The position numbers and the translations under genes were made by a program. This document shows, one piece after another, positions 1 to 64,000 of a stretch of 64,000 nucleotides of DNA. The stretch is from Aulosira sp. ZfuVER01. Its GTDB lineage: Bacteria > Cyanobacteriota > Cyanobacteriia > Cyanobacteriales > Nostocaceae. Location: the NCBI GenBank assembly GCA_034530615.2, contig JAVRCV020000034.1, positions 64,001-128,000 of the forward strand, given 5' to 3'. How positions within the stretch are numbered: position 1 is the stretch's first letter; each line of letters starts with the position of its first letter. A model generated the notes under the pieces. The model was given only the letters and a program-made list of their open reading frames with translations, was not told the origin of the DNA and searched no databases.

Positions 1-753
1 TCCCAACTTCAACAATACCCCAGCTAGTAGCACAGAAATTGGCGTAGACGCTTCAACGTGAGCATCTGGCAACCAAGTATGGAAAGGAACCAGAGGAATC
101 TTAATGCCAAAACCAACTAAAATTCCTGCTAGTAACAAAAGTTGCGTTGCTAACGGTAGAGTCTTAGCATTCAAAGTCGCTAGGGCAAAGTTAGGTGCAT
201 CACTTAGCCAAACTAGACCCAGGAAACTTGCTAAAATCAGAATCCCTGAAAGTGCTGTATAAATTAGGAATTTTGTGGCTGCATAACCCCGTTTTTGACC
301 ACCCCAAATTGCAATTAAAAGATATAGGGGTATTAATTCCAACTCGTAAAACAGGAAAAATAGTAGTAAATCCTGAGCCAGAAAAGCTCCAGTTACCCCA
401 GCACTCAACAGCAGTATCAATGAGTAATAAAATCTAGGACGTTGCAGGGATTCATCGCTGCTGTAGATGGCAATGCAGGTCAACAATCCATTCAAAACCA
501 GCAAGGGTAAGGATAAACCATCTACTCCCAAATTATAGTTTAAGCCTAAGGTATCTACCCAAGGTAGGAACTCAGTAAATTGTTGACTGACTTGCCCTGG
601 ATTAAATTGAATTGCTAAAACGACCGACCACGCGAAAGCAATACTAGCAATGACTAAAGCTATCCCACGGGAAAGTTTACCATTCATGCCAGTCGGCCAA
701 AAACCGATCAAAGCAGCACCAAATAATGGCACTATAATCAACGCACTTAGCAT
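1..753 (-). CDS. ndhD4: NDH-1 CO2-uptake subunit NdhD4 (NuoM family), 5' part; runs off the window
   Basis: Manual translation from ATG at 753 gives MLSALIIVPLFGAALIGFWP...; later reads GIKIPLVPFHTWLPDAHVEASTPIS, a NuoM motif. Lies directly downstream of ndhF4. Confidence 0.88.
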   Translation of the reverse strand, partial: MLSALIIVPLFGAALIGFWPTGMNGKLSRGIALVIASIAFAWSVVLAIQFNPGQVSQQFTEFLPWVDTLGLNYNLGVDGLSLPLLVLNGLLTCIAIYSSDESLQRPRFYYSLILLLSAGVTGAFLAQDLLLFFLFYELELIPLYLLIAIWGGQKRGYAATKFLIYTALSGILILASFLGLVWLSDAPNFALATLNAKTLPLATQLLLLAGILVGFGIKIPLVPFHTWLPDAHVEASTPISVLLAGVLLKLG

Positions 754-832
754 ACACAGAACTAGTTAAGGATAGGGTATGAGGCAGACAAGGGGCGTGG
801 GGAATGAAGGGGATGAGGAGGACAAATGACTC

Positions 833-2689
833 CTAAAAAGGCAACTTATCTAATAGTCCTAATGACCAACTAATGAAAAAGCCCAGTACGCTGACAACTG
901 CGAGGATGGTCAACATATAACCTTGGGATTGTCCAGAAATGCTATACTTTAAGCCTTGTCCGCTGAGAATGGCTGCAAACCCAACCAAGTTTACTAGACC
1001 ATCAATCAAATAGCGATCGCTCCACGCAGAAATTTTAGAAAGCAACGCTACTGCACTTACCACGGTCACTTTATAAACTTGGTCGATGTAAAAATCGTAA
1101 CCCAACAAATCCTGCATAAATCTCCATGCTAGGATTCTCGACCTCGACCATGCTTTATGCAGATACATAGTAGAACCTACACCCACACCCATCAAAGTCG
1201 AAGACAGTAATATTGCCACTACATACCAATTAATACTTTCCCAATCAGGTAGTAAGTACCATTGCTGTAGCATCAAGGGTAATAACAGCGTCAGGATGGT
1301 CAAAGTTACCATTGGAAATGCCATTTGCCAACCCACTTCTGGCGCGCGGCGGGTTTTTTGTTGCGGTGTATCCCAAAAGATAAATCTGAACACCCGCGTT
1401 AAGTTTAGGGCTGTCAAACCATTGACGATCACCAATACGCCAATCACCCAAGGGCTAATATTCACAAAGCCGTCAGCCCAAGACAGCATTGCCCAAAAGC
1501 TTCCTAGTGGCAGTAGTGTGATCATTCCCGCAGAACCGACAACAAAGGCAGTGGTAGTAGCTGGCATCCGCGACCATAAACCGCCCATTTCTGTGAGGTT
1601 TTGCGTGTGGGTAGTATGAATTATAGAACCAGAACTCATAAATAATAGTGCTTTGGCGATCGCATGAGTTAACAGCAACATCAAGGCTACACCACCTTGC
1701 TGTAAGCCCATTGCCAAAAATACTAATCCCATGTATGCACTGGTGGAATGAGATAGCGCCCGCTTAATATCAATTTGCGCTAAAGACACTAAAGTTGCAC
1801 CAATTGCTGTCACCGTACCCATGATTACCAAGGCGTTCAATGCCACTGGGGACAGAGCTAACAAAGGTTGCATTTTATATAGTAAATAAGCACCACCAGC
1901 TACCACCAGTGAGTTCCGCAACACTGATGCAGGGTTTGGCCCTTCCATCGCTTCATCCAACCACAAATGCAGCGGAAACTGGGCACATTTACCCGCCGGC
2001 CCAGCAATCAATGCTAATCCTAACAAGGTTGACGTAACTGAATCTAAGTTAGCTGTTTGCGCCCACTCATATAAATCGGAAAAGTTCAGACTACCTGCCA
2101 AGCTAGAAAGCACCACTACACCCATTAGCAGCAACAAGTCTCCTACTCGTTTAGTCCAAAACGCATCCCTTGCTGCTGTCACCACTAAAGGCTGTGCATA
2201 CCAGAATCCGACTAATAAGTAAGTGGAAAGCGTCAGGACTTCTAAAAGGGCATAGCTAAGAAACAAGGAGTCACTGATGGCTAAACCACTCAGTGCAGCT
2301 TCAAAAAATCCCATCAGCGCAAAAAAACGTGCCAACGCCCAGTCCTTTTCCATATAGCCTAGGGCGTAAATTTGTGCTAAGACGCTTAATCCAGTAATTA
2401 AAACCGTAGCCCCAATACTTACAGGGGAAATTTCTAACCCAAATGACAAATCTAAATCTGCTACTTTGAACCAGTGAATCAACAAATTTTCTGGTTCTCG
2501 ATCCCAGATATGTTGAAATATAAATAGGCTATGAACAAAAGCCGCAATGGTTGTTAACAAGTTGAAATATGCCGCAGGTCTTGGCCCGGTTCTCCGAATA
2601 ATTCCCATTGCCCACGGCAAGGTTAAAATAGCACCTATCAAACCATAAATAGGCACAAACCAACTTGTAAGGTAGAAAAATTGATTCAT
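833..2689 (-). CDS. ndhF4: NDH-1 CO2-uptake subunit NdhF4 (NuoL family)
   Basis: 618 aa membrane protein with KCAQFPLHLWLDEAMEGPNP motif. F4 rather than F3 is inferred from its position divergent to the ccm operon. Confidence 0.88.
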   Translation of the reverse strand: MNQFFYLTSWFVPIYGLIGAILTLPWAMGIIRRTGPRPAAYFNLLTTIAAFVHSLFIFQHIWDREPENLLIHWFKVADLDLSFGLEISPVSIGATVLITGLSVLAQIYALGYMEKDWALARFFALMGFFEAALSGLAISDSLFLSYALLEVLTLSTYLLVGFWYAQPLVVTAARDAFWTKRVGDLLLLMGVVVLSSLAGSLNFSDLYEWAQTANLDSVTSTLLGLALIAGPAGKCAQFPLHLWLDEAMEGPNPASVLRNSLVVAGGAYLLYKMQPLLALSPVALNALVIMGTVTAIGATLVSLAQIDIKRALSHSTSAYMGLVFLAMGLQQGGVALMLLLTHAIAKALLFMSSGSIIHTTHTQNLTEMGGLWSRMPATTTAFVVGSAGMITLLPLGSFWAMLSWADGFVNISPWVIGVLVIVNGLTALNLTRVFRFIFWDTPQQKTRRAPEVGWQMAFPMVTLTILTLLLPLMLQQWYLLPDWESINWYVVAILLSSTLMGVGVGSTMYLHKAWSRSRILAWRFMQDLLGYDFYIDQVYKVTVVSAVALLSKISAWSDRYLIDGLVNLVGFAAILSGQGLKYSISGQSQGYMLTILAVVSVLGFFISWSLGLLDKLPF

Positions 2690-3279
2690 TTAAATTTCCT
2701 TGGACTACTCAGGATGGAATGCCTTGTTTAAAATTAGCTTTTCTAAAAAAATATTTTCTATAATTAGCTTGACATTGCACAGTGATAAAAACTGTAATAG
2801 CAGAATAAAAATATTTAATTCTTCCTCTATACTCTACTTATAGCATTGGAATTCCTACTTCTACATTGCCAATTTATATCGCCTATTATAAAAACTTATA
2901 TATTTTTTAGACTGTACTTGTATAAACAAAACAATTTCAGGAAAAGCAGTTCAGATAAAGTATCTAGGCTTCTGTTTTTCCGCTGGAGATGAAATTACAG
3001 AGGTTATTAATCTGGGTTTGACAAATGTAATTAAAAAATTATAAAGCGTAGTTGGACGCTCTAGCAATCCGTGAAATTTCATTAACCAAATGACAGCATT
3101 AAATTATGTTAAGTTTTCTTAAACGTTTTTATCATAAACTATTATAGTGATTTATATTGCCAGGAACGCCAAGCTTTCCTATGCTTAATTTGGAAGTGTT
3201 TTCTTAGCTCAAGATGAGCTTCCCCGTCAAAAATTTCAAATTTCAGTACTGATTGCATTAATTTTGTAGGAGTTCTGCG

Positions 3280-3588
3280 ATGCCAATTGCAGTTGGAATG
3301 ATTGAGACTAAAGGCTTTCCAGCAGTAGTAGAAGCTGCTGATGCGATGGTGAAAGCCGCTCGTGTAACATTGGTTGGATATGAAAAAATCGGTAGTGCGC
3401 GAGTTACCGTAATTGTGCGGGGAGATGTATCGGAAGTGCAAGCCTCAGTTGCCGCTGGGGTAGAAGCAGCCAGAAGAGTAAATGGTGGGGAAGTGGTATC
3501 CACCCACATCATTGCTCGTCCTCACGAAAATCTAGAGTACGTCTTGCCGATTCGTTATACCGAAGCCGTAGAACAGTTCCGCACTTAA
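3280..3588 (+). CDS. ccmK2: Carboxysome shell hexamer CcmK (short form)
   Basis: BMC domain [29 protein letters not shown], 102 aa; RBS AGGAG upstream. Confidence 0.93.
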
Positions 3589-3676
3589 AAACCGGTTAAA
3601 CAAAATCATTAACGGGGTTGCCTTCTTGAGTGCTGTTGTTTCCAAATTTCAAAACTTTAAATAAGGGTTAGAACTA

Positions 3677-4021
3677 ATGTCGATCGCAGTAGGAATGGTA
3701 GAAACGCTAGGCTTTCCAGCAGTAGTAGAAGCCGCAGACGCAATGGTGAAAGCTGCTCGTGTTACCTTGGTAGGCTACGAAAAAATAGGGAGTGGTCGGG
3801 TTACAGTCATTGTGAGGGGAGATGTCTCGGAAGTACAAGCTTCCGTAGCAGCGGGCGTAGAATCGGTGAAGCGAGTTAACGGCGGACAAGTGCTGTCTAC
3901 CCACATCATTGCTCGTCCTCACGAAAACTTGGAATACGTCCTGCCAATTCGTTATACAGAAGATGTAGAACAGTTCCGGGAAAATGTCAACGCCATTCGT
4001 CCTTTCGGCAGAAGACCATAA
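3677..4021 (+). CDS. ccmK1: Carboxysome shell hexamer CcmK with C-terminal extension
   Basis: Near-identical BMC paralog with extra tail [13 protein letters not shown]. Confidence 0.92.
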
Positions 4022-4027
4022 TTTGTA

Positions 4028-4330
4028 ATGCAAATTGCCAAAGTTCGTGGCACAGTAGTTAGCACGCAAAAAGATCCAAGTCTTAGAGGTGTGAAACTAC
4101 TGTTGTTGCAATTAGTAGATGAAGAAGGAAACCTCCTGCAAAAATACGAAGTAGCTGCGGATATTGTCGGTGCTGGATTCGATGAGTGGGTACTTTTCAG
4201 TCGTGGTAGTGCCGCACGTCAAGTTCCTGGCAACGAAAATCGTCCGTTAGATGCAGCGGTGGTGGCGATAATTGATACTATTCATGTCGAAGATCGTCTC
4301 ATTTACAGCAAAAAAGACCAATATAGATAG
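4028..4330 (+). CDS. ccmL: Carboxysome vertex pentamer CcmL
   Basis: EutN/CcmL motifs MQIAKVRGTVVSTQK and RGSAAR. Confidence 0.96.
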   Translation: MQIAKVRGTVVSTQKDPSLRGVKLLLLQLVDEEGNLLQKYEVAADIVGAGFDEWVLFSRGSAARQVPGNENRPLDAAVVAIIDTIHVEDRLIYSKKDQYR

Positions 4331-4432
4331 TCAAGGGTCAAGAGGAGCCACTGCGGTCTTGGGGTTTCCCCGAGTCGAGCAAGTGGCATTCAAAGGTCAA
4401 GGGTTTTGACTATGGACTATTGACCATTGACA
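4330..4432. repeat. Intergenic STRR-like heptamers (GGTCAAG / TTGACTA type, inverted) enclosing a ~45-nt GC-rich dispersed repeat
   Basis: gtcaagggtcaag-aggagccactgcggtcttggggtttccccgagtcgagcaagtggc-attcaaaggtcaaggg...ttgactatggactattgaccattgac. Confidence 0.6.
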
Positions 4433-4459
4433 AAAGCTTAATTTAGGAGGAATCTCGCA

Positions 4460-6103
4460 ATGGCAGTCAGCAGCACGGTGGCTCCCCCAACCCCGTGGTC
4501 TAGAACCTTAGCTGAGCCAACAATCCATGAAACCACATTTGTACATCCGTTTTCCAAGGTGATTGGAGACGTGCGCATAGGTGCAAATGTCATCGTTGCT
4601 CCGGGAACTTCGATTAGAGCAGATGAAGGTACACCTTTTTTTATTGGTGAAAACACTAATATTCAAGATGGTGTAGTGATTCATGGGTTGGAGCAAGGTC
4701 GAGTAATTGGTGACGACCAAGACCAATACTCGGTATGGATTGGTAAAAATGCTTCCATTACCCACATGGCCTTAATTCACGGGCCGGCTTATGTTGGGGA
4801 TAATTCGTTCATTGGCTTTCGCTCTACGGTATTTAATGCCAGGGTGGGTGCAGGCTGTATTGTGATGATGCACGCTTTGATTCAAGATGTAGAAATTCCC
4901 CCTGGTAAATATGTACCTTCGGGAGCGATCATTACTAATCAACAGCAAGCCGACCGCCTACCAGATGTACAAGCGCAGGATCAAGAATTTACCCATCATG
5001 TAGTGGGAATTAATCAGGCACTGCGAGCAGGTTATCTCTGTGTTGCTGATAGTAAATGTATTACACCCATCCGGGATGAATTAAAAAAATCTTCTACAAG
5101 TAATGGCATTACTGTTTTAGAGCTAGAAAGGAGTAGTGAAGTGGCGAGTAAGAGCTTGGGTGCGGAAACAATAGAGCAGGTGCGCTATTTGTTAGAGCAG
5201 GGATATAAAATTGGTACGGAACACGTAGACGAGCGACGTTTCCGCACCGGTTCTTGGACTAGTTGCAAACCATTAGATGCCAGATCTATTGGGGAAGCGA
5301 TCGCAGCTTTAGAAAGTTGTGTAAGAGACCACAGCGGCGAGTATGTGCGGCTGTTTGGCATCGACAAAAATAGACGGCGGGTGTTGGAAACCATCATCCA
5401 ACGTCCTGATGGTACAGTGGGCGCACCTAGCAACTTTAGAGCGCCTGCTGCTCAATCTAATGGCAGCTACAAAGCTAATACTAACGGTAACGGCTCTGGT
5501 AGTGGGCAACTCAGTGCTGACACTGTAGACCAAATCCGCCAGCTATTGGCAGGTGGTTACAAAATCGGTACAGAACACGTAGACGAGCGCCGCTTCCGCA
5601 CGGGTTCTTGGCAAAGTTGTGAGCCAATTAACTCTACTTCTACCAATGACGTAATTGCCGCTTTGGAAGATTGTATCAACAATCATCAAGGCGAATACGT
5701 GCGCTTGATTGGGATTGATACCAAAGCCAAACGTCGGGTATTGGAAAGCATTATTCAACGTCCTAATGGCCAAGTTAGTTCATCTGGTAGCCAGAAGTCA
5801 TTTACTAGTGCTTCAACAGCCACAGCAACCGCAACTAACACCCGCTTGAGTGGCGAAGTCGTAGAACAGTTACGGCAATTACTCGGTGGTGGGTATAAGA
5901 TTAGCGTTGAACACGTAGACCAAAGAAGATTCCGTACAGGTTCCTGGACAAGTAGCGGCCCCATTCAAGCCAATTCAGAAAGAGAAGCGATCGCAGCCTT
6001 AGAAGCACATCTTGCTGAATATCAAGGCGAATATGTGCGCTTAATCGGGATTGACCCCAAAGCCAAGCGTCGGGTATTGGAAACCATTATTCAACGCCCA
6101 TAG
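4460..6103 (+). CDS. ccmM: Carboxysome protein CcmM (gamma-CA domain + 3 RbcS-like repeats)
   Basis: Hexapeptide gamma-CA N-terminus; three repeats of [12 protein letters not shown]...EYVRL.GID...RRVLE.IIQRP. Confidence 0.97.
5128..5143 (+). promoter_or_regulatory. Internal RBS + GTG start for the short CcmM isoform
   Basis: AAGGAG at 5128-5133 and an in-frame GTG at 5141, just before the first RbcS-like repeat. Confidence 0.75.
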
Positions 6104-6114
6104 CAGTACGAGTG

Positions 6115-6253
6115 ACAAGTGCTGAGGAGCCAGTGCTGTTGGATTGGTAAAATAATTTTCCGAATTGAATCAACTAGCTTTGCTGAGTTGAGTAGGTTGT
6201 GGATACCAGCCAGACTATAACTACGACTCAGCACTAACAACTCAGCACTCAGA
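6115..6253. repeat. STRR-like heptamers (GCTGAGT / ACTCAGC) with an embedded degenerate dispersed repeat
   Basis: gtgctgaggagccagtgc...tgctgagttgagt...actcagcactaacaactcagcactcag. Confidence 0.55.
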
Positions 6254-6290
6254 ACTTTCTAATTTTCTGGCTTCCGAGGTGACAATTTCC

Positions 6291-7070
6291 ATGTCTGTGC
6301 CGCCACTGCGCCTCAGCAATAATTTTGATTCTTATATTAGTGGCGAGGTGACTATTCATCCGAGTGCGGTACTAGCGCCAGGAGTGATACTCCAAGCGGC
6401 TGTAAAGGGCAAGATCGTTATCGGTCCGGGGGTTTGTATTGGTATGGGGTCGATTCTCCAAGTCCATGAAGGAACTCTAGAAGTAGAAGCAGGGGCAAAC
6501 TTGGGAGCCGGTTTTCTCATGGTTGGTCAAGGTAAAATCGGAACAAATGCTTGTATTGGTTCAGCAACAACAGTATTTAACTGTTCGGTTGCAGCGGGAC
6601 AAGTAGTTCCACCTGGTTCAATTTTGGGAGACACCAGTCGCCGTATTGGTACTACAGAACCGGAACCATCAACAATTAATGCTTCTACAGCAACGCAGGC
6701 GGCGAAGGCAGGAAAAAATTTGATCGGCAGAAAAAGAGACAATGGGGTAAATAGAGATCGGGACACAACTATTTCCTCAACTAACTTATCTGCTGGAGTT
6801 TTTGTAGAATTACAGCACACATCTATTTCCCAACCTCAGCCTGCTACTAATCCGGTAGATGAATCTCTTCCCATTGCAGAAAACCCTACTGTGCCCGCAG
6901 AAGCCGCACCAGAACTTAGCCAAGACTCAGAATCTAGTCAAAATCCCACCGAATCACCTAGTATTGGGACTCACATTTATGGTACAGGGAGCATCCAAAG
7001 GCTGTTAGTCACATTGTTCCCCCATCGGCAATCCTTAAATGAACCAATCTCTGACGATCAGTCTGAATAA
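6291..7070 (+). CDS. ccmN: Carboxysome protein CcmN
   Basis: Hexapeptide-repeat N-terminus, low-complexity linker, C-terminal encapsulation peptide (IYGTGSIQRLLVTLFPHRQ). ATG 6291 preferred over GTG 6279. Confidence 0.93.
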   Translation: MSVPPLRLSNNFDSYISGEVTIHPSAVLAPGVILQAAVKGKIVIGPGVCIGMGSILQVHEGTLEVEAGANLGAGFLMVGQGKIGTNACIGSATTVFNCSVAAGQVVPPGSILGDTSRRIGTTEPEPSTINASTATQAAKAGKNLIGRKRDNGVNRDRDTTISSTNLSAGVFVELQHTSISQPQPATNPVDESLPIAENPTVPAEAAPELSQDSESSQNPTESPSIGTHIYGTGSIQRLLVTLFPHRQSLNEPISDDQSE

Positions 7071-7117
7071 GTGTTAATTGTAAGTTGTTAGTTTCGTGAG
7101 TATCTTGGAGACTCTAC

Positions 7118-7900
7118 ATGGAAACATCAAATCAACGGGCTATTAGCACTGTTCAGTCCTCCCGACGTCGAGATAGCCTTAAGGACACTGCTTTAGGTTT
7201 AGTATCTACTCTGAGCTTCCCGGCGATCGTGGGGACGGCTGATATGATGCTGAAATCGGCAGGAGTTCATTTAGTTGGCTATGAAAAAATAGGTGGTGGT
7301 CATTGTACAGCAATTGTGCGGGGTGGGATCGCGGATGTGCGTCTAGCTGTAGAAGCTGGCGTGCAAACGGCTGAACAGTTTGGTCAATTGGTTTCTAGCT
7401 TGGTAATTCCCCGTCCTTATCCCAATTTAGAGGTAGTTCTACCTATCACTAATCGCCTGAGCAAAATCATGGAAGAGGGAAATTACAGCCGTTTGAGCAA
7501 TCAAGCAGTTGGTTTGGTGGAAACGCGGGGATTTCCAGCGATGGTAGGAGCCTGTGATGCCATGCTCAAATCAGCTGATGTGCATTTGGCAGCCTATGAA
7601 AAAATTGGTGCGGGTTTGTGTACAGCGATTATTCGCGGCTCGGTGGCTAATGTTGCCGTAGCAGTAGAAGCGGGGATGTATGAGGCAGAACGCATTGGAG
7701 AGTTGAACGCAGTAATGGTGATTCCTCGACCGTTGGATGAATTAGAGCAGACTTTGCCATTAGCTAGTTGTTGGATAGAACAACGTCAACCATTGAATTT
7801 GCCAGTAAATATTAAGGAGCAAGTTGCCGAAATCGAGATGCTTCAGTTACCTGATTTAACTCAGTTACCCGTCAAAATTTTAGAAGAATTAGAAGAATGA
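7118..7900 (+). CDS. ccmO: Tandem-BMC shell protein CcmO
   Basis: Two BMC domains; position after ccmN. Confidence 0.94.
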   Translation: METSNQRAISTVQSSRRRDSLKDTALGLVSTLSFPAIVGTADMMLKSAGVHLVGYEKIGGGHCTAIVRGGIADVRLAVEAGVQTAEQFGQLVSSLVIPRPYPNLEVVLPITNRLSKIMEEGNYSRLSNQAVGLVETRGFPAMVGACDAMLKSADVHLAAYEKIGAGLCTAIIRGSVANVAVAVEAGMYEAERIGELNAVMVIPRPLDELEQTLPLASCWIEQRQPLNLPVNIKEQVAEIEMLQLPDLTQLPVKILEELEE

Positions 7901-8066
7901 TGAATGGTGAATGACGAATTAGGAATGATGGATTGTAGGCGATCCGCATTCAGGATTCAGTATTCAGCATTCATCTAGAGCTGGAAGGCATCTTACGCTG
8001 TGCTTTGTTGTTTTGATAATAACTGTTCAAGTCTATAAGTAAAAGACCTTTTTTGTAATAGGGTTA

Positions 8067-8107
8067 ATAGATTTTTATCTATACATATTAATCATAACTT
8101 TTGTATG
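8067..8107. promoter_or_regulatory. Putative LysR (CbbR-type) autoregulatory boxes
   Basis: ATAG-N8-CTAT at 8067-8082 and CATA-N7-TATG at 8093-8107, upstream of the LysR gene. Confidence 0.5.
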
Positions 8108-8183
8108 AGCAGTGCTATCTCTAATGCAAGTGTTCAGTGATACTAGATTTATAGCTATGAATCACTACTAGAGGAGAATCACC

Positions 8184-9125
8184 TTGAACCAAGCGACGCT
8201 ACACCAGTTGAAGGTGTTCGAGGCGGCAGCAAGGCATGGGAGCTTTACTCGTGCAGCTGAGGAATTGTTTCTCACCCAACCTACCGTTTCCATGCAGATT
8301 AAGCAATTAACAAAATCGGTCGGGTTGCCTTTATTTGAGCAGGTGGGTAAGCGCTTATATTTGACGGAGGCGGGACGCGAACTATTTGCTACTTGTCGCC
8401 AAATTTTTGACACAATAGCCCAATTTGAAATGAAAGTAGCAGATTTAAAAGGGCTAAAACAAGGTCAATTAAAATTGGCAGTAATTACAACAGCAAAATA
8501 TTTTGTACCGCGCTTTTTGGGTGCATTTTGCCAGCTTTATCCCGGAATAGATATATCGCTGCAAGTCACAAACCACGAACGAATTTTAGAGAGAATGGTG
8601 AATAATCTGGACGACTTGTATATTATGAGCCAAGTTCCAGAAAATCTTGATGTGACTTGTCAGCCATTTTTAGATAACCCTTTGGTTGTCTTTGCTCCTT
8701 ATAATCATCCACTAGCGAAGGAGAAAAATATCCCTCTCCCACGCCTTGCTCAAGAACCTTTTATCATGCGAGAACCAGGTTCAGGAACACGCCGTGCTGT
8801 CCAAAGTCTGTTCGATGAACATGAAATGAAAGTGAACGTAAAGCTGGAATTGGGAAGTAATGAGGCAATTAAACAAGCGATCGCCGGGGGTTTAGGAATT
8901 TCGATTTTATCTCGTCATACCTTAATGCCAGAATCGTCTGAGTTAACTATTTTGGATGTACAGCACTTTCCGATTCAGCGCACTTGGTACATGGTTTATC
9001 CTTCTGGTAAACAGCTATCAATTGTTGCGCGTACTTATCATGATTACCTCTTAAATACGGCAAAGAGTTTCATTGAGCAAAATACTTCTTTTGCCTGGGG
9101 TACATTTGAGCAAAGTCAAACATGA
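8184..9125 (+). CDS. cmpR: CbbR-type LysR transcriptional regulator (CmpR-like)
   Basis: HTH TLHQLKVFEAAARHGSFTRAAEELFLTQPTVS and REPGSGTR motif; follows ccmO; TTG start with GAGGAG RBS. The specific paralog name is inferred from synteny. Confidence 0.75.
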   Translation: MNQATLHQLKVFEAAARHGSFTRAAEELFLTQPTVSMQIKQLTKSVGLPLFEQVGKRLYLTEAGRELFATCRQIFDTIAQFEMKVADLKGLKQGQLKLAVITTAKYFVPRFLGAFCQLYPGIDISLQVTNHERILERMVNNLDDLYIMSQVPENLDVTCQPFLDNPLVVFAPYNHPLAKEKNIPLPRLAQEPFIMREPGSGTRRAVQSLFDEHEMKVNVKLELGSNEAIKQAIAGGLGISILSRHTLMPESSELTILDVQHFPIQRTWYMVYPSGKQLSIVARTYHDYLLNTAKSFIEQNTSFAWGTFEQSQT

Positions 9126-9419
9126 AGAATAGGCTAGTACAAGAAGGCAAAGCTAAAAGAAATGCCACTTGTGCAGCCAGCTTTTAACCTATGTTAGGGA
9201 CTAGAGAAAAACAGATTTTTAGCAGCTTTTATTGACGTACTCTACTTTACTTTTTTCTTCTCCTGTCCAAGAGGCTGCAAGGTAAGCTGCCTTCCAAGTA
9301 TTAATATTGGCAATTAATGATTGATTTCTTTTCAATTCATAATTCTCAATGGCTTGACGGATAGAGTTACAAGCATTAACAATTAACCAGCATAAGCATC
9401 AAAATGGGGGAAACTGGCA

Positions 9420-11039
9420 GTGGTTAACCCGGAAACACCATCTTTACGCAAAACAGTAGAAAGCCAGATTGTAGCTGTGACGGTATACACTAATACAGCC
9501 CTAGTGACAAGAAGGGGTACTGTTTCCTTAACAGGACAAGAACAGGAATTAGTTATTAGCTCACTACCAGTAACTTTAGAAACTGATTCGGTGAGGGTTG
9601 GTGGTACAGGTACAGTAGGAGTGCGGTTGCTAGGAGTCAGCAGCGATCGCACTTATACCACAGAACCAGTTGCAGAACGTGTGGCACAATTAACAAGGCA
9701 GATTCAGCAGTTAGAAGCAGAACAGCGCCACCTGCAAGCACAAATCGATGCTTTAGCATTGCAGTCTAGTTTTATCGCTGGTTTACGGGAAAAGACAGAG
9801 GAACCTTTTTCTCATAGTTTGGCGCGTAAAAACCTCAGTCTCAGCGAAACCCTGGATTTTCTCAACTTTCTGGGAAGTCAGTATAGCGAATATGCGATCG
9901 CTTCTGGAGAATGCAAAAGCCAACAAGAAGAACTAGAAAAGCAGTTACAAGTCCTCCGCACTTCATTACAAAAAATTCAAACACCCCACCCTAAAGAAAG
10001 TTTGAGCTTAATTGTAGCAGTGGAAGTTGTTGGTGCAGGCGAGTTTGAGCTAGAGCTATCTTACATTGTGAATCGCGCCAGTTGGACTCCGCTTTATGAC
10101 TTACGTTTTAGCCATACCAGCAACATTGTCAATCTCAGCTACTTAGCGGAAGTCACCCAAAGCACAGGCGAAGATTGGAAAGGCGTAGCTCTCACTCTTT
10201 CTACAGCTAGACCAGGATTAGGTACACTCCCACCAAAGCCAGAACCTTGGTATATAAGTACTTTCAGCCCAACAGTACGATTTGCGGAGCGTAAGTTTAG
10301 ACAAATGCCGAAGATGGCAAATCAATTAGCTGCTACTGGTGGAATGAATGAAGAAGAAGACGAAGTTGTGCAAGACAGTTTTATAGAAGCTGAAACTGTA
10401 GTTGCTGAAGTATCTAAAGAAGGAAGTGTAGTCACCTTTAAACTCAATGGTGGGGGTAACATTCCCAGTGATGGCGCACCCCATAAAACTACAATTTTTA
10501 ATGATGATTATCCTAGTAGCTGCGATTATGTAGCAATGCCGCGCTTAGTCAGCTTCGCTTATCTACAAGCTAAAGTAAAAAATAGCCCCAACAGTGCAAC
10601 TTTATTATCAGGAAAAGCAAATATTTTCCGTGACAATATGTTTGTGGGTACAACCAATTTAGAGAATGTTGCTCCAGGACAAGAATTCAAAATTAATTTA
10701 GGAATTGACGAAGGTTTAAAAATTGAGCGTGACTTAGTTGAGCGTCAAGTTGATAAAAAATTGATGAGTAGCCAGCGCCGTATTACTTATGGTTATCGGT
10801 TGATAATTACTAACTTGCTCAATCGAGAAACTCAGATCACTTTAACTGAACAATTGCCAGTTAGCCGCAATGAGCAAATAAAAGTACGTCTCACCCGCAG
10901 CAATCCCCAAATTCAACTTGGAGAAATGGGGATTTTGGAATGGGAGTTAACTCTATTAGCACAAGAAAAACGAGAGATATATTATCAATTTAATGTTGAG
11001 CATCCACCTGAATTAACAGTTATTGGTTTGGATATTTAG
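9420..11039 (+). CDS. DUF4140/DUF4139 (mucoidy inhibitor MuiA-like) protein
   Basis: VTVY...ALVTR, ASWTPLYDLR and QSTGEDW...LTLSTARP motifs. Confidence 0.85.
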   Translation: MVNPETPSLRKTVESQIVAVTVYTNTALVTRRGTVSLTGQEQELVISSLPVTLETDSVRVGGTGTVGVRLLGVSSDRTYTTEPVAERVAQLTRQIQQLEAEQRHLQAQIDALALQSSFIAGLREKTEEPFSHSLARKNLSLSETLDFLNFLGSQYSEYAIASGECKSQQEELEKQLQVLRTSLQKIQTPHPKESLSLIVAVEVVGAGEFELELSYIVNRASWTPLYDLRFSHTSNIVNLSYLAEVTQSTGEDWKGVALTLSTARPGLGTLPPKPEPWYISTFSPTVRFAERKFRQMPKMANQLAATGGMNEEEDEVVQDSFIEAETVVAEVSKEGSVVTFKLNGGGNIPSDGAPHKTTIFNDDYPSSCDYVAMPRLVSFAYLQAKVKNSPNSATLLSGKANIFRDNMFVGTTNLENVAPGQEFKINLGIDEGLKIERDLVERQVDKKLMSSQRRITYGYRLIITNLLNRETQITLTEQLPVSRNEQIKVRLTRSNPQIQLGEMGILEWELTLLAQEKREIYYQFNVEHPPELTVIGLDI

Positions 11040-11139
11040 AGATAGATTGAATCTAAAATAACTAAATGCCTAGCCTCTGCGCCTATAAACTCTTTTAAAG
11101 CCTATAATTAGAGCAATCATATACACCAGACGCTCCTGC

Positions 11140-11718
11140 ATGAACAGCGATCATCCAATTAAAATCCTGTTTTTAGCATCCGATCCCAGCGATGAATCTC
11201 GGCTACGCTTAGGGCAAGAGTTACGTGAAATTCGTGAGCGGCTGCAACTATCAAAAAACCGAGATAGATTTGTACTAGAGTCTCGTGAATCTGTACGTCC
11301 AGGAGATATCACTCAAGCAATCTTTGATGTTGAGCCACAGATTGTACATTTCTCTGGACATGGAAAAAGCACAGGCGAGATTTACTTTGAAAATTTATTA
11401 GGGAAAGCCCAGCCTGTAACACTCGATGCCTTAGCAGCGCTATTTAAAGAAGTAGCTGACCAAATCAATTGTGTAATATTGAATGCTTGTTATTCAGAAG
11501 CCCAAGCGAAAGCAATTGCAGAACACATCGAATTTGTAATTGGGATGAATCAAGCAATTGGAGATAACGCAGCTATAGCATTTACTGTTGGTTTTTACAA
11601 AGCATTAGGAGCAAATCGTTCCATTGATAAAGCTTACAAGTTTGGTTGTGTGGAAATTAATATACAAGGTATTTCAGAGCATTTAACTCCTGTTCTTTAC
11701 GAAAAAAAAAACAGCTAA
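11140..11718 (+). CDS. Stand-alone CHAT (caspase-like) domain protein
   Basis: ILFLASDP..LRLGQE.REI, IVHFSGHG (His) and VILNACYS (Cys); ends EKKNS* across an A10 run. Confidence 0.88.
   Translation: MNSDHPIKILFLASDPSDESRLRLGQELREIRERLQLSKNRDRFVLESRESVRPGDITQAIFDVEPQIVHFSGHGKSTGEIYFENLLGKAQPVTLDALAALFKEVADQINCVILNACYSEAQAKAIAEHIEFVIGMNQAIGDNAAIAFTVGFYKALGANRSIDKAYKFGCVEINIQGISEHLTPVLYEKKNS
11701..11712 (+). other. Slippery homopolymer G-A10-C linking the CHAT ORF to the downstream ORF (-1 frame)
   Basis: GAAAAAAAAAAC. The -1 frame reads KKKQLKNNLEPAKYILVLSATID... with no stop up to 13280. Confidence 0.6.
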
Positions 11719-11747
11719 AGAATAACCTAGAACCAGCTAAATATATA

Positions 11748-13280
11748 TTGGTATTAAGCGCCACTATTGATGAAGTTAACAAGCCACTAGCAGAAGCTAT
11801 TGTTGCCCATTTGCGTCAAATATCTGGAGATGCATCATTGACACTACAGAGAATTGAGGTTGGTAGTGTAAAACTAGTCTTAGAAGGTTCTCAAGAGGGA
11901 TTGGAGCGAATTTTGGCTCTACTTAGAGAAGGAAAGCTGACTGAGATATCAGGAATTTCTGTCCAGGATGTGCAAGTTGTCGCTTCGTCTAAACAGGAAA
12001 GCAATAGTCCACCACTTAGAAGAGTAACTATAAACTCACAACCAGAAGAAATTGTTGTTGAATCTATTAATGATGCTGCTTCTAGGAGACAGGGAATCGC
12101 TACCCTAAGACAGGGTTTTGAGGAACGGAATCTGCCTATGCTAACAGAAGCAGAAAAACTGGCGCAATATTGGCGAACTCGTCTATTAGCGGAGTGTCCA
12201 GAACAAAGCGCAGCAGATCAAGAAAGTATCATTCTCTGGTTATTGGGACGTGATTCCCAACGGTTGGATCTGCTCAACCCCAAGGAACTTGAGATTGCCA
12301 AGCAAGCAATGGAATATCGCTATCGAATTTTACTGCAACGTTACCTGGGAGTAGCACGAGAACGTGCTTATCGCAACCTAATCACGCGGCTGGCCAGTTT
12401 GATGACATTGCGCAATAAAATTCAGACTTGGGTTTCCCTCAGCCGTGATCGCCAGCGGAGTGTAATAGATGTATTACAAGAAATCATCCAGGAATTACTG
12501 CAAAGCGATAGCTACATCCAAGATCAAATGGCTTGTATCGCTGAAATTACCACCGACAGGCGGCTGCGAGATACGCTACTGTTTGCCAGTATCGAAGAAT
12601 ATTGTTTGCGCCCAGTACGCAATCAGCCGTTGCTGGTTTACCGCTTTGTCAACTACCTGCGCCGTACTCAACGGGGTGGGTTAACTCAAGTGCCTGGTAG
12701 CGACTTGATTAGGCTAGTTTCCGAAGAAATTCTCACCGATGACAGCGACAATCGAGTTAACTTGGTTGATAGTCAGGCGATCGCAGAATATCAAGAAGCG
12801 CAGGAACTAGAAGAACAACAAGTATTGCGTCAAGCTGTACAACAAGAATTTGAAGAATATTTACAAGAAAACCTCGGCACAGAAGCCGTAGAGTGGCTAC
12901 GCCTGTATCTGCAAGGTAAGTCCCAAGACGAAATCGCCAAGAAACTAAATAAACAAATTAAAGAAGTATACCGACTGCGGGAAAAAATTAGCTACCATGC
13001 AGTGCGTGTGTTTGCTCTCAAAGGGAAACCGGAACTAGTGGAAAACTGGCTGGCAATTTCTTTGCAAGAACACAACTTGGGGTTAACACAAAACCAATGG
13101 CAGCAACTCTATGAACAATTGACTCCACTTGGGCAGCAGATTTTAGATTTACGCAAAGCTGGCAACTCAATCGAAGCAATAGCTCAACAGTTAAATATCA
13201 AAACCTATCAAGTGATGGGTGAATGGACAAAAGTCTATCTTGTCGCCCAAGCTTTAAGAACTCAAGATCAAGCTAAGTGA
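11748..13280 (+). CDS. HetZ-related regulator (sigma-like/HTH) carrying an extra N-terminal alpha/beta domain
   Basis: Core resembles cyanobacterial HetZ-related proteins (SIILWLLG, MEYRYRILLQRYLG, EEYCLRP, REKISYHA). Likely native ATG at 12138; the TTG at 11748 lacks an RBS. Confidence 0.75.
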   Translation: MVLSATIDEVNKPLAEAIVAHLRQISGDASLTLQRIEVGSVKLVLEGSQEGLERILALLREGKLTEISGISVQDVQVVASSKQESNSPPLRRVTINSQPEEIVVESINDAASRRQGIATLRQGFEERNLPMLTEAEKLAQYWRTRLLAECPEQSAADQESIILWLLGRDSQRLDLLNPKELEIAKQAMEYRYRILLQRYLGVARERAYRNLITRLASLMTLRNKIQTWVSLSRDRQRSVIDVLQEIIQELLQSDSYIQDQMACIAEITTDRRLRDTLLFASIEEYCLRPVRNQPLLVYRFVNYLRRTQRGGLTQVPGSDLIRLVSEEILTDDSDNRVNLVDSQAIAEYQEAQELEEQQVLRQAVQQEFEEYLQENLGTEAVEWLRLYLQGKSQDEIAKKLNKQIKEVYRLREKISYHAVRVFALKGKPELVENWLAISLQEHNLGLTQNQWQQLYEQLTPLGQQILDLRKAGNSIEAIAQQLNIKTYQVMGEWTKVYLVAQALRTQDQAK

Positions 13281-13381
13281 TAGTTGTATTTCGCCCGCTA
13301 AAAGCTTGGTTCTAGGTTAAGACGGTAATGACATTGGTGAAATAGCAGGTTCTATTATCCGGTTTAGGAGAGCGATAGTAG

Positions 13382-14362
13382 CTAACGTAAAACTAAGTCA
13401 GTAATTAATGGTGCATGGTCAGAATTAGCATTTGCGCCTGTATAGATTTGAGCTACACTAAAATGCTTACTGACGAAACAATGGTCAATAGGAATATTCA
13501 TCAACGGGATGATCCAGCTTGGTAGAGTTACGTGAGTTGCTGGTCGTGGCCAGCTTGGTAAAATACCAAAACCTAAGCGAGTATTGTGCAAATTTGTTTT
13601 ATTGATAAATCGTCGGTAATAAGGCGACCAAGGTGTTAAGTTAAAATCTCCCATTAAAACTACTGGCTGATTCAGTTCTCGAATATAATCACTCAACGCT
13701 GCTAGCTGAAGATTACGTCTATGAAAATTATTGCGAGTTATAGGTACTATGGGATGAGTTCCAATTAACTTAATAGGCTGTTTATCGACTGTTAAGGTTG
13801 CTATAAGGTTATGACCGCCTTTGCCATTGAAATTATCTGCCTTTACATCTTGAATGGGTAAGCGACTAAATATTGCCAGTCCACCACCAGGACTTCTAAA
13901 AGAATAAGGCAGAGTATTTTTTAAACCAGCGTTTAAATTGTCGAAGCCACTGCGATTAATTTCCAAAAATAAAGCTACATCAGGGCGATTATCCTGCACT
14001 ACATTAATAACTTCTTTGTCATCATTATTTTGAATATTAATGTTAAAAGATAAAAGCCGAATTTGTTTAGTTGGATTACCAGCTAACTGTTGCGAATGAG
14101 GTAGATACCAAGGAAGCACCTCAATTACATTCAAACCCACAAGTAATAAAGCTGCAAGAACTATGATTTTACTCTTGAGATGGAGGGTTTTCCAAAGAAT
14201 ACTTAAAATCAGAGTAGCTATTAACGATAAAACTAAATAGTGAACTCGAAAATGAGCGAGTAGTTCTAGCGGCCAGAACCAAGCCATGTAGCTACCGAAA
14301 GATAGCAATCCTAAAATCAAAATGGTAGCGGTTGCGACAATTAAAAGTATTCGTTGGTTCAT
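13382..14362 (-). CDS. Endonuclease/exonuclease/phosphatase family membrane protein
   Basis: N-terminal TM helices; LLSFN, MGDFNLTPWS, IDH and SDH motifs. Confidence 0.88.
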   Translation of the reverse strand: MNQRILLIVATATILILGLLSFGSYMAWFWPLELLAHFRVHYLVLSLIATLILSILWKTLHLKSKIIVLAALLLVGLNVIEVLPWYLPHSQQLAGNPTKQIRLLSFNINIQNNDDKEVINVVQDNRPDVALFLEINRSGFDNLNAGLKNTLPYSFRSPGGGLAIFSRLPIQDVKADNFNGKGGHNLIATLTVDKQPIKLIGTHPIVPITRNNFHRRNLQLAALSDYIRELNQPVVLMGDFNLTPWSPYYRRFINKTNLHNTRLGFGILPSWPRPATHVTLPSWIIPLMNIPIDHCFVSKHFSVAQIYTGANANSDHAPLITDLVLR

Positions 14363-14565
14363 GGTTAATTGATTGGAGCAAATACAGCCTCATCAATTAA
14401 CATCAAATATCATTCACTATTTTTCGGAAAGATAAAAGGACAGGTGATTGAATTACCACAATCAGCTGTCCAGATAGAACGCCAGCTTAAGCAGCTAACT
14501 TAGCGGCAAAATGCGAGAATTGAGGAATTGCACCCAATGCTATTGTTTCGTTTGCGAGAAGAATG

Positions 14566-14766
14566 CTACTGATCCTCTGGAAGAACCCATTTTGGCGGTT
14601 CCGTCATTTTTCGTCGCAGTCGTTCTTCTGCTATCTCCAGCATTTTATCTAAAGAAGTATCTTCAATAAATTGTGCTGCTGCTTCTCTAAACTCAACATT
14701 GGGGCATTTATCCCCTAAAACACAACCATTAACGCAGGCCTCAGCGCAGTTAATCTTTTGCTCCAC
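14566..14766 (-). CDS. Small Cys-rich hypothetical protein
   Basis: 66 aa, NCAEACVNGCVLGDKCPN; GAGGGA RBS before a GTG start. Confidence 0.75.
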   Translation of the reverse strand: MEQKINCAEACVNGCVLGDKCPNVEFREAAAQFIEDTSLDKMLEIAEERLRRKMTEPPKWVLPEDQ

Positions 14767-14995
14767 AGTGAATCCCTCTCTATCAGAGCGTTTGTCTACT
14801 CTTCAGATAAATCTTACCTTGCTACTTGCCCTCCTAGTAGTTTAAATACTAACCATCTAATTTGGACTTCTGTCCATAGTAGGAGAAAACCTAAAGGTTA
14901 AGGGAAACAGGAAAGTCCAGCCCTTGAACCCTTTCCTTACCTCATGCAAAAGTACTTGTTACGCTAACCATATATATTTGCTTGCAAGGGCGCTC

Positions 14996-16390
14996 ATGTC
15001 GGAAATATTTGCCACTACTGGAACCATCGCCGCGATCGCAACTGCTGTTGTCCCCCAACAGGGTAGCGTGGGTATTGTGCGGGTGTCTGGTTCTCAAGCG
15101 ATCGCGATCGCCCAAATTCTTTTTCAAGCGCCTGGTCGTCAGGTTTGGGAAAGTCACCGCATTCTCTATGGCTACATCCGCCACCCCAAAACGCAAGAAC
15201 TAGTGGATGAAGCTTTGTTGTTGATTATGCAAGCACCCCGTTCTTACACCCGTGAAGATGTGGTGGAATTCCATTGTCACGGCGGAATTATGGCAGTGCA
15301 GCAAGTGTTGCAACTGTGTTTGGAAAATGGCGCCAGGCTGGCACAGCCGGGAGAATTTACGCTCCGCGCCTTTTTGAATGGGCGATTAGATTTGACACAA
15401 GCCGAAGGTATTGCGGATTTAGTGGGAGCGCGATCGCCGCAAGCTGCTCAAACTGCCTTAGCTGGCTTACAAGGTAAATTAGCTCATCCGATTCGACAGT
15501 TACGCGCTAACTGTTTGGATATTTTGGCAGAAATCGAAGCTCGAATCGATTTTGAAGAAGACTTACCTCCGCTGGATGATAAAGCGATCGTATCAGCAAT
15601 TGAGAACATCGCCGCAGAAATTAGTAAATTACTGGCAACCAAAGACAAAGGCGAACTGCTACGCACAGGTTTAAAAGTGGCAATTGTCGGGCGACCAAAT
15701 GTCGGTAAATCGAGCTTGCTGAACGCTTGGAGTCGGAGCGATCGCGCCATCGTCACCGATTTACCTGGTACAACCCGCGATGTTGTCGAATCTCAGTTAG
15801 TTGTTGGGGGTATTCCCGTGCAGGTGCTAGATACGGCGGGCATTCGGGAAACAACAGACCAGGTAGAAAAAATTGGTGTCGAGCGATCGCGCCGTGCCGC
15901 TAATGCTGCCGATCTAGTGCTGTTAACCATCGACGCTGCCGCAGGTTGGACAGAAGGCGATCGCGAAATTTACGAACAAGTGCAACACCGTCCTTTGATT
16001 CTCGCGATCAACAAAATTGATTTAGTAGAAGAAAGTGTCAAAAACAATCTTCAATCCCAAATTGAAAATCCCAAATGTAAAATTTTGACAGCAGCAGCAC
16101 AAAATCAAGGTATTGAAGATTTAGAAACAGCAATTTTAGAAATAGTTCAGGCTGGTAAAGTCCAAGCTGCTGATATGGATTTAGCGATTAACCAAAGACA
16201 AGCAGCAGCCTTAACCAAAGCAAAAATCTCTTTAGAGCAAGTGCAAACTACCATTACTCAGCAACTACCCTTAGACTTTTGGACAATTGACTTACGAGAT
16301 GCAGTTTATGCATTAGGAGAAATTACTGGCGAGGAGGTTACAGAATCAGTGCTTGACAGAATTTTTAGTAAGTTTTGCATTGGTAAATAA
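14996..16390 (+). CDS. mnmE: tRNA modification GTPase MnmE
   Basis: [37 protein letters not shown] and C-terminal FCIGK. Confidence 0.97.
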
Positions 16391-16397
16391 ATATAAG

Positions 16398-16520
16398 CAG
16401 GCAATAGGTAATGGTCATTTGTCATTGGTTAATGGGCATAGGGCATAGGGCATTGAAAATTGCTATTTCTCCTTTGTCCCATTTTTCCCCACACTCCTTT
16501 GCCTCTGTGCCCCTTTCAAG
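16398..16520. repeat. STRR heptamer tract (GGGCATA/GGTCATT type)
   Basis: atgggcatagggcatagggcattg and related units downstream of mnmE. Confidence 0.6.
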
Positions 16521-16720
16521 GATACGTCTGGGGAATAGCAGAAGTTAAAGTTTTGTGATTGCCCAGATTCTGAATAGATGCCAGCAACCCATACATACAA
16601 GCCTTTGAGTAAATGTTTAGTCAATTTTAAAAAGTAACGTTGGGGAAAAACACCCACTAATAGCCCCATAAGGCTGATGTACAATGCAAAGAAATGTGTA
16701 AATTATGAGTGGCCGATCTA

Positions 16721-17086
16721 ATGATGTCATCAGAAGCGAATACAAAATCCAGCGATAAAAGCCTAGAGGCAATGCGGCATTTTTCCGAACAATACGCCAA
16801 GCGTACTGGAACCTACTTTTGTTCTGAACCTTCTGTGACAGCAGTTGTGATCGAAGGGCTAGCCAAACATAAAGACGAACTTGGTGCGCCTTTGTGTCCC
16901 TGCCGTCACTATGAAGATAAAGAAGCTGAGGTACACGCCACCTACTGGAACTGTCCCTGCGTGCCCATGAGAGAACGCAAAGAGTGCCATTGTATGCTGT
17001 TTCTCACCTCAGACAATGAGTTTGCTGGAGACAAGCAAGACATTACTCTAGATGTAATCAAAGAAGTGCGAGAAAGTATGGCATGA
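16721..17086 (+). CDS. ftrC: Ferredoxin-thioredoxin reductase catalytic subunit
   Basis: CPC, CPC and CHC motifs. Confidence 0.95.
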   Translation: MMSSEANTKSSDKSLEAMRHFSEQYAKRTGTYFCSEPSVTAVVIEGLAKHKDELGAPLCPCRHYEDKEAEVHATYWNCPCVPMRERKECHCMLFLTSDNEFAGDKQDITLDVIKEVRESMA

Positions 17087-17481
17087 GTGAAACCATGCCC
17101 CAAGAGTTTTGGCTAGGCGTAGAACAGTTCAATTCTGGGCAGTTCTATGCCTGTCATGATACTTTAGAGGCTTTGTGGATTGAAGCCAGCGAACCGGAAA
17201 AAAGCTTCTATCAAGGAATTCTCCAAATTGCTGTAGCGCTTTATCATTTGGGTAATCATAACTGGCGAGGTGCTGTAATTCTATTGGGAGAAGGCACTAA
17301 TCGTCTGCGACGCTACCCTGATGATTATGCTGGCATCGATTTAGAAGCGTTATTGAGCCACAGTGTGGCATTGTTGCAAGCATTACAGCAAACAGGCCCG
17401 GATCGGATTGCTGCTGATGATTCGGGTGAAGCTGATACATTACCTTTGCCCAGGATTGACTTAATCAATGATGAGCAATAG
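17083..17481 (+). CDS. DUF309 protein
   Basis: FN..QFYACHDTLEALW...QGILQIAVALYH; ATGA overlap with ftrC. Confidence 0.88.
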   Translation: MSETMPQEFWLGVEQFNSGQFYACHDTLEALWIEASEPEKSFYQGILQIAVALYHLGNHNWRGAVILLGEGTNRLRRYPDDYAGIDLEALLSHSVALLQALQQTGPDRIAADDSGEADTLPLPRIDLINDEQ

Positions 17482-17527
17482 TCAGGGCTGACCAAAAAGA
17501 CAGGGGAGCAGGGAAAGGTGTAGATTT

Positions 17528-17561
17528 TTCATAAAAGCGTGAGTTAAGACGCTTTTATGAA
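17528..17561. terminator. Hairpin between convergent genes (likely bidirectional terminator)
   Basis: Perfect 13-bp inverted repeat TTCATAAAAGCGT / ACGCTTTTATGAA. Confidence 0.65.
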
Positions 17562-17617
17562 TACGATAATCAGCTTTTTCATTCTTCCCCGATCGCACTT
17601 CCCACATTCTGTGATCT

Positions 17618-18352
17618 CTATCTCTTCAACACCAACACTTCATGCAGCATCACAGCTAAATCTTGCAATGCACGTTCGCCATCCCCCACAAACGTTGAAC
17701 CATGCATTGTTGCTAGTGTCCGTGGCTTGAGTGCTGCTAAATCTCGAAGAATGCGCTCTGTATGTGTTGTGTAGGGAATGTAATTAGGAAAGGGGCTAGC
17801 TTCATAATTGACAATTGTTTGACGCGATCGCTCAATGACATCAGACTCAGTTACTGGCTCTACATCTCCGAACTGATGACAAAGGTCAGAACACAGCAGT
17901 GTTTTATGGGTAGTTTCAAACAACAATCCTGCGTCCCAACCGTGGGGAACTTGTGGTGTATGCTGAAACTGAAAGCGATATTTCCCAGTGTTCAAGACTT
18001 CAGTATGTTCCAAAGTTTTCGATGGACGAATGGCAAAGTCATCTACACTGACAAAAGCTGCGATCGGGCTACAAACAGTCTGAGCATTTGGTGCAATAGT
18101 TAGCCATTCATTGAGCGCTCCACACTCGTCCGCTTCAAAATGACTAAAGCTAATCCAGCGCATCTGTGACGGATCAATAATCTTTGCTACTGCATCCCGT
18201 ACTAGTGGAAACATCCCTTTCAAACCAGTATGAAACAATAATGGTTCTTCGTCCTTAACCAAAAACTGAATAAATTGCATATCTATTTTTGGTTCATAGG
18301 TAGAGAGGCGATAGATATCCGGAGCAATTTCGGTAATGTTAGTCATACACAA
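17618..18352 (-). CDS. MBL-fold metallo-protein (FprA/ODP-like di-iron domain)
   Basis: [17 protein letters not shown] and MHG motifs. Confidence 0.82.
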
Positions 18353-18452
18353 TTCAAAACTTTCTATTAAATTAGAAAAGCTAGATAATAAAAAGATTTC
18401 TGAAGAAAGTATCTGTTGCTGAATTTTGGCTAATTGATATTAGTCTTGCAAT

Positions 18453-18839
18453 TCATATAGGTAACAAAGAAACATGGGCAGAAACCACCTTCCATCCTTC
18501 AGAAAATCTGTACCAAGTTTGGCTTTGTCGTCCAAAACGCTCTACACCATTGATAATCCGGCGAAATTCTAGCGTTACAGTTGCTGTATCTTTGCCAAAC
18601 GTCACAACTTTGAGATTGAAAATTTCGCGCTCAATTGTTGGGTTCGGTCGAGAGGCACGAAAATTACGAATCTCTTCACTACCGTAGAGGTTTTCTGCTA
18701 AACCAAAGCGTACTACTTCTGATGCATCCCAAAATAGACTATCCATCACCTCTAGATTGTTATTGACTAAAGCTTCTTCGTACTTGAGGTACAAAGCAGT
18801 GACTTCATTCACAACAGTAGGGTCATTAACTATAGTCAT
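18453..18839 (-). CDS. AtzH/HpxZ-like (DUF3225, SnoaL fold) protein
   Basis: YEEALV.N, VRFG..ENLYG, GRQSQTW and W.VVSAHVS motifs. Confidence 0.85.
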   Translation of the reverse strand: MTIVNDPTVVNEVTALYLKYEEALVNNNLEVMDSLFWDASEVVRFGLAENLYGSEEIRNFRASRPNPTIEREIFNLKVVTFGKDTATVTLEFRRIINGVERFGRQSQTWYRFSEGWKVVSAHVSLLPI

Positions 18840-19151
18840 TGTTATTATAAATTTGGGTGAGATAGCTGATTATGTCATTTTAATTAGTCATCCAAGTGTT
18901 GAAAAATCTCACAATAGTCTTGGTTGATTATTTGCAACAATTACAAATGACAAGTCTGGAAATATCCTCTGGAGAATGGGCAATAAAATCAGCGCCCTAA
19001 GTCTTCAATTCTTTCTTAGTTCTATAGCGATATCATACCAATTGCATTGTTGAGATTGAGTTATAAAACGAAGCCCGGTAAGCTGACTCATATACCGTAG
19101 TTTATCTGACTAGGAACTCAGCACAAATCTATCTCAGGAAGCAAGTAATTT

Positions 19152-19598
19152 ATGACTCAAAAAGCAGAAGTATATCGATTTATCCTCGCTTTTGTGGCTG
19201 GCTTTCTGGCAGTGCTGGTATTTCACCAAGGTTTACTCGCACTGCTACACGCCATTAACTTTACCCCGCGTCCAGCCTATCAAACTACACCCACACAGCC
19301 TTTTGGTATCCCGCAATTTCTCTCAAGTGCTTTTTGGGGAGGAATTTGGGGTTTAGTTTGGGCAGCGATCGCAGTACGCTGGCAAGTAAACAAAAATTAT
19401 TGGTTAGCAGCGCTGATTTTTGGTGCAGTTGCACCAACATTAATTGCCTGGTTTATTGTTGCACCATTAAAAGGTCTGCCTATAGCTGGCGGTTGGAAAC
19501 CAGCTGCTATGATTACAGGTTTATTGATTAACGGTGCTTGGGGATTGGGAACAGCTTTATTATTTAATTGGTTTGCCAGAAGACAAATATTGCAGTGA
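19152..19598 (+). CDS. Hypothetical membrane protein
   Basis: 148 aa, about four hydrophobic helices. Confidence 0.75.
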   Translation: MTQKAEVYRFILAFVAGFLAVLVFHQGLLALLHAINFTPRPAYQTTPTQPFGIPQFLSSAFWGGIWGLVWAAIAVRWQVNKNYWLAALIFGAVAPTLIAWFIVAPLKGLPIAGGWKPAAMITGLLINGAWGLGTALLFNWFARRQILQ

Positions 19599-20194
19599 AG
19601 ACGACAATCAGACTAGCCAATGAAAAAGATGCATCCCCAATGCTGGCAATTTATGCACCGATTGTCCGCGAAACAACAATTTCTTTTGAATTAGAACCAC
19701 CTAGCGAAACTGAGTTTCAACAGCGGATCAAAAGCTATCAACAGCAGATGCCTTGGCTAGTTTGCGAAATCAATGGTGAGGTTGCAGGCTACGCTTATGC
19801 TAGCCCCCATCGTACCCGTGCTGCTTACCAATGGTCTGTAGAATCTTCCGTGTACGTCGGTAAGAATCATCGCCGAAAAGGAATTGCCAAAGCCTTGTAT
19901 ACTTCGCTGTTTAAGTTGCTGCAACTGCAAGGATTTTATAATGTGGTGGCTGCGATCGCTTTACCTAATCAACCCAGTGTAGCTGTACATGAGGCTGTTG
20001 GTTTTTTGCCTGTAGGTGTGTTTCATCGGGTTGGGTTTAAGTTTGGTAAGTGGCGTGATATAGGATATTGGCAGTTATCTCTAACTCATAGCAACAGTTA
20101 TACAGAACCGATAAACCCACCTATTTCTTTGCCAGAAATACAGAAATCGCCTCTGTGGGATGAAGCATTAACTAGTGGACTTTTGTTACTGTGA
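19595..20194 (+). CDS. GNAT N-acetyltransferase (phosphinothricin/arsinothricin acetyltransferase-like)
   Basis: ISFELEPP, GYAYA, R.AYQWSVESSVYV, N.PS..HE..GF and GFKFGKWRD; GTGA overlap start at 19595. Confidence 0.88.
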   Translation: MKTTIRLANEKDASPMLAIYAPIVRETTISFELEPPSETEFQQRIKSYQQQMPWLVCEINGEVAGYAYASPHRTRAAYQWSVESSVYVGKNHRRKGIAKALYTSLFKLLQLQGFYNVVAAIALPNQPSVAVHEAVGFLPVGVFHRVGFKFGKWRDIGYWQLSLTHSNSYTEPINPPISLPEIQKSPLWDEALTSGLLLL

Positions 20195-20315
20195 GTTTGA
20201 CTTTATACAGATAATAAAATCTCTAGTGTTTTATAGAATAGGTACTTGTCAATACTGACACCGTAAACAGCCAGTATAATATTGGACAGTCCATCTATTT
20301 ACCAGAAAGACTAAA

Positions 20316-23300
20316 ATGCGACAGTCCACTCCAGGTTCTCAACAAAACCTTGCTCAAAAAATTGCAAAGTGGAAAGCTGGACTGGCTGACTTGGGAAAAC
20401 GAAATCCTCTCATCAAGTTTCGGCAAGATAGCCCTCGAATTTTAGAAATTCTCACAGAAGAACCAGATGTTCTCTTCAACAGCCTTATAGAAGAGAAAAA
20501 ATCGCTGCGTTTTAGAATCGTTGATAGCGAATATCAAGATGTTATTCAGTCGAGAAAAACTAAAGCATTACCAGCAGAAAAAAATCCTCTTGAATTAATT
20601 ACTCGTCAAATAGGTAACGAGCAACTAAAACGGCTGAATAAATTGCGTCTTGAGGCGCGACGCTCATTTGAAGAACGAGGTGTAAACAGCTTATTTCTGG
20701 TGCTTGGAACATTGACTTGGTATGACAAAGATAAACCAGAGGATGCTTTGCTCTCACCATTGATTTTAGTTCCTGTAGAGTTAATTAAGGAACCTAGAAG
20801 AGATGCTTATAAAATATCTGTATTAGATGAAGATGTTGTATTGAATCCAACATTGGTACAAAAGTTAAAGCAAACTTTCGGGATTGAGTTTCCAGATGGA
20901 GAAGCTATACAAACACTAACTTATAACGAAATTATTGCTGAGATAAGGAAGCTATTAGCAGAACAAAAGACATGGCAAATTAAAGAGAATGTATTTCTTT
21001 CTCTATTTTCCTATGCAAAGGCTGCAATGGTTCGGGACATTATCGAAAATGAAGCTCGAATTTTTGCTCACCCAATTTTACAAGCAATTAGTGGCGATTT
21101 AACTAACTATCAGTCTAACTATAGAGAACCCCTACCTGCATCTGCTCTAGATTCACAAGTTAAACCTGAACGAATATTTCAAATTCTTGATGCTGACTCC
21201 AGCCAACAAGTCGTAATTGAAGCAGCAAAAGCTGGTTCAAGCTTCGTGGTTCAAGGGCCACCAGGAACGGGAAAAAGTCAAACTATTGTCAATATAATTG
21301 CGGAACTGATTGGCAATGGTAAATCAGTTTTATTAGTTGCAGAAAAAGAGACAGCGTTGAGTGTGGTTTATCAACGTATGGCTGAATGTGGTTTAGATCA
21401 TGTCTGTCTTAATATTCACCACAGCGGTACAGATAAGCGAGAACTGATCAATAATTTATCAAAAACTATTGAATATATTAAACAAATTTATGTTGAAGAA
21501 AACAATCACCTTTTATTTGAGAGGCTGGTTTCTACTCGTCAATTACTAAATTTATATCTTACTAGCTTACATACTAAAGAAAAGCCTTTAGAAAAATCAC
21601 TTTTTGAGCTATTTGGTGAGCTTTTGCAAAAAGAACGTGAAGCAGTTTCCAGTATCAATGTCATATTTTCCAACTTCAGTCAATGGAATTATAGTAGATT
21701 ACAGGAAGCAAAAGCTTTGTTAAATCAATTAGCGCAATTCCTCCCTTTCTTCAAGAGAGAAAAAACAACTATTTGGGCAAAAAGCTCTCTAGATGTTTAT
21801 TCTTATGAGCTTGAATTACAAATTAGAGAAAAAATACAAGAATTTCAGCAAGCTATTTTTTCAGCCAAAAAAATTAATCAAGAATTGCAAGAAACTCTAA
21901 AAATTCAAAGTTTGTTGAATTTAGAGTGTCTAGAAAAGTTTTATACTACCCTAGAACACATACAAAAAGCTCCATTAAATTTACCAGAAAACTGGACTAA
22001 AGTTGATATATCGATTTCTCAAAATGCTTTTAATATTCTGCAAATAGACGTTCAAGAAATCGAAAGAAATCAGCTTTCGTCAGAAGCACAAAACTTACTG
22101 GGTCGGCTTGCTTCATTTCTACCTTTTTTAAGAGGAGAAAAAACAACTATTTGGGCGCAAAGTACTTTGAAATCTTGTTCGGAGACGTTGGAGTTAGAAA
22201 TCAATCATAAAATCAATAAATTTCAACAAGCAATTTCTTTGATTCAGAGAGCTAATCAACATATCTTATCAATTATTAGGAATCAATCTTTGTTGAATTT
22301 GGCAAATTTAGTAGACTGCTTTCCTGTACTTCAACATATACTGAAAGCTCCAGATAATTTACCTAATAATTGGGCTGAATGGAATATTGCAAATATTCAG
22401 GAGAATTTTAGGAAGTTACAAAGCGATGTTAAATACCTGGAAGAAAATGAGCCACTTCTAAAACAAAAATATCGTCCTGAGTTGTTTTCCTCAGAATTAC
22501 CTGCTTTAGCTAATCGATATCAGAAATATAGTCGCTTTTGGTTAATTAGAATTTTTAATCCCAGATATAGACGCGATATTAAGCTTTTGAAGAAACTAAG
22601 CCTTAAAGAAGGACAGATTTCTCACAACGAATTAAAACGTGATTTGTTACAAGCCGTTCAAATACAAGCCGCACGAAATGAGCTATATCAAAGCAATTAC
22701 CCAGCCTGCCAGGTTTTTGGCTCTTTATTTAACCCAAAAGTTTCTAGTGAAGCAGAATTAAAAGGAATTGAACAAGCCTTAAGTTGGTTTACTGGCTTAC
22801 AAAAGTATTCACTTTCTGCTGAGTCAGTCCAAAACATTCTCAATTCTCCTTCTAAGCGAGGCGAACTAGCTGAAATAGTTAAACAACTTGAATTACTGAC
22901 TGAAGATATTAAGGAGGGTATGAATTTCTTATTCTCATACTTTAATGAGAATGATATTACTGGACAATATGTGCCCCCCAATCAAATTTTATTTACTGAA
23001 ATAGCAAATTTTTTAAACATAGCTCAATCCAATTTATCCGACTTCCGTAAATGGTTGACATATAAAGAAATATATGAGCAATTAGAAATTTTAGGAGTTC
23101 ACGATTTCTTAAATGCTTTGCGAGATAACAAACCTAATCCTATTTTGGCTGTGCGCAATAGGCTACGTCATATGGACTACCAGCCTCGCCAGGTTTTTGG
23201 CTCTTTATTCAATCCAGAAGTTTCTAGTGAAGCAGAGTTAAAAGAAATTGAACAAGCTTTAAATTGGTTGATTGGCTTACAAAAGTATTCACTTCCTGCT

Positions 23301-25244
23301 GATTCCGTTCAGCGCGTTATAAGTTCTCCTGCTAAACGGCGCGAACTTGCTGAATTAGTTAAGAAATATGAGTCAGTTTATCACAGTATTAAACAAGGAT
23401 TAGATTTCTTATTATTGCACTTTAATGAAAGTGACATTACAGATTCTTACCTACCTCGTCATCAAATTAATTTTGTTGAACTAGAAACATTCTTAAACTT
23501 GGCTCAATCTGAACTACCTTATTTTCAAGAATGGCTGACTTATAAAGAAACCTACCAAAAACTCGAGAATCTTGGTAACAATAAATTCTTGGATACTTTG
23601 CGTGACAACCAGATTGAGCCAGAGAAGTGGTTTCCAGTTCTTGAAAAACGAATTTATCAAATATGCCTTGATGCTATTCTTGCCAGAAAACCTGAGTTAA
23701 AAAATTTTAACTTTGAAGTACACGAACGACAAATCAAGGAGTTTTCTCAACTCGATTATAATCAACTAGATACTGCTAGAGAGCATCTAAAACAACTTCA
23801 TGTACAACGCTGGCAAAACTGGGAAAAGACTTCACTGGCTGAAGCTGAATTGCCAAATTTGAAAAGAGAAACGAATAAGAGAAGCCGACATTTGCCCATC
23901 CGTAAACTCCTCAACGATACACAAAAGGGGATGCCAAATTTAGTCAAAGCTTTAAAGCCTTGCTGGATGATGAGTCCGCTTTCAGTTAGCCAATACATTA
24001 ATGCAGATGTAGTTCATTTTGATGTTCTCATTTTTGATGAAGCATCTCAGCTTCGGACTGAAGATGTTGTGCCTTCGATTATCCGTTCTAATCAAGTTAT
24101 TGTAATTGGCGATAAACAACAGCTTCCTCCGACTTCATTCTTTTCAACCGGAGACAGCGAAGAAGATAATAATGATGAGGATGATGCAAGCTATGAAAGC
24201 GTTTTAGATGAATGTTCAAATTTTATGTTTGGGCGAACGCTGAAATGGCATTATCGCAGTCAAGATGAGCGTTTAATAGCTTTTTCTAATAAGTATTTTT
24301 ATGACTCTCAATTAGTTACATTTCCAAACCCAATTCAGAATCAGGATTTGGGGGTATGGTTCCGACACGTTCCTGATGGTGTATACGATCGCGGTGGACG
24401 CAGAGATAATAGACGTGAAGCACAAGTAGTTGCTCAGTTAGCCTTAGAACATTTTCAACGGTTTCCTGAACAATCACTTGGTATTATTGCGTTTAGCGAA
24501 GCTCAAGCCGATGCGATTCAGCAGCAAATTGAGATTTTAGGCAAAGAAAATCCGGAATTGGAGATATTTTGCAGCGATAACTCACCGCAGTTTTTTCTCA
24601 AAGCACTGGAAAACGTTCAGGGTGATGAGCGAGATGCAATTATACTCAGCGTAGGCTATGCTCGTGACGATCAAGGTAAGCTTTCTCTTAACTTTGGCCC
24701 TTTAAATCGCCAAGGTGGAGAAAGACGGCTCAATGTAGCTGTAACGCGGGCAAAAAGTAAAATTACTCTGGTTTCTTCCATATTAGCTGGTGATATTGAT
24801 GTAACACGTTCCCAAAGCAAAGGTGTACAAGCACTGCGTAATTACTTGGAATATGCAGCGAGTGGTGGAGAAAGACTGCAAGGAAACTTTTACACAGATA
24901 CGCTTCAGTTTGACTCGCCATTTGAAGAAGATGTCTACCATGCTTTAGTCCAACAGGGATACACTATCCGCACTCAAGTTGGATGCTCAGGATATCGGAT
25001 TGACCTAGCTGTGGTTAATAATAAGCACCCAGGAGAGTTTTTGCTGGGGATTGAGTGTGATGGTGCATCTTACCATAGTTCCCCCACTGCCAGAGATCGC
25101 GATCGCCTCAGACAACAGGTGTTGGAAAGGCTAGGTTGGAAAATTCATCGGATTTGGTCAACAGACTGGTTTCGTAATAAACCTGTTCAAGTTCGTCTAC
25201 TGATAGAAAGAATCAAACAAGTACAACAATTAAAAAATTTGTAA
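20316..25244 (+). CDS. DUF4011 + SF1 (Upf1/DNA2-like) helicase + Vsr/very-short-patch-type nuclease protein (Hhe-like defence architecture)
   Basis: WK..LADL..RNPL, DADSSQ, QGPPGTGKSQT, MMSPLSV, FDEASQ, GDKQQLPP, WHYRS, ENVQGDERD, RRLNVAVTRA; C-terminal SPFEE...RIDLAV...GIECDG...RIWSTDW. Confidence 0.88.
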   Translation: MRQSTPGSQQNLAQKIAKWKAGLADLGKRNPLIKFRQDSPRILEILTEEPDVLFNSLIEEKKSLRFRIVDSEYQDVIQSRKTKALPAEKNPLELITRQIGNEQLKRLNKLRLEARRSFEERGVNSLFLVLGTLTWYDKDKPEDALLSPLILVPVELIKEPRRDAYKISVLDEDVVLNPTLVQKLKQTFGIEFPDGEAIQTLTYNEIIAEIRKLLAEQKTWQIKENVFLSLFSYAKAAMVRDIIENEARIFAHPILQAISGDLTNYQSNYREPLPASALDSQVKPERIFQILDADSSQQVVIEAAKAGSSFVVQGPPGTGKSQTIVNIIAELIGNGKSVLLVAEKETALSVVYQRMAECGLDHVCLNIHHSGTDKRELINNLSKTIEYIKQIYVEENNHLLFERLVSTRQLLNLYLTSLHTKEKPLEKSLFELFGELLQKEREAVSSINVIFSNFSQWNYSRLQEAKALLNQLAQFLPFFKREKTTIWAKSSLDVYSYELELQIREKIQEFQQAIFSAKKINQELQETLKIQSLLNLECLEKFYTTLEHIQKAPLNLPENWTKVDISISQNAFNILQIDVQEIERNQLSSEAQNLLGRLASFLPFLRGEKTTIWAQSTLKSCSETLELEINHKINKFQQAISLIQRANQHILSIIRNQSLLNLANLVDCFPVLQHILKAPDNLPNNWAEWNIANIQENFRKLQSDVKYLEENEPLLKQKYRPELFSSELPALANRYQKYSRFWLIRIFNPRYRRDIKLLKKLSLKEGQISHNELKRDLLQAVQIQAARNELYQSNYPACQVFGSLFNPKVSSEAELKGIEQALSWFTGLQKYSLSAESVQNILNSPSKRGELAEIVKQLELLTEDIKEGMNFLFSYFNENDITGQYVPPNQILFTEIANFLNIAQSNLSDFRKWLTYKEIYEQLEILGVHDFLNALRDNKPNPILAVRNRLRHMDYQPRQVFGSLFNPEVSSEAELKEIEQALNWLIGLQKYSLPADSVQRVISSPAKRRELAELVKKYESVYHSIKQGLDFLLLHFNESDITDSYLPRHQINFVELETFLNLAQSELPYFQEWLTYKETYQKLENLGNNKFLDTLRDNQIEPEKWFPVLEKRIYQICLDAILARKPELKNFNFEVHERQIKEFSQLDYNQLDTAREHLKQLHVQRWQNWEKTSLAEAELPNLKRETNKRSRHLPIRKLLNDTQKGMPNLVKALKPCWMMSPLSVSQYINADVVHFDVLIFDEASQLRTEDVVPSIIRSNQVIVIGDKQQLPPTSFFSTGDSEEDNNDEDDASYESVLDECSNFMFGRTLKWHYRSQDERLIAFSNKYFYDSQLVTFPNPIQNQDLGVWFRHVPDGVYDRGGRRDNRREAQVVAQLALEHFQRFPEQSLGIIAFSEAQADAIQQQIEILGKENPELEIFCSDNSPQFFLKALENVQGDERDAIILSVGYARDDQGKLSLNFGPLNRQGGERRLNVAVTRAKSKITLVSSILAGDIDVTRSQSKGVQALRNYLEYAASGGERLQGNFYTDTLQFDSPFEEDVYHALVQQGYTIRTQVGCSGYRIDLAVVNNKHPGEFLLGIECDGASYHSSPTARDRDRLRQQVLERLGWKIHRIWSTDWFRNKPVQVRLLIERIKQVQQLKNL
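21690..23620 (+). repeat. Two intragenic tandem duplications (378-bp and 480-bp periods)
   Basis: AAACAACTATTTGGG at 21763 and 22141; AGGTTTTTGGCTCTTTATT at 22711 and 23191. Confidence 0.85.
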
Positions 25245-25279
25245 AGAAAATTGTAGGGAGTAAGAAGCGCGTCTATTTT

Positions 25280-25864
25280 TTAAGCCGAACTTCCGCTTTC
25301 TCCAGTCATGACAGCAGCTGTAATTAAATGAGCTAACCGTAAAGCTTCTGGTACTTTGCCACAGTCAGTTAAGCATTGCAGCACCTTGGCTACTACAGCA
25401 GGTTCTTCACCGCTAACTTGAAAGAAAAAGGGTGAATAATCATAAATCGGGCCTGCTTGCTGCAAAAGTTTCTGTCGTTGCGGGAAATCTGGCAAATTAC
25501 TCATTGCTTCTGCAACAGCAGCTAAATCGGGTTGGCGGCGCATCAGGGTGACACAGGGTAATTGCAGGCGCAAGGCTAATTCTGGAAGATTGATAACATT
25601 AAACCCACCAAACCCAATTCCATCTAAGAGCAAGATATGTAGTTGTGGTAAAAACTTCCTCCCTATCAACAACTTGCAGATGACTTCTGTTGCATCGAAA
25701 CCATCTTGTTGGATTTTTCCCCACACCATACCTTCAAATCGAGTTCCTGCACACACCACTCCGGCTATAGATACATTTTCATCAACACCCCGATTGAAAG
25801 GAGCATCATCGAAGCCAATAACGCGAATAGTACGATTGAGTTTCAGTAGAGATTCGAGCTTCAT
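25280..25864 (-). CDS. DUF99 family (endonuclease dU / EndoV-like) protein
   Basis: IGFDDAPF, DG.DAT, LLDGIGFGGFNV and PEALRLAHLI motifs. Confidence 0.85.
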   Translation of the reverse strand: MKLESLLKLNRTIRVIGFDDAPFNRGVDENVSIAGVVCAGTRFEGMVWGKIQQDGFDATEVICKLLIGRKFLPQLHILLLDGIGFGGFNVINLPELALRLQLPCVTLMRRQPDLAAVAEAMSNLPDFPQRQKLLQQAGPIYDYSPFFFQVSGEEPAVVAKVLQCLTDCGKVPEALRLAHLITAAVMTGESGSSA

Positions 25865-25902
25865 TAAGCTGTTGTTTGCTGGCTTATCTAACTTGTTATG
25901 GA

Positions 25903-26676
25903 TTAAGGCATCGTACCAAAAACTTCATTACATTCCGTTGCAACGCGCTGGTGAGACTGCATTAACTGCGCTGCGGAGCGATCGATTCCCATACCATAAC
26001 GCCATTCCCCATTGAGATATAACCAGGTTGGCACCTGACGCACAAGATCGCGATCGCCTTCAAAATCAATTTTCCCTTGCTTGAGAGCAGAATTTAGATG
26101 AGTAAAGCCCATCCAGACATGAGTAAAAGCACTCAGATCGGCTGATACTAAGACATCGACTTTAAAACCTGGATCTTTTTGGCAGACATCCACCTCTCTC
26201 TCCTCAATTACCAACCACCAACTACGCTGGGTTTTGCGCCCTTTGGTTAATCCACGAAAGTTAAACTGAAGCACAATTTTTTGTGCTGGTACAGCCTCAA
26301 CATTGATTCGCCGCCGCATACCCCACATCAACAAGGCATCATCCAAGTCTTCTGGGGCAATTTGTTCGCTTCCCCATTGTTGTGCCCAAACCCCCATCGC
26401 TTCAATAATGGGTCGCAGGGCTTCTCCGGCGGGTGTGAGTATATACTCGTATCCTTGACCTGTCTCTTTTTCATGGCTAACTACAACCCCCAATTTCTCA
26501 AGTTCTTTGAGTCGTTGAACTAGGAGGGCACGAGACATTAATGGTACGCCTCGGCTAATGTCATTAAAGTAACGATTGCCATACAGCATTTCTCGCAACA
26601 CCAAAGGATTCCAGCGCTCGGCAAGTACTTCGGCAGCCTTTGCCACCGGGCAGAATTGACCATATCCCTTTTTCAT
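25903..26676 (-). CDS. HxlR-family winged-helix regulator with C-terminal SCP2-like domain
   Basis: YGQFCPVAKAAEVLAERW...Y.LTPAGEAL; start trimmed to ATG 26676. Confidence 0.87.
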   Translation of the reverse strand: MKKGYGQFCPVAKAAEVLAERWNPLVLREMLYGNRYFNDISRGVPLMSRALLVQRLKELEKLGVVVSHEKETGQGYEYILTPAGEALRPIIEAMGVWAQQWGSEQIAPEDLDDALLMWGMRRRINVEAVPAQKIVLQFNFRGLTKGRKTQRSWWLVIEEREVDVCQKDPGFKVDVLVSADLSAFTHVWMGFTHLNSALKQGKIDFEGDRDLVRQVPTWLYLNGEWRYGMGIDRSAAQLMQSHQRVATECNEVFGTMP

Positions 26677-26700
26677 AGCGCATTTCGGAAGATAACAAGA

Positions 26701-26721
26701 CAGGTTCAGATATTGAACTTG
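26701..26721. promoter_or_regulatory. Putative operator between the divergent HxlR regulator and acyl-CoA dehydrogenase genes
   Basis: CAGGTTCA-GATAT-TGAACTTG inverted repeat (1 mismatch). Confidence 0.55.
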
Positions 26722-26780
26722 TAGCACCCTATTAAACAAATCAGAATGAAAGTATCACAAGACTTAAAGGAAATATTTTT

Positions 26781-27932
26781 ATGTCTGAACTACACACTAT
26801 CCCTACGATGGAGCCGCAAGCTGTCGATTGGTTATCCTTGGCAGAGTCTTTAGGAAAACAATTTGCAGCCAGAGATACTGAAGCAGATGAGTCTGACTTA
26901 TTTGTTGCTGATAACATTGCCAGATTGAAAACAACTGGATTAATTGCTGCGGGTGTTCCAATTGAATTGGGTGGTGGCGGAGCCAGCTATACAGATCTTT
27001 GCGCCGTGCTGCGGATTTTAGGTCGCTATTCCAGTTCAACAGCACTTGCTTTTTCAATGCATACTCATCAGGTGATGGTACCAACCTGGCGATGGCATCA
27101 TCAAAATGCTCCAGTTGAGGGATTGCTTAAGCGGGTGGCGACTGAGCAACTTGTACTTCTCAGCAGTGGCGGATCGGATTGGTTACAGAGCAGCGGCTCG
27201 GCTATCAAAGTAGAAAATGGATTTGTGATTACAGCTCGCAAAGTATTTGCTAGTGGTGCGCCTGCTGCGAATTTATTAATGACCAGTGCTGTTTATAAAG
27301 ACCCAGAAAGAGGTTCTACAGTCTTACATTTTGCGGTTCCTATGAATAGTCAGGGCGTTTCTATTGAGTCAACTTGGCAAGCAATGGGAATGCGGGGAAC
27401 AGGTTCTCATGATGTTGTCCTCACCGATGTTTTTGTTCCGGATGCTGCCGTGACTTTGCGACGAGAGCAAGGCAAGTGGCATTTTATTTTCCATCTCATC
27501 TCGATGATCGCCATTCCGTTAGTTTATTCGGTTTATGTGGGAGTTGCCGAAGCGGCGCGCGATCGCGCGGTTCAACTGGCAAGAAAACGCTACACGGATG
27601 AACATCTCTGCTATATGGTGGGAGGTTTAGACAACGAATTAACGGCGGCAAAATTAGCACTTGAACACATGATTTCTACTGCTGTGGTGAGCCAACCTAG
27701 CTTTGAGATTACGAACCAAATCATGACAGGACGGGCACTAGTTGCCAAAGCCGTGCTAAATGTCGCTGATTTAGCAATGGAAATTGCCGGGGGAAGTGCG
27801 TTCTACCGCAAACTGGGTCTGGAGAAATTGTTCCGTGATGTGCAAGGTGCCCGCTATCATCCTCTGCGGGAGGAAGCGCAGCGTAAGTTATCGGGGCAAC
27901 TGGCGCTTGGGTTAGATATGTCTTCTTTATAG
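26781..27932 (+). CDS. Acyl-CoA dehydrogenase / flavin monooxygenase family protein
   Basis: ELGGGG, K.FASG, W.AMGMRGTGSHDV and LEKLFRDV motifs. Confidence 0.88.
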   Translation: MSELHTIPTMEPQAVDWLSLAESLGKQFAARDTEADESDLFVADNIARLKTTGLIAAGVPIELGGGGASYTDLCAVLRILGRYSSSTALAFSMHTHQVMVPTWRWHHQNAPVEGLLKRVATEQLVLLSSGGSDWLQSSGSAIKVENGFVITARKVFASGAPAANLLMTSAVYKDPERGSTVLHFAVPMNSQGVSIESTWQAMGMRGTGSHDVVLTDVFVPDAAVTLRREQGKWHFIFHLISMIAIPLVYSVYVGVAEAARDRAVQLARKRYTDEHLCYMVGGLDNELTAAKLALEHMISTAVVSQPSFEITNQIMTGRALVAKAVLNVADLAMEIAGGSAFYRKLGLEKLFRDVQGARYHPLREEAQRKLSGQLALGLDMSSL

Positions 27933-28218
27933 AGTTCTTTCTTTCATCTAGAGCCATCGCTCAGTTTTGGTGCGAGCAAACAAAGGAGCGATCGCTCATT
28001 TACTGCCAACTTTCTCAGCTACTCATAGACTAATAGTTCAACTTATTTTTGCGTGGCTTCTAGGGGAATTCCGGCTGTTCTGTTTTCTCAGTAATCTTAC
28101 TGAATTAAAAATTAGTTTTTAAAAAATAAAAAAATAGTTTAGTAATTATACGATGTTTTTATCTGAGGATGGTTGTACTTTTAGAGGTGCAACAGATTGA
28201 TGGAAGAAGATTTGATTT

Positions 28219-28506
28219 ATGAATTTATCAAATAAAGCTCAACTGAATAACAGTTTATTAAATCAAATACGATCTCAACTTGAGGGCATAGAAATACATG
28301 ATTCTAAGCTAGCTAGACTATTATGTAAAGTCATCCCTTCCCATTGTCCTTTTGAAAAAACTGTGACCCTTTTAGGTCGGACACTTTTTCATATCCCACC
28401 TTTATGTAAACTGAACCCTTTCTATGAAGAAATAATTGGCCTTCGCTTTAAGTGTTTATGTTATTTAGTAGATGAATGTGGTGAGGATGTGACCAAATAC
28501 TGCTAA
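28219..28506 (+). CDS. Mo-dependent nitrogenase C-terminal domain protein
   Basis: IPSHCPFE...IPPLCKLNPFY...LRF...DECGEDVTKYC. Confidence 0.88.
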   Translation: MNLSNKAQLNNSLLNQIRSQLEGIEIHDSKLARLLCKVIPSHCPFEKTVTLLGRTLFHIPPLCKLNPFYEEIIGLRFKCLCYLVDECGEDVTKYC

Positions 28507-28811
28507 TTAGTAGTGAGTAGGTTTCCTCAACAAAAATCAGCAAGAATTTTCAGACTAGGTTTTTAGCCTGATTCTAATGCTGTTGGACAAAAGCTTATAC
28601 TGAAGCAATAACAGTAAATTCACATAAGTTGTAGATAGCTTCTCAAAAAATCCAGTATATTCTCTTATGTCAATTTAGCTTCATGCTCAGTAGGATATAG
28701 CGAAATAGAGTTAGTTGGATCTGTCGTTACTCATCTAAATGTAGTAGTTTCAGCAGACAACAACTTATAAGTATCTTTTATAACTAACCATTGGGAAAAT
28801 ATCATCCCATC

Positions 28812-28842
28812 AAAAGCCCGGTCATCATGACTGGGTTTTTTG
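28812..28842 (+). terminator. Rho-independent terminator-like hairpin
   Basis: AAAGCCCGGTCAT-C-ATGACTGGGTTTTTT. Confidence 0.55.
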
Positions 28843-29046
28843 GTGAAAAAGGGCAAACTTTTTAAATAGGGAACACAGCGATCGCATCGCTGACACTTAA
28901 TACTATCCAGTTTTGGGGCTGTGCGATCGCTAGGAGCTAACTCCTCAAATTGCTGCTTCTTTGGCTGGTTACGACTTCATCCTAGATGCCTTATCTGTCG
29001 CAAACATTTTTTGAATTGGGATTATTTTTTAGGCTACCATTTACAT

Positions 29047-29070
29047 AAAAAGAAGTGGCAAAGCCACTTC
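29047..29070 (-). terminator. Terminator downstream of the metacaspase gene
   Basis: GAAGTGGC-AAA-GCCACTTC stem with a U-tract on the minus strand. Confidence 0.55.
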
Positions 29071-29171
29071 GTAATTCCCAGGTAGAACCTAGAAACGAGT
29101 ATAACCATTCTAAAAACTGCAAATCGTATAAATCAACACTGATTAACTGTATCTAAATATTTCAGTGCCGA

Positions 29172-30212
29172 TCATTGCAATTCCAACTCAAGCTGATCTA
29201 GTTCATCACCTAGATGAGCTAGTTTTGCCTCTTCATCAAGTAACTGCTGTTCTAATTGAAACTTAACTGCTGTTCCAGCCTCAATTGCTAAAGCTTGGCG
29301 CATCTGCTTGACTTTCTCAGTGCGGAGATTCCATTCTGCTTGTAGTGTATGTAATTTCTGCTGCGATCGCCTGCGTTGTCCGGCCGTTAAACCTAGAGGA
29401 ATGGGGCTATTTTGTCTAGTTGCTGCTTCGCCAGGTAAAAATTTACTCCCACCAGCATAGTAGCAAAGGGGAAAATTATCGCCCAAATCCAGCACCTTAT
29501 TCACAAATGGGTGTTGTGGCCCCGAAGCTTTTTTCGGTACTTGGTCAAATAAGTACACTAAAATATCAAGAATCCGAGCATAGCCATCTTGATTAAACGC
29601 AGCTTTACCTTGCAAAGCTTCTAACAAGCAATCGGTAAAAGCACTATAAGGTTGACCCGTGTAAGAATATTCATCTTCTCGTGAAGAAGCAACCACAACC
29701 CGACCGCTTCCCGTTCCCAGCACATTCAACAGTTCTGGCGGTAAGGGTGATTTCACAAACACTTCCCCTGGTTCCTTTAAAGCTGGAACGCCGCCAGCGT
29801 GACAGCAATCTAACAAAACTACCAACTTCCGCGCTGTAATTGCTTCAATTTTTTGGGTAAATTCTAAACCCGATATCGCTGTACTAATCCGTTGGCTGGG
29901 GTCGTAACCATAAGGTACAAGGAAGTATTCATTGGTGCGCTTGATGCGTCCACCGTGACCAGAGTAATAAATGATGACAGTTGCATCAGGATTTTGATTG
30001 ACTTGGGAGATGATTTGGTCAAAAGCTCCGAGGATATTTTGCCTAGTTGCTGCGGTTTCGGTTAGCAGCGTCACCTGTGCTGGTGGATAAGCAGCGCGAT
30101 TTGGGTCAACCAGTACATCTCGTAAGGCGGTTGCATCTTTGACAGTAACAGCTAAATCTGCGCCTACGCCAATGAGTAATGCATAACCGTTGGAGAAAGT
30201 TGCGTTTGTCAT
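29172..30212 (-). CDS. Caspase-family (peptidase C14, metacaspase) protein with C-terminal helical domain
   Basis: YALLIGV, YYSGHG (His), LLDCCHAG (Cys); C-terminal ~65-aa coiled hairpin. Confidence 0.88.
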   Translation of the reverse strand: MTNATFSNGYALLIGVGADLAVTVKDATALRDVLVDPNRAAYPPAQVTLLTETAATRQNILGAFDQIISQVNQNPDATVIIYYSGHGGRIKRTNEYFLVPYGYDPSQRISTAISGLEFTQKIEAITARKLVVLLDCCHAGGVPALKEPGEVFVKSPLPPELLNVLGTGSGRVVVASSREDEYSYTGQPYSAFTDCLLEALQGKAAFNQDGYARILDILVYLFDQVPKKASGPQHPFVNKVLDLGDNFPLCYYAGGSKFLPGEAATRQNSPIPLGLTAGQRRRSQQKLHTLQAEWNLRTEKVKQMRQALAIEAGTAVKFQLEQQLLDEEAKLAHLGDELDQLELELQ

Positions 30213-30491
30213 ACCCTGTTTAGTTGTGGTGTTGAATGCGTAGCTGCTTCGCAGCTTATGGTTAGAGTTCGCCTTTTATACTCTATAACTTGAGGGCAGA
30301 CCTCGCGCTCAATCTTATTGATGTACTGGTATAAATAGTAAGCATATAACAACTTGTCCTGGCTACACAGGAAAGCGATCTCCTTTTGCTTTTTCTAATC
30401 AATTGGCCATACTTTTGCGAGATTTAGTTTATATAGTTACTTCAAGCAGTAATTTACCATTTCCAGATCCAAGTGTTACCAGGCGCCTAAA

Positions 30492-30524
30492 AGATTCCCG
30501 GCTTCTTGAAAAAGCCGGGAATCT
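30492..30524. repeat. Palindromic dispersed repeat / hairpin
   Basis: AGATTCCCGGCTT / AAGCCGGGAATCT, perfect 13-bp arms. Confidence 0.65.
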
Positions 30525-30725
30525 AAGTATTTCCATTTTTCTTAGTTAAGCTTGCATAAATTATTGATCCCCGACAGATAAATATACAGGTTGGATGATT
30601 TAACTTTTTTACACATTATGAAGAGCTTGGGTTTGATCCCAATCATCGCGAATCCGATCGATGCATGAATAGCATTTCATTCTTACCAACCTGAATCAAG
30701 TTTATCTATATACAAAGAGAATATT

Positions 30726-31484
30726 ATGTTAGCTAACAACACTGATGAAGTTATCCAGTACTTAGACACTATTATTGCCGAAGCTATAGAAGAACGTAGC
30801 CGCAGAGGATTTTTTGCTGCACTCTATCGTCAAGTAACGTTGAAAGTAAAGATAGGTATTAAACATGGCTTTTTTGACGATGCAGTCAGAATGGAGGAAT
30901 TCACTACGCAATTTGCTAATCGTTACTTTCGTGCTTGGGATGATTACCAAAAAAATATTAAATCAACCCAAAGTTGGCAAATGACATTCGACGCAGTACA
31001 AAAACCAGAGTTACTAATTGTGCAACACTTACTGTTGGCTATTAACGCTCATATTAATTTAGATCTGGGTATTGTAGCTGCCGAACTTTGCCCTGGTGAT
31101 AAATTACAAACTCTACAAGATGACTTTATTAAAATCAACGCCATCCTGATTGATTTGCTTGAGCCTGTCGAGTTGGTTCTTGGGCAAATGTCACCTCTAA
31201 TTGAAATTCTGGATAAGTTTGGCGGCAAAAAAGATGAAATTATCTTCAATTTTAGTATTCGTAAAGCTCGTCAGGAAGCTTGGAATAATGCGAAAATTTT
31301 GGCTTATCAAACCCCTAATGTACAACAAGCTATCATCAAAATAATTGATAGTAAGGTAGCATTTCTAGGTCGCGCGATCGCTAATCCTAGCCGTAGCTTT
31401 GATAAAGCGCTCGACTTGATTAAAAAATCGGAGAGTGATGATATTATTACTATTATCAAGGCTCTAAATAGTATTGTTGATTGA
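30726..31484 (+). CDS. DUF5995-like protein
   Basis: FAALY..VT, FANRYF..W and LLAINAHINLDL motifs. Confidence 0.75.
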   Translation: MLANNTDEVIQYLDTIIAEAIEERSRRGFFAALYRQVTLKVKIGIKHGFFDDAVRMEEFTTQFANRYFRAWDDYQKNIKSTQSWQMTFDAVQKPELLIVQHLLLAINAHINLDLGIVAAELCPGDKLQTLQDDFIKINAILIDLLEPVELVLGQMSPLIEILDKFGGKKDEIIFNFSIRKARQEAWNNAKILAYQTPNVQQAIIKIIDSKVAFLGRAIANPSRSFDKALDLIKKSESDDIITIIKALNSIVD

Positions 31485-31833
31485 ACCTATTACAAACGTA
31501 AGTATGGTGGGTAATTCCCACCATAAATGGATTTTTATTAGCAATAGCTACCCTATAGGATTATTACTTTTATGCCAAAGTTTTAGAATTCCTGTAATAC
31601 TCTACATTCATATAGCACACTAATAAAATTGGTATAAGTCTAAACATCAATAATGTCTGCGTGTATAAAAAGATATTTAAACGCTGCAAATAGTTTGGCA
31701 CAAATCTTTAATTCCAATGTCAGCAAAAATCAACATACTAGATTGGTTAATGCATGATTATTTTTGGCTAAAGCATAGTTTAGCAAAGGATTTACAGACC
31801 TGACATTTATTATCTTACTAGCGTAATGTAAGC

Positions 31834-31862
31834 GCGATACCTACGGTAAACTACGCGAACGC
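31834..31862 (+). mobile_element. 21-nt small dispersed repeat inserted in a HIP1 site
   Basis: GCGAT-[ACCTACGGTAAACTACGCGAA]-CGC. Confidence 0.7.
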
Positions 31863-31996
31863 TTGACAAACATTTGTAGAAAATACTTTGCTGTTTTATT
31901 ACACAGGAGACTAAAAATTAAAAAAAAAGTATTTATATGCAGTTTGAAGTTAATTACCTGTATGTTTGTTGTGTTTAACAATGCACAAACAAATTT

Positions 31997-32848
31997 ATGA
32001 ATCTTAATGAAATTGGTCAGGTTATTGCTCAACTGTTGACGCAGTTTGGGCTGAAGCTGATAGGTGCTATTTTATTGTGGATTATCGCCCAGCGATTGAT
32101 TGACTTTGGGCTGAAATTAGTACGACGCGCTTTCCGCAGCCAAAACATTGAGCCAACACTGATTAACTATCTTCTCAATATCATTTCTGTCACACTAAGA
32201 ATTGTTTTAGTTGTGGCAATTCTCGGCTTTTTTGGCGTTGAAACTACCTCTTTTGCCGCATTATTAGCAGCAGCAGGTGTAGCAATTGGTGCCGCCTGGG
32301 GTGGACTGTTGGCGAACTTTGCAGCAGGTGCGTTTTTAATTGTTTTTCGCCCATTTAACGTTGGTGACTTTATCACCGCCGCAGGTGTGACGGGAACCGT
32401 TACAGATATAGGGCTGTTCACAACTAATATCACTACACCTGATAACGTTTTGACGATCGTTGCAAATAATAAAATCTTTTCTGATAATATCCAGAATTTT
32501 TCTGCCAATCCTTACCGTCGAGTCGATCTAGTAGCCCAACTGCATCACACTGTTAATCATAACGATGCGATCGCACGGTTGAAAGCCAAAATCAGCACAA
32601 TCCCTAATGTTCTCGAAAGTCCAGCACCAGATGTAGAGATTATCGAGTTTAATATGGCAGGGCCAGTACTAGCAGTACGTCCTTATTGCAATAATGCGCA
32701 TTATTGGCAAGTTTACTTCGAGACTAATAAAGCTATACGTGAAACCTTTGGCGAAGCAGGGTATCCAGTTCCCGAACATCGTTATTCAGTTAGCAGTTTA
32801 TCACCCAACGGAATCGATCCCATAATTCCAGCATCTATTAATAGTTAA
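31997..32848 (+). CDS. Small-conductance mechanosensitive channel (MscS family)
   Basis: LANFAAG....FRPFNVGD.I, GTV..IGLF.T and RRVDL motifs. Confidence 0.92.
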   Translation: MNLNEIGQVIAQLLTQFGLKLIGAILLWIIAQRLIDFGLKLVRRAFRSQNIEPTLINYLLNIISVTLRIVLVVAILGFFGVETTSFAALLAAAGVAIGAAWGGLLANFAAGAFLIVFRPFNVGDFITAAGVTGTVTDIGLFTTNITTPDNVLTIVANNKIFSDNIQNFSANPYRRVDLVAQLHHTVNHNDAIARLKAKISTIPNVLESPAPDVEIIEFNMAGPVLAVRPYCNNAHYWQVYFETNKAIRETFGEAGYPVPEHRYSVSSLSPNGIDPIIPASINS

Positions 32849-32881
32849 GACTGCGATACAAAGCCAAAGAATATAAATGGA

Positions 32882-32914
32882 AAATTAGGTAAGGTATTTT
32901 GCTTTACCTAATTT
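32882..32914. terminator. Bidirectional terminator between the convergent MscS and UDG genes
   Basis: AAATTAGGTAA / TTACCTAATTT inverted repeat. Confidence 0.6.
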
Positions 32915-32921
32915 GTTTAGG

Positions 32922-33605
32922 CTATTTGCCAAGGTTTCTAATTTCATCGTACTTAGCACACACTGCCTGTATATCTTGCCACATCAACCATTTAGGCCCG
33001 CCGACTTCGCGAGAAGGATTACGCAATAAGTAGGAAGGGTGAAAGATTGGCATACACAAACGTCCTTGCCATTCCATCCACTGTCCGCGAATTTTGGTAA
33101 TACCGCGCTTATCACCAGTTAAACCTTTAACTGCGGTTGCACCTGTTAACAAAATAATTTTTGGGTCAACTAGGCGAATTTGTTCTAATAAGTAAGGCAA
33201 GCAAGCGGCCATTTCTTCAGTAGTAGGAACACGATTCTCTGGGGGGCGGCATTTGTTGATGTTACCGATGTATACATCATTCTCAGTACTGAGATTCACA
33301 GATGCCAAAATCTTCTCTAGTAACTGCCCCGATTTGCCGACAAATGGTAAACCTGTTTCGTCTTCGTGTTGTCCTGGCGCTTCTCCCACAACCATAATTG
33401 GTGCTTTCAGGTTCCCACGTCCAACAACAGCATGAGTGCGGTTATCTCCTAATCCACAACGATGACACTGATTGCAATGCTGTGCCAACTCAGTCATATC
33501 TGAATATGTATTGGCAGGTATGGGAATTTTAGCGTCTGTGGGAATCAGATCTCTTTGGTTAAAGCTTGAATCGTCAAATAGGCTGAGTTGGGTTTCGCTG
33601 CTCAT
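32922..33605 (-). CDS. Uracil-DNA glycosylase, family 4
   Basis: CxxC, GEAPG..ED..G.PFVG, KCRPPENR and HPSYLLR motifs; start trimmed to MSSETQLSLF. Confidence 0.93.
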   Translation of the reverse strand: MSSETQLSLFDDSSFNQRDLIPTDAKIPIPANTYSDMTELAQHCNQCHRCGLGDNRTHAVVGRGNLKAPIMVVGEAPGQHEDETGLPFVGKSGQLLEKILASVNLSTENDVYIGNINKCRPPENRVPTTEEMAACLPYLLEQIRLVDPKIILLTGATAVKGLTGDKRGITKIRGQWMEWQGRLCMPIFHPSYLLRNPSREVGGPKWLMWQDIQAVCAKYDEIRNLGK

Positions 33606-33853
33606 GACAATCTGGAAGTTGGGGTCAATACCACCTGTCTCATTTGACTGCAATACCTCTGCTTTAGGAGATTTTGCAGTCATCAACTGTTGCTGAAAAT
33701 TTTTATTTACAGAAACTTTATTGTATCAGTTGTATTGGTTGATTTCAGCAGCAATTAAACACAGCGTTTTTTAGGTAAATATAAATACCCCTCAAATCCT
33801 TACCAATGACAAATGACAACCCTCACCAGTTAGGTTTGTTTGTGCCGACCGAC

Positions 33854-34978
33854 TTAGTCTAGATCTGTTGTTTGGTATTGCATTGCTTTAGCATAATCGC
33901 CTAAGGCGTAACAAGCAATTCTGAGACTGGCAAGGGCTTGTTCTTGAGTGCGAATGTCTTTAATAGACCGGGCTAAGAGCAAACGTTGTTCATGGTATGT
34001 AATTGCTTTAGAGTAATCACCCAAGGCTTCACAAGCAACTCCTAAACTCCCTAGAGACTGTTCTTCACTTCGCTTGTCTTGAAGTTCTCTAGCTAATTGC
34101 AAACGTTCTTCGTAATAAATAATAGCTTTGGCATAATCACCTAAGGCATAGCAGGAATTACCCAGATTCTTGAGTACATGAACAGCACTACGCAGATTTT
34201 TTAAAGAGCGAGATAAGACTACACACTGTTCATAGTAAGCGATCGCTTTTGGATAATCGTCCAATGCATACCAAGCATTGCCTAGATTCTTGAGTACTTG
34301 TTCCTCACCCCAATGATCTTGGAGTTCTTGGACAATTTCTAAACTTTGTTTTTGGTACTCAATTGCTTGTGTAAAGTTACCCACAGCTTTATAAACCAAA
34401 CCCAGATTATTTAAAGCTGCTACTTGACTGCGCTTATCTTGCTGCTGCTGGGTTAATTTCAAACTATCTTTTAAAAACTGAATGGCTTTGTCATAGTCGT
34501 TGAGGTGGCGATAAGCATTCCCCAAATGAGAAAGCACTTGCATCCGCACCACTAGATCTGAGGTATCCCTCATCATCGAAAGACACTGTTGGCAGTAGGA
34601 AATAGTTTTCTGATAGCTTCCTGAGGCATAAGCTGCTAATGCTAACAAGGAAAGCACTTTTTCCTGTTTGTGGGAATTCCCCACTGCTTGAAACAGTACT
34701 AGCGATTCTTCTAAAGACTTGAGTGCAGCAATTAAATTACCAGCTTGCTGCTGTTTAACTCCTTGCCGCATGAGTTTGGATGCTTCTAATAAGCGATCGT
34801 TACTTCCTTGTGAAACAATTGTTTCTTCTGATAAACCTTGATCAAATTCATGGGCAATGGTATTGCTCTTCCTTAATTTTCCATATTTTGTTGGAGCTTT
34901 TAAGGGATCTGTATTTTTTTCATCTGTAGACATCGACCAATTCCTGTTAAGTTTGGTGATATCTTTTAGTATTCCCAA
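33854..34978 (-). CDS. Tetratricopeptide repeat protein
   Basis: Repeated L.NLG.AY..L.DY.KAI.YY units at 40-aa spacing; start uncertain. Confidence 0.88.
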   Translation of the reverse strand: MGILKDITKLNRNWSMSTDEKNTDPLKAPTKYGKLRKSNTIAHEFDQGLSEETIVSQGSNDRLLEASKLMRQGVKQQQAGNLIAALKSLEESLVLFQAVGNSHKQEKVLSLLALAAYASGSYQKTISYCQQCLSMMRDTSDLVVRMQVLSHLGNAYRHLNDYDKAIQFLKDSLKLTQQQQDKRSQVAALNNLGLVYKAVGNFTQAIEYQKQSLEIVQELQDHWGEEQVLKNLGNAWYALDDYPKAIAYYEQCVVLSRSLKNLRSAVHVLKNLGNSCYALGDYAKAIIYYEERLQLARELQDKRSEEQSLGSLGVACEALGDYSKAITYHEQRLLLARSIKDIRTQEQALASLRIACYALGDYAKAMQYQTTDLD

Positions 34979-35008
34979 AATTCTCAGTAAATCTTGAATG
35001 CAAGTAGT

Positions 35009-35335
35009 CTATTCTTGTCCGATCTCGGCTGTTGAACGATTTATCGGTATTTTATTATTCCAGATTTCTTCAAATTCTGCTTTATTAATCGCAAATTCTT
35101 GGAGATCCTCTTCATTAAATTTTTTATCGCATAACATCCCATAGTTATCTGCTAGGTGGCTGCTATCATAAAACAATATATTACCGTTTTCGTAAATTTC
35201 TATTTGTCTTACGGCATATAAATTATGCCCAACTTCCATCAAGTAAGTGCTAGTACCCCAATCTTCGTATTCACCCCCCAAGGATTCATCCCAAAACCAT
35301 TTGCAATATCTCTTGTTGTTTTTTGAGAGAGACAT
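35009..35335 (-). CDS. Hypothetical acidic protein (DUF6881-like)
   Basis: 108 aa; RQIEIY.NG and EFE.IW motifs; AGGAG RBS. Confidence 0.65.
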   Translation of the reverse strand: MSLSKNNKRYCKWFWDESLGGEYEDWGTSTYLMEVGHNLYAVRQIEIYENGNILFYDSSHLADNYGMLCDKKFNEEDLQEFAINKAEFEEIWNNKIPINRSTAEIGQE

Positions 35336-35622
35336 AATTGCTTTACTCCTACGAGAGATGACTTATTTTTAGTGTTTCGTTATGCAAATATAATTGTTTT
35401 AAGTCTGAGTTAAGATAACTTTAAAAATTAAAGACAGTCAAATATCCTGAAAAGTCTATAAATAGATGTATTAGCTTCACTATCTATCAATAGGCATATT
35501 TCTTCAAGAGAATGGACTAGAGCTTGAAACCGCTTACCCATCAATATCTATTTTAGAACTTTGTTAGAGGCAGTAAACAAGGCAACAATATTATTGTACA
35601 GATTTATTTCAACCTCTGCACT

Positions 35623-36060
35623 TTAGTTAGAGCGCAGTATTTCTCTGACTTCCATTAAAATTATTCCCAACATATTTTTACCACTCCCATCAGATCCACA
35701 ACCCCAATAAAAGTCAATAGGAGAGTTTTCGATGATTTCTTCATTACTTGTGGAAAGTAGAATCTCCTTAATATCTACATGAGTTTCAAATTTCTGTAGT
35801 ACAGCCTTGCGCATAATGTCGTCTTTAACTTGTTCCCAATCTTGGCGCAGAGGACGGCTTCTTTCACGCCCCATTCTAGCTGCATCCTTAGGAGTTTTCA
35901 CTAACCGAATTTGTTCTAAATGTACAGTACCAACAAATTTTTGTGCTTGAAAATAATGTTCACTGGTAGGCCAGTATAATTCATCTAACTCAAAACCGTG
36001 GGGTGAAAAGTTAGAGAAACAGCCATATTCTTCACGAATGTTATAAAAATAAATTGTCAT
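35623..36060 (-). CDS. NADAR (YbiA-like) family protein
   Basis: FSNF, PTSEHYFQAQKF, DW..VK...M, E.SP.D.YWG and GKNMLG.ILMEVR motifs. Confidence 0.92.
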   Translation of the reverse strand: MTIYFYNIREEYGCFSNFSPHGFELDELYWPTSEHYFQAQKFVGTVHLEQIRLVKTPKDAARMGRERSRPLRQDWEQVKDDIMRKAVLQKFETHVDIKEILLSTSNEEIIENSPIDFYWGCGSDGSGKNMLGIILMEVREILRSN

Positions 36061-36288
36061 AGAGTTTATATTTGGTTGCGGTTACTCGCACAAGTTAATA
36101 TTTTCTTCTCGGTTATAAAATTATTTCAATCAGCTTAATTTATCAAGAGACTTAGTTAATTAATTTACATATCTAATATTAATGACTCCACCAAAATCTA
36201 AATATTTTATGAAAAGTTTAGCGGAAAGTGGATGATCTATGGTTGTTTAGCTTGGCTATAAAGGAAAAGTCCACAAAGTTACATATTT

Positions 36289-36639
36289 TTAAGTTTTATG
36301 TTCACTCCCAGCCAATTCTTTGGGTTCATAGTGACGGCATCCCTGACATGGCCCGTCGGGATTGACAGCACAGCGAATATAGCCGGATCTAGCATTAAAT
36401 TTGCAGCTGATATCGCCAACTAAGTAACCTACCCCTTCTAGATAGTAGCGTTCCCCAAAGGAATTGCCGCAGGCATCGCCATCGGCTGGCCTAATAGTTT
36501 GCCTGGATCGCACGCCTGTAAAGTTCATGGCGGCTTGTCTCATTCTTAAACGTGTCCGCAAATGAGTTTTACGGATTACCCACAGGGAAAACAGGGACGG
36601 TAAACAACCAATAACGATCACCACAAGAGTTCTTAACAC
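36289..36639 (-). CDS. DUF6464-like protein
   Basis: N-terminal TM; C-terminal GDISCKFNARSGYIRCAVNPDGPCQGC. Confidence 0.8.
   Translation of the reverse strand: MLRTLVVIVIGCLPSLFSLWVIRKTHLRTRLRMRQAAMNFTGVRSRQTIRPADGDACGNSFGERYYLEGVGYLVGDISCKFNARSGYIRCAVNPDGPCQGCRHYEPKELAGSEHKT
36448..36479 (-). mobile_element. 24-nt small dispersed repeat inserted in-frame in a HIP1 site
   Basis: Plus strand GCG-[TTCCCCAAAGGAATTGCCGCAGGC]-ATCGC. Confidence 0.7.
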
Positions 36640-37010
36640 TTTTTTTGACCTCTTTTATGTGCTGATTAATCTTCCCCGATCTTGCACTATCGTGATTTTC
36701 GTAAGTGCAACTATTAGGGTTGTTTCGCCTTTGCGCCTCGGAAATAAAGTGTTTGCAGACGACAATGGCGTGTGGCATTAACGACTTTGAGAAAGAATGA
36801 TCGACTACCACTTTAATCAGCATAACTTTTACAGTTTATGGGTTGGGCTGTAGTTGCAACTTCATATCTTTAAGATTTGTTGATTAACACTATATTGAAA
36901 ATGGGATATGGGAGAGGCAGTGACGGGTACGCAGGGATCTCCCCAAAACCGCACTACCGTCATGAGGTATGGGAAAGACAGAGACACAGAGGAGAACGAT
37001 TGGTTGTATG

Positions 37011-37625
37011 CTACTGCGATCGCCATTCTTTTTTTCTGCTTTGCTGCCGCAGTTGCTGTGCTAGCTGTGCTGCTTCTCTTTCTGCTTGCAAGATATCTAC
37101 TTTTCGCATTGTGAGCAAAAATGACTCATCTGGCTTTTGTAGGACCCAAGGGACGCTAACTGGTGAATACTGACAAATACTTTTGTATGGCTTGCCTTTC
37201 TCTTGCAGTTTGCTGGCTATAGTCTTCAATTCTAAGATGGATGCTTCTAACTGTGCGGCAATTTGATTGATGCGTTGCGCTTGCACAACTAAACGCTCCC
37301 ATTCATTACCAATATCATCTTCTGGAAATTGCAATGGCGCGATCGCAGTAGTTAGGGTTTGTGTCTGTGAATTTGAAAGGGGTATAGCAAGTGGTTTTTT
37401 ATCGCTGTTTTTGATTTCTCTCATCATTCCTCTCACAAGACTAATTGGCTGTTCAGGCATTTTAACTCCAAAGTAGTATTTTTGTACTATAATTTTTGTA
37501 TCTAAGGTTTGCGCCCAGAAAACCCAGGCTTGCAGAAGCTTTAATGAAACTGACATAAGACATCTCCAAAACCCTAAGTGTGTAGGTAGAGATTTAAATT
37601 TCGGAGAATAGTCTGTGAATACCAA
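37011..37625 (-). CDS. Hypothetical coiled-coil protein
   Basis: ORF with helical C-terminal half (QAQRINQIA..LE; QAEREAAQLAQQLR). True start is probably downstream, e.g. ATG 37460. Confidence 0.6.
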   Translation of the reverse strand: MVFTDYSPKFKSLPTHLGFWRCLMSVSLKLLQAWVFWAQTLDTKIIVQKYYFGVKMPEQPISLVRGMMREIKNSDKKPLAIPLSNSQTQTLTTAIAPLQFPEDDIGNEWERLVVQAQRINQIAAQLEASILELKTIASKLQEKGKPYKSICQYSPVSVPWVLQKPDESFLLTMRKVDILQAEREAAQLAQQLRQQSRKKEWRSQ

Positions 37626-37841
37626 TAGTAAATAGCCTATTAATAATAAAAATAAATGAGGTCACTGAATTAATTATTACCTTTATGCATGACACAGCAG
37701 CCAATTATTAGGGGAAGTTGGAAAAGCTGTGATAAATCATGTGAGCAATTAATAACTAAGTGAAGCGCATAATTATAACTCTATAGGACTAAGCTAGGTA
37801 CAAATCGAAGAACCTTCTTGACTCTTGCCTTTCTAGGCAAT

Positions 37842-38411
37842 TCATTTCAGGAATCCGTTTTGATTCCTATAGTTATTTATTTGATAAGTTCTCCGCCATT
37901 CTTCGAGATTTTCTATACTTACTGATTTAGTTATTACATTCATACCATTACCTCGCCACTCAACTTCGGGATCTGTTGTAAAAACCCCACATTCTAATTG
38001 CTCAGTCCGGATATTCCAATATTCACTAAATCGGCTTTTTAAAGTAATCACTTGCTCAAAAACTTTGTTTCTGTGCTTATTTCTTCTTTTTCTCTCTGTT
38101 GCTCCTGTTGCTTCTGTATCAATAAATTTAGTTTCAATTAAAAACAGATTGCCTTGATTTGTGAGATAAACAAAATCACATTTACCCAAATCAGTGTAAT
38201 CTGCAATTGGTGATTTTTCAAATAACAACAATTCAGAGCAGTAGGGAAATAATTGTTTGAGATTGAGAAATAAATAGGCTTGTAAAAGAAGTTCTTTGTC
38301 ATAGGGAAAAAAAATCACCCCTTCAAAAAATTTCTTGATATCTTCCTGTGTTTGGGGTTGAATTCTTTTACAATATGAGACAAATTTAGTTAGATCATTG
38401 ACGATCATCAA
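37842..38411 (-). CDS. Hypothetical protein with PD-(D/E)xK nuclease-like motif
   Basis: E...Q..., GKCDFVY....LFLIETK and K...Q motif pattern. Confidence 0.6.
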   Translation of the reverse strand: MMIVNDLTKFVSYCKRIQPQTQEDIKKFFEGVIFFPYDKELLLQAYLFLNLKQLFPYCSELLLFEKSPIADYTDLGKCDFVYLTNQGNLFLIETKFIDTEATGATERKRRNKHRNKVFEQVITLKSRFSEYWNIRTEQLECGVFTTDPEVEWRGNGMNVITKSVSIENLEEWRRTYQINNYRNQNGFLK

Positions 38412-38648
38412 GTCTTAGCTCCTTCCCCTGGCTATTGCCTATATGGCATGGCATCAAAAGATACCATTTATTCAAGGAAGATATCATCCGCATAAGTAAC
38501 CAAAAAACAGACTCAATAGCCTTTTATCTCCGGCTATATACTGTTGACGGAGTAGTAAATCTTATGTCAAGCTAATTCAACAATTCTCAGTAATTAAGCT
38601 GTAAAGATAGTCTCTAATAAAACTTAGCTAACTTGTGATTTCCTGGCG

Positions 38649-39998
38649 TCAACTACCAGTAAGAGGTTTGATATGAGCCGGAAATCTGCCATTTTGAAGA
38701 GCTATAACTGTGCTAAGAGAATCTTGTACCCAAAATTGCCTACCAAAACGGACAAGTTGACGAGAATTACCGTCTTGGACTATGCCAATTACAGGGATTT
38801 TTGCTTTGTCTTTGTCACCGGATTGTTCTTTTAAAATATTCCTTAAGCGATCGCGTTCCTCAATGTTGACTGCTTGTAAGGGAGTTAGTTCTACCATTAC
38901 TAGTTTTACGGTATCAACTACTTCAGCATCTTCAACAATAAATTGAGTTTGTTCGTCTCGTCGGTCTACTTTACCCCAAATAATCAATCTGGCATCAACT
39001 TCGAGCAGAGAACTAATACGCTCGTAATTTTTAGGAAAGACTACTGCTTCTGATTGAGAAGTTAAATCTTCGATTTGCAAAATTGCCATTGGGTCGCCTT
39101 TTTTGGTGATGACTTTTTTCACATTATTGAGCATGACAACTGCACAAAGCAGAGTGTCTTCCCGTTGTTCACCAAGTTGCGACAGGTTAATTGGCGCTAA
39201 AACTAGAGATGATTGTTTAATAGATTTAAGGGGATGGTCTGATACATAAAACCCCAAAAGCTCTTTTTCCATCCGTAACTTTTCTTGGGGAGGGAAATCG
39301 GAAACAGCTTGAGCTTTAGGAGCAATTTCAAACGCATTATTGGCAGTTTTATTATTAGTAGAAGCAAATCCCCCTAATAAATCAAATATACTTCCCTGAC
39401 CGCTGGCTCGGTCTTTGGCACGAGATTGTGCCCAGTCATAAACTAGTGGTAGATCTTGACTTAGCTGGTGACGATTGGGTTGGATTTTGTCAAAAGCGCC
39501 ACAGGAGATCAGCGACTCTAAAGTTCGACGGTTAACAGCACGCAAATCTACGCGATCGCAGAAATCCCCCAGGGATTTAAACTCTCCGCCTTCGTTTCTG
39601 GCTTCTAAAATAGAAGCGATCGCATTCTGTCCCACATTCCGAACCGCCGAAAATCCAAACAAGATTTTTCCGGCTGCTGGCGTAAAATCCACACCAGAAC
39701 GATTAATATTTGGCGGCTCGATTTGAATGTTCATACTCATACAGGTGGCAATATATTTCTGCACCTTGTCGGTGTCCCCACTGTTAGCCGTCAACAGCGC
39801 CGCCATATATTCCAACGGATAATTAGCTTTTAAATATGCTGTTTGATAAGTTACATACCCATAAGCAGTTGAATGAGATTTATTAAAACAATTGGAAGCT
39901 ATCAAACCATTTTTAATGGCAAAATTATGGTCTAGCTCAACCCCAATGTCATAAACATTTTGTTCGCCCAATGATTTACGTGTAACTATCTTGACCAT
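38649..39998 (-). CDS. dnaE: DNA polymerase III alpha, C-terminal half (DnaE-C) with split-intein C fragment
   Basis: 36-aa Int-C MVKIVTRKSLGEQNVYDIGVELDHNFAIKNGLIASN followed by extein CFNKSHS; HhH and OB regions. Confidence 0.97.
   Translation of the reverse strand: MVKIVTRKSLGEQNVYDIGVELDHNFAIKNGLIASNCFNKSHSTAYGYVTYQTAYLKANYPLEYMAALLTANSGDTDKVQKYIATCMSMNIQIEPPNINRSGVDFTPAAGKILFGFSAVRNVGQNAIASILEARNEGGEFKSLGDFCDRVDLRAVNRRTLESLISCGAFDKIQPNRHQLSQDLPLVYDWAQSRAKDRASGQGSIFDLLGGFASTNNKTANNAFEIAPKAQAVSDFPPQEKLRMEKELLGFYVSDHPLKSIKQSSLVLAPINLSQLGEQREDTLLCAVVMLNNVKKVITKKGDPMAILQIEDLTSQSEAVVFPKNYERISSLLEVDARLIIWGKVDRRDEQTQFIVEDAEVVDTVKLVMVELTPLQAVNIEERDRLRNILKEQSGDKDKAKIPVIGIVQDGNSRQLVRFGRQFWVQDSLSTVIALQNGRFPAHIKPLTGS
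39891..39998 (-). other. DnaE split intein, C-terminal fragment
   Basis: VYDIGV..DHNF...GLIASN|C splice junction. Confidence 0.95.
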
Positions 39999-40139
39999 TT
40001 TTCATTAATTCCTTAAGTAAATATATATAAATGGTTTAATTGATAAAGTTATTAGGATTTTAAACTAGGCAATGCCCATACTACACAATCTATTCGAGAG
40101 TGAACACTGCTATACTCTTACACGAATAATAGGGACTTA

Positions 40140-40306
40140 AGGGGATGAGGGAGCAGAGGGCAAGGGGGTCAAGGGGGACAAGGAAGACAAGAAATTTTAG
40201 ATTTTGGATTTTAGATTGAAATCCAATCCAAAATCGCAAATCCAAAATTGTTTCCAATGCTCAATGCCCCATTCCCATTGCCCCATTCCCATTGCCCAAT
40301 GCCCAA
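40140..40306. repeat. Composite STRR array upstream of gatA
   Basis: GGGGACAAG-type units, TTTTGGA/AATCCAA inverted units, CCCATTG/CCCAATG units. Confidence 0.8.
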
Positions 40307-40352
40307 CCATAATGTACTAAAATCAAGGACTTGAGTCACAAAGGGAGCAATC

Positions 40353-41813
40353 ATGGCATCCATCCGCGAGTTGCACGAACAACTAATTAAAAAAGAACGT
40401 TCTGCCGTCGAAATTACCCAAGAAGCTTTAGATCGCATCCAAGCGGTAGAGCCAAAATTGCACAGTTTCTTGTGTGTAACTGCACAACAGGCGTTAGAGC
40501 AGGCTCGTGCAGTGGATGCTAAAATCGCTGCTGGTGAAGAAATTGGACTGCTAGCAGGAATTCCTATTGGTATCAAGGATAATCTCTGTACCAAAGGCAT
40601 TACCACCACTTGCGCCTCCCGAATTTTAGAAAATTTTGTGCCACCTTATGAATCAACGGTAACGCAAAAGCTGGCAGATGCTGGCGCTGTGATGGTGGGA
40701 AAAACCAACTTGGATGAGTTTGCAATGGGCAGTTCCACAGAAAACTCTGCCTACCAAGTCACGGCTAATCCTTGGGATTTATCGCGGATTCCTGGTGGTT
40801 CTTCTGGAGGTTCAGCGGCGGCGGTAGCGGCAGAAGAATGTGTTGTCGCCCTTGGTTCTGATACTGGCGGCTCAATTCGTCAACCTGCTTCTTTCTGCGG
40901 TGTAGTTGGGCTAAAACCAACTTACGGATTGGTTTCTCGTTACGGTTTAGTAGCTTATGCTTCATCTTTGGATCAAATTGGGCCTTTTGGGCGCACAGTA
41001 GAAGATGCGGCAATATTATTAAGTGCGATCGCAGGTTACGATCCCAAAGATTCAACTAGCCTCAAAGTTGAAATTCCCGATTATGCAGCTAGTTTAAAAC
41101 CAGACCTGAAAGCAAGAAAAAAGCTGAGAATCGGTATCATCAAAGAAACTTTTGGTGAAGGCTTGGACTCGGTGGTAGAACAAGCTGTTACCAAAGCGAT
41201 CGATCAACTACAACATTTGGGAGCAGAAATTCATGTAGTTTCCTGTCCCCGCTTCCGCTATGGCTTACCTAGCTACTACATCATTGCCCCTTCGGAAGCT
41301 TCCGCTAACCTAGCTCGTTATGATGGTGTGAAGTATGGTTTGCGTGTGCCTGATGCAGATAATTTACTGTCAATGTACACTCGTACCCGCGCATCTGGTT
41401 TTGGTACAGAAGTGAAACGGCGGATTATGATTGGCACTTATGCCCTTTCTGCTGGCTATTACGATGCTTACTATCTCAAAGCACAAAAAGTCCGCACTCT
41501 GATTAAGCAAGACTTTGAAAGAGCATTTGAACAAGTTGATGTGTTAGTTTGTCCTACTGCTCCCACTACAGCATTCAAAGCAGGGGAAAAAACTACCGAT
41601 CCCTTGAGTATGTATTTAACTGACTTGATGACTATTCCTGTCAACCTTGCAGGTTTACCAGGTTTAAGTGTGCCTTGTGGATTCGATGAGCAAGGGCTAC
41701 CTATTGGATTGCAGCTAATTGGCAGGGTGTTGCGAGAAGATCAACTATTTCAGGTGGCTCACGCCTATGAGCAATCAACTACTTGGCATATCAGTCAACC
41801 AAAAATAGCTTGA
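40353..41813 (+). CDS. gatA: Asp/Glu-tRNA amidotransferase subunit A
   Basis: Amidase signature [41 protein letters not shown] and SANLARYDG. Confidence 0.97.
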
Positions 41814-41816
41814 AAA

Positions 41817-41972
41817 TGGGCATTGGGCATTGGGCATTGGGCATTGGGCAATAGGCAAGAGTTATTAGTTATTTCTCCCTGAGGCCCCTTGTCTCCCTTG
41901 TCCCCCTTGTCCTCCTTGTCCCCTCTACTCCCCTGCTCCCTCATCCTCCTTGTATCCTTACTTCCTATTCCC
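41817..41972. repeat. Composite STRR array downstream of gatA
   Basis: (TGGGCAT)x4 plus a variant, then CCTTGTCCC-type units. Confidence 0.85.
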
Positions 41973-42137
41973 TAAAAAAATAGTGTAGTTTTGTAAATTT
42001 TTGTATATAATCATACTAATAATTCAAGCTCATTAAAATTTTACTGTTCCGATTCATCCTAGCTGGACAATTACGAAGATACCAGTTAGGAAAATTTTTG
42101 TGTTTATAGGTACTAGTAATTTCACGTAATCAGGTAC

Positions 42138-43028
42138 ATGAGCATAGACAAGTTGCAACTACCATTGGATTTTTTATTAAAGCTGCTACTTTGTGTCGGT
42201 ATTATTGCCGCGATCGCCTATTTAGCATTTTGTTTGTTACTTTTTATTCAGCAACCGCGGTTCATCTTCTTTCCTTCTAGTGTTATTGAAGACACACCAG
42301 AGTTTTTTGATATTGCGCATGAAGAAGTTTGGTTACAAGTACCGATGCGATCGCGTCAGGTGGAACGCATCCACGGTTGGTGGCTCAAAGCTAAACAACC
42401 GAATGACAAAGTGTTGTTGTATCTACACGGTAATGGCATTAATATTGGTGCCAATATTAACCATGCCTATCGATTTTATCAACTAGGATTTTCTGTATTG
42501 CTAATTGATTACCGGGGTTATGGACGCAGTGAAGGTGCCTTTCCCAATGAAAAGAGAGTTTATCAAGATGCAGTTACAGCCTGGAATTACTTGGTACAGC
42601 AACGACAAATTTCACCTGGGCAGATTTTTATTTATGGGCATTCTTTGGGGGGTGCAATAGGCATTGATCTGGCAGTAAAACACCCAAATGCGGCTGGATT
42701 AATTGTGGAAAGTTCTTTCACCTCCATTCGGGAGGTAGTAGCTTACAGGAACTTGTTTCGGATGTTCCCCGTCGATTTAATTCTGACACAGCGGTTTGAA
42801 TCGATTAAAAAATTACCAAAATTGAAAATGCCAGTTTTATTTATTCACGGCACCGCCGATTCCAGTGTGCCGTTTTTCATGAGCCAAAAACTATATGCGG
42901 TTGCACCTGAAGCCAAAAAGCTGATTTTAGTTCCTGGCGCAGGACACAATGATGTAGCAGATGTAGCAGGTGTGGAATATATGCAATGGGTGGATGATTT
43001 TGTTCAACAAGTTTATGTACCCAGGTAA
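42138..43028 (+). CDS. Alpha/beta hydrolase (membrane anchored)
   Basis: YLHGNG, DYRGYG, GHSLGG, HGTAD and GAGHND motifs. Confidence 0.9.
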   Translation: MSIDKLQLPLDFLLKLLLCVGIIAAIAYLAFCLLLFIQQPRFIFFPSSVIEDTPEFFDIAHEEVWLQVPMRSRQVERIHGWWLKAKQPNDKVLLYLHGNGINIGANINHAYRFYQLGFSVLLIDYRGYGRSEGAFPNEKRVYQDAVTAWNYLVQQRQISPGQIFIYGHSLGGAIGIDLAVKHPNAAGLIVESSFTSIREVVAYRNLFRMFPVDLILTQRFESIKKLPKLKMPVLFIHGTADSSVPFFMSQKLYAVAPEAKKLILVPGAGHNDVADVAGVEYMQWVDDFVQQVYVPR

Positions 43029-43361
43029 GGGAACGGTTAATAGAGATGAATATTTGACACTAAAAGTATCCGATCGCAACCATTATTCAAGTGTTTTCAA
43101 TAGCTTCTATTCTTGGCTTTTAAGTATTTATTACAAGAGATGAATTGCTAATTTATACTGCATATTAAATCATCAAGCTTATTTGTAAAAACAAATAACT
43201 AATGACCGTTTTCGCACAAAAATATCCAAACTTAAACAGGCATTAGCATATTCAACTCACTTAAAAAATAATACATAACAATCCGGATAAGTTAGCTCAT
43301 AGCAGAAGAAATTATACAGGTGGAACTACTATCTGCTCCAGTACTGGAAGAGACTTAAATT

Positions 43362-44441
43362 ATGACTATGGCACCTGTATATTTAGTAACAATTCCTGGA
43401 AATAATCCTATTGAAATTTCTCAAGATGAATTGCGATCACTGCTCAGGGAAATTGAGTCCGAATTGCATCAGAGTAAGGTTTATCGCCGTGCTTTGGCTA
43501 CCTTACAGCAGTTGCTAGGAGCATCTGCCGAGCAAGCAAAAATTTTATTTAAAGCTGTCAGTAGAGAAGCAATTGGTTTAGCATTTCAGCAATTTGCAAC
43601 ACATGGTCAGCAAGTTGTAGATAGTAGCACTCAGACAGATGATACTAATATTTCTGCCAGGGTTGAACAAGAAAAATTAGAAAATTCAGCACAGCGGTTA
43701 ACAAGTGTTAAATCACACGCACAAGAATCTATTGCAAATACCACTTTGGGTAATTCACCTACACAGACGAACACATCTGTAGATGTAGCAAAAACCCCAG
43801 AATCTAAATTTCCCACAGCATGGATGAAGCGATTTAATCTTAATAAACAAACGTCTAATGCTGAACAAAATAAGCTAACAGCATCTGAAGAATATGCCGT
43901 AAGTTTGCGTGAAATTAGTCAACAACTGCGCCAAGCTCGTGAGTCCAAAGGGTTGTCTTTGATGCAACTGCAAGCATATACTCTGATACCACTCCATTAT
44001 ATGGAGGCTTTAGACAATGGTAATTTAGATTTATTACCAGAAGATGTATTTATTCGTGGCTTTATTCGCATTACAGGCAATGCTTTGGGATTAAATGGTA
44101 CAGCCTTAGCAGCTTCTTTACCCAAACCTGAAACAGTCAAATCAGTTTTGCCATCTTGGTGTCAAGCGAAAAAAGCGTCTGAAGTTTCGGGACTGGAAAT
44201 CCGCCCGATGCATTTGTATGTTGGCTATACAGCCCTTGTTGCTGGAGCAGTAGGAGGATTATCCTTGATCTCTCAACAAGCCAACTCTGAAAAAACGCTG
44301 CAAGTTAATGTTGATAGTCAACCCTCTTCATCCCTATCGCAGTTTAAACAGAAGACGGAAACAACTACTAAACCAGGAATTAAGTCTAGTAGTACTAGTG
44401 TCATAGTCGGGCCAGATATTTCCCCACCAGAGGCGCTTTAA
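43362..44441 (+). CDS. Helix-turn-helix (RodZ/HTH_25-like) domain protein
   Basis: LRQARE.KGLSL...LP.DVFIRGFIR...NALGLNG followed by a TM segment. Confidence 0.8.
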   Translation: MTMAPVYLVTIPGNNPIEISQDELRSLLREIESELHQSKVYRRALATLQQLLGASAEQAKILFKAVSREAIGLAFQQFATHGQQVVDSSTQTDDTNISARVEQEKLENSAQRLTSVKSHAQESIANTTLGNSPTQTNTSVDVAKTPESKFPTAWMKRFNLNKQTSNAEQNKLTASEEYAVSLREISQQLRQARESKGLSLMQLQAYTLIPLHYMEALDNGNLDLLPEDVFIRGFIRITGNALGLNGTALAASLPKPETVKSVLPSWCQAKKASEVSGLEIRPMHLYVGYTALVAGAVGGLSLISQQANSEKTLQVNVDSQPSSSLSQFKQKTETTTKPGIKSSSTSVIVGPDISPPEAL

Positions 44442-44462
44442 TTAGGGCGTGGTTTCGACTTG

Positions 44463-44496
44463 GATCGCTCTTTTGCACTGCTTGTAGAAGAGCGAT
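44463..44496. terminator. Hairpin downstream of the HTH gene
   Basis: GATCGCTCTT / AAGAGCGATC arms. Confidence 0.5.
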
Positions 44497-45096
44497 CGCA
44501 TTTTACTTAGCCTATATACCTCCCAATTAGCTTTAATCTCAACATATTTGCTGAATAACAGGTTAACATTAACTTGTGTATAAATAACTAGATATCTCGA
44601 TATCAATAAAAAGTAAACTTTATCAAAGTTACAGACTTTTAACTGCTTTGTGTCTGCAAAATAAATAGTTGTGCAAGGTTAATTTTTAGGCAATATCTGC
44701 TTTATTAATTTTAGAATTTTTATTTTTAATTTTAATTAAAAGTTAATTTTAAATTATAGAAAAATACTGGATATATTTCCCATTAATTCATTAAGGGTGG
44801 TAAAAATACCTAATTGATTTTATAGTAAAAGTCAATATATTTATAAGTATTTCATTTGAGTTTTCTACCTTATTGTTTATTAAACAACCTTATTTACCAT
44901 GAACATATAAGGCTAGAAAGCTTACTATAGCTATAAACTAGCCTTTTACTCAGTTCAAAGCCTAGAAAGTTAGGATATATATAAATTCACTGGCAGAGAT
45001 TAAATCTTTAATGAAGCTCATGTTTATCAAGTTGCTTTTTCAAAAATCTAAGTATATTTTCAGAATATATAGTTCTCTTGGTGTTCTAAGTTTCTT

Positions 45097-45789
45097 ATGA
45101 ACAATTCATTTCTTCCTGCATTGTTAACAACAACCACTATTGCTTTTGCTGCTTCAGTAATACCAGCACAGGCGTTTGAATTGGGGTTCACAAACAAAAC
45201 TAATAATGGATCAATCAATGTGGGTTCCCAATTTACAACAACTGTTGATGATATAGGCTCCGGAAAAGTTAAGTTTACATTTAGCAATCCTGGCCCAACA
45301 GATGCGACAATTACGCAGATTAATTTTGGAAAAACTAACTTCCTTAATTTATTGAGTTTCTCCTCTCTGAGTAGTACAAATCCCCATGATTCAGATCTAG
45401 GAGTCAATTTCAGCAAAGCTACTAATCCTACAAATCTTCCGGCTATATTTGGCTGGAATCCTGCAATAACTTTTGACGCTAAAAACCCATCTGGTTATCA
45501 GAAATACGGTGTAGATAAAGGTGAGTCTCTGTCAATCATATTTAATTTGGCAAGCGGCAAAACATTTAGCGATATCGAAACAGGATTTAAAACTGGAACC
45601 TTAGCAATTGCTACACACGTTCAAAGTATTGGTGGCTCTAGTGGTTTTAGTGATAAGTTTGAAAGCACTTATAATACTAAATCAGTACCAGAACCAAGCA
45701 CAATCCTTGGACTTGCAGCTTTTGGCATGAGTGGTTTATTGATTCGGAAGAAGCGCAAAAATGCCAACGCTGAAAAGGTGACAGCTTAA
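45097..45789 (+). CDS. PEP-CTERM sorting domain exoprotein
   Basis: Signal peptide (..PAQA), HVQSIG motif, C-terminal VPEPSTILGL-TM-RKKRK. Confidence 0.92.
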   Translation: MNNSFLPALLTTTTIAFAASVIPAQAFELGFTNKTNNGSINVGSQFTTTVDDIGSGKVKFTFSNPGPTDATITQINFGKTNFLNLLSFSSLSSTNPHDSDLGVNFSKATNPTNLPAIFGWNPAITFDAKNPSGYQKYGVDKGESLSIIFNLASGKTFSDIETGFKTGTLAIATHVQSIGGSSGFSDKFESTYNTKSVPEPSTILGLAAFGMSGLLIRKKRKNANAEKVTA

Positions 45790-46070
45790 TTAAAGTTCAA
45801 TTCAGAATTCTCAGACTCATGTTATAACCCAGCAATTTTTCTGTAAAATATACGCATTGTAGAGGCAAGAACCACATTAAATTTCTGAGAAATGTTGTAA
45901 TTGAAAATTTGAAACCATAGATAAACAAAAAGGTACTCTCATCAATATCTGTGTACCTCTTGTGTAAATCTATGGTTTTTTGCTTTCTATTACCTAGCTT
46001 TGATTTTAAATCTAAGTTTAATTAATAAGTCTGTTGGAAAATAAGGCCAATACTCACAAAATGAGGAGTT

Positions 46071-46373
46071 TTACGCTTTATTCAGCCAAGACTCTAATGC
46101 GGTTTTTGCTATTCTCGTTGTCACAAGAATAATGAACATACTCAAAATGCCAGTTTTGTAAAGATTCTGGTTGACATCATTCTCAACCTGAGGTTCATAG
46201 GTAAGAGAGGTATGATAATAGCAGTTCCGGTAGAGTGCGCATGTAGTACCGTCAGTAGTTTGCGCGATCGCTAAAGTGGTTATAGATGCTATTAAGCCTG
46301 CAACAATTAAAGATGTAAAGCGATTCATAAGTTGTGAGCTTAGAAAATCGATATTACTTACTACACAGGACAA
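46071..46373 (-). CDS. Hypothetical small membrane protein
   Basis: Two hydrophobic segments; start uncertain (MNRFTS likely). Confidence 0.5.
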   Translation of the reverse strand: MSCVVSNIDFLSSQLMNRFTSLIVAGLIASITTLAIAQTTDGTTCALYRNCYYHTSLTYEPQVENDVNQNLYKTGILSMFIILVTTRIAKTALESWLNKA

Positions 46374-46516
46374 TCAAAGGATTTCCGAAATTATCTCAAA
46401 TTAGCTATAAAGCATATACCGTAAGGTTTTAAGCCAAATTTGAGTTGACTCTCTACGCACTCTCACTCACCTTTAGTCACAGTCTTTATGAAGTGCATAA
46501 AGTTGACTCATGACAA

Positions 46517-47833
46517 TCAAGGACTTAGGATTTTACCTCGACATTCTCCAAATCCAACTCGCTTGTAACCTGCTTTCTCACAATATCCGCGAAGGATCAC
46601 TTCATCTCCATCAGATAAAAATTTTCTGAGTTCACCTGTAGGTAGTGCAATAGGTTTGGAACCACGTTGAGTCATCTCCAGCAAACAACCCTGAGTACCT
46701 TCTTCTGCACCAGAGACTGTTCCACTAGCAAGTAAATCTCCCGAACGCAAGTTGCAGCCATTACTTGAGTGATGGGTAAGCATTTGCGCTATTGTCCAAT
46801 ACATCTGCTGGAAAGAACTACGACTCAAACGAAACGGTTGCGAACCCTGTTCTTGCATCTGGGCTGAACGAATCCAAACTTCCAGCGTCATATCGATACC
46901 ACCCAAACTAGAATTCAGTGGTGAAGAGAGATAAGGTAGCGGCTGAGGATCTTCTTGACTGCGACCAAAAGCCGGACAGCGAAAGGGTGCTAAAGCTTCT
47001 AAGGTGACGACCCAAGGAGAAATTGTTGTCGCAAAACTCTTGGCTAAAAATGGGCCAAGGGGTTGGTATTCCCACGCCTGGATATCTCGTGCTGACCAGT
47101 CATTCACTAAGCACAATCCAAATATATGTTCTTCAGTTTTATCTATATGTATGGGTTGTCCTAACTGATTTCCAGCACCGACAAAAAATCCAACTTCCAA
47201 CTCGTAATCCAGCATTTGAGAAGCTGTAAAGCTGGGGGCTGAATCTTCTGGTTTCTTGATTTGTCCACTGGGACGCTGAATAACAGTATTACTAGTCACA
47301 ATTGAGGAAGCCCGCCCATGATAAGCAATGGGTACATATTTGTAGTTAGGAAGTAATGGATTATCTGGACGGAAAAGCTTCCCTACATTTGTGGCGTGAA
47401 ATATTGAGGCGTAAAAGTCAGTATAATCACCAATGATTGCTGGTAGTAAAAGTTCAGCTTCAGATCGGAAAATGAGAATTTCTGCTTCTGGAGGAGGCTG
47501 TGGTGTGTCGTATCGCAACAACTCGCTTAAACGATGACGCAACGCTAATCTCGCTTGGCTTTCCATTCCCATCAATAAATTTAAATTTGGTGCTGTAAAT
47601 GCTGCTTGCATCTGTTCGGGAAGTTCTGAAAATAAGCCTAGTTGGGAACATCTAGCTAAATCTAAAATCTTGTCTCCAATTGCAACCCCAATTCGCGGCG
47701 GTTCAGCGCTACCCTGAATGCGGAATACACCAAAAGGCAAGTTTTGGATTGGAAAATCTGCGTCTTCTTGATTGGCTGACTCTACCCAACTGCGTAGATT
47801 TGGGTCATGAGTGGCGTCAATGGTATAGGTCAT
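46517..47833 (-). CDS. fahA: Fumarylacetoacetase
   Basis: DFPIQNLPFG, GDYTDFY, YHGRASS, LDYELE, NDWSARDIQAWEY and GDLLASGT motifs. Confidence 0.95.
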   Translation of the reverse strand: MTYTIDATHDPNLRSWVESANQEDADFPIQNLPFGVFRIQGSAEPPRIGVAIGDKILDLARCSQLGLFSELPEQMQAAFTAPNLNLLMGMESQARLALRHRLSELLRYDTPQPPPEAEILIFRSEAELLLPAIIGDYTDFYASIFHATNVGKLFRPDNPLLPNYKYVPIAYHGRASSIVTSNTVIQRPSGQIKKPEDSAPSFTASQMLDYELEVGFFVGAGNQLGQPIHIDKTEEHIFGLCLVNDWSARDIQAWEYQPLGPFLAKSFATTISPWVVTLEALAPFRCPAFGRSQEDPQPLPYLSSPLNSSLGGIDMTLEVWIRSAQMQEQGSQPFRLSRSSFQQMYWTIAQMLTHHSSNGCNLRSGDLLASGTVSGAEEGTQGCLLEMTQRGSKPIALPTGELRKFLSDGDEVILRGYCEKAGYKRVGFGECRGKILSP

Positions 47834-47974
47834 AAGTGGAGATGAGGTGAGTGGAGGAGTAGGTAGACTCACATCCTGCACTTAAAAGGGTATACCAAGA
47901 GCAGACAGATAAAAAGTATCAAAATGTAACAATAAAATAGGCGATGCAATTTCTGCAACTTGTAGGAAAAAACA

Positions 47975-48295
47975 ATGGATTGGATATACCTTCTGATTGC
48001 TGGGTTGCTGGAGATGGGATGGGCAATTGGTTTGAAGTATACACAGGGATTTACGAAGCTTGTGCCTAGTATTGCTACTGTTGCTTGTATGATAGTGAGT
48101 TTTGCTTTCTTATCAATAGCGCTGCGCACATTACCAGTGGGTACAGCTTATGCCATCTGGACTGGTATAGGAGCCGCAGGTACGGCTTTGATGGGTGTAA
48201 TTTTGTTGGGAGAACCTGCTGAATTCAGGCGTTTTTTCTGTATTGGTTTAATTATGGCTGGTGTGCTGGGGCTGAGGCTTGTTTCCTCACATTAG
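47975..48295 (+). CDS. sugE: SMR efflux transporter (SugE/Gdx type)
   Basis: [18 protein letters not shown] and [14 protein letters not shown] motifs. Confidence 0.85.
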
Positions 48296-48389
48296 TCTTA
48301 ACCTGGAAGCAGGTGCGATCGCACAAAGTACAATTTGGCATCCAAAGCTGTATTCTCAAATAGGGTATTCTGCATTTGTAAATTACTAT

Positions 48390-49289
48390 ATGTCTGCTGG
48401 ACAAAAACTACGACAGTTATTGGCGCGTCCTGAAATTATTGTTATTCCTGGAGTTTACGACTGTCTGGGTGCTAAGTTGGCTGAAAACTCAGGTTTTGAA
48501 GTAGTAGCTACTAGTGGTTTTGGCATTGCTGCTTCTACATTGGGTTTACCAGACTACGGTTTTCTTACCGCTACGGAAATGCTCTATAGTGTAGGGCGAA
48601 TTGCGCAATCAATTACTATTCCCTTGATTGCTGATTTGGATACTGGCTACGGTAACGCTTTGAATGCAATCCGGACTGTCAAAGATGCTGTACAGTTGGG
48701 TTTGGCTGGGGTGCTGCTAGAAGATCAGGAATGGCCGAAAAAGTGCGGTCACTTTGAGGGTAAGCGAGTTATCCCGCTTGCAGAACACGCCGGAAAAATC
48801 CGCGCCGCAGTTGAAGCCCGTGGTGATAGCGATCTGGTAATCATTGCTCGCACAGATGCGCGTGCTACCTTGGGTTTAGAAGAAGCGATCGCTCGTGGTC
48901 GGGCTTATATCGCTGCGGGTGCAGATATACTCTTTGTAGAAGCTCCCCAATCTGTAGAAGAATTAAAAGCGATCGCAGATGCTTTCCCAGATGTGCCACT
49001 AGTGGCTAATATCGTTGAAGGTGGTAAAACTCCACAACTAACTGCTTCTGAGTTACAGCAATTAGGCTTTAAAATAGTGTTTTTTCCGCTTACTGCTCTG
49101 TTCGCTGTCACTAAGGTAATGGCTGCTTGCTTGACTCACTTAAAAACGCAGGGAAACACGGCGAATTTTGCAGATTTAGTCAGCTTTCAAGATTTTCAAG
49201 AAATCATCGGTGTTCCTAAATATCTGCAAATAGAAAAGAACTTTGCAGCAGAAAACTACACACCAATTTCTGACACAATCCAGAAATAA
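48390..49289 (+). CDS. Isocitrate lyase/PEP mutase family enzyme (PrpB-like)
   Basis: PG.YD, D.DTGYG, EDQ..PKKCGH and IARTDA motifs; start trimmed to ATG 48390. Confidence 0.9.
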   Translation: MSAGQKLRQLLARPEIIVIPGVYDCLGAKLAENSGFEVVATSGFGIAASTLGLPDYGFLTATEMLYSVGRIAQSITIPLIADLDTGYGNALNAIRTVKDAVQLGLAGVLLEDQEWPKKCGHFEGKRVIPLAEHAGKIRAAVEARGDSDLVIIARTDARATLGLEEAIARGRAYIAAGADILFVEAPQSVEELKAIADAFPDVPLVANIVEGGKTPQLTASELQQLGFKIVFFPLTALFAVTKVMAACLTHLKTQGNTANFADLVSFQDFQEIIGVPKYLQIEKNFAAENYTPISDTIQK

Positions 49290-49498
49290 AAGTGTTTATT
49301 TTATTAGACATTGCCTACGAAAATAAAAACATGTAGGTAATGCCCACCCTACGAAGTTTTCACTGGTTGCTGAAGGACCTAAAAATCAGGATTAGAGATG
49401 ATTTTCTCCCGAAATTGAAAAAAGAAGGTTAAAAAACTGGGTTAGCGTTACCGACAATATGGGAAACTTGGCAATAGTTCTAAGACAATAAATTTAAG

Positions 49499-49984
49499 AT
49501 GAGTACCACAATTTCTGACATTGCAGTTAAAACAATCAACGGTGAGGAAAAGCAACTTAGTGAGTACGCTGGCAAGGTACTCTTAATTGTGAATGTAGCT
49601 TCCTACTGTGGTTACACTCCCCAATATGAGGGACTAGAAAAGTTGAACCAAGAGTATAGAGAAGCTGGACTAAGGATTCTGGCTTTTCCTTCTAATGATT
49701 TTGGAGCGCAGGAACCTGGAAGCAATGAAGAGATTGCACAATTCTGCACAAGTAACTATGGAGTTACTTTTGAACTGTTCGATAAAGTTAATGCCAAAAG
49801 TTTGCCACAGCACCCACTTTATGCTCGACTCACCAATACAGTTGAACCAACAGGGCCTGTAGCTTGGAATTTTGAAAAATTCGTCATCAATAAGCAAGGT
49901 GAAGTAGTGGCTCGTTTTAAGAGTAGTGTTAAACCATATTCACCAGAATTAATTGCCACAATCGAAAGTGAATTAGCAAAATAA
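49499..49984 (+). CDS. Glutathione peroxidase family protein
   Basis: VNVASYCGYT, FP.NDFGAQEPG and WNFEKF motifs. Confidence 0.93.
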   Translation: MSTTISDIAVKTINGEEKQLSEYAGKVLLIVNVASYCGYTPQYEGLEKLNQEYREAGLRILAFPSNDFGAQEPGSNEEIAQFCTSNYGVTFELFDKVNAKSLPQHPLYARLTNTVEPTGPVAWNFEKFVINKQGEVVARFKSSVKPYSPELIATIESELAK

Positions 49985-50035
49985 ATTCAAAATAGAAGGT
50001 TTTGCAACCAGATATTAATTTGGATCTCAATAGTC

Positions 50036-50860
50036 ATGAATATTGCAATCATTGGTTGTGGTTATGTAGGTTGTGCAGTTGCTCAATATTGGCATGAGAA
50101 AGCAAATTTTGTGATAACAGCAACCACCACTACACCTACACGAGTACCCGTACTAGAAGCATTAGCCCAAAAAGTAATCGTAACTAAAGGCAACGATATA
50201 GAAGGTCTAAAATCAGCATTACAAAATCAAGATGTGGTGCTGTTAAGTGTTGCTGCTAAAGGTGCAGACTTTTATGAAGAGGCCTATTTACAAACAGCTA
50301 AAAACTTAGTGTCTATTTTACCAGAAATTTCGAGTATCAAGCAATTGATATATACAGGAAGTTATTCTGTATATGGTGATAGAAATGGTGGAGTTGTAGA
50401 TGAAGAAACAACTGTTATGCCTAAGAGTCCAGGTGCTAAAATTCTCCGCGAAACTGAAGAGGTTTTGCTATCAGCAACCAATGAAAATCTCCGCATCTGC
50501 ATTTTGCGCTTGGGAGGTATTTACGGTACTGGTAGGGAACTGATAAAAATATTTGGTCGCTTTGCTGGGACAACTCGCCCTGGTAATGGGAATGACATCA
50601 CGAATTGGGTTCATCTTGATGATATTGTTGGGGCTATTGAGTTTGCGCGTCAACACAATTTACAAGGTATTTATAACCTAGTAGATGATGCCCATCTCAT
50701 TAGTCGAGAATTTTTTGATACTCTGCTAACAAAACACAATTTTCCTCAGATTATGTGGGATGCTTCCCTTGAGAGTAATCGTCAATATAATGCTTGGGTA
50801 TCTAATCAAAAAATCAAAGATGCTGGATATCAGCTAATCCATCCACAAATGATTTTTTAA
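50036..50860 (+). CDS. NAD-dependent epimerase / atypical SDR
   Basis: IIGCGYVG, SVYGD and LRLGGIYG motifs. Confidence 0.88.
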   Translation: MNIAIIGCGYVGCAVAQYWHEKANFVITATTTTPTRVPVLEALAQKVIVTKGNDIEGLKSALQNQDVVLLSVAAKGADFYEEAYLQTAKNLVSILPEISSIKQLIYTGSYSVYGDRNGGVVDEETTVMPKSPGAKILRETEEVLLSATNENLRICILRLGGIYGTGRELIKIFGRFAGTTRPGNGNDITNWVHLDDIVGAIEFARQHNLQGIYNLVDDAHLISREFFDTLLTKHNFPQIMWDASLESNRQYNAWVSNQKIKDAGYQLIHPQMIF

Positions 50861-50879
50861 CCAATGAGGCTGGTATATT

Positions 50880-51809
50880 ATGCAATCATCTAATGATGTG
50901 CGATCACTAGGTACTATAGCATCTCCTACTCAATTTTACACTTGGCGTAATTATCGCTGTGCCTACGAAGTGCAGCAACCAAATAATTCCCATCCTCAAG
51001 GTATTCCTCTACTATTAATTCATCCTATTGGTGTGGGTTTATCGCGGCAATTTTGGCAACGATTTTGCCGTGAATGGTATAACATGGGATATCAAAATCA
51101 AATTTATAATCCTGATTTATTGGGATGTGGTGAAAGTGATATGCCCCATGTTGCTTACACTCCTGATGATTGGGCAGAACAATTACAGTATTTCTTGCAA
51201 ACAGTGGTGCAAAAACCTGTAATTGTATTGGTGCAAGGTGGTTTATTACCGATTGCGCTGAGATTAATTAAAAAAGAACCAAAGTTAATTCACTCCCTGA
51301 TATTTTCTGGGCCTCCAGCTTGGGCTATCATCACTAAAAAAGTACCAACATGGCGGCAGAAACTAGCTTGGAATCTCTTTGACTCACCCTTTGGTAATGC
51401 TTTTTATCGTTATGCACGCACTACAAAGTTTTTGCGTTCTTTTTCAACGCGCCAACTTTTTGCCTCTGGCGATACGGTTGATTCAGAATGGTTAGATACT
51501 TTAGTTGCAGGTGCAAAAAATACCGCCAGCCGCCATGCAGTATTTTCATTTTTATCAAGCTTTTGGCGACAGGATTATAGTAGCGAAATCGCCTCTATTC
51601 AGCAACCAACATTAGTAGTTGTGGGAGACAAAGCATCAAGTATTAGTCGAGAAGGTAAAGCCGAAGCCCCGGATGAACGTTTAGCTGATTACTTAACCCA
51701 TTTACAGCAAGGGTACGGAATTAAAATAGCTGGGCGCAATGTTCTACCATACGAATCGACAAGTGAATTTGTTAGTGCGATCGCACCTTTTATCGATGAA
51801 CTCACTTAG
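50880..51809 (+). CDS. Alpha/beta hydrolase-fold protein
   Basis: LLIHPIG and PDLLGCGESD; nucleophile elbow is atypical (VQGG). Confidence 0.82.
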   Translation: MQSSNDVRSLGTIASPTQFYTWRNYRCAYEVQQPNNSHPQGIPLLLIHPIGVGLSRQFWQRFCREWYNMGYQNQIYNPDLLGCGESDMPHVAYTPDDWAEQLQYFLQTVVQKPVIVLVQGGLLPIALRLIKKEPKLIHSLIFSGPPAWAIITKKVPTWRQKLAWNLFDSPFGNAFYRYARTTKFLRSFSTRQLFASGDTVDSEWLDTLVAGAKNTASRHAVFSFLSSFWRQDYSSEIASIQQPTLVVVGDKASSISREGKAEAPDERLADYLTHLQQGYGIKIAGRNVLPYESTSEFVSAIAPFIDELT

Positions 51810-51960
51810 GCATTTCTTACTCAAGCAAGTTGCACACTGATTGACAATTATACTAGTATATCTGCGCAGAAATAAAATCTTGCTGCAAAACAGTGCCAAA
51901 AGCCTAGAGTAAATATCTTTGAACTTTTGACACTATTAATTGATTATTTCAGGAGGCCTA

Positions 51961-52695
51961 ATGTTATCCAACCGCCGAGGACAACGAGTTCCCAATGTTA
52001 CATTTCGTACTCGCCAGAACAATCAGTGGGTAGATGTGACTACCGATGAACTGTTTGCTGATAAGACAGTGGTTGTCTTCTCCTTACCAGGTGCTTTTAC
52101 TCCCACTTGTTCTTCCACCCACCTACCTGGTTATAACCAGTTGGCTAATGTGTTTAAAGAAAATGGTGTGGATAACATTGTCTGTATTTCTGTCAATGAT
52201 GCCTTTGTCATGAATGAATGGGCCAAAGACCAAGAAGCTAGTAATATTACCTTAATACCTGATGGTAACGGTGAATTTACTGAAGGCATGGGAATGCTAG
52301 TAGATAAAACAGACCTGGGCTTTGGTAAACGCTCATGGCGCTATTCCATGCTGGTAAAGAACGGTGTCATTGATAACATGTTCATTGAGCCAGAAGAGCC
52401 AGGAGATCCCTTTAAGGTATCTGATGCTGAGACAATGCTCAGGTATATTAACCCCGAAGCAGTGAAGCCTAAGCAGGTTTCTCTATTTACAAAAGTAGGT
52501 TGTCCTTACTGTGCGCGTGCTAAAGCATTGCTCAAGGAGCATGGTTTCGATTATGAAGAAATTGTTTTAGGTAAAGAGGTAACTACTCATTCTTTGAAAG
52601 CAGTTACAGGTGCGACAACAGTCCCCCAAGTATTTATCGATGGACAACTGATTGGTGGTTCTGAGGCACTAGCAGCCTACTTTGGTGAAAACTAG
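51961..52695 (+). CDS. Peroxiredoxin (Prx5/type II)-glutaredoxin hybrid
   Basis: [10 protein letters not shown] and SVNDAFVM plus Grx CPYC and TVPQVFI; AGGAGG RBS before ATG 51961. Confidence 0.93.
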
Positions 52696-52719
52696 ATTGT
52701 AGTTAATGATCTAAACTTC

Positions 52720-52750
52720 AGCGTTGCTCTTAACAAAGCAACGCTTTTTT
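52720..52750 (+). terminator. Rho-independent terminator
   Basis: AGCGTTGCT / AGCAACGCT followed by a T-tract. Confidence 0.7.
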
Positions 52751-52888
52751 GAAGTGAGCCATAGAACAGACTCCCTAGTAGTGGTAACGGCATAAAAGCA
52801 ATTATTAAGCGCTTGAGTATCGCTCTAGCACGTATAGTTTGACTCGAGCTTTAAATTCCCTATCGATTTTCTCATCTTGAGAAGCTTG

Positions 52889-53004
52889 ATACCAATTCAA
52901 GATGAAGATGCATATAATTAGCCTGCCTCCGCAGGCTTTGTTGTTTTAGCCTCAGACTTCTAGCCTGAGGGCGAATATAGCGCAACTTCACATAGAATTG
53001 GTAT
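52889..53004. mobile_element. 116-bp MITE/REPIN-like element
   Basis: Terminal IR ATACCAATTC / GAATTGGTAT, extended by TGAAG.TGC / GCA.CTTCA; two internal hairpins. Confidence 0.7.
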
Positions 53005-53062
53005 TACTTCGGTTTGCTATGTATGCTAATAGGCACTGTTATAGGATTTTTTAAAGGTATTA

Positions 53063-53311
53063 ATGAAAATTATTAAAAGGCTTTTATTTAGTTTGTTCCT
53101 CAGCATTGTTACTTTCTTAGGAGTAATTATTTTTTGTATAACAATGCTGAATGTGGTATCAACATTATTCAGATTATTTGAAATAGAGAACTTAGAACCA
53201 TATTTCCCTGAAGCTTATAAGGCTATAAAAGTGTGTGCTGGAATAGGTTCATTAATTGGTTTTCTTATTGGTTTGAAAATTGGTAAAACCGGATCTCAGA
53301 TAAGTAACTAA
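53063..53311 (+). CDS. Hypothetical small membrane protein
   Basis: 82 aa, two TM segments. Confidence 0.55.
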   Translation: MKIIKRLLFSLFLSIVTFLGVIIFCITMLNVVSTLFRLFEIENLEPYFPEAYKAIKVCAGIGSLIGFLIGLKIGKTGSQISN

Positions 53312-53818
53312 TCATTTATAAGACTCCTATTTGATTTGTGAACAAAACTCCGTACACTTTTATTCCTTCTTCAAGGAAAAGCTACCTGTTTCCGTAATAA
53401 TTTAAAGAAATGTAAATCTTTGTCTTTATGGCATAAATATCTCAAGCGTCACTGATAGGTAGAGAAAGCTTTGATTGGGGACTCTACTTCCAGATATCGA
53501 TATGTGTTTCCCATGCATGGATTTTTGTCTAGATACCAATCCAAAATCTAAAATCCAAAATTATATGAGCGATCGCCAATTACAAATCTCATGCTGGGTT
53601 TAACTAAAATCTACCCAAGGATAGATGAAGAATTAGTCTAAGCCATTCAAAACAGAGTCAGCGAAACCGATTCATAGGTATTAATAATATCTAAACTTTT
53701 TCAACTTCAACTAGCTCTCAAATCTCACCAGCAAATATTTGAAAAAGCTGGTTTTTACTTCTGTGATTTTTCTCTATGAATTCCTGAATTTAACAAAATT
53801 TAGAAGGCAAGTATAGAG

Positions 53819-55114
53819 ATGAATACAAACACATATCTACCTGGTTTGAAGACAGCTTTAGAATTCCCGCTAGTAGAGGCTTTATTTGGTAGACGCGCTC
53901 GTCGGTTCTCTCTTGGTGCTGCGATTCCTGATGGTCCATTGGCATTTACATCTCAGTATCAGCCTTTACCGCTTACAGAACTAGAGCAGATGATGGTTCT
54001 GACCGCCGCCGCAGGTAACACTGGCTGGCACCACATGATTACACGTCACGCCAGATATGCTCCACATCTATCTAACTACTCGGCTGCGGCTGGAGGGCGT
54101 ACCTTTCCTTCAGCCGCAGGTTTCCATACCACTGAAATCTTTTTTACTAATGACGAGGGAGTCTATCTTTTTGAAACCCGCGATGCACCTGCTTTAGTAG
54201 AACGACAAGCAGATGGGGAAATAAATCTAGATGAACTATTAGCAGTCCATCGCCAACGGATTCGCAAGTTGAGTGAAAATCGCTTACACATTCCGCCTGC
54301 TGAACCTTACATGGAAGGACACAATACTTGGTGTGTCAATCTTCCAGGAAGTCTGCTGATTATTCCTGTAGCCGACATTGCCCAACATACGATCGCTAAC
54401 CTCTGCTTTTTGGTGCAAAACGGCTATTGCATCTATGACGATGTGAATCGAGAGCAGATTCCGGGGCTGGAAAAATTTCAACACTTGGTGAACCTAGACG
54501 CACCCTTCCCGATGACGTTCATCGATCAGTATTCCTTGACGGAAACTACTGCTGAACTTTCGACCAGTTGCTATGCAGGTATGCTGATGCTGCAAGCAAT
54601 CGGGTTGGGTGGATGGATGTTCGATGGTATTGACCGCCACGTTGTATTGGGTGCAAGTGGCGATCCGGATGTACCAGGCTTGGGTTTCCGCTACGACACC
54701 GACGAACATTGGGCACTCCCTAACCCAACAGGTTTACCAGGAGTATTTGAGGCTTTTTGTCCGCCCCACTATCCCGATATGAGAACCGCCGTGGAAGCCT
54801 TTGTCAAGCGGAAGTTTGGTGCAGGTGGGCCATTCCACCCAGAAACACCAGGGCCTTGGAAAGAAACTGCCAAGGTGCGTGGCAGTGCAGAGGTTCACAG
54901 TGAAGAATTCAAGGAGTGTGTTGCCCTGATGGCGCAATACATCTATGACCGTTTCGGCAAATTCCCTGCCACGGTTTCCAGTGTGTTTATTCTCACTTAT
55001 CTCCAGGCTCATCACTTGGATTTGGAGTTTTACGACCATCACTTCCAGCCGGGAGCCTACCTAAAGACTCATGCTCAACATCTGGTGAATTGGCATTCAA
55101 CTACCGATATCTAG
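53819..55114 (+). CDS. Conserved hypothetical protein, possible nitroreductase-like fold
   Basis: 431 aa; EALFGRRARRF, R.FPSAAG and L.LQAIGLGGW motifs. Confidence 0.7.
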   Translation: MNTNTYLPGLKTALEFPLVEALFGRRARRFSLGAAIPDGPLAFTSQYQPLPLTELEQMMVLTAAAGNTGWHHMITRHARYAPHLSNYSAAAGGRTFPSAAGFHTTEIFFTNDEGVYLFETRDAPALVERQADGEINLDELLAVHRQRIRKLSENRLHIPPAEPYMEGHNTWCVNLPGSLLIIPVADIAQHTIANLCFLVQNGYCIYDDVNREQIPGLEKFQHLVNLDAPFPMTFIDQYSLTETTAELSTSCYAGMLMLQAIGLGGWMFDGIDRHVVLGASGDPDVPGLGFRYDTDEHWALPNPTGLPGVFEAFCPPHYPDMRTAVEAFVKRKFGAGGPFHPETPGPWKETAKVRGSAEVHSEEFKECVALMAQYIYDRFGKFPATVSSVFILTYLQAHHLDLEFYDHHFQPGAYLKTHAQHLVNWHSTTDI

Positions 55115-55127
55115 CTCAGGAGAAATT

Positions 55128-56549
55128 ATGGTTAATTTGCACGTTGCTACTACCACAGGTGAAGAAACCGTTCTTGAAGAAGCAGCAGTAGCAGCATTCA
55201 AGGCCAGCCTGCACGGTGAGGTTTTGAGTCCTGGTGATGCAGACTATGACAACGCCCGCAAAGTCTACAATGGCATGATTGACAAATACCCTCGTCTGAT
55301 TGCACGTTGTACAAATGTGGAGGATGCGATCGCCTCTGTAAATTTTGCCCGCGAACACAATCTGCTGGTTGCGATTCGTGGCGGCGGTCACAATGGTGCA
55401 GGTATGGCGATTTGCGATCGCGGCTTGGTTATCGATCTCTCACCTATGAAGGGCATTAGCGTTAACTCTGTAGCTCATACAGTGCGGGTTGAAGGCGGTT
55501 GCACCTGGGGAGAAATGGATCGTGCAACCCATGAATTCGGTCTAGCTGTACCGAGTGGGATTGTCTCTAGTACTGGTGTTGCTGGCTTAACTTTGGGTGG
55601 CGGACATGGCTATTTGACTCGTAAATATGGTCTAACTATTGACAATCTATTAGAAGCAGACATAGTCCTAGCAGATGGCCGTTTTGTTACCGCCAATACC
55701 CAAGAAAATGAGGATTTGTTTTGGGCGATTCGTGGCGGCGGCGGTAACTTTGGTGTTGTTACATCCTTTTTATTCAAAGCACATCCTCTCAGCACTGTTT
55801 ATGCTGGCCCGATGCTGTGGGATTTGGATCGGGCCGTTGAAATTATGCAGTGGTATCGGGAGTTCATCACCAACGCACCGGAAGATATGTATGGCTTCTT
55901 TGCCATGCTGAAAGTACCACCGGGGCCGCCATTCCCAGAACACCTACACACTAAGACAATGTGCGGTATTATTTGGTGCTACACCGGAGCAGCAGAGAAA
56001 GCAGAAGAAGCATTCCAACCCATTCGCAACTTAAACCCAGCATTTGAACACATTGGTTCAATACCCTATCCTGCTTTGCAGAGTATGTTCGATGCACTGA
56101 TGCCATCAGGGTTGCAGTGGTACTGGAAGGGTGATTTTGTTAACGAGTTGAGCGATGAAGCGATCGCACTACACGTGAAATATGGTTCGCAGATCCCAAC
56201 ATTGCTTTCAACTATGCACCTGTATCCCATTGATGGTGCAGTACATCGAGTCGGTAAGAATGATACGGCTTTCAGTTTCCGTGATGCAAAGTGGTCAATG
56301 ATTATGGCTGGTATCGATCCAGATCCAGCAAACGCGGAGAAGATCACAACTTGGGCAAAGGAATATTGGAATGCATTGCATCCTTATTCCTGCGGCGCAG
56401 CATACGTTAATTTTATGATGGAGGAGGGTCAAGAGCGAGTCCAGGCTACTTACCGTGACAATTACCAGCGTCTAGTTGCGATCAAGAATCAGTACGATCC
56501 AACCAACCTATTCCGTGTCAATCAAAACATTAAGCCAATCGCAAATTAG
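55128..56549 (+). CDS. FAD-binding oxidoreductase (BBE-like)
   Basis: IRGGGH, GVAGLTLGGG, DLFWAIRGGGGNFGVV, YVNF and K.QYDPTNLF motifs. Confidence 0.93.
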   Translation: MVNLHVATTTGEETVLEEAAVAAFKASLHGEVLSPGDADYDNARKVYNGMIDKYPRLIARCTNVEDAIASVNFAREHNLLVAIRGGGHNGAGMAICDRGLVIDLSPMKGISVNSVAHTVRVEGGCTWGEMDRATHEFGLAVPSGIVSSTGVAGLTLGGGHGYLTRKYGLTIDNLLEADIVLADGRFVTANTQENEDLFWAIRGGGGNFGVVTSFLFKAHPLSTVYAGPMLWDLDRAVEIMQWYREFITNAPEDMYGFFAMLKVPPGPPFPEHLHTKTMCGIIWCYTGAAEKAEEAFQPIRNLNPAFEHIGSIPYPALQSMFDALMPSGLQWYWKGDFVNELSDEAIALHVKYGSQIPTLLSTMHLYPIDGAVHRVGKNDTAFSFRDAKWSMIMAGIDPDPANAEKITTWAKEYWNALHPYSCGAAYVNFMMEEGQERVQATYRDNYQRLVAIKNQYDPTNLFRVNQNIKPIAN

Positions 56550-56588
56550 ACCATTTAATTATGGTGTCCAGCAAATTACACTCAATAT

Positions 56589-56685
56589 GTCATTGCGAGT
56601 GAAACGCAGTGGAACGACGCAATCGCAAGGGTTGAGATTGCGACTCTGCGAGTTCTCCTGTGGAGTACCCTCTGGTCGCAATGAC
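56589..56685. repeat. 97-bp palindromic dispersed element
   Basis: Terminal IR GTCATTGCGA / TCGCAATGAC with internal CGCAATC/GATTGCG stem. Confidence 0.7.
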
Positions 56686-56716
56686 GGTCGTTTGAACGGA
56701 TAGCCTAAATTTATGG

Positions 56717-56756
56717 AGTGTAAGCGTCAATCTCAAGGGTGACGCTTACACTTTTT
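56717..56756. terminator. Terminator between convergent genes
   Basis: AGTGTAAGCGTCA / TGACGCTTACACT, perfect 13-bp stem plus T-tract. Confidence 0.7.
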
Positions 56757-56773
56757 AACTTATCCGAATAGCT

Positions 56774-58390
56774 TTAATTGCTTTTGCCATTCTCCTGAAG
56801 TTGCTGCAATTGCACATCATTGATCCAAATTGCCTGCTGGGGTACAGGAATGGTGATTCCGGCTTGGTCGAAGGCGACTTTGAGACGGCGACGATACTCC
56901 CGTGCTACATCCCATTGCTTGAGAGGTTGTGTTTTAATCCACACACGAATAATTAAACCGCGATCGCCAAAATTATCAACCCCTAAAACTTTAGGTGTTT
57001 CTACAATCTGATGTTGCCATAAGGGGTCTTCATCCATCTCTAAGGCAATAGTGCTAATTAACTTCAAAACTTCGTCAATATCAGCCTGGTAGTCTACTGG
57101 AATCGTTAAATCGGCTCTTGACCAACGACTAGAAAGATTGGCAACGATTTTGATTTCGCTATTAGGAATCGTGATTAACCGTCCTTCGGAATCTCGGACT
57201 TGAGTCATCCGCAAATTGAGATTTTCTACTAAGCCTCCCACGGTTCCGACATTAATCACATCGCCTAAAGCATACTGGTCTTCGAGGATGATCAGAAAAC
57301 CGTTAATCGCATCTTTAATTAGGTTTTGCGAAGCTAGGGAGACTGCAACACCGACTAAACTCGCACCAGCTAACAAGGGAACGATATCTATTCCCAAGGC
57401 GATTAGTGCTAGGAAAAAGCCCACTGTCACACAGGTAAGAGTCGCAATACTTTTAGTCACACCCGAAAATGTGGAAACTCTCAGTTGCAAACGTTCAGAG
57501 GTTTCCGAATTGAACAAAGCACCACTGCTGATCAGAGTGGAGGTAAAGCGGTCAATTAACGCATAGCTGAAACGGATTGCTACATAAGTTCCCAATGCCA
57601 CAATACCCAATCTCAGGGGAATTTGGGCAGCAGAGAGAATTCCTAACTGAAAAACTCTTGTATAGGGAAATAGACCCAAAATTATGAATGTGCCACCTCC
57701 CCAAATTCCAGCTTGAGTCAGCTGAAACAGTCGTTTCTTGACTTCGTGTAAATGCTGATGTTGCTGTTGATTTAGTTGAGTGGTAATTGGTTGCGTTTGG
57801 CGAGAAGTTGGGGGGACAGGATGTAGGAGATGTTGTTGAGAACGGCGCTGCCAACAATATACTCCCCAACTCGTGACAATCATTGCCAGTCCAATGCCAG
57901 CAGCTATTTTACCTTGATCGATTAAAAATTGCGTGTTGCGTTCTCGCTTCGCCCGTTGCAACGCCTCTTGCAATGTATCTGTGATTTGATTTGCTGAAAG
58001 TGTTGCATCTTCCTCTCGCAGTCTCGCGTCTTCGGAAGTGACAGTCATTAGGTATTGACCGTTGATTGTAATTACAGGTGCATCTTTGGCTTTTTGCACC
58101 TGTACATTAACTGTTTGTGCAGATGAACGCAGGTAATTTTGGCTAATTTCATTCAAGTTTTGTTGAATATTTTGCGATCGCTCTGGAAAGTTAGCTCTTG
58201 TAGCCGCTATCTGGAACAACCTACGACCATCTAAATAGATCCAGCCACTAACAATTCTATTGTCTGAATCTTTACTTACACTACTAGGAGTTGGCAAGTT
58301 AGGTAAAAAGGGAATCTGGGCTGTAGCTTTTGGAACAGATACAACGGCGATCGCCATTGAACCTGCAAGCGCCAAAAATTTCAAGCGCAC
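56774..58390 (-). CDS. Large MscS-family mechanosensitive channel
   Basis: Signal peptide, periplasmic domain, then SQNLIKD.ING..I..EDQY..GD and G.VE.LNLR.T. Confidence 0.9.
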   Translation of the reverse strand: MRLKFLALAGSMAIAVVSVPKATAQIPFLPNLPTPSSVSKDSDNRIVSGWIYLDGRRLFQIAATRANFPERSQNIQQNLNEISQNYLRSSAQTVNVQVQKAKDAPVITINGQYLMTVTSEDARLREEDATLSANQITDTLQEALQRAKRERNTQFLIDQGKIAAGIGLAMIVTSWGVYCWQRRSQQHLLHPVPPTSRQTQPITTQLNQQQHQHLHEVKKRLFQLTQAGIWGGGTFIILGLFPYTRVFQLGILSAAQIPLRLGIVALGTYVAIRFSYALIDRFTSTLISSGALFNSETSERLQLRVSTFSGVTKSIATLTCVTVGFFLALIALGIDIVPLLAGASLVGVAVSLASQNLIKDAINGFLIILEDQYALGDVINVGTVGGLVENLNLRMTQVRDSEGRLITIPNSEIKIVANLSSRWSRADLTIPVDYQADIDEVLKLISTIALEMDEDPLWQHQIVETPKVLGVDNFGDRGLIIRVWIKTQPLKQWDVAREYRRRLKVAFDQAGITIPVPQQAIWINDVQLQQLQENGKSN

Positions 58391-58891
58391 TCCAACACCT
58401 CCTTGCTTAGAATCTCTTGTTGAACACCCCCTAGGCTATCCTCCACAATAAATTTCAGCAAATGTACTTGTCTAAAGTTCAATCCCTCTAGGTGATAGAT
58501 TTTTCACCTTGGATATTTTATATCTTTAGGCAGATGACATCATACTGTTTTTATTGCGGGTAATAACCACAGGAGTTTTTGATATTACTCCGATCAAGGA
58601 TAAATCAAAAACGAAAAAAGTATAAAGAAAAAACTCAGTACGCACTTAGCAGCCAGTGGCGCTAGCGCAGTTTTCAACGCAAGTCGGCGGGAAATTATAT
58701 CTGTGGGTGGAGTTTTTCATTTCCTACTTCATAATTCATACAAAGCGCCTTCAGTTGACATTACTGCGATCGAGCGTCAAGCTAGTTGACAGAACCATCG
58801 ACTAGTGTTTGGAGATTACAGCCAAAAATCGCAAGTCGTGGAATAATCTATTAGGATACGTAAAGACTACGTACCTTTTTTGACTTTTTAG

Positions 58892-60181
<1,290 letters not shown>

Positions 60182-60227
60182 AGCGAACCCTGAAAGTTTA
60201 GGGTTGCAGCTATAACTTAATTTTTGA

Positions 60228-60258
60228 CTGGGATGGGCAAATTGCCTATCCCATTTTT
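60228..60258 (+). terminator. Terminator after ahcY
   Basis: TGGGATGGGCA / TGCCTATCCCA stem plus TTTTT. Confidence 0.65.
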
Positions 60259-60352
60259 ATGTGTTTAATACCAATACTTCATAAAGATGCACTAAATTTT
60301 TGGTGTTGCTAAACTAGACATGAAATTTGCTCACTGCTCCGCATCTTGAGCA

Positions 60353-60961
60353 CTAAGGGATTACTTGAGTTTTATCACAAAGACAGATGATCCGATTTAC
60401 AAAAGCTTTTAGTTCTGGACAGGCCTGAATAGCAATCATCAAATCGTTGTCCTTCAAAATCTTTGCCCCATGAATAGGCTTATTATAGTCTTGGCGTCCT
60501 CCTGATTTGAAAATTTCCTTAATCCAGTATGAAGGAGGTTTTTGGTGATTCACCGTTTCGGGAAATCCACTAGGAGCAGAGCGATTATGTTTGGCTAAGG
60601 ATTGGATAGTTTTCCAGTATGGAAGAAGCCATGCTTCAAAGTCATGTAGTGCTGTGTGGGGATAAAATTTGGGGTTGTTCCCAACCCAATTCATCATTTG
60701 GGCTTTAGCATCAGCCGCATCTTGAAAATCATTAGTTCCTGTATAAACGTCTGTGAGCGCAATTACAGCATCATAAGCACTATTGCCAGTCAGTAAATTT
60801 TCAACTACACGCTTGAGTTTTTCTTCTTTAGGAATTCGACCATTTTGCGGAATAAACTTAAGTCTTGGCATGTGTTGCCCTAAACGAGTTTGGAGAACCT
60901 CACGCAATTTTTCTTTAAAAGCTACCTCGGTAGCCCCTTCAACCAAAATAGCAATGTTCAT
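60353..60961 (-). CDS. DUF4276-like (TOPRIM-like) protein
   Basis: ILVEGATE, ALTD.Y, HDFEAWLL, PETVN, YNKPIHG and CP motifs; ATGA overlap with the ATPase stop. Confidence 0.8.
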   Translation of the reverse strand: MNIAILVEGATEVAFKEKLREVLQTRLGQHMPRLKFIPQNGRIPKEEKLKRVVENLLTGNSAYDAVIALTDVYTGTNDFQDAADAKAQMMNWVGNNPKFYPHTALHDFEAWLLPYWKTIQSLAKHNRSAPSGFPETVNHQKPPSYWIKEIFKSGGRQDYNKPIHGAKILKDNDLMIAIQACPELKAFVNRIICLCDKTQVIP

Positions 60962-62103
60962 GGACGACCACCCATCAAATTCATTGCCCAAACTTGATCA
61001 AGGCTGTAATCTGCCAACCACTTATCCAGATCAAGAGTGTCAGCCCAAGTCATCCTTGCTTCACCTTCTTCCAGGTCACAAATTAAAACCTCATTTGGTT
61101 CAAGAAATCGAATCAGCCGATCTGAATGCGTTGCTACTATAAGCTGCGTGTGTTTTGAAGCTTCTCTCATTAAATATACTAAATGTCTCAAAAGTTCGGG
61201 ATGTAAGCTGACTTCTGGCTCATCTAGCAGAGTTATTGTTGTTAAGCTTTGGCTTTGCAGAAGAGTAACTAACCAAAGGAACCGCAGTGTCCCCTCTGAT
61301 AGCTCATGCACATATATAGGCTGAGAGAAATTTCTATCTGTCCAAGTCATGGAAATAGTTCCTGCGGCAACTGGAGGAAAGTTTAACCGCTCAAAATCTG
61401 GAAATGCTGTAGAAATAACATCTTCAACCATTTCAAAGCGATCTCTATCAGTTTCCCGAAGATCATAGAGACAGGAAACTAAATCTTCACCGCTTGCACC
61501 AGGAAGCTTCGCAGGACGCATTGCTTGAGGTAAACGAATTGGACTTTTCTCCGAAACATCAAGTGCCCCGTAATAAGTACAAGAAGCTAGGATTTTTCTC
61601 AAGTTTTCAGGCTTACGATACATTTTAGGAACTTGGGAAAGTGATGTTTCTAGATAATTATGTTCCCAGTTTGGTCTTAAAAGTCCGCTACCTTCCTGAA
61701 AATACTTAATATCTAATCTATGCGATTCAATGTACTTAAAGGGCTCAGGTTTACTTGGATTTCTCTGCTGTGTTAGAGTTTCATTTCTGATTTCATAAGA
61801 TAAGCCTTTAGGAGACAATGTTAAACCATATTTCAAAGGTTCTTCTTCTGGCACTTTCATTGAAACTGCGATTTCGAGTTCCTGCGCTTTGCCTCTAGTC
61901 AAAATTTCGTTTAATCCACCTTTAAACTGCAATGTCTCTTGTAGCTTGCCATTGGCTGAAGCGGCTAGTGTTGAAAGAACATCTAAGAAAGAGGTTTTTC
62001 CTGCCCCATTTGCACCAATCATAACAATCAGATTTCTCATCTCAATATCGACTTGCCGAAGACGGCGAAAACTCCTTACCGATATATTTTCAAATCTATC
62101 CAT
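60958..62103 (-). CDS. AAA_21 / ABC-type ATPase
   Basis: Walker A GANGAGKT, signature LSEGT, Walker B LLDEPE.SLHP and H-loop ATHS. Confidence 0.9.
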   Translation of the reverse strand: MDRFENISVRSFRRLRQVDIEMRNLIVMIGANGAGKTSFLDVLSTLAASANGKLQETLQFKGGLNEILTRGKAQELEIAVSMKVPEEEPLKYGLTLSPKGLSYEIRNETLTQQRNPSKPEPFKYIESHRLDIKYFQEGSGLLRPNWEHNYLETSLSQVPKMYRKPENLRKILASCTYYGALDVSEKSPIRLPQAMRPAKLPGASGEDLVSCLYDLRETDRDRFEMVEDVISTAFPDFERLNFPPVAAGTISMTWTDRNFSQPIYVHELSEGTLRFLWLVTLLQSQSLTTITLLDEPEVSLHPELLRHLVYLMREASKHTQLIVATHSDRLIRFLEPNEVLICDLEEGEARMTWADTLDLDKWLADYSLDQVWAMNLMGGRP

Positions 62104-62459
62104 ACAGATAACCACTATCATTGACAATAGTTAAACTTGCTTGAGCATCAAGATTCAAGGCATCCCCAGTATATCTACGAAGAGCTTTATCAAACCATAT
62201 AAATGGAGAAACCGCTATATTTAGTTCAAGTTTAGGAGGTATAAAAATCCCGTTGCAGTAGGCGGTATAAGGCTACTGGTGCTGATTTGAAGGAAATCTG
62301 CCGTAGCTGAACGATACCGTAAAAGCAATTAACTAAAAAATAAAAAAACTTTAGGGTTAAAGACTGCTTCTCGCGTGGAATCATCATGCGAGAAACTAGA
62401 GTAGCGCGATCGCGTGGTCTGGATGTCACAACTGTTCCTGAACAAACAACCTTGGGTAA

Positions 62460-62594
62460 AACCGACAACAAGAAGTCCGGGGGCGCATCCAAACCTATTC
62501 TCTCATTCAGTTAGAGGAACTTGGTGAGGCGTTGCTAGATTTTACAGCTATTGAGGATTTGTTTAACTGGTTGGAAGTTAATCAACCAGAGTAG
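62460..62594 (+). pseudogene. DUF4351 C-terminal remnant
   Basis: Manual translation QEVRGRIQTYSLIQLEELGEALLDFTAIEDLFNWLEVNQPE*; in-frame TAA at 62457 and no start codon. Confidence 0.7.
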
Positions 62595-62613
62595 GAAGCT
62601 TGCTTGTCATCGT

Positions 62614-63060
62614 TTATAACCATTTTGTCAGTAGATAGCGATCGCTATCAATAAATCCTGCTTTTCGATACACAGCCTGAGCATTTATATTTCCACGTTC
62701 TACCTCTAGATGTAGAGCTTGAACACCTTGCTCTTGGCAAATCTTTTCAGCCAACTGTAAACCCTGCTTTCCGATCCCTTGTCTTCGATACTTCTCCTGA
62801 ATATAGAATTCATCGACAAAAGCATCACGCCCACGATATTCTAAGCTGAAACCAAATGTCACAACTAGATAGCCAACGATTTCCTTGTCTAGATAGATCA
62901 GGTGGATTTGACCATAGTAATCATTATTCAAAATGCTTTTTAAAGCTGAACGTGCAGCCTGTTCATCAAAAGACAACTGCTCGTGTGCATAGAATTCACT
63001 CATCAACTTGAGAAGTATTTCTATGTTGAAAACAGATGCAAGTTTGAAGACTGGTTCCAT
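62614..63060 (-). CDS. GNAT N-acetyltransferase
   Basis: FSLEYRG, YRRQGIG and LEV...N..A...Y.K.GF motifs. Confidence 0.9.
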   Translation of the reverse strand: MEPVFKLASVFNIEILLKLMSEFYAHEQLSFDEQAARSALKSILNNDYYGQIHLIYLDKEIVGYLVVTFGFSLEYRGRDAFVDEFYIQEKYRRQGIGKQGLQLAEKICQEQGVQALHLEVERGNINAQAVYRKAGFIDSDRYLLTKWL

Positions 63061-63255
63061 AGTTTCAAATCACATAGTCAAATATAGTCAGACATTTGTG
63101 GAATTGGATTGAAGCAACTCCCCTTTGAGCATAAACAAGCTGGAATAGTGAAGTTATATTATTCACGCACATTCTTTTTTAAAATTTGTATTAACTGGGA
63201 TATTATTTTTCTTCTCTAAGCAGATTTCTGTGCAGTTAGTCACAAAAACCAAGGG

Positions 63256-63930
63256 CTATTCCCGCAGTGCATAACCAACACCGCGCACTGTATGAACTAA
63301 GCGTTTCTCGTTATTTTCTTCTAACTTCAAACGCAAGTAGCGGATGTAGACTTCGATAATATTAGAATCACCCATGAAGTCGTAACCCCAAACTTTTTCT
63401 AAAATTTGGTCTCTAGTAAATACTTGGCGAGGATGACTTAGCAGGTACTCTAACAAGTCAAACTCTTTTGCAGTTAACTCAATTGCGCGGTTACCGCGAA
63501 ATACTTGACGAGTGCGACGATTTAAACTCAAGTCTTCAAACTGTAAAACATCTTCGTCTGTTTCTTGAGTGCGGCGGAGATGGGCGCGAATTCTGGCTAA
63601 AAGTTCCTCAATACTGAAGGGTTTGACTACATAATCGTCAGCACCAGCATCTAAACCAGCGACGCGATCGCTTACTTCATCTTTTGCTGTCAATAATATC
63701 ACTGGGATTGAGTTACCAGTTGCACGCAGACGGCGGCAAATTTCTAAACCCGAAAGTCCTGGTAACATCCAATCAAGGACTGCTAAATCTGGTGATGAGT
63801 CTCGTGCTAAAGTCAAGCCCTCAATGCCATCATGGGCTACACTCACCTGATAGCCTTCGCTACTCAATTCTAATTGGACAAATCGAGCTAGTTTAACTTC
63901 ATCTTCAACTAAAAGGATGTGTGCTGCCAT
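63256..63930 (-). CDS. OmpR-family response regulator
   Basis: LLVEDE, LDWMLP, GADDY..KPF and wHTH ending VRGVGY. Confidence 0.94.
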   Translation of the reverse strand: MAAHILLVEDEVKLARFVQLELSSEGYQVSVAHDGIEGLTLARDSSPDLAVLDWMLPGLSGLEICRRLRATGNSIPVILLTAKDEVSDRVAGLDAGADDYVVKPFSIEELLARIRAHLRRTQETDEDVLQFEDLSLNRRTRQVFRGNRAIELTAKEFDLLEYLLSHPRQVFTRDQILEKVWGYDFMGDSNIIEVYIRYLRLKLEENNEKRLVHTVRGVGYALRE

Positions 63931-64000
63931 ATTTTTCTCCTAAAGCAGGTAATCTTAAAATAAAATTGCTGCCTGCACCTGACTCTGAATGCACTGCAAC

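What the first reader, a model, noticed from the sequence alone, without database searches (positions are those of the whole stretch)
11140..13280. Candidate slippage-controlled fusion: CHAT protease + adaptor-like domain + HetZ-related regulator
Seen: the CHAT ORF has an intact His/Cys dyad (HFSGHG, LNAC) and ends GAA AAA AAA AAC AGC TAA. The -1 frame across this A10 run reads KKKQLKNNLEPAKYILVLSATID... and stays open to 13280. One extra A, or a -1 ribosomal shift, gives a single 713-aa protein. The nominal TTG start at 11748 has no RBS, while an internal ATG at 12138 with an upstream GAGGA could make the plain HetZ-like protein. Established: CHAT domains are caspase-like proteases (HetF is one); HetZ regulates heterocyst differentiation; runs of nine or more A promote RNA polymerase slippage. 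Inference: the locus may yield three products (free protease, protease-tethered regulator, free regulator). That would place a developmental-type regulator under stochastic or proteolytic control. No strong stimulatory hairpin follows the run, which favours transcriptional slippage or phase variation over ribosomal frameshifting.
Basis: partly seen in the sequence, partly recalled or inferred. Interest (0 to 1): 0.85.

Follow-up and report, generated by a model that had tools for sequence, protein, structure and literature searches.

The report
Slippery A-run joins protease to sigma
A run of ten A's splits a cyanobacterial gene into a small protease and a sigma-factor-like part; relatives keep the same out-of-frame run, so the cell probably makes the joined protein only when transcription slips, a known trick that appears new for this protease family.

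Summary
The A10 run (11702-11711) is real: contigs of three public runs carry it unchanged, and the 8.03-Mb genome has only four A/T runs of 10 or more. It sits at the end of a complete CHAT protease, followed out of frame by TRADD-N and a HetZ-related-2 sigma-like domain. Of 27 CHAT-TRADD-N junctions, 8 are out of frame, all with A9-A12 (six A10); 18 of 19 in-frame ones have A8 or less. A second architecture, CHAT-STAND ATPase, repeats this: 15 of 42 out of frame, 12 with A9 needing one extra base, and out-of-frame sister pairs keep the ATPase under purifying selection (dN/dS 0.12-0.33). TRADD-N has no conserved start; the internal ATG is missing in 4 of 7 out-of-frame relatives. Best reading: slippage-dependent, low-dose fusion, probably transcriptional (0.55); rivals are ribosomal sliding, phase variation and hotspot inactivation. 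No RNA or protein data. The sigma part is copied from each host's own gene. Known mechanism; I found no paper on it in CHAT genes.

The parts
11140..11718 (+). Short CHAT (caspase-like) protease ORF, 192 aa; the product when no slip occurs
   Evidence: PF12770 33.4 bits over cut-off 24; 8TL0 SAVED-CHAT E 5e-12; PADLOC chat E 4e-18
11359..11361 (+). His74 codon, catalytic dyad
   Evidence: aligns with the 8TL0 His in HFxGHG; motif kept in all 7 out-of-frame HetZ2 loci
11488..11490 (+). Cys117 codon, catalytic dyad
   Evidence: aligns with the 8TL0 Cys in LNAC; kept in all 7 out-of-frame HetZ2 loci
11702..11711 (+). A10 slippery run at the CHAT domain boundary; needs one extra base (or a -1 ribosomal shift) to reach the downstream frame
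   Evidence: A10 in 6 of 8 out-of-frame CHAT-TRADD-N junctions
11716..11718 (+). Stop codon of the unshifted CHAT frame
11739..11975 (+). TRADD-like N adaptor domain in the shifted frame, without a conserved start codon
   Evidence: PF20694 E 3e-13; alignment A1; starts and dN/dS 0.05-0.24
11976..12105 (+). Variable linker between TRADD-N and the sigma-like part
   Evidence: poorly conserved in the four-locus DNA alignment
12106..13280 (+). HetZ-related protein 2 region (ECF sigma-like), copied from the host's free-standing gene on contig C52
   Evidence: NF037965 625 bits; 96% DNA identity to G000:C52 over 12106-13267; tree; 358 of 377 aa identical
12138..12140 (+).
   Evidence: present in 3 of 7 out-of-frame loci
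13083..13274 (+). Sigma region-4-like helix-turn-helix
   Evidence: model residues 316-379 match SigmaE region 4, Z 10.5, rmsd 1.8 over 64 residues
9420..11039 (+). Context: MuiA-family (DUF4139) gene, upstream landmark of a variable site
   Evidence: TIGR02231; other genes stand at this site in relatives
13382..14362 (-). Context: endonuclease/exonuclease/phosphatase gene, downstream landmark
   Evidence: PF03372

Best explanation
One accessory gene, ancestrally an in-frame CHAT-TRADD-N-sigma fusion, is held out of frame by a selected A10 run at the protease domain boundary. Most transcripts copy ten A's and give a free 192-aa CHAT protease; a minority gain one A by RNA polymerase slippage and give the 713-aa protease-adaptor-sigma protein. 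The run works as a dose limiter on a conflict-type signalling fusion, and lineages move between a constitutive fusion (short or interrupted run) and the slippage-dependent state. Shown: the anatomy, the tie between run length and frame, purifying selection downstream. Inferred: that slippage happens, that the polymerase rather than the ribosome does it, and what the fusion does (most likely TRADD-N-driven clustering activates CHAT, which frees or switches the sigma domain).
For: Run and frame are tied: 8 of 8 out-of-frame CHAT-TRADD-N junctions have A9-A12, 18 of 19 in-frame ones A8 or less (Fisher 4e-6, overstated by kinship). Same in CHAT-STAND: 15 of 42 out of frame, all with A8-A9; 26 of 27 in-frame with A7 or less. 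The out-of-frame state is mostly two bases longer than the plain in-frame run (A8 to A10; A7 to A9): 18 of 25 out-of-frame junctions need one extra base, the commonest transcription error at A runs (PMC5574713, passages), whereas one-step mutation should give the other class. No junction needing one extra base has fewer than nine A's. No junction was found that is put in frame by an uninterrupted A11 (TRADD-N) or A10 (STAND). Sister pairs that are both out of frame keep the startless ATPase under purifying selection: 10 of 459 nonsynonymous against 21 of 141 synonymous sites (L246/L248), dN/dS 0.12-0.16 (L185/L212/L213), 0.33 (L172/L190). All 7 out-of-frame HetZ2 loci keep the dyad and a downstream frame open for 507-521 codons. 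The direction is not fixed (G006, G152 need -1 or +2), which PMC3711429 takes as favouring transcriptional realignment (passages). A conserved run length among homologues is the criterion of PMC1088944, which also lists Nostoc IS elements using A8-A10 (passages). No hairpin after the run.
Against: No transcript, ribosome or peptide evidence. The gene is patchy (12 of 389 family genomes) and often broken otherwise: 3 of 9 in-frame HetZ2 loci have a split CHAT, G014 carries an insertion sequence, G124 has both a run and a CHAT frameshift. Pairwise dN/dS of TRADD-N cannot date the frameshift: the pseudogene G243 also gives about 0.09 against G291. The HetZ2 part is renewed from the host copy, so its open frame is weak evidence. 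G000 and G006 share a recently exchanged segment (98-99% against about 90% in the flanks) and are not independent; G006 also has Gly to Glu in the AIGD motif. Counter-examples: L219 is out of frame with A6, L249 has A9 and a stop 49 codons on, L086 and L188 are in frame with A9 after a local duplication. Out-of-frame states are scattered over both trees, as a mutational hotspot would also give. E. coli polymerase slips less on A than on T runs (PMC6260861, abstract).
Confidence: 0.55

Rival explanations
1. The fusion is made, but by the ribosome: a -1 shift or sliding on A_AAA_AAA / A_AAA_AAN just before the stop codon.
For: 18 of 25 out-of-frame junctions need exactly this direction; both architectures have the same codon layout, and many STAND loci read A_AAA_AAG, the dnaX heptamer (PMC3711429). 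The two mechanisms are interchangeable in dnaX, and fs-chlD uses AT-rich sites (PMC9227772). Ribosome sliding on lysine A-stretches is published (PMC4363877, search listing only).
Against: No downstream structure in 4 of 4 loci folded and no Shine-Dalgarno-like sequence just upstream (read). A one-base contraction would keep a slippery heptamer in the right frame, yet none of the 18 junctions needing -1 has fewer than nine A's. Seven junctions need the other direction.
Confidence: 0.13
2. Phase variation: the run changes length during replication, so a subpopulation of cells carries an in-frame allele and the sequenced strains are in the OFF phase.
For: Run lengths differ between close relatives (A7/A8/A9 in STAND loci, A8/A10/A12 in TRADD-N loci) and states alternate across the trees; poly-A slips in replication too.
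Against: None of the 27 TRADD-N or 42 STAND junctions shows the expected long ON allele (A11, A10); in-frame alleles are short or interrupted. No length variant among the contigs of four runs, weak because contigs drop rare variants.
Confidence: 0.14
3. Repeated inactivation at a mutational hotspot: lysine codons at the domain end expand and knock out a dispensable or costly fusion; any read-through is incidental.
For: Patchy gene, often broken elsewhere; independent origins on both trees; L249 and L162 look decayed after an A9; G006 carries a second indel and a motif change.
Against: The two-step length dominates over the one-step length (6 A10 and 0 A9 at HetZ2 loci; 12 A9 against 2 A8 at plain STAND loci) though each added A is about ten times rarer in this genome; out-of-frame sister pairs show purifying selection downstream; 7 of 7 out-of-frame HetZ2 loci have no stop or further frameshift in either ORF.
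Confidence: 0.14
4. Two separately translated genes: CHAT, and a downstream protein from a TTG or the ATG at 12138.
For: ATG with GAGGA upstream in this genome; the ESM Atlas holds the 380-aa sequence from that ATG, which shows only a gene call.
Against: First possible start is codon 12-15 in five loci but 34 and 42 in two, all TTG and inside the conserved domain; the ATG is absent in 4 of 7 loci; 6 out-of-frame STAND loci have no start before codon 55; this reading does not explain the run.
Confidence: 0.04

Closest known systems
Programmed transcriptional realignment on A9/A10: Thermus dnaX, two-ORF dnaX of Chlorobi, Shigella spa13, IS elements including Nostoc IS (PMC1088944, PMC3711429, PMC5009743; passages)
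   Same: A9-A10 run of conserved length at a domain boundary, two overlapping ORFs, short and long product, no RNA stimulator, direction not fixed.
   Different: Host gene is a CHAT protease module with exchangeable C-terminal partners; in-frame alleles with short or interrupted runs coexist and alternate on the tree; not tested at the bench.
fs-chlD chelatase genes (PMC9227772, passages)
   Same: AT-rich slip site gives an N-terminal enzyme alone and a longer fusion; -1 more common than +1.
   Different: fs-chlD sites usually have a downstream stimulatory structure and are read as ribosomal; none found here.
'Pseudo pseudogenes' and S. aureus mapW (PMC1088944, passages)
   Same: A frameshift that lengthens an A8 run leaves the gene leaky; uninterrupted ORFs occur in other strains.
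   Different: Here the lengthened state recurs in many genera, mostly two bases longer, with selection downstream.
Bacterial TRADD-N conflict proteins (PMC8195603 section 9; PMC7159879 passages)
   Same: TRADD-N lies between a variable N-terminal effector (caspase is listed) and a variable C-terminal domain (HTH, PAS, STAND are listed); cyanobacteria; links to ECF sigma factors.
   Different: Neither main text holds the word frameshift, and PMC8195603 does not hold HetZ; here a whole HetZ-family sigma-like domain is the C-terminal partner.
Sigma-HetZ and HetZ' of Anabaena 7120 with HetF and PatU3 (PMC13342950 passages and sections 7, 9; PMC9457339 listing)
   Same: Same protein superfamily; ECF sigma region-4 fold; a CHAT protease acts in the same kind of pathway.
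   Different: This is subfamily HetZ-related 2, far below the HetZ cut-off; the CHAT is not HetF (27 bits against 1200); protease and sigma are in one gene; no role in heterocysts shown.
SAVED-CHAT and TPR-CHAT protease-sigma cascades of type III CRISPR (10.1101/2023.06.23.546230, passages)
   Same: Homologous CHAT with the same dyad; activation by oligomerisation; sigma factors downstream.
   Different: No SAVED or TPR domain in these ORFs and no cas or cyclase gene among the neighbours examined; no recoding in the passages read.

Membership tests
Programmed transcriptional realignment gene | Homopolymer of about nine or more A/T at the frame transition | tested here: met
   A10 at 11702-11711
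Programmed transcriptional realignment gene | Run and frame transition conserved among diverged homologues, length conserved | tested here: met
   A10 in 6 of 7 out-of-frame HetZ2 loci in 6 genera; A9 in 13 of 15 STAND loci; in-frame alleles also exist
Programmed transcriptional realignment gene | Downstream frame under purifying selection after the frameshift arose | tested here: inconclusive
   Met for STAND sister pairs; for TRADD-N dN/dS is low but cannot be dated
Programmed transcriptional realignment gene | mRNA population with added or missing A's from a uniform DNA template | not testable with these tools
   only DNA contigs could be laid
Programmed -1 ribosomal frameshift (dnaX / IS3 type) | X_XXY_YYZ heptamer in the zero frame | tested here: met
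   A_AAA_AAA and A_AAA_AAC
Programmed -1 ribosomal frameshift (dnaX / IS3 type) | Downstream stem-loop or upstream Shine-Dalgarno stimulator | tested here: not met
   fold z +0.13 to +0.76 in 4 of 4 loci; no SD-like motif just upstream
Phase-variable simple-repeat gene | ON and OFF tract lengths both found in strains or populations | tested here: inconclusive
   no long ON allele among 27 + 42 junctions, but one genome per species, and contigs hide rare variants
CHAT / caspase-HetF peptidase | Profile match and His-Cys dyad | tested here: met
CHAT / caspase-HetF peptidase | Proteolytic activity and substrate | not testable with these tools
   needs a biochemical assay
HetF | NF045509 above cut-off, about 836 aa | tested here: not met
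   27 bits against 1200; 192 aa
HetZ (heterocyst sigma factor) | NF037963 above cut-off | tested here: not met
   79.7 bits against 550
HetZ-related protein 2 | NF037965 above cut-off, full length | tested here: met
   625 bits against 400, profile 2-367 of 367; Atlas clusters 0.99
ECF sigma factor | Region 4 fold | tested here: met
   Z 10.5, rmsd 1.8 over 64 residues to SigmaE region 4; ranks 1-13 are all sigma-factor entries; Z under 13 for helical parts is only moderate
ECF sigma factor | Region 2 fold, binding to RNA polymerase, promoter recognition | tested here: inconclusive
   TIGR02937 32.5 bits, below cut-off 42.9; Foldseek best E 0.028; function rests on kinship with HetZ
Bacterial TRADD-N conflict protein | TRADD-N between variable N- and C-terminal domains | tested here: met
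   PF20694; C-terminal partners in relatives include LuxR-type HTH, histidine kinase-receiver and HetZ2
Bacterial TRADD-N conflict protein | Role in defence or cell death | not testable with these tools
   predicted only in the papers; no full PADLOC system matched by the four proteins scanned

The most novel reading that the evidence does not exclude
The short cyanobacterial CHAT module carries a portable recoding switch at its C-terminal boundary that sets the ratio of free protease to protease-effector fusion whatever the partner (TRADD-N-sigma, TRADD-N-kinase, STAND ATPase). Both products act: the abundant free protease pairs with or cuts the rare fusion and releases a sigma domain that gene conversion keeps matched to the host's own HetZ2 and polymerase, so transcription errors gate a protease-to-sigma immune or developmental signal, and lineages tune it by one- or two-base changes.
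Probability: 0.25. Interest if true: 0.82.

Novelty: new variant of a known kind. Interest (0 to 1): 0.64.

Why it matters
Non-mobile chromosomal genes that depend on polymerase slippage are few, and my searches listed none for CHAT or caspase-like proteases. Here the same slip site recurs behind one protease module with at least three different partners, and natural in-frame, out-of-frame and interrupted alleles give a ready allelic series for asking how bacteria dose risky conflict proteins. Such loci are annotated as two genes or pseudogenes, so the fusions are missed. The gene also tethers a caspase-like protease to a relative of the newly described heterocyst sigma factor, whose HetZ2 subfamily has no function in the papers I read.

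Tried and rejected
Assembly error: rejected. RNA evidence: no RNA holder listed, which says nothing on expression. Stimulatory hairpin: none. Promoter and terminator scan: 4 and 2 sites against 5.6 and 2.0 expected, uninformative. Single-sequence fold of the downstream ORF: pLDDT 42, not used. Sequence search of PDB with the HetZ2 part: no match; Foldseek: none at E 0.001, mostly sigma factors among weak rows. Plasmid search: 15 records with partial CHAT matches, none with the junction. TRADD-N loci across the order: 1 of 29 examined had a CHAT upstream, in frame. Six CHAT paralogues in the own genome: none with an out-of-frame partner. Pairwise dN/dS of TRADD-N as proof of recoding: rejected because the pseudogene control scores alike. 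Branch-wise dN/dS was not obtained, so the age of the frameshift at the HetZ2 loci stays open. The open HetZ2 frame as proof of selection: weakened by gene conversion. The internal ATG as a conserved third product: rejected. Earlier scan notes: nothing for this sequence or place. Supplements of PMC3711429: 2 files searched for CHAT, Nostoc, Anabaena and caspase with no hit; file 1 could not be searched and may list such a cluster. The source data of PMC8195603 Figure 3 and the appendix of PMC13342950 were not read and may show this architecture or place HetZ2.
Full report
Observation. The window holds a 192-aa ORF at 11140-11718 that ends in a run of exactly ten A's (11702-11711) two codons before its stop, and a second frame, one base back, that is open from 11661 to 13280. 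One extra A joins them into 713 residues (arithmetic). Runs this long are rare in this 8.03-Mb genome: 522 of length 8, 56 of 9, 3 of 10, 1 of 12; 3 A10 in 5.95 Mb of long ORFs. Contigs of runs X1-X3 cross the run without a difference at depth 130-816; X4, a related strain of another study, has no indel in the run but lacks one base at 11717. X1-X3 are one study, X1 may be the source, and contigs hide rare variants; still, an assembly slip is unlikely.

The parts. ORF1 is a CHAT domain; its His74 and Cys117 align with the spacing of the SAVED-CHAT dyad, and paralogues that stop at the same place (for example contig C82) show that the run lies at the natural domain end. The second frame encodes TRADD-like N and HetZ-related protein 2 (625 bits, cut-off 400), not HetZ (80 against 550). 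HetZ was shown to be an ECF sigma factor (PMC13342950, passages and sections 7 and 9); a model of the domain (pLDDT 78) matches sigma region 4 (Z 10.5, rmsd 1.8, 64 residues), while region 2 was not confirmed. The gene lies at a variable site between a MuiA-family gene and an EEP gene, where relatives carry other genes. CHAT-TRADD-N-HetZ2 was found in 12 of 389 family genomes and four further records.

The sigma part is borrowed. The genome has a free copy on contig C52 (358 of 377 residues identical) and a third copy fused behind TPRs on C61. In a tree of 37 copies the fused copy groups with the same genome's free copy in G025, G291, G318, G125 and G000 (support 100/100 each); G006's fused copy groups with G000's, and G151's two copies are unresolved. 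I read this as repeated gene conversion (inference). The free gene has two Met codons upstream that the fused copy lacks; the ATG at 12138 and its GAGGA are inherited coding sequence and the ATG survives in 3 of 7 out-of-frame loci.

Run length and frame. I collected CHAT-TRADD-N junctions from 389 family genomes, 401 order genomes, and scans of genome and metagenome contigs; repeated records were counted once, and three TRADD-N records without CHAT (L095-L097) were left out. Of 27 junctions 8 are out of frame, with runs of 10 (six), 12 and 9; 19 are in frame, 18 with runs of 8 or less or interrupted, and one (L086) with an A9 after a local duplication (Fisher 4e-6; kin are not independent). 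The out-of-frame loci come from 7 genera; the titled out-of-frame records name Nostoc, Scytonema, Iningainema and Calothrix. Six need one extra base; two (G006, G152) need one fewer or two more. TRADD-N is conserved from before any possible start codon; the first start is a TTG at codon 12-15 in five HetZ2 loci and at 34 and 42 in two.

A second architecture. I gave 135 further loci (115 CHAT matches, mostly the better-scoring ones listed, and 20 TRADD-N matches); 123 had a CHAT, 51 with a partner not classified. Of 42 CHAT-STAND ATPase junctions (for the domain) 15 are out of frame: 12 with A9 needing one extra base, two with A8 and one with A9 needing the other shift; 26 of 27 in-frame ones have A7 or less. 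Of 22 with a coiled-coil partner 1 is out of frame (A8). Of 8 more TRADD-N junctions (one already counted) 1 is out of frame with only A6 (L219), a counter-example. In a tree of 38 of the 42 STAND loci (4 dropped as short or with an early stop) the out-of-frame state is scattered, but sister loci that are all out of frame keep the ATPase under purifying selection: dN/dS 0.13 for L246/L248 (10 of 459 against 21 of 141 sites, p 9e-8), 0.12-0.16 for L185/L212/L213, 0.33 for L172/L190. Six of these ATPase frames have no start codon before codon 55. This is the strongest sign that a product is made across the run; it assumes the sisters inherited the run and did not gain it separately.

Mechanism. 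In both architectures the dominant out-of-frame state is two bases longer than the plain in-frame run, so that a single inserted base restores the frame: 18 of 25 out-of-frame junctions. One-step mutation should favour the other class, and each added A is about ten times rarer in this genome. Single-base insertions dominate transcription errors at A runs (PMC5574713, passages); nine is the usual threshold, conserved length is the criterion for use, and Nostoc IS elements use A8-A10 (PMC1088944, passages); a shift direction that is not fixed argues for transcription (PMC3711429, passages). No junction needing one extra base has under nine A's, although a shorter heptamer would serve a -1 ribosomal shift, and no hairpin follows in 4 of 4 loci folded. 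I therefore put transcriptional slippage first (0.55), then phase variation (0.14; no long ON allele among 69 junctions), hotspot inactivation (0.14), ribosomal shifting or sliding (0.13) and separate genes (0.04). What the fusion does is inference from the families: TRADD-N is an adaptor between variable effectors in predicted conflict systems (PMC8195603 section 9), CHAT domains are switched on by oligomerisation and act upstream of sigma factors (10.1101/2023.06.23.546230, passages), so clustering through TRADD-N that activates CHAT and frees or switches the sigma domain is the likeliest scheme, with the run limiting its dose.

Against. There is no RNA or protein evidence. The gene is often broken in other ways (3 of 9 in-frame HetZ2 loci have a split CHAT; G014 has an insertion sequence; G124 has both). 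TRADD-N dN/dS of 0.05-0.24 among out-of-frame loci does not date the shift, since the pseudogene G243 scores about 0.09 against its sister. G000 and G006 share a recently exchanged segment, and G006 has a motif change. L249 and L162 look decayed behind an A9. E. coli polymerase slips less on A than on T (PMC6260861, abstract), and cyanobacterial rates are not known to me.

Comparison and novelty. It works like Thermus dnaX, spa13, IS elements and fs-chlD and meets the sequence criteria of a realignment gene, with the transcript test open. It is not HetF and not HetZ. Five full-text searches listed no paper on slippage in CHAT or caspase-like genes; the two TRADD-N papers do not hold the word frameshift; PMC3711429 does not hold CHAT in its main text or two supplements, one file unseen. 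The library lacks most subscription papers. Verdict: a real, conserved, probably functional slip site in a family where I could not find it described, on an unusual protease-adaptor-sigma fusion: a new variant of a known kind, interest 0.64.

Noticed in passing
window 12106-13267; L039 (G000:C52), L105-L119: The fused HetZ2 domain tracks each host's own free hetZ2 gene in five genomes, pointing to repeated gene conversion; in G000 residues 45-329 differ from the free copy at no position.
   Followed up: yes
L040:809-3418 (G000:C61): A third HetZ2-like domain is fused behind a TPR-containing N-terminal part (870 codons), so this sigma-like domain has been captured by more than one kind of fusion.
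   Followed up: partly
L086:2720-2765: In this in-frame-junction locus the CHAT is instead shifted at a T9 run just before the catalytic LNAC motif; a second slip site or an assembly error.
   Followed up: no
L032:3531-4561: An insertion sequence (HTH plus DDE_3 transposase in two overlapping ORFs with an A9 at the overlap; IS630-like from recall) interrupts the CHAT gene at the same MuiA site in G014.
   Followed up: partly
window 11150-11900 against L002: G000 and G006 are 98-99% identical over CHAT, the run and the start of TRADD-N but about 90% in the flanks: a recent exchange between species.
   Followed up: partly
G000:C12:49558: A T9 run joins a 177-codon frame to a 169-codon frame in another phase, the only other transition of this kind flagged in the genome scan.
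   Followed up: no
window 11040-13380; L033-L037, L044, L045: The site between the MuiA-family gene and the EEP gene is a hotspot: relatives carry other small genes there, or a CHAT with another tail (L068).
   Followed up: partly
L277-L280: CHAT-STAND genes are followed by a second, larger gene with a C-terminal ATPase domain; three of the four loci share neighbours (ABC permease, PhoD-like phosphatase).
   Followed up: partly
window 4460-9125: Carboxysome genes (CcmM-, CcmN-, CcmO-like) and a LysR-type regulator lie upstream; names from recall of the translations, not from a call.
   Followed up: no
window 31920-31928: A second long run (A9) in the window; not examined.
   Followed up: no
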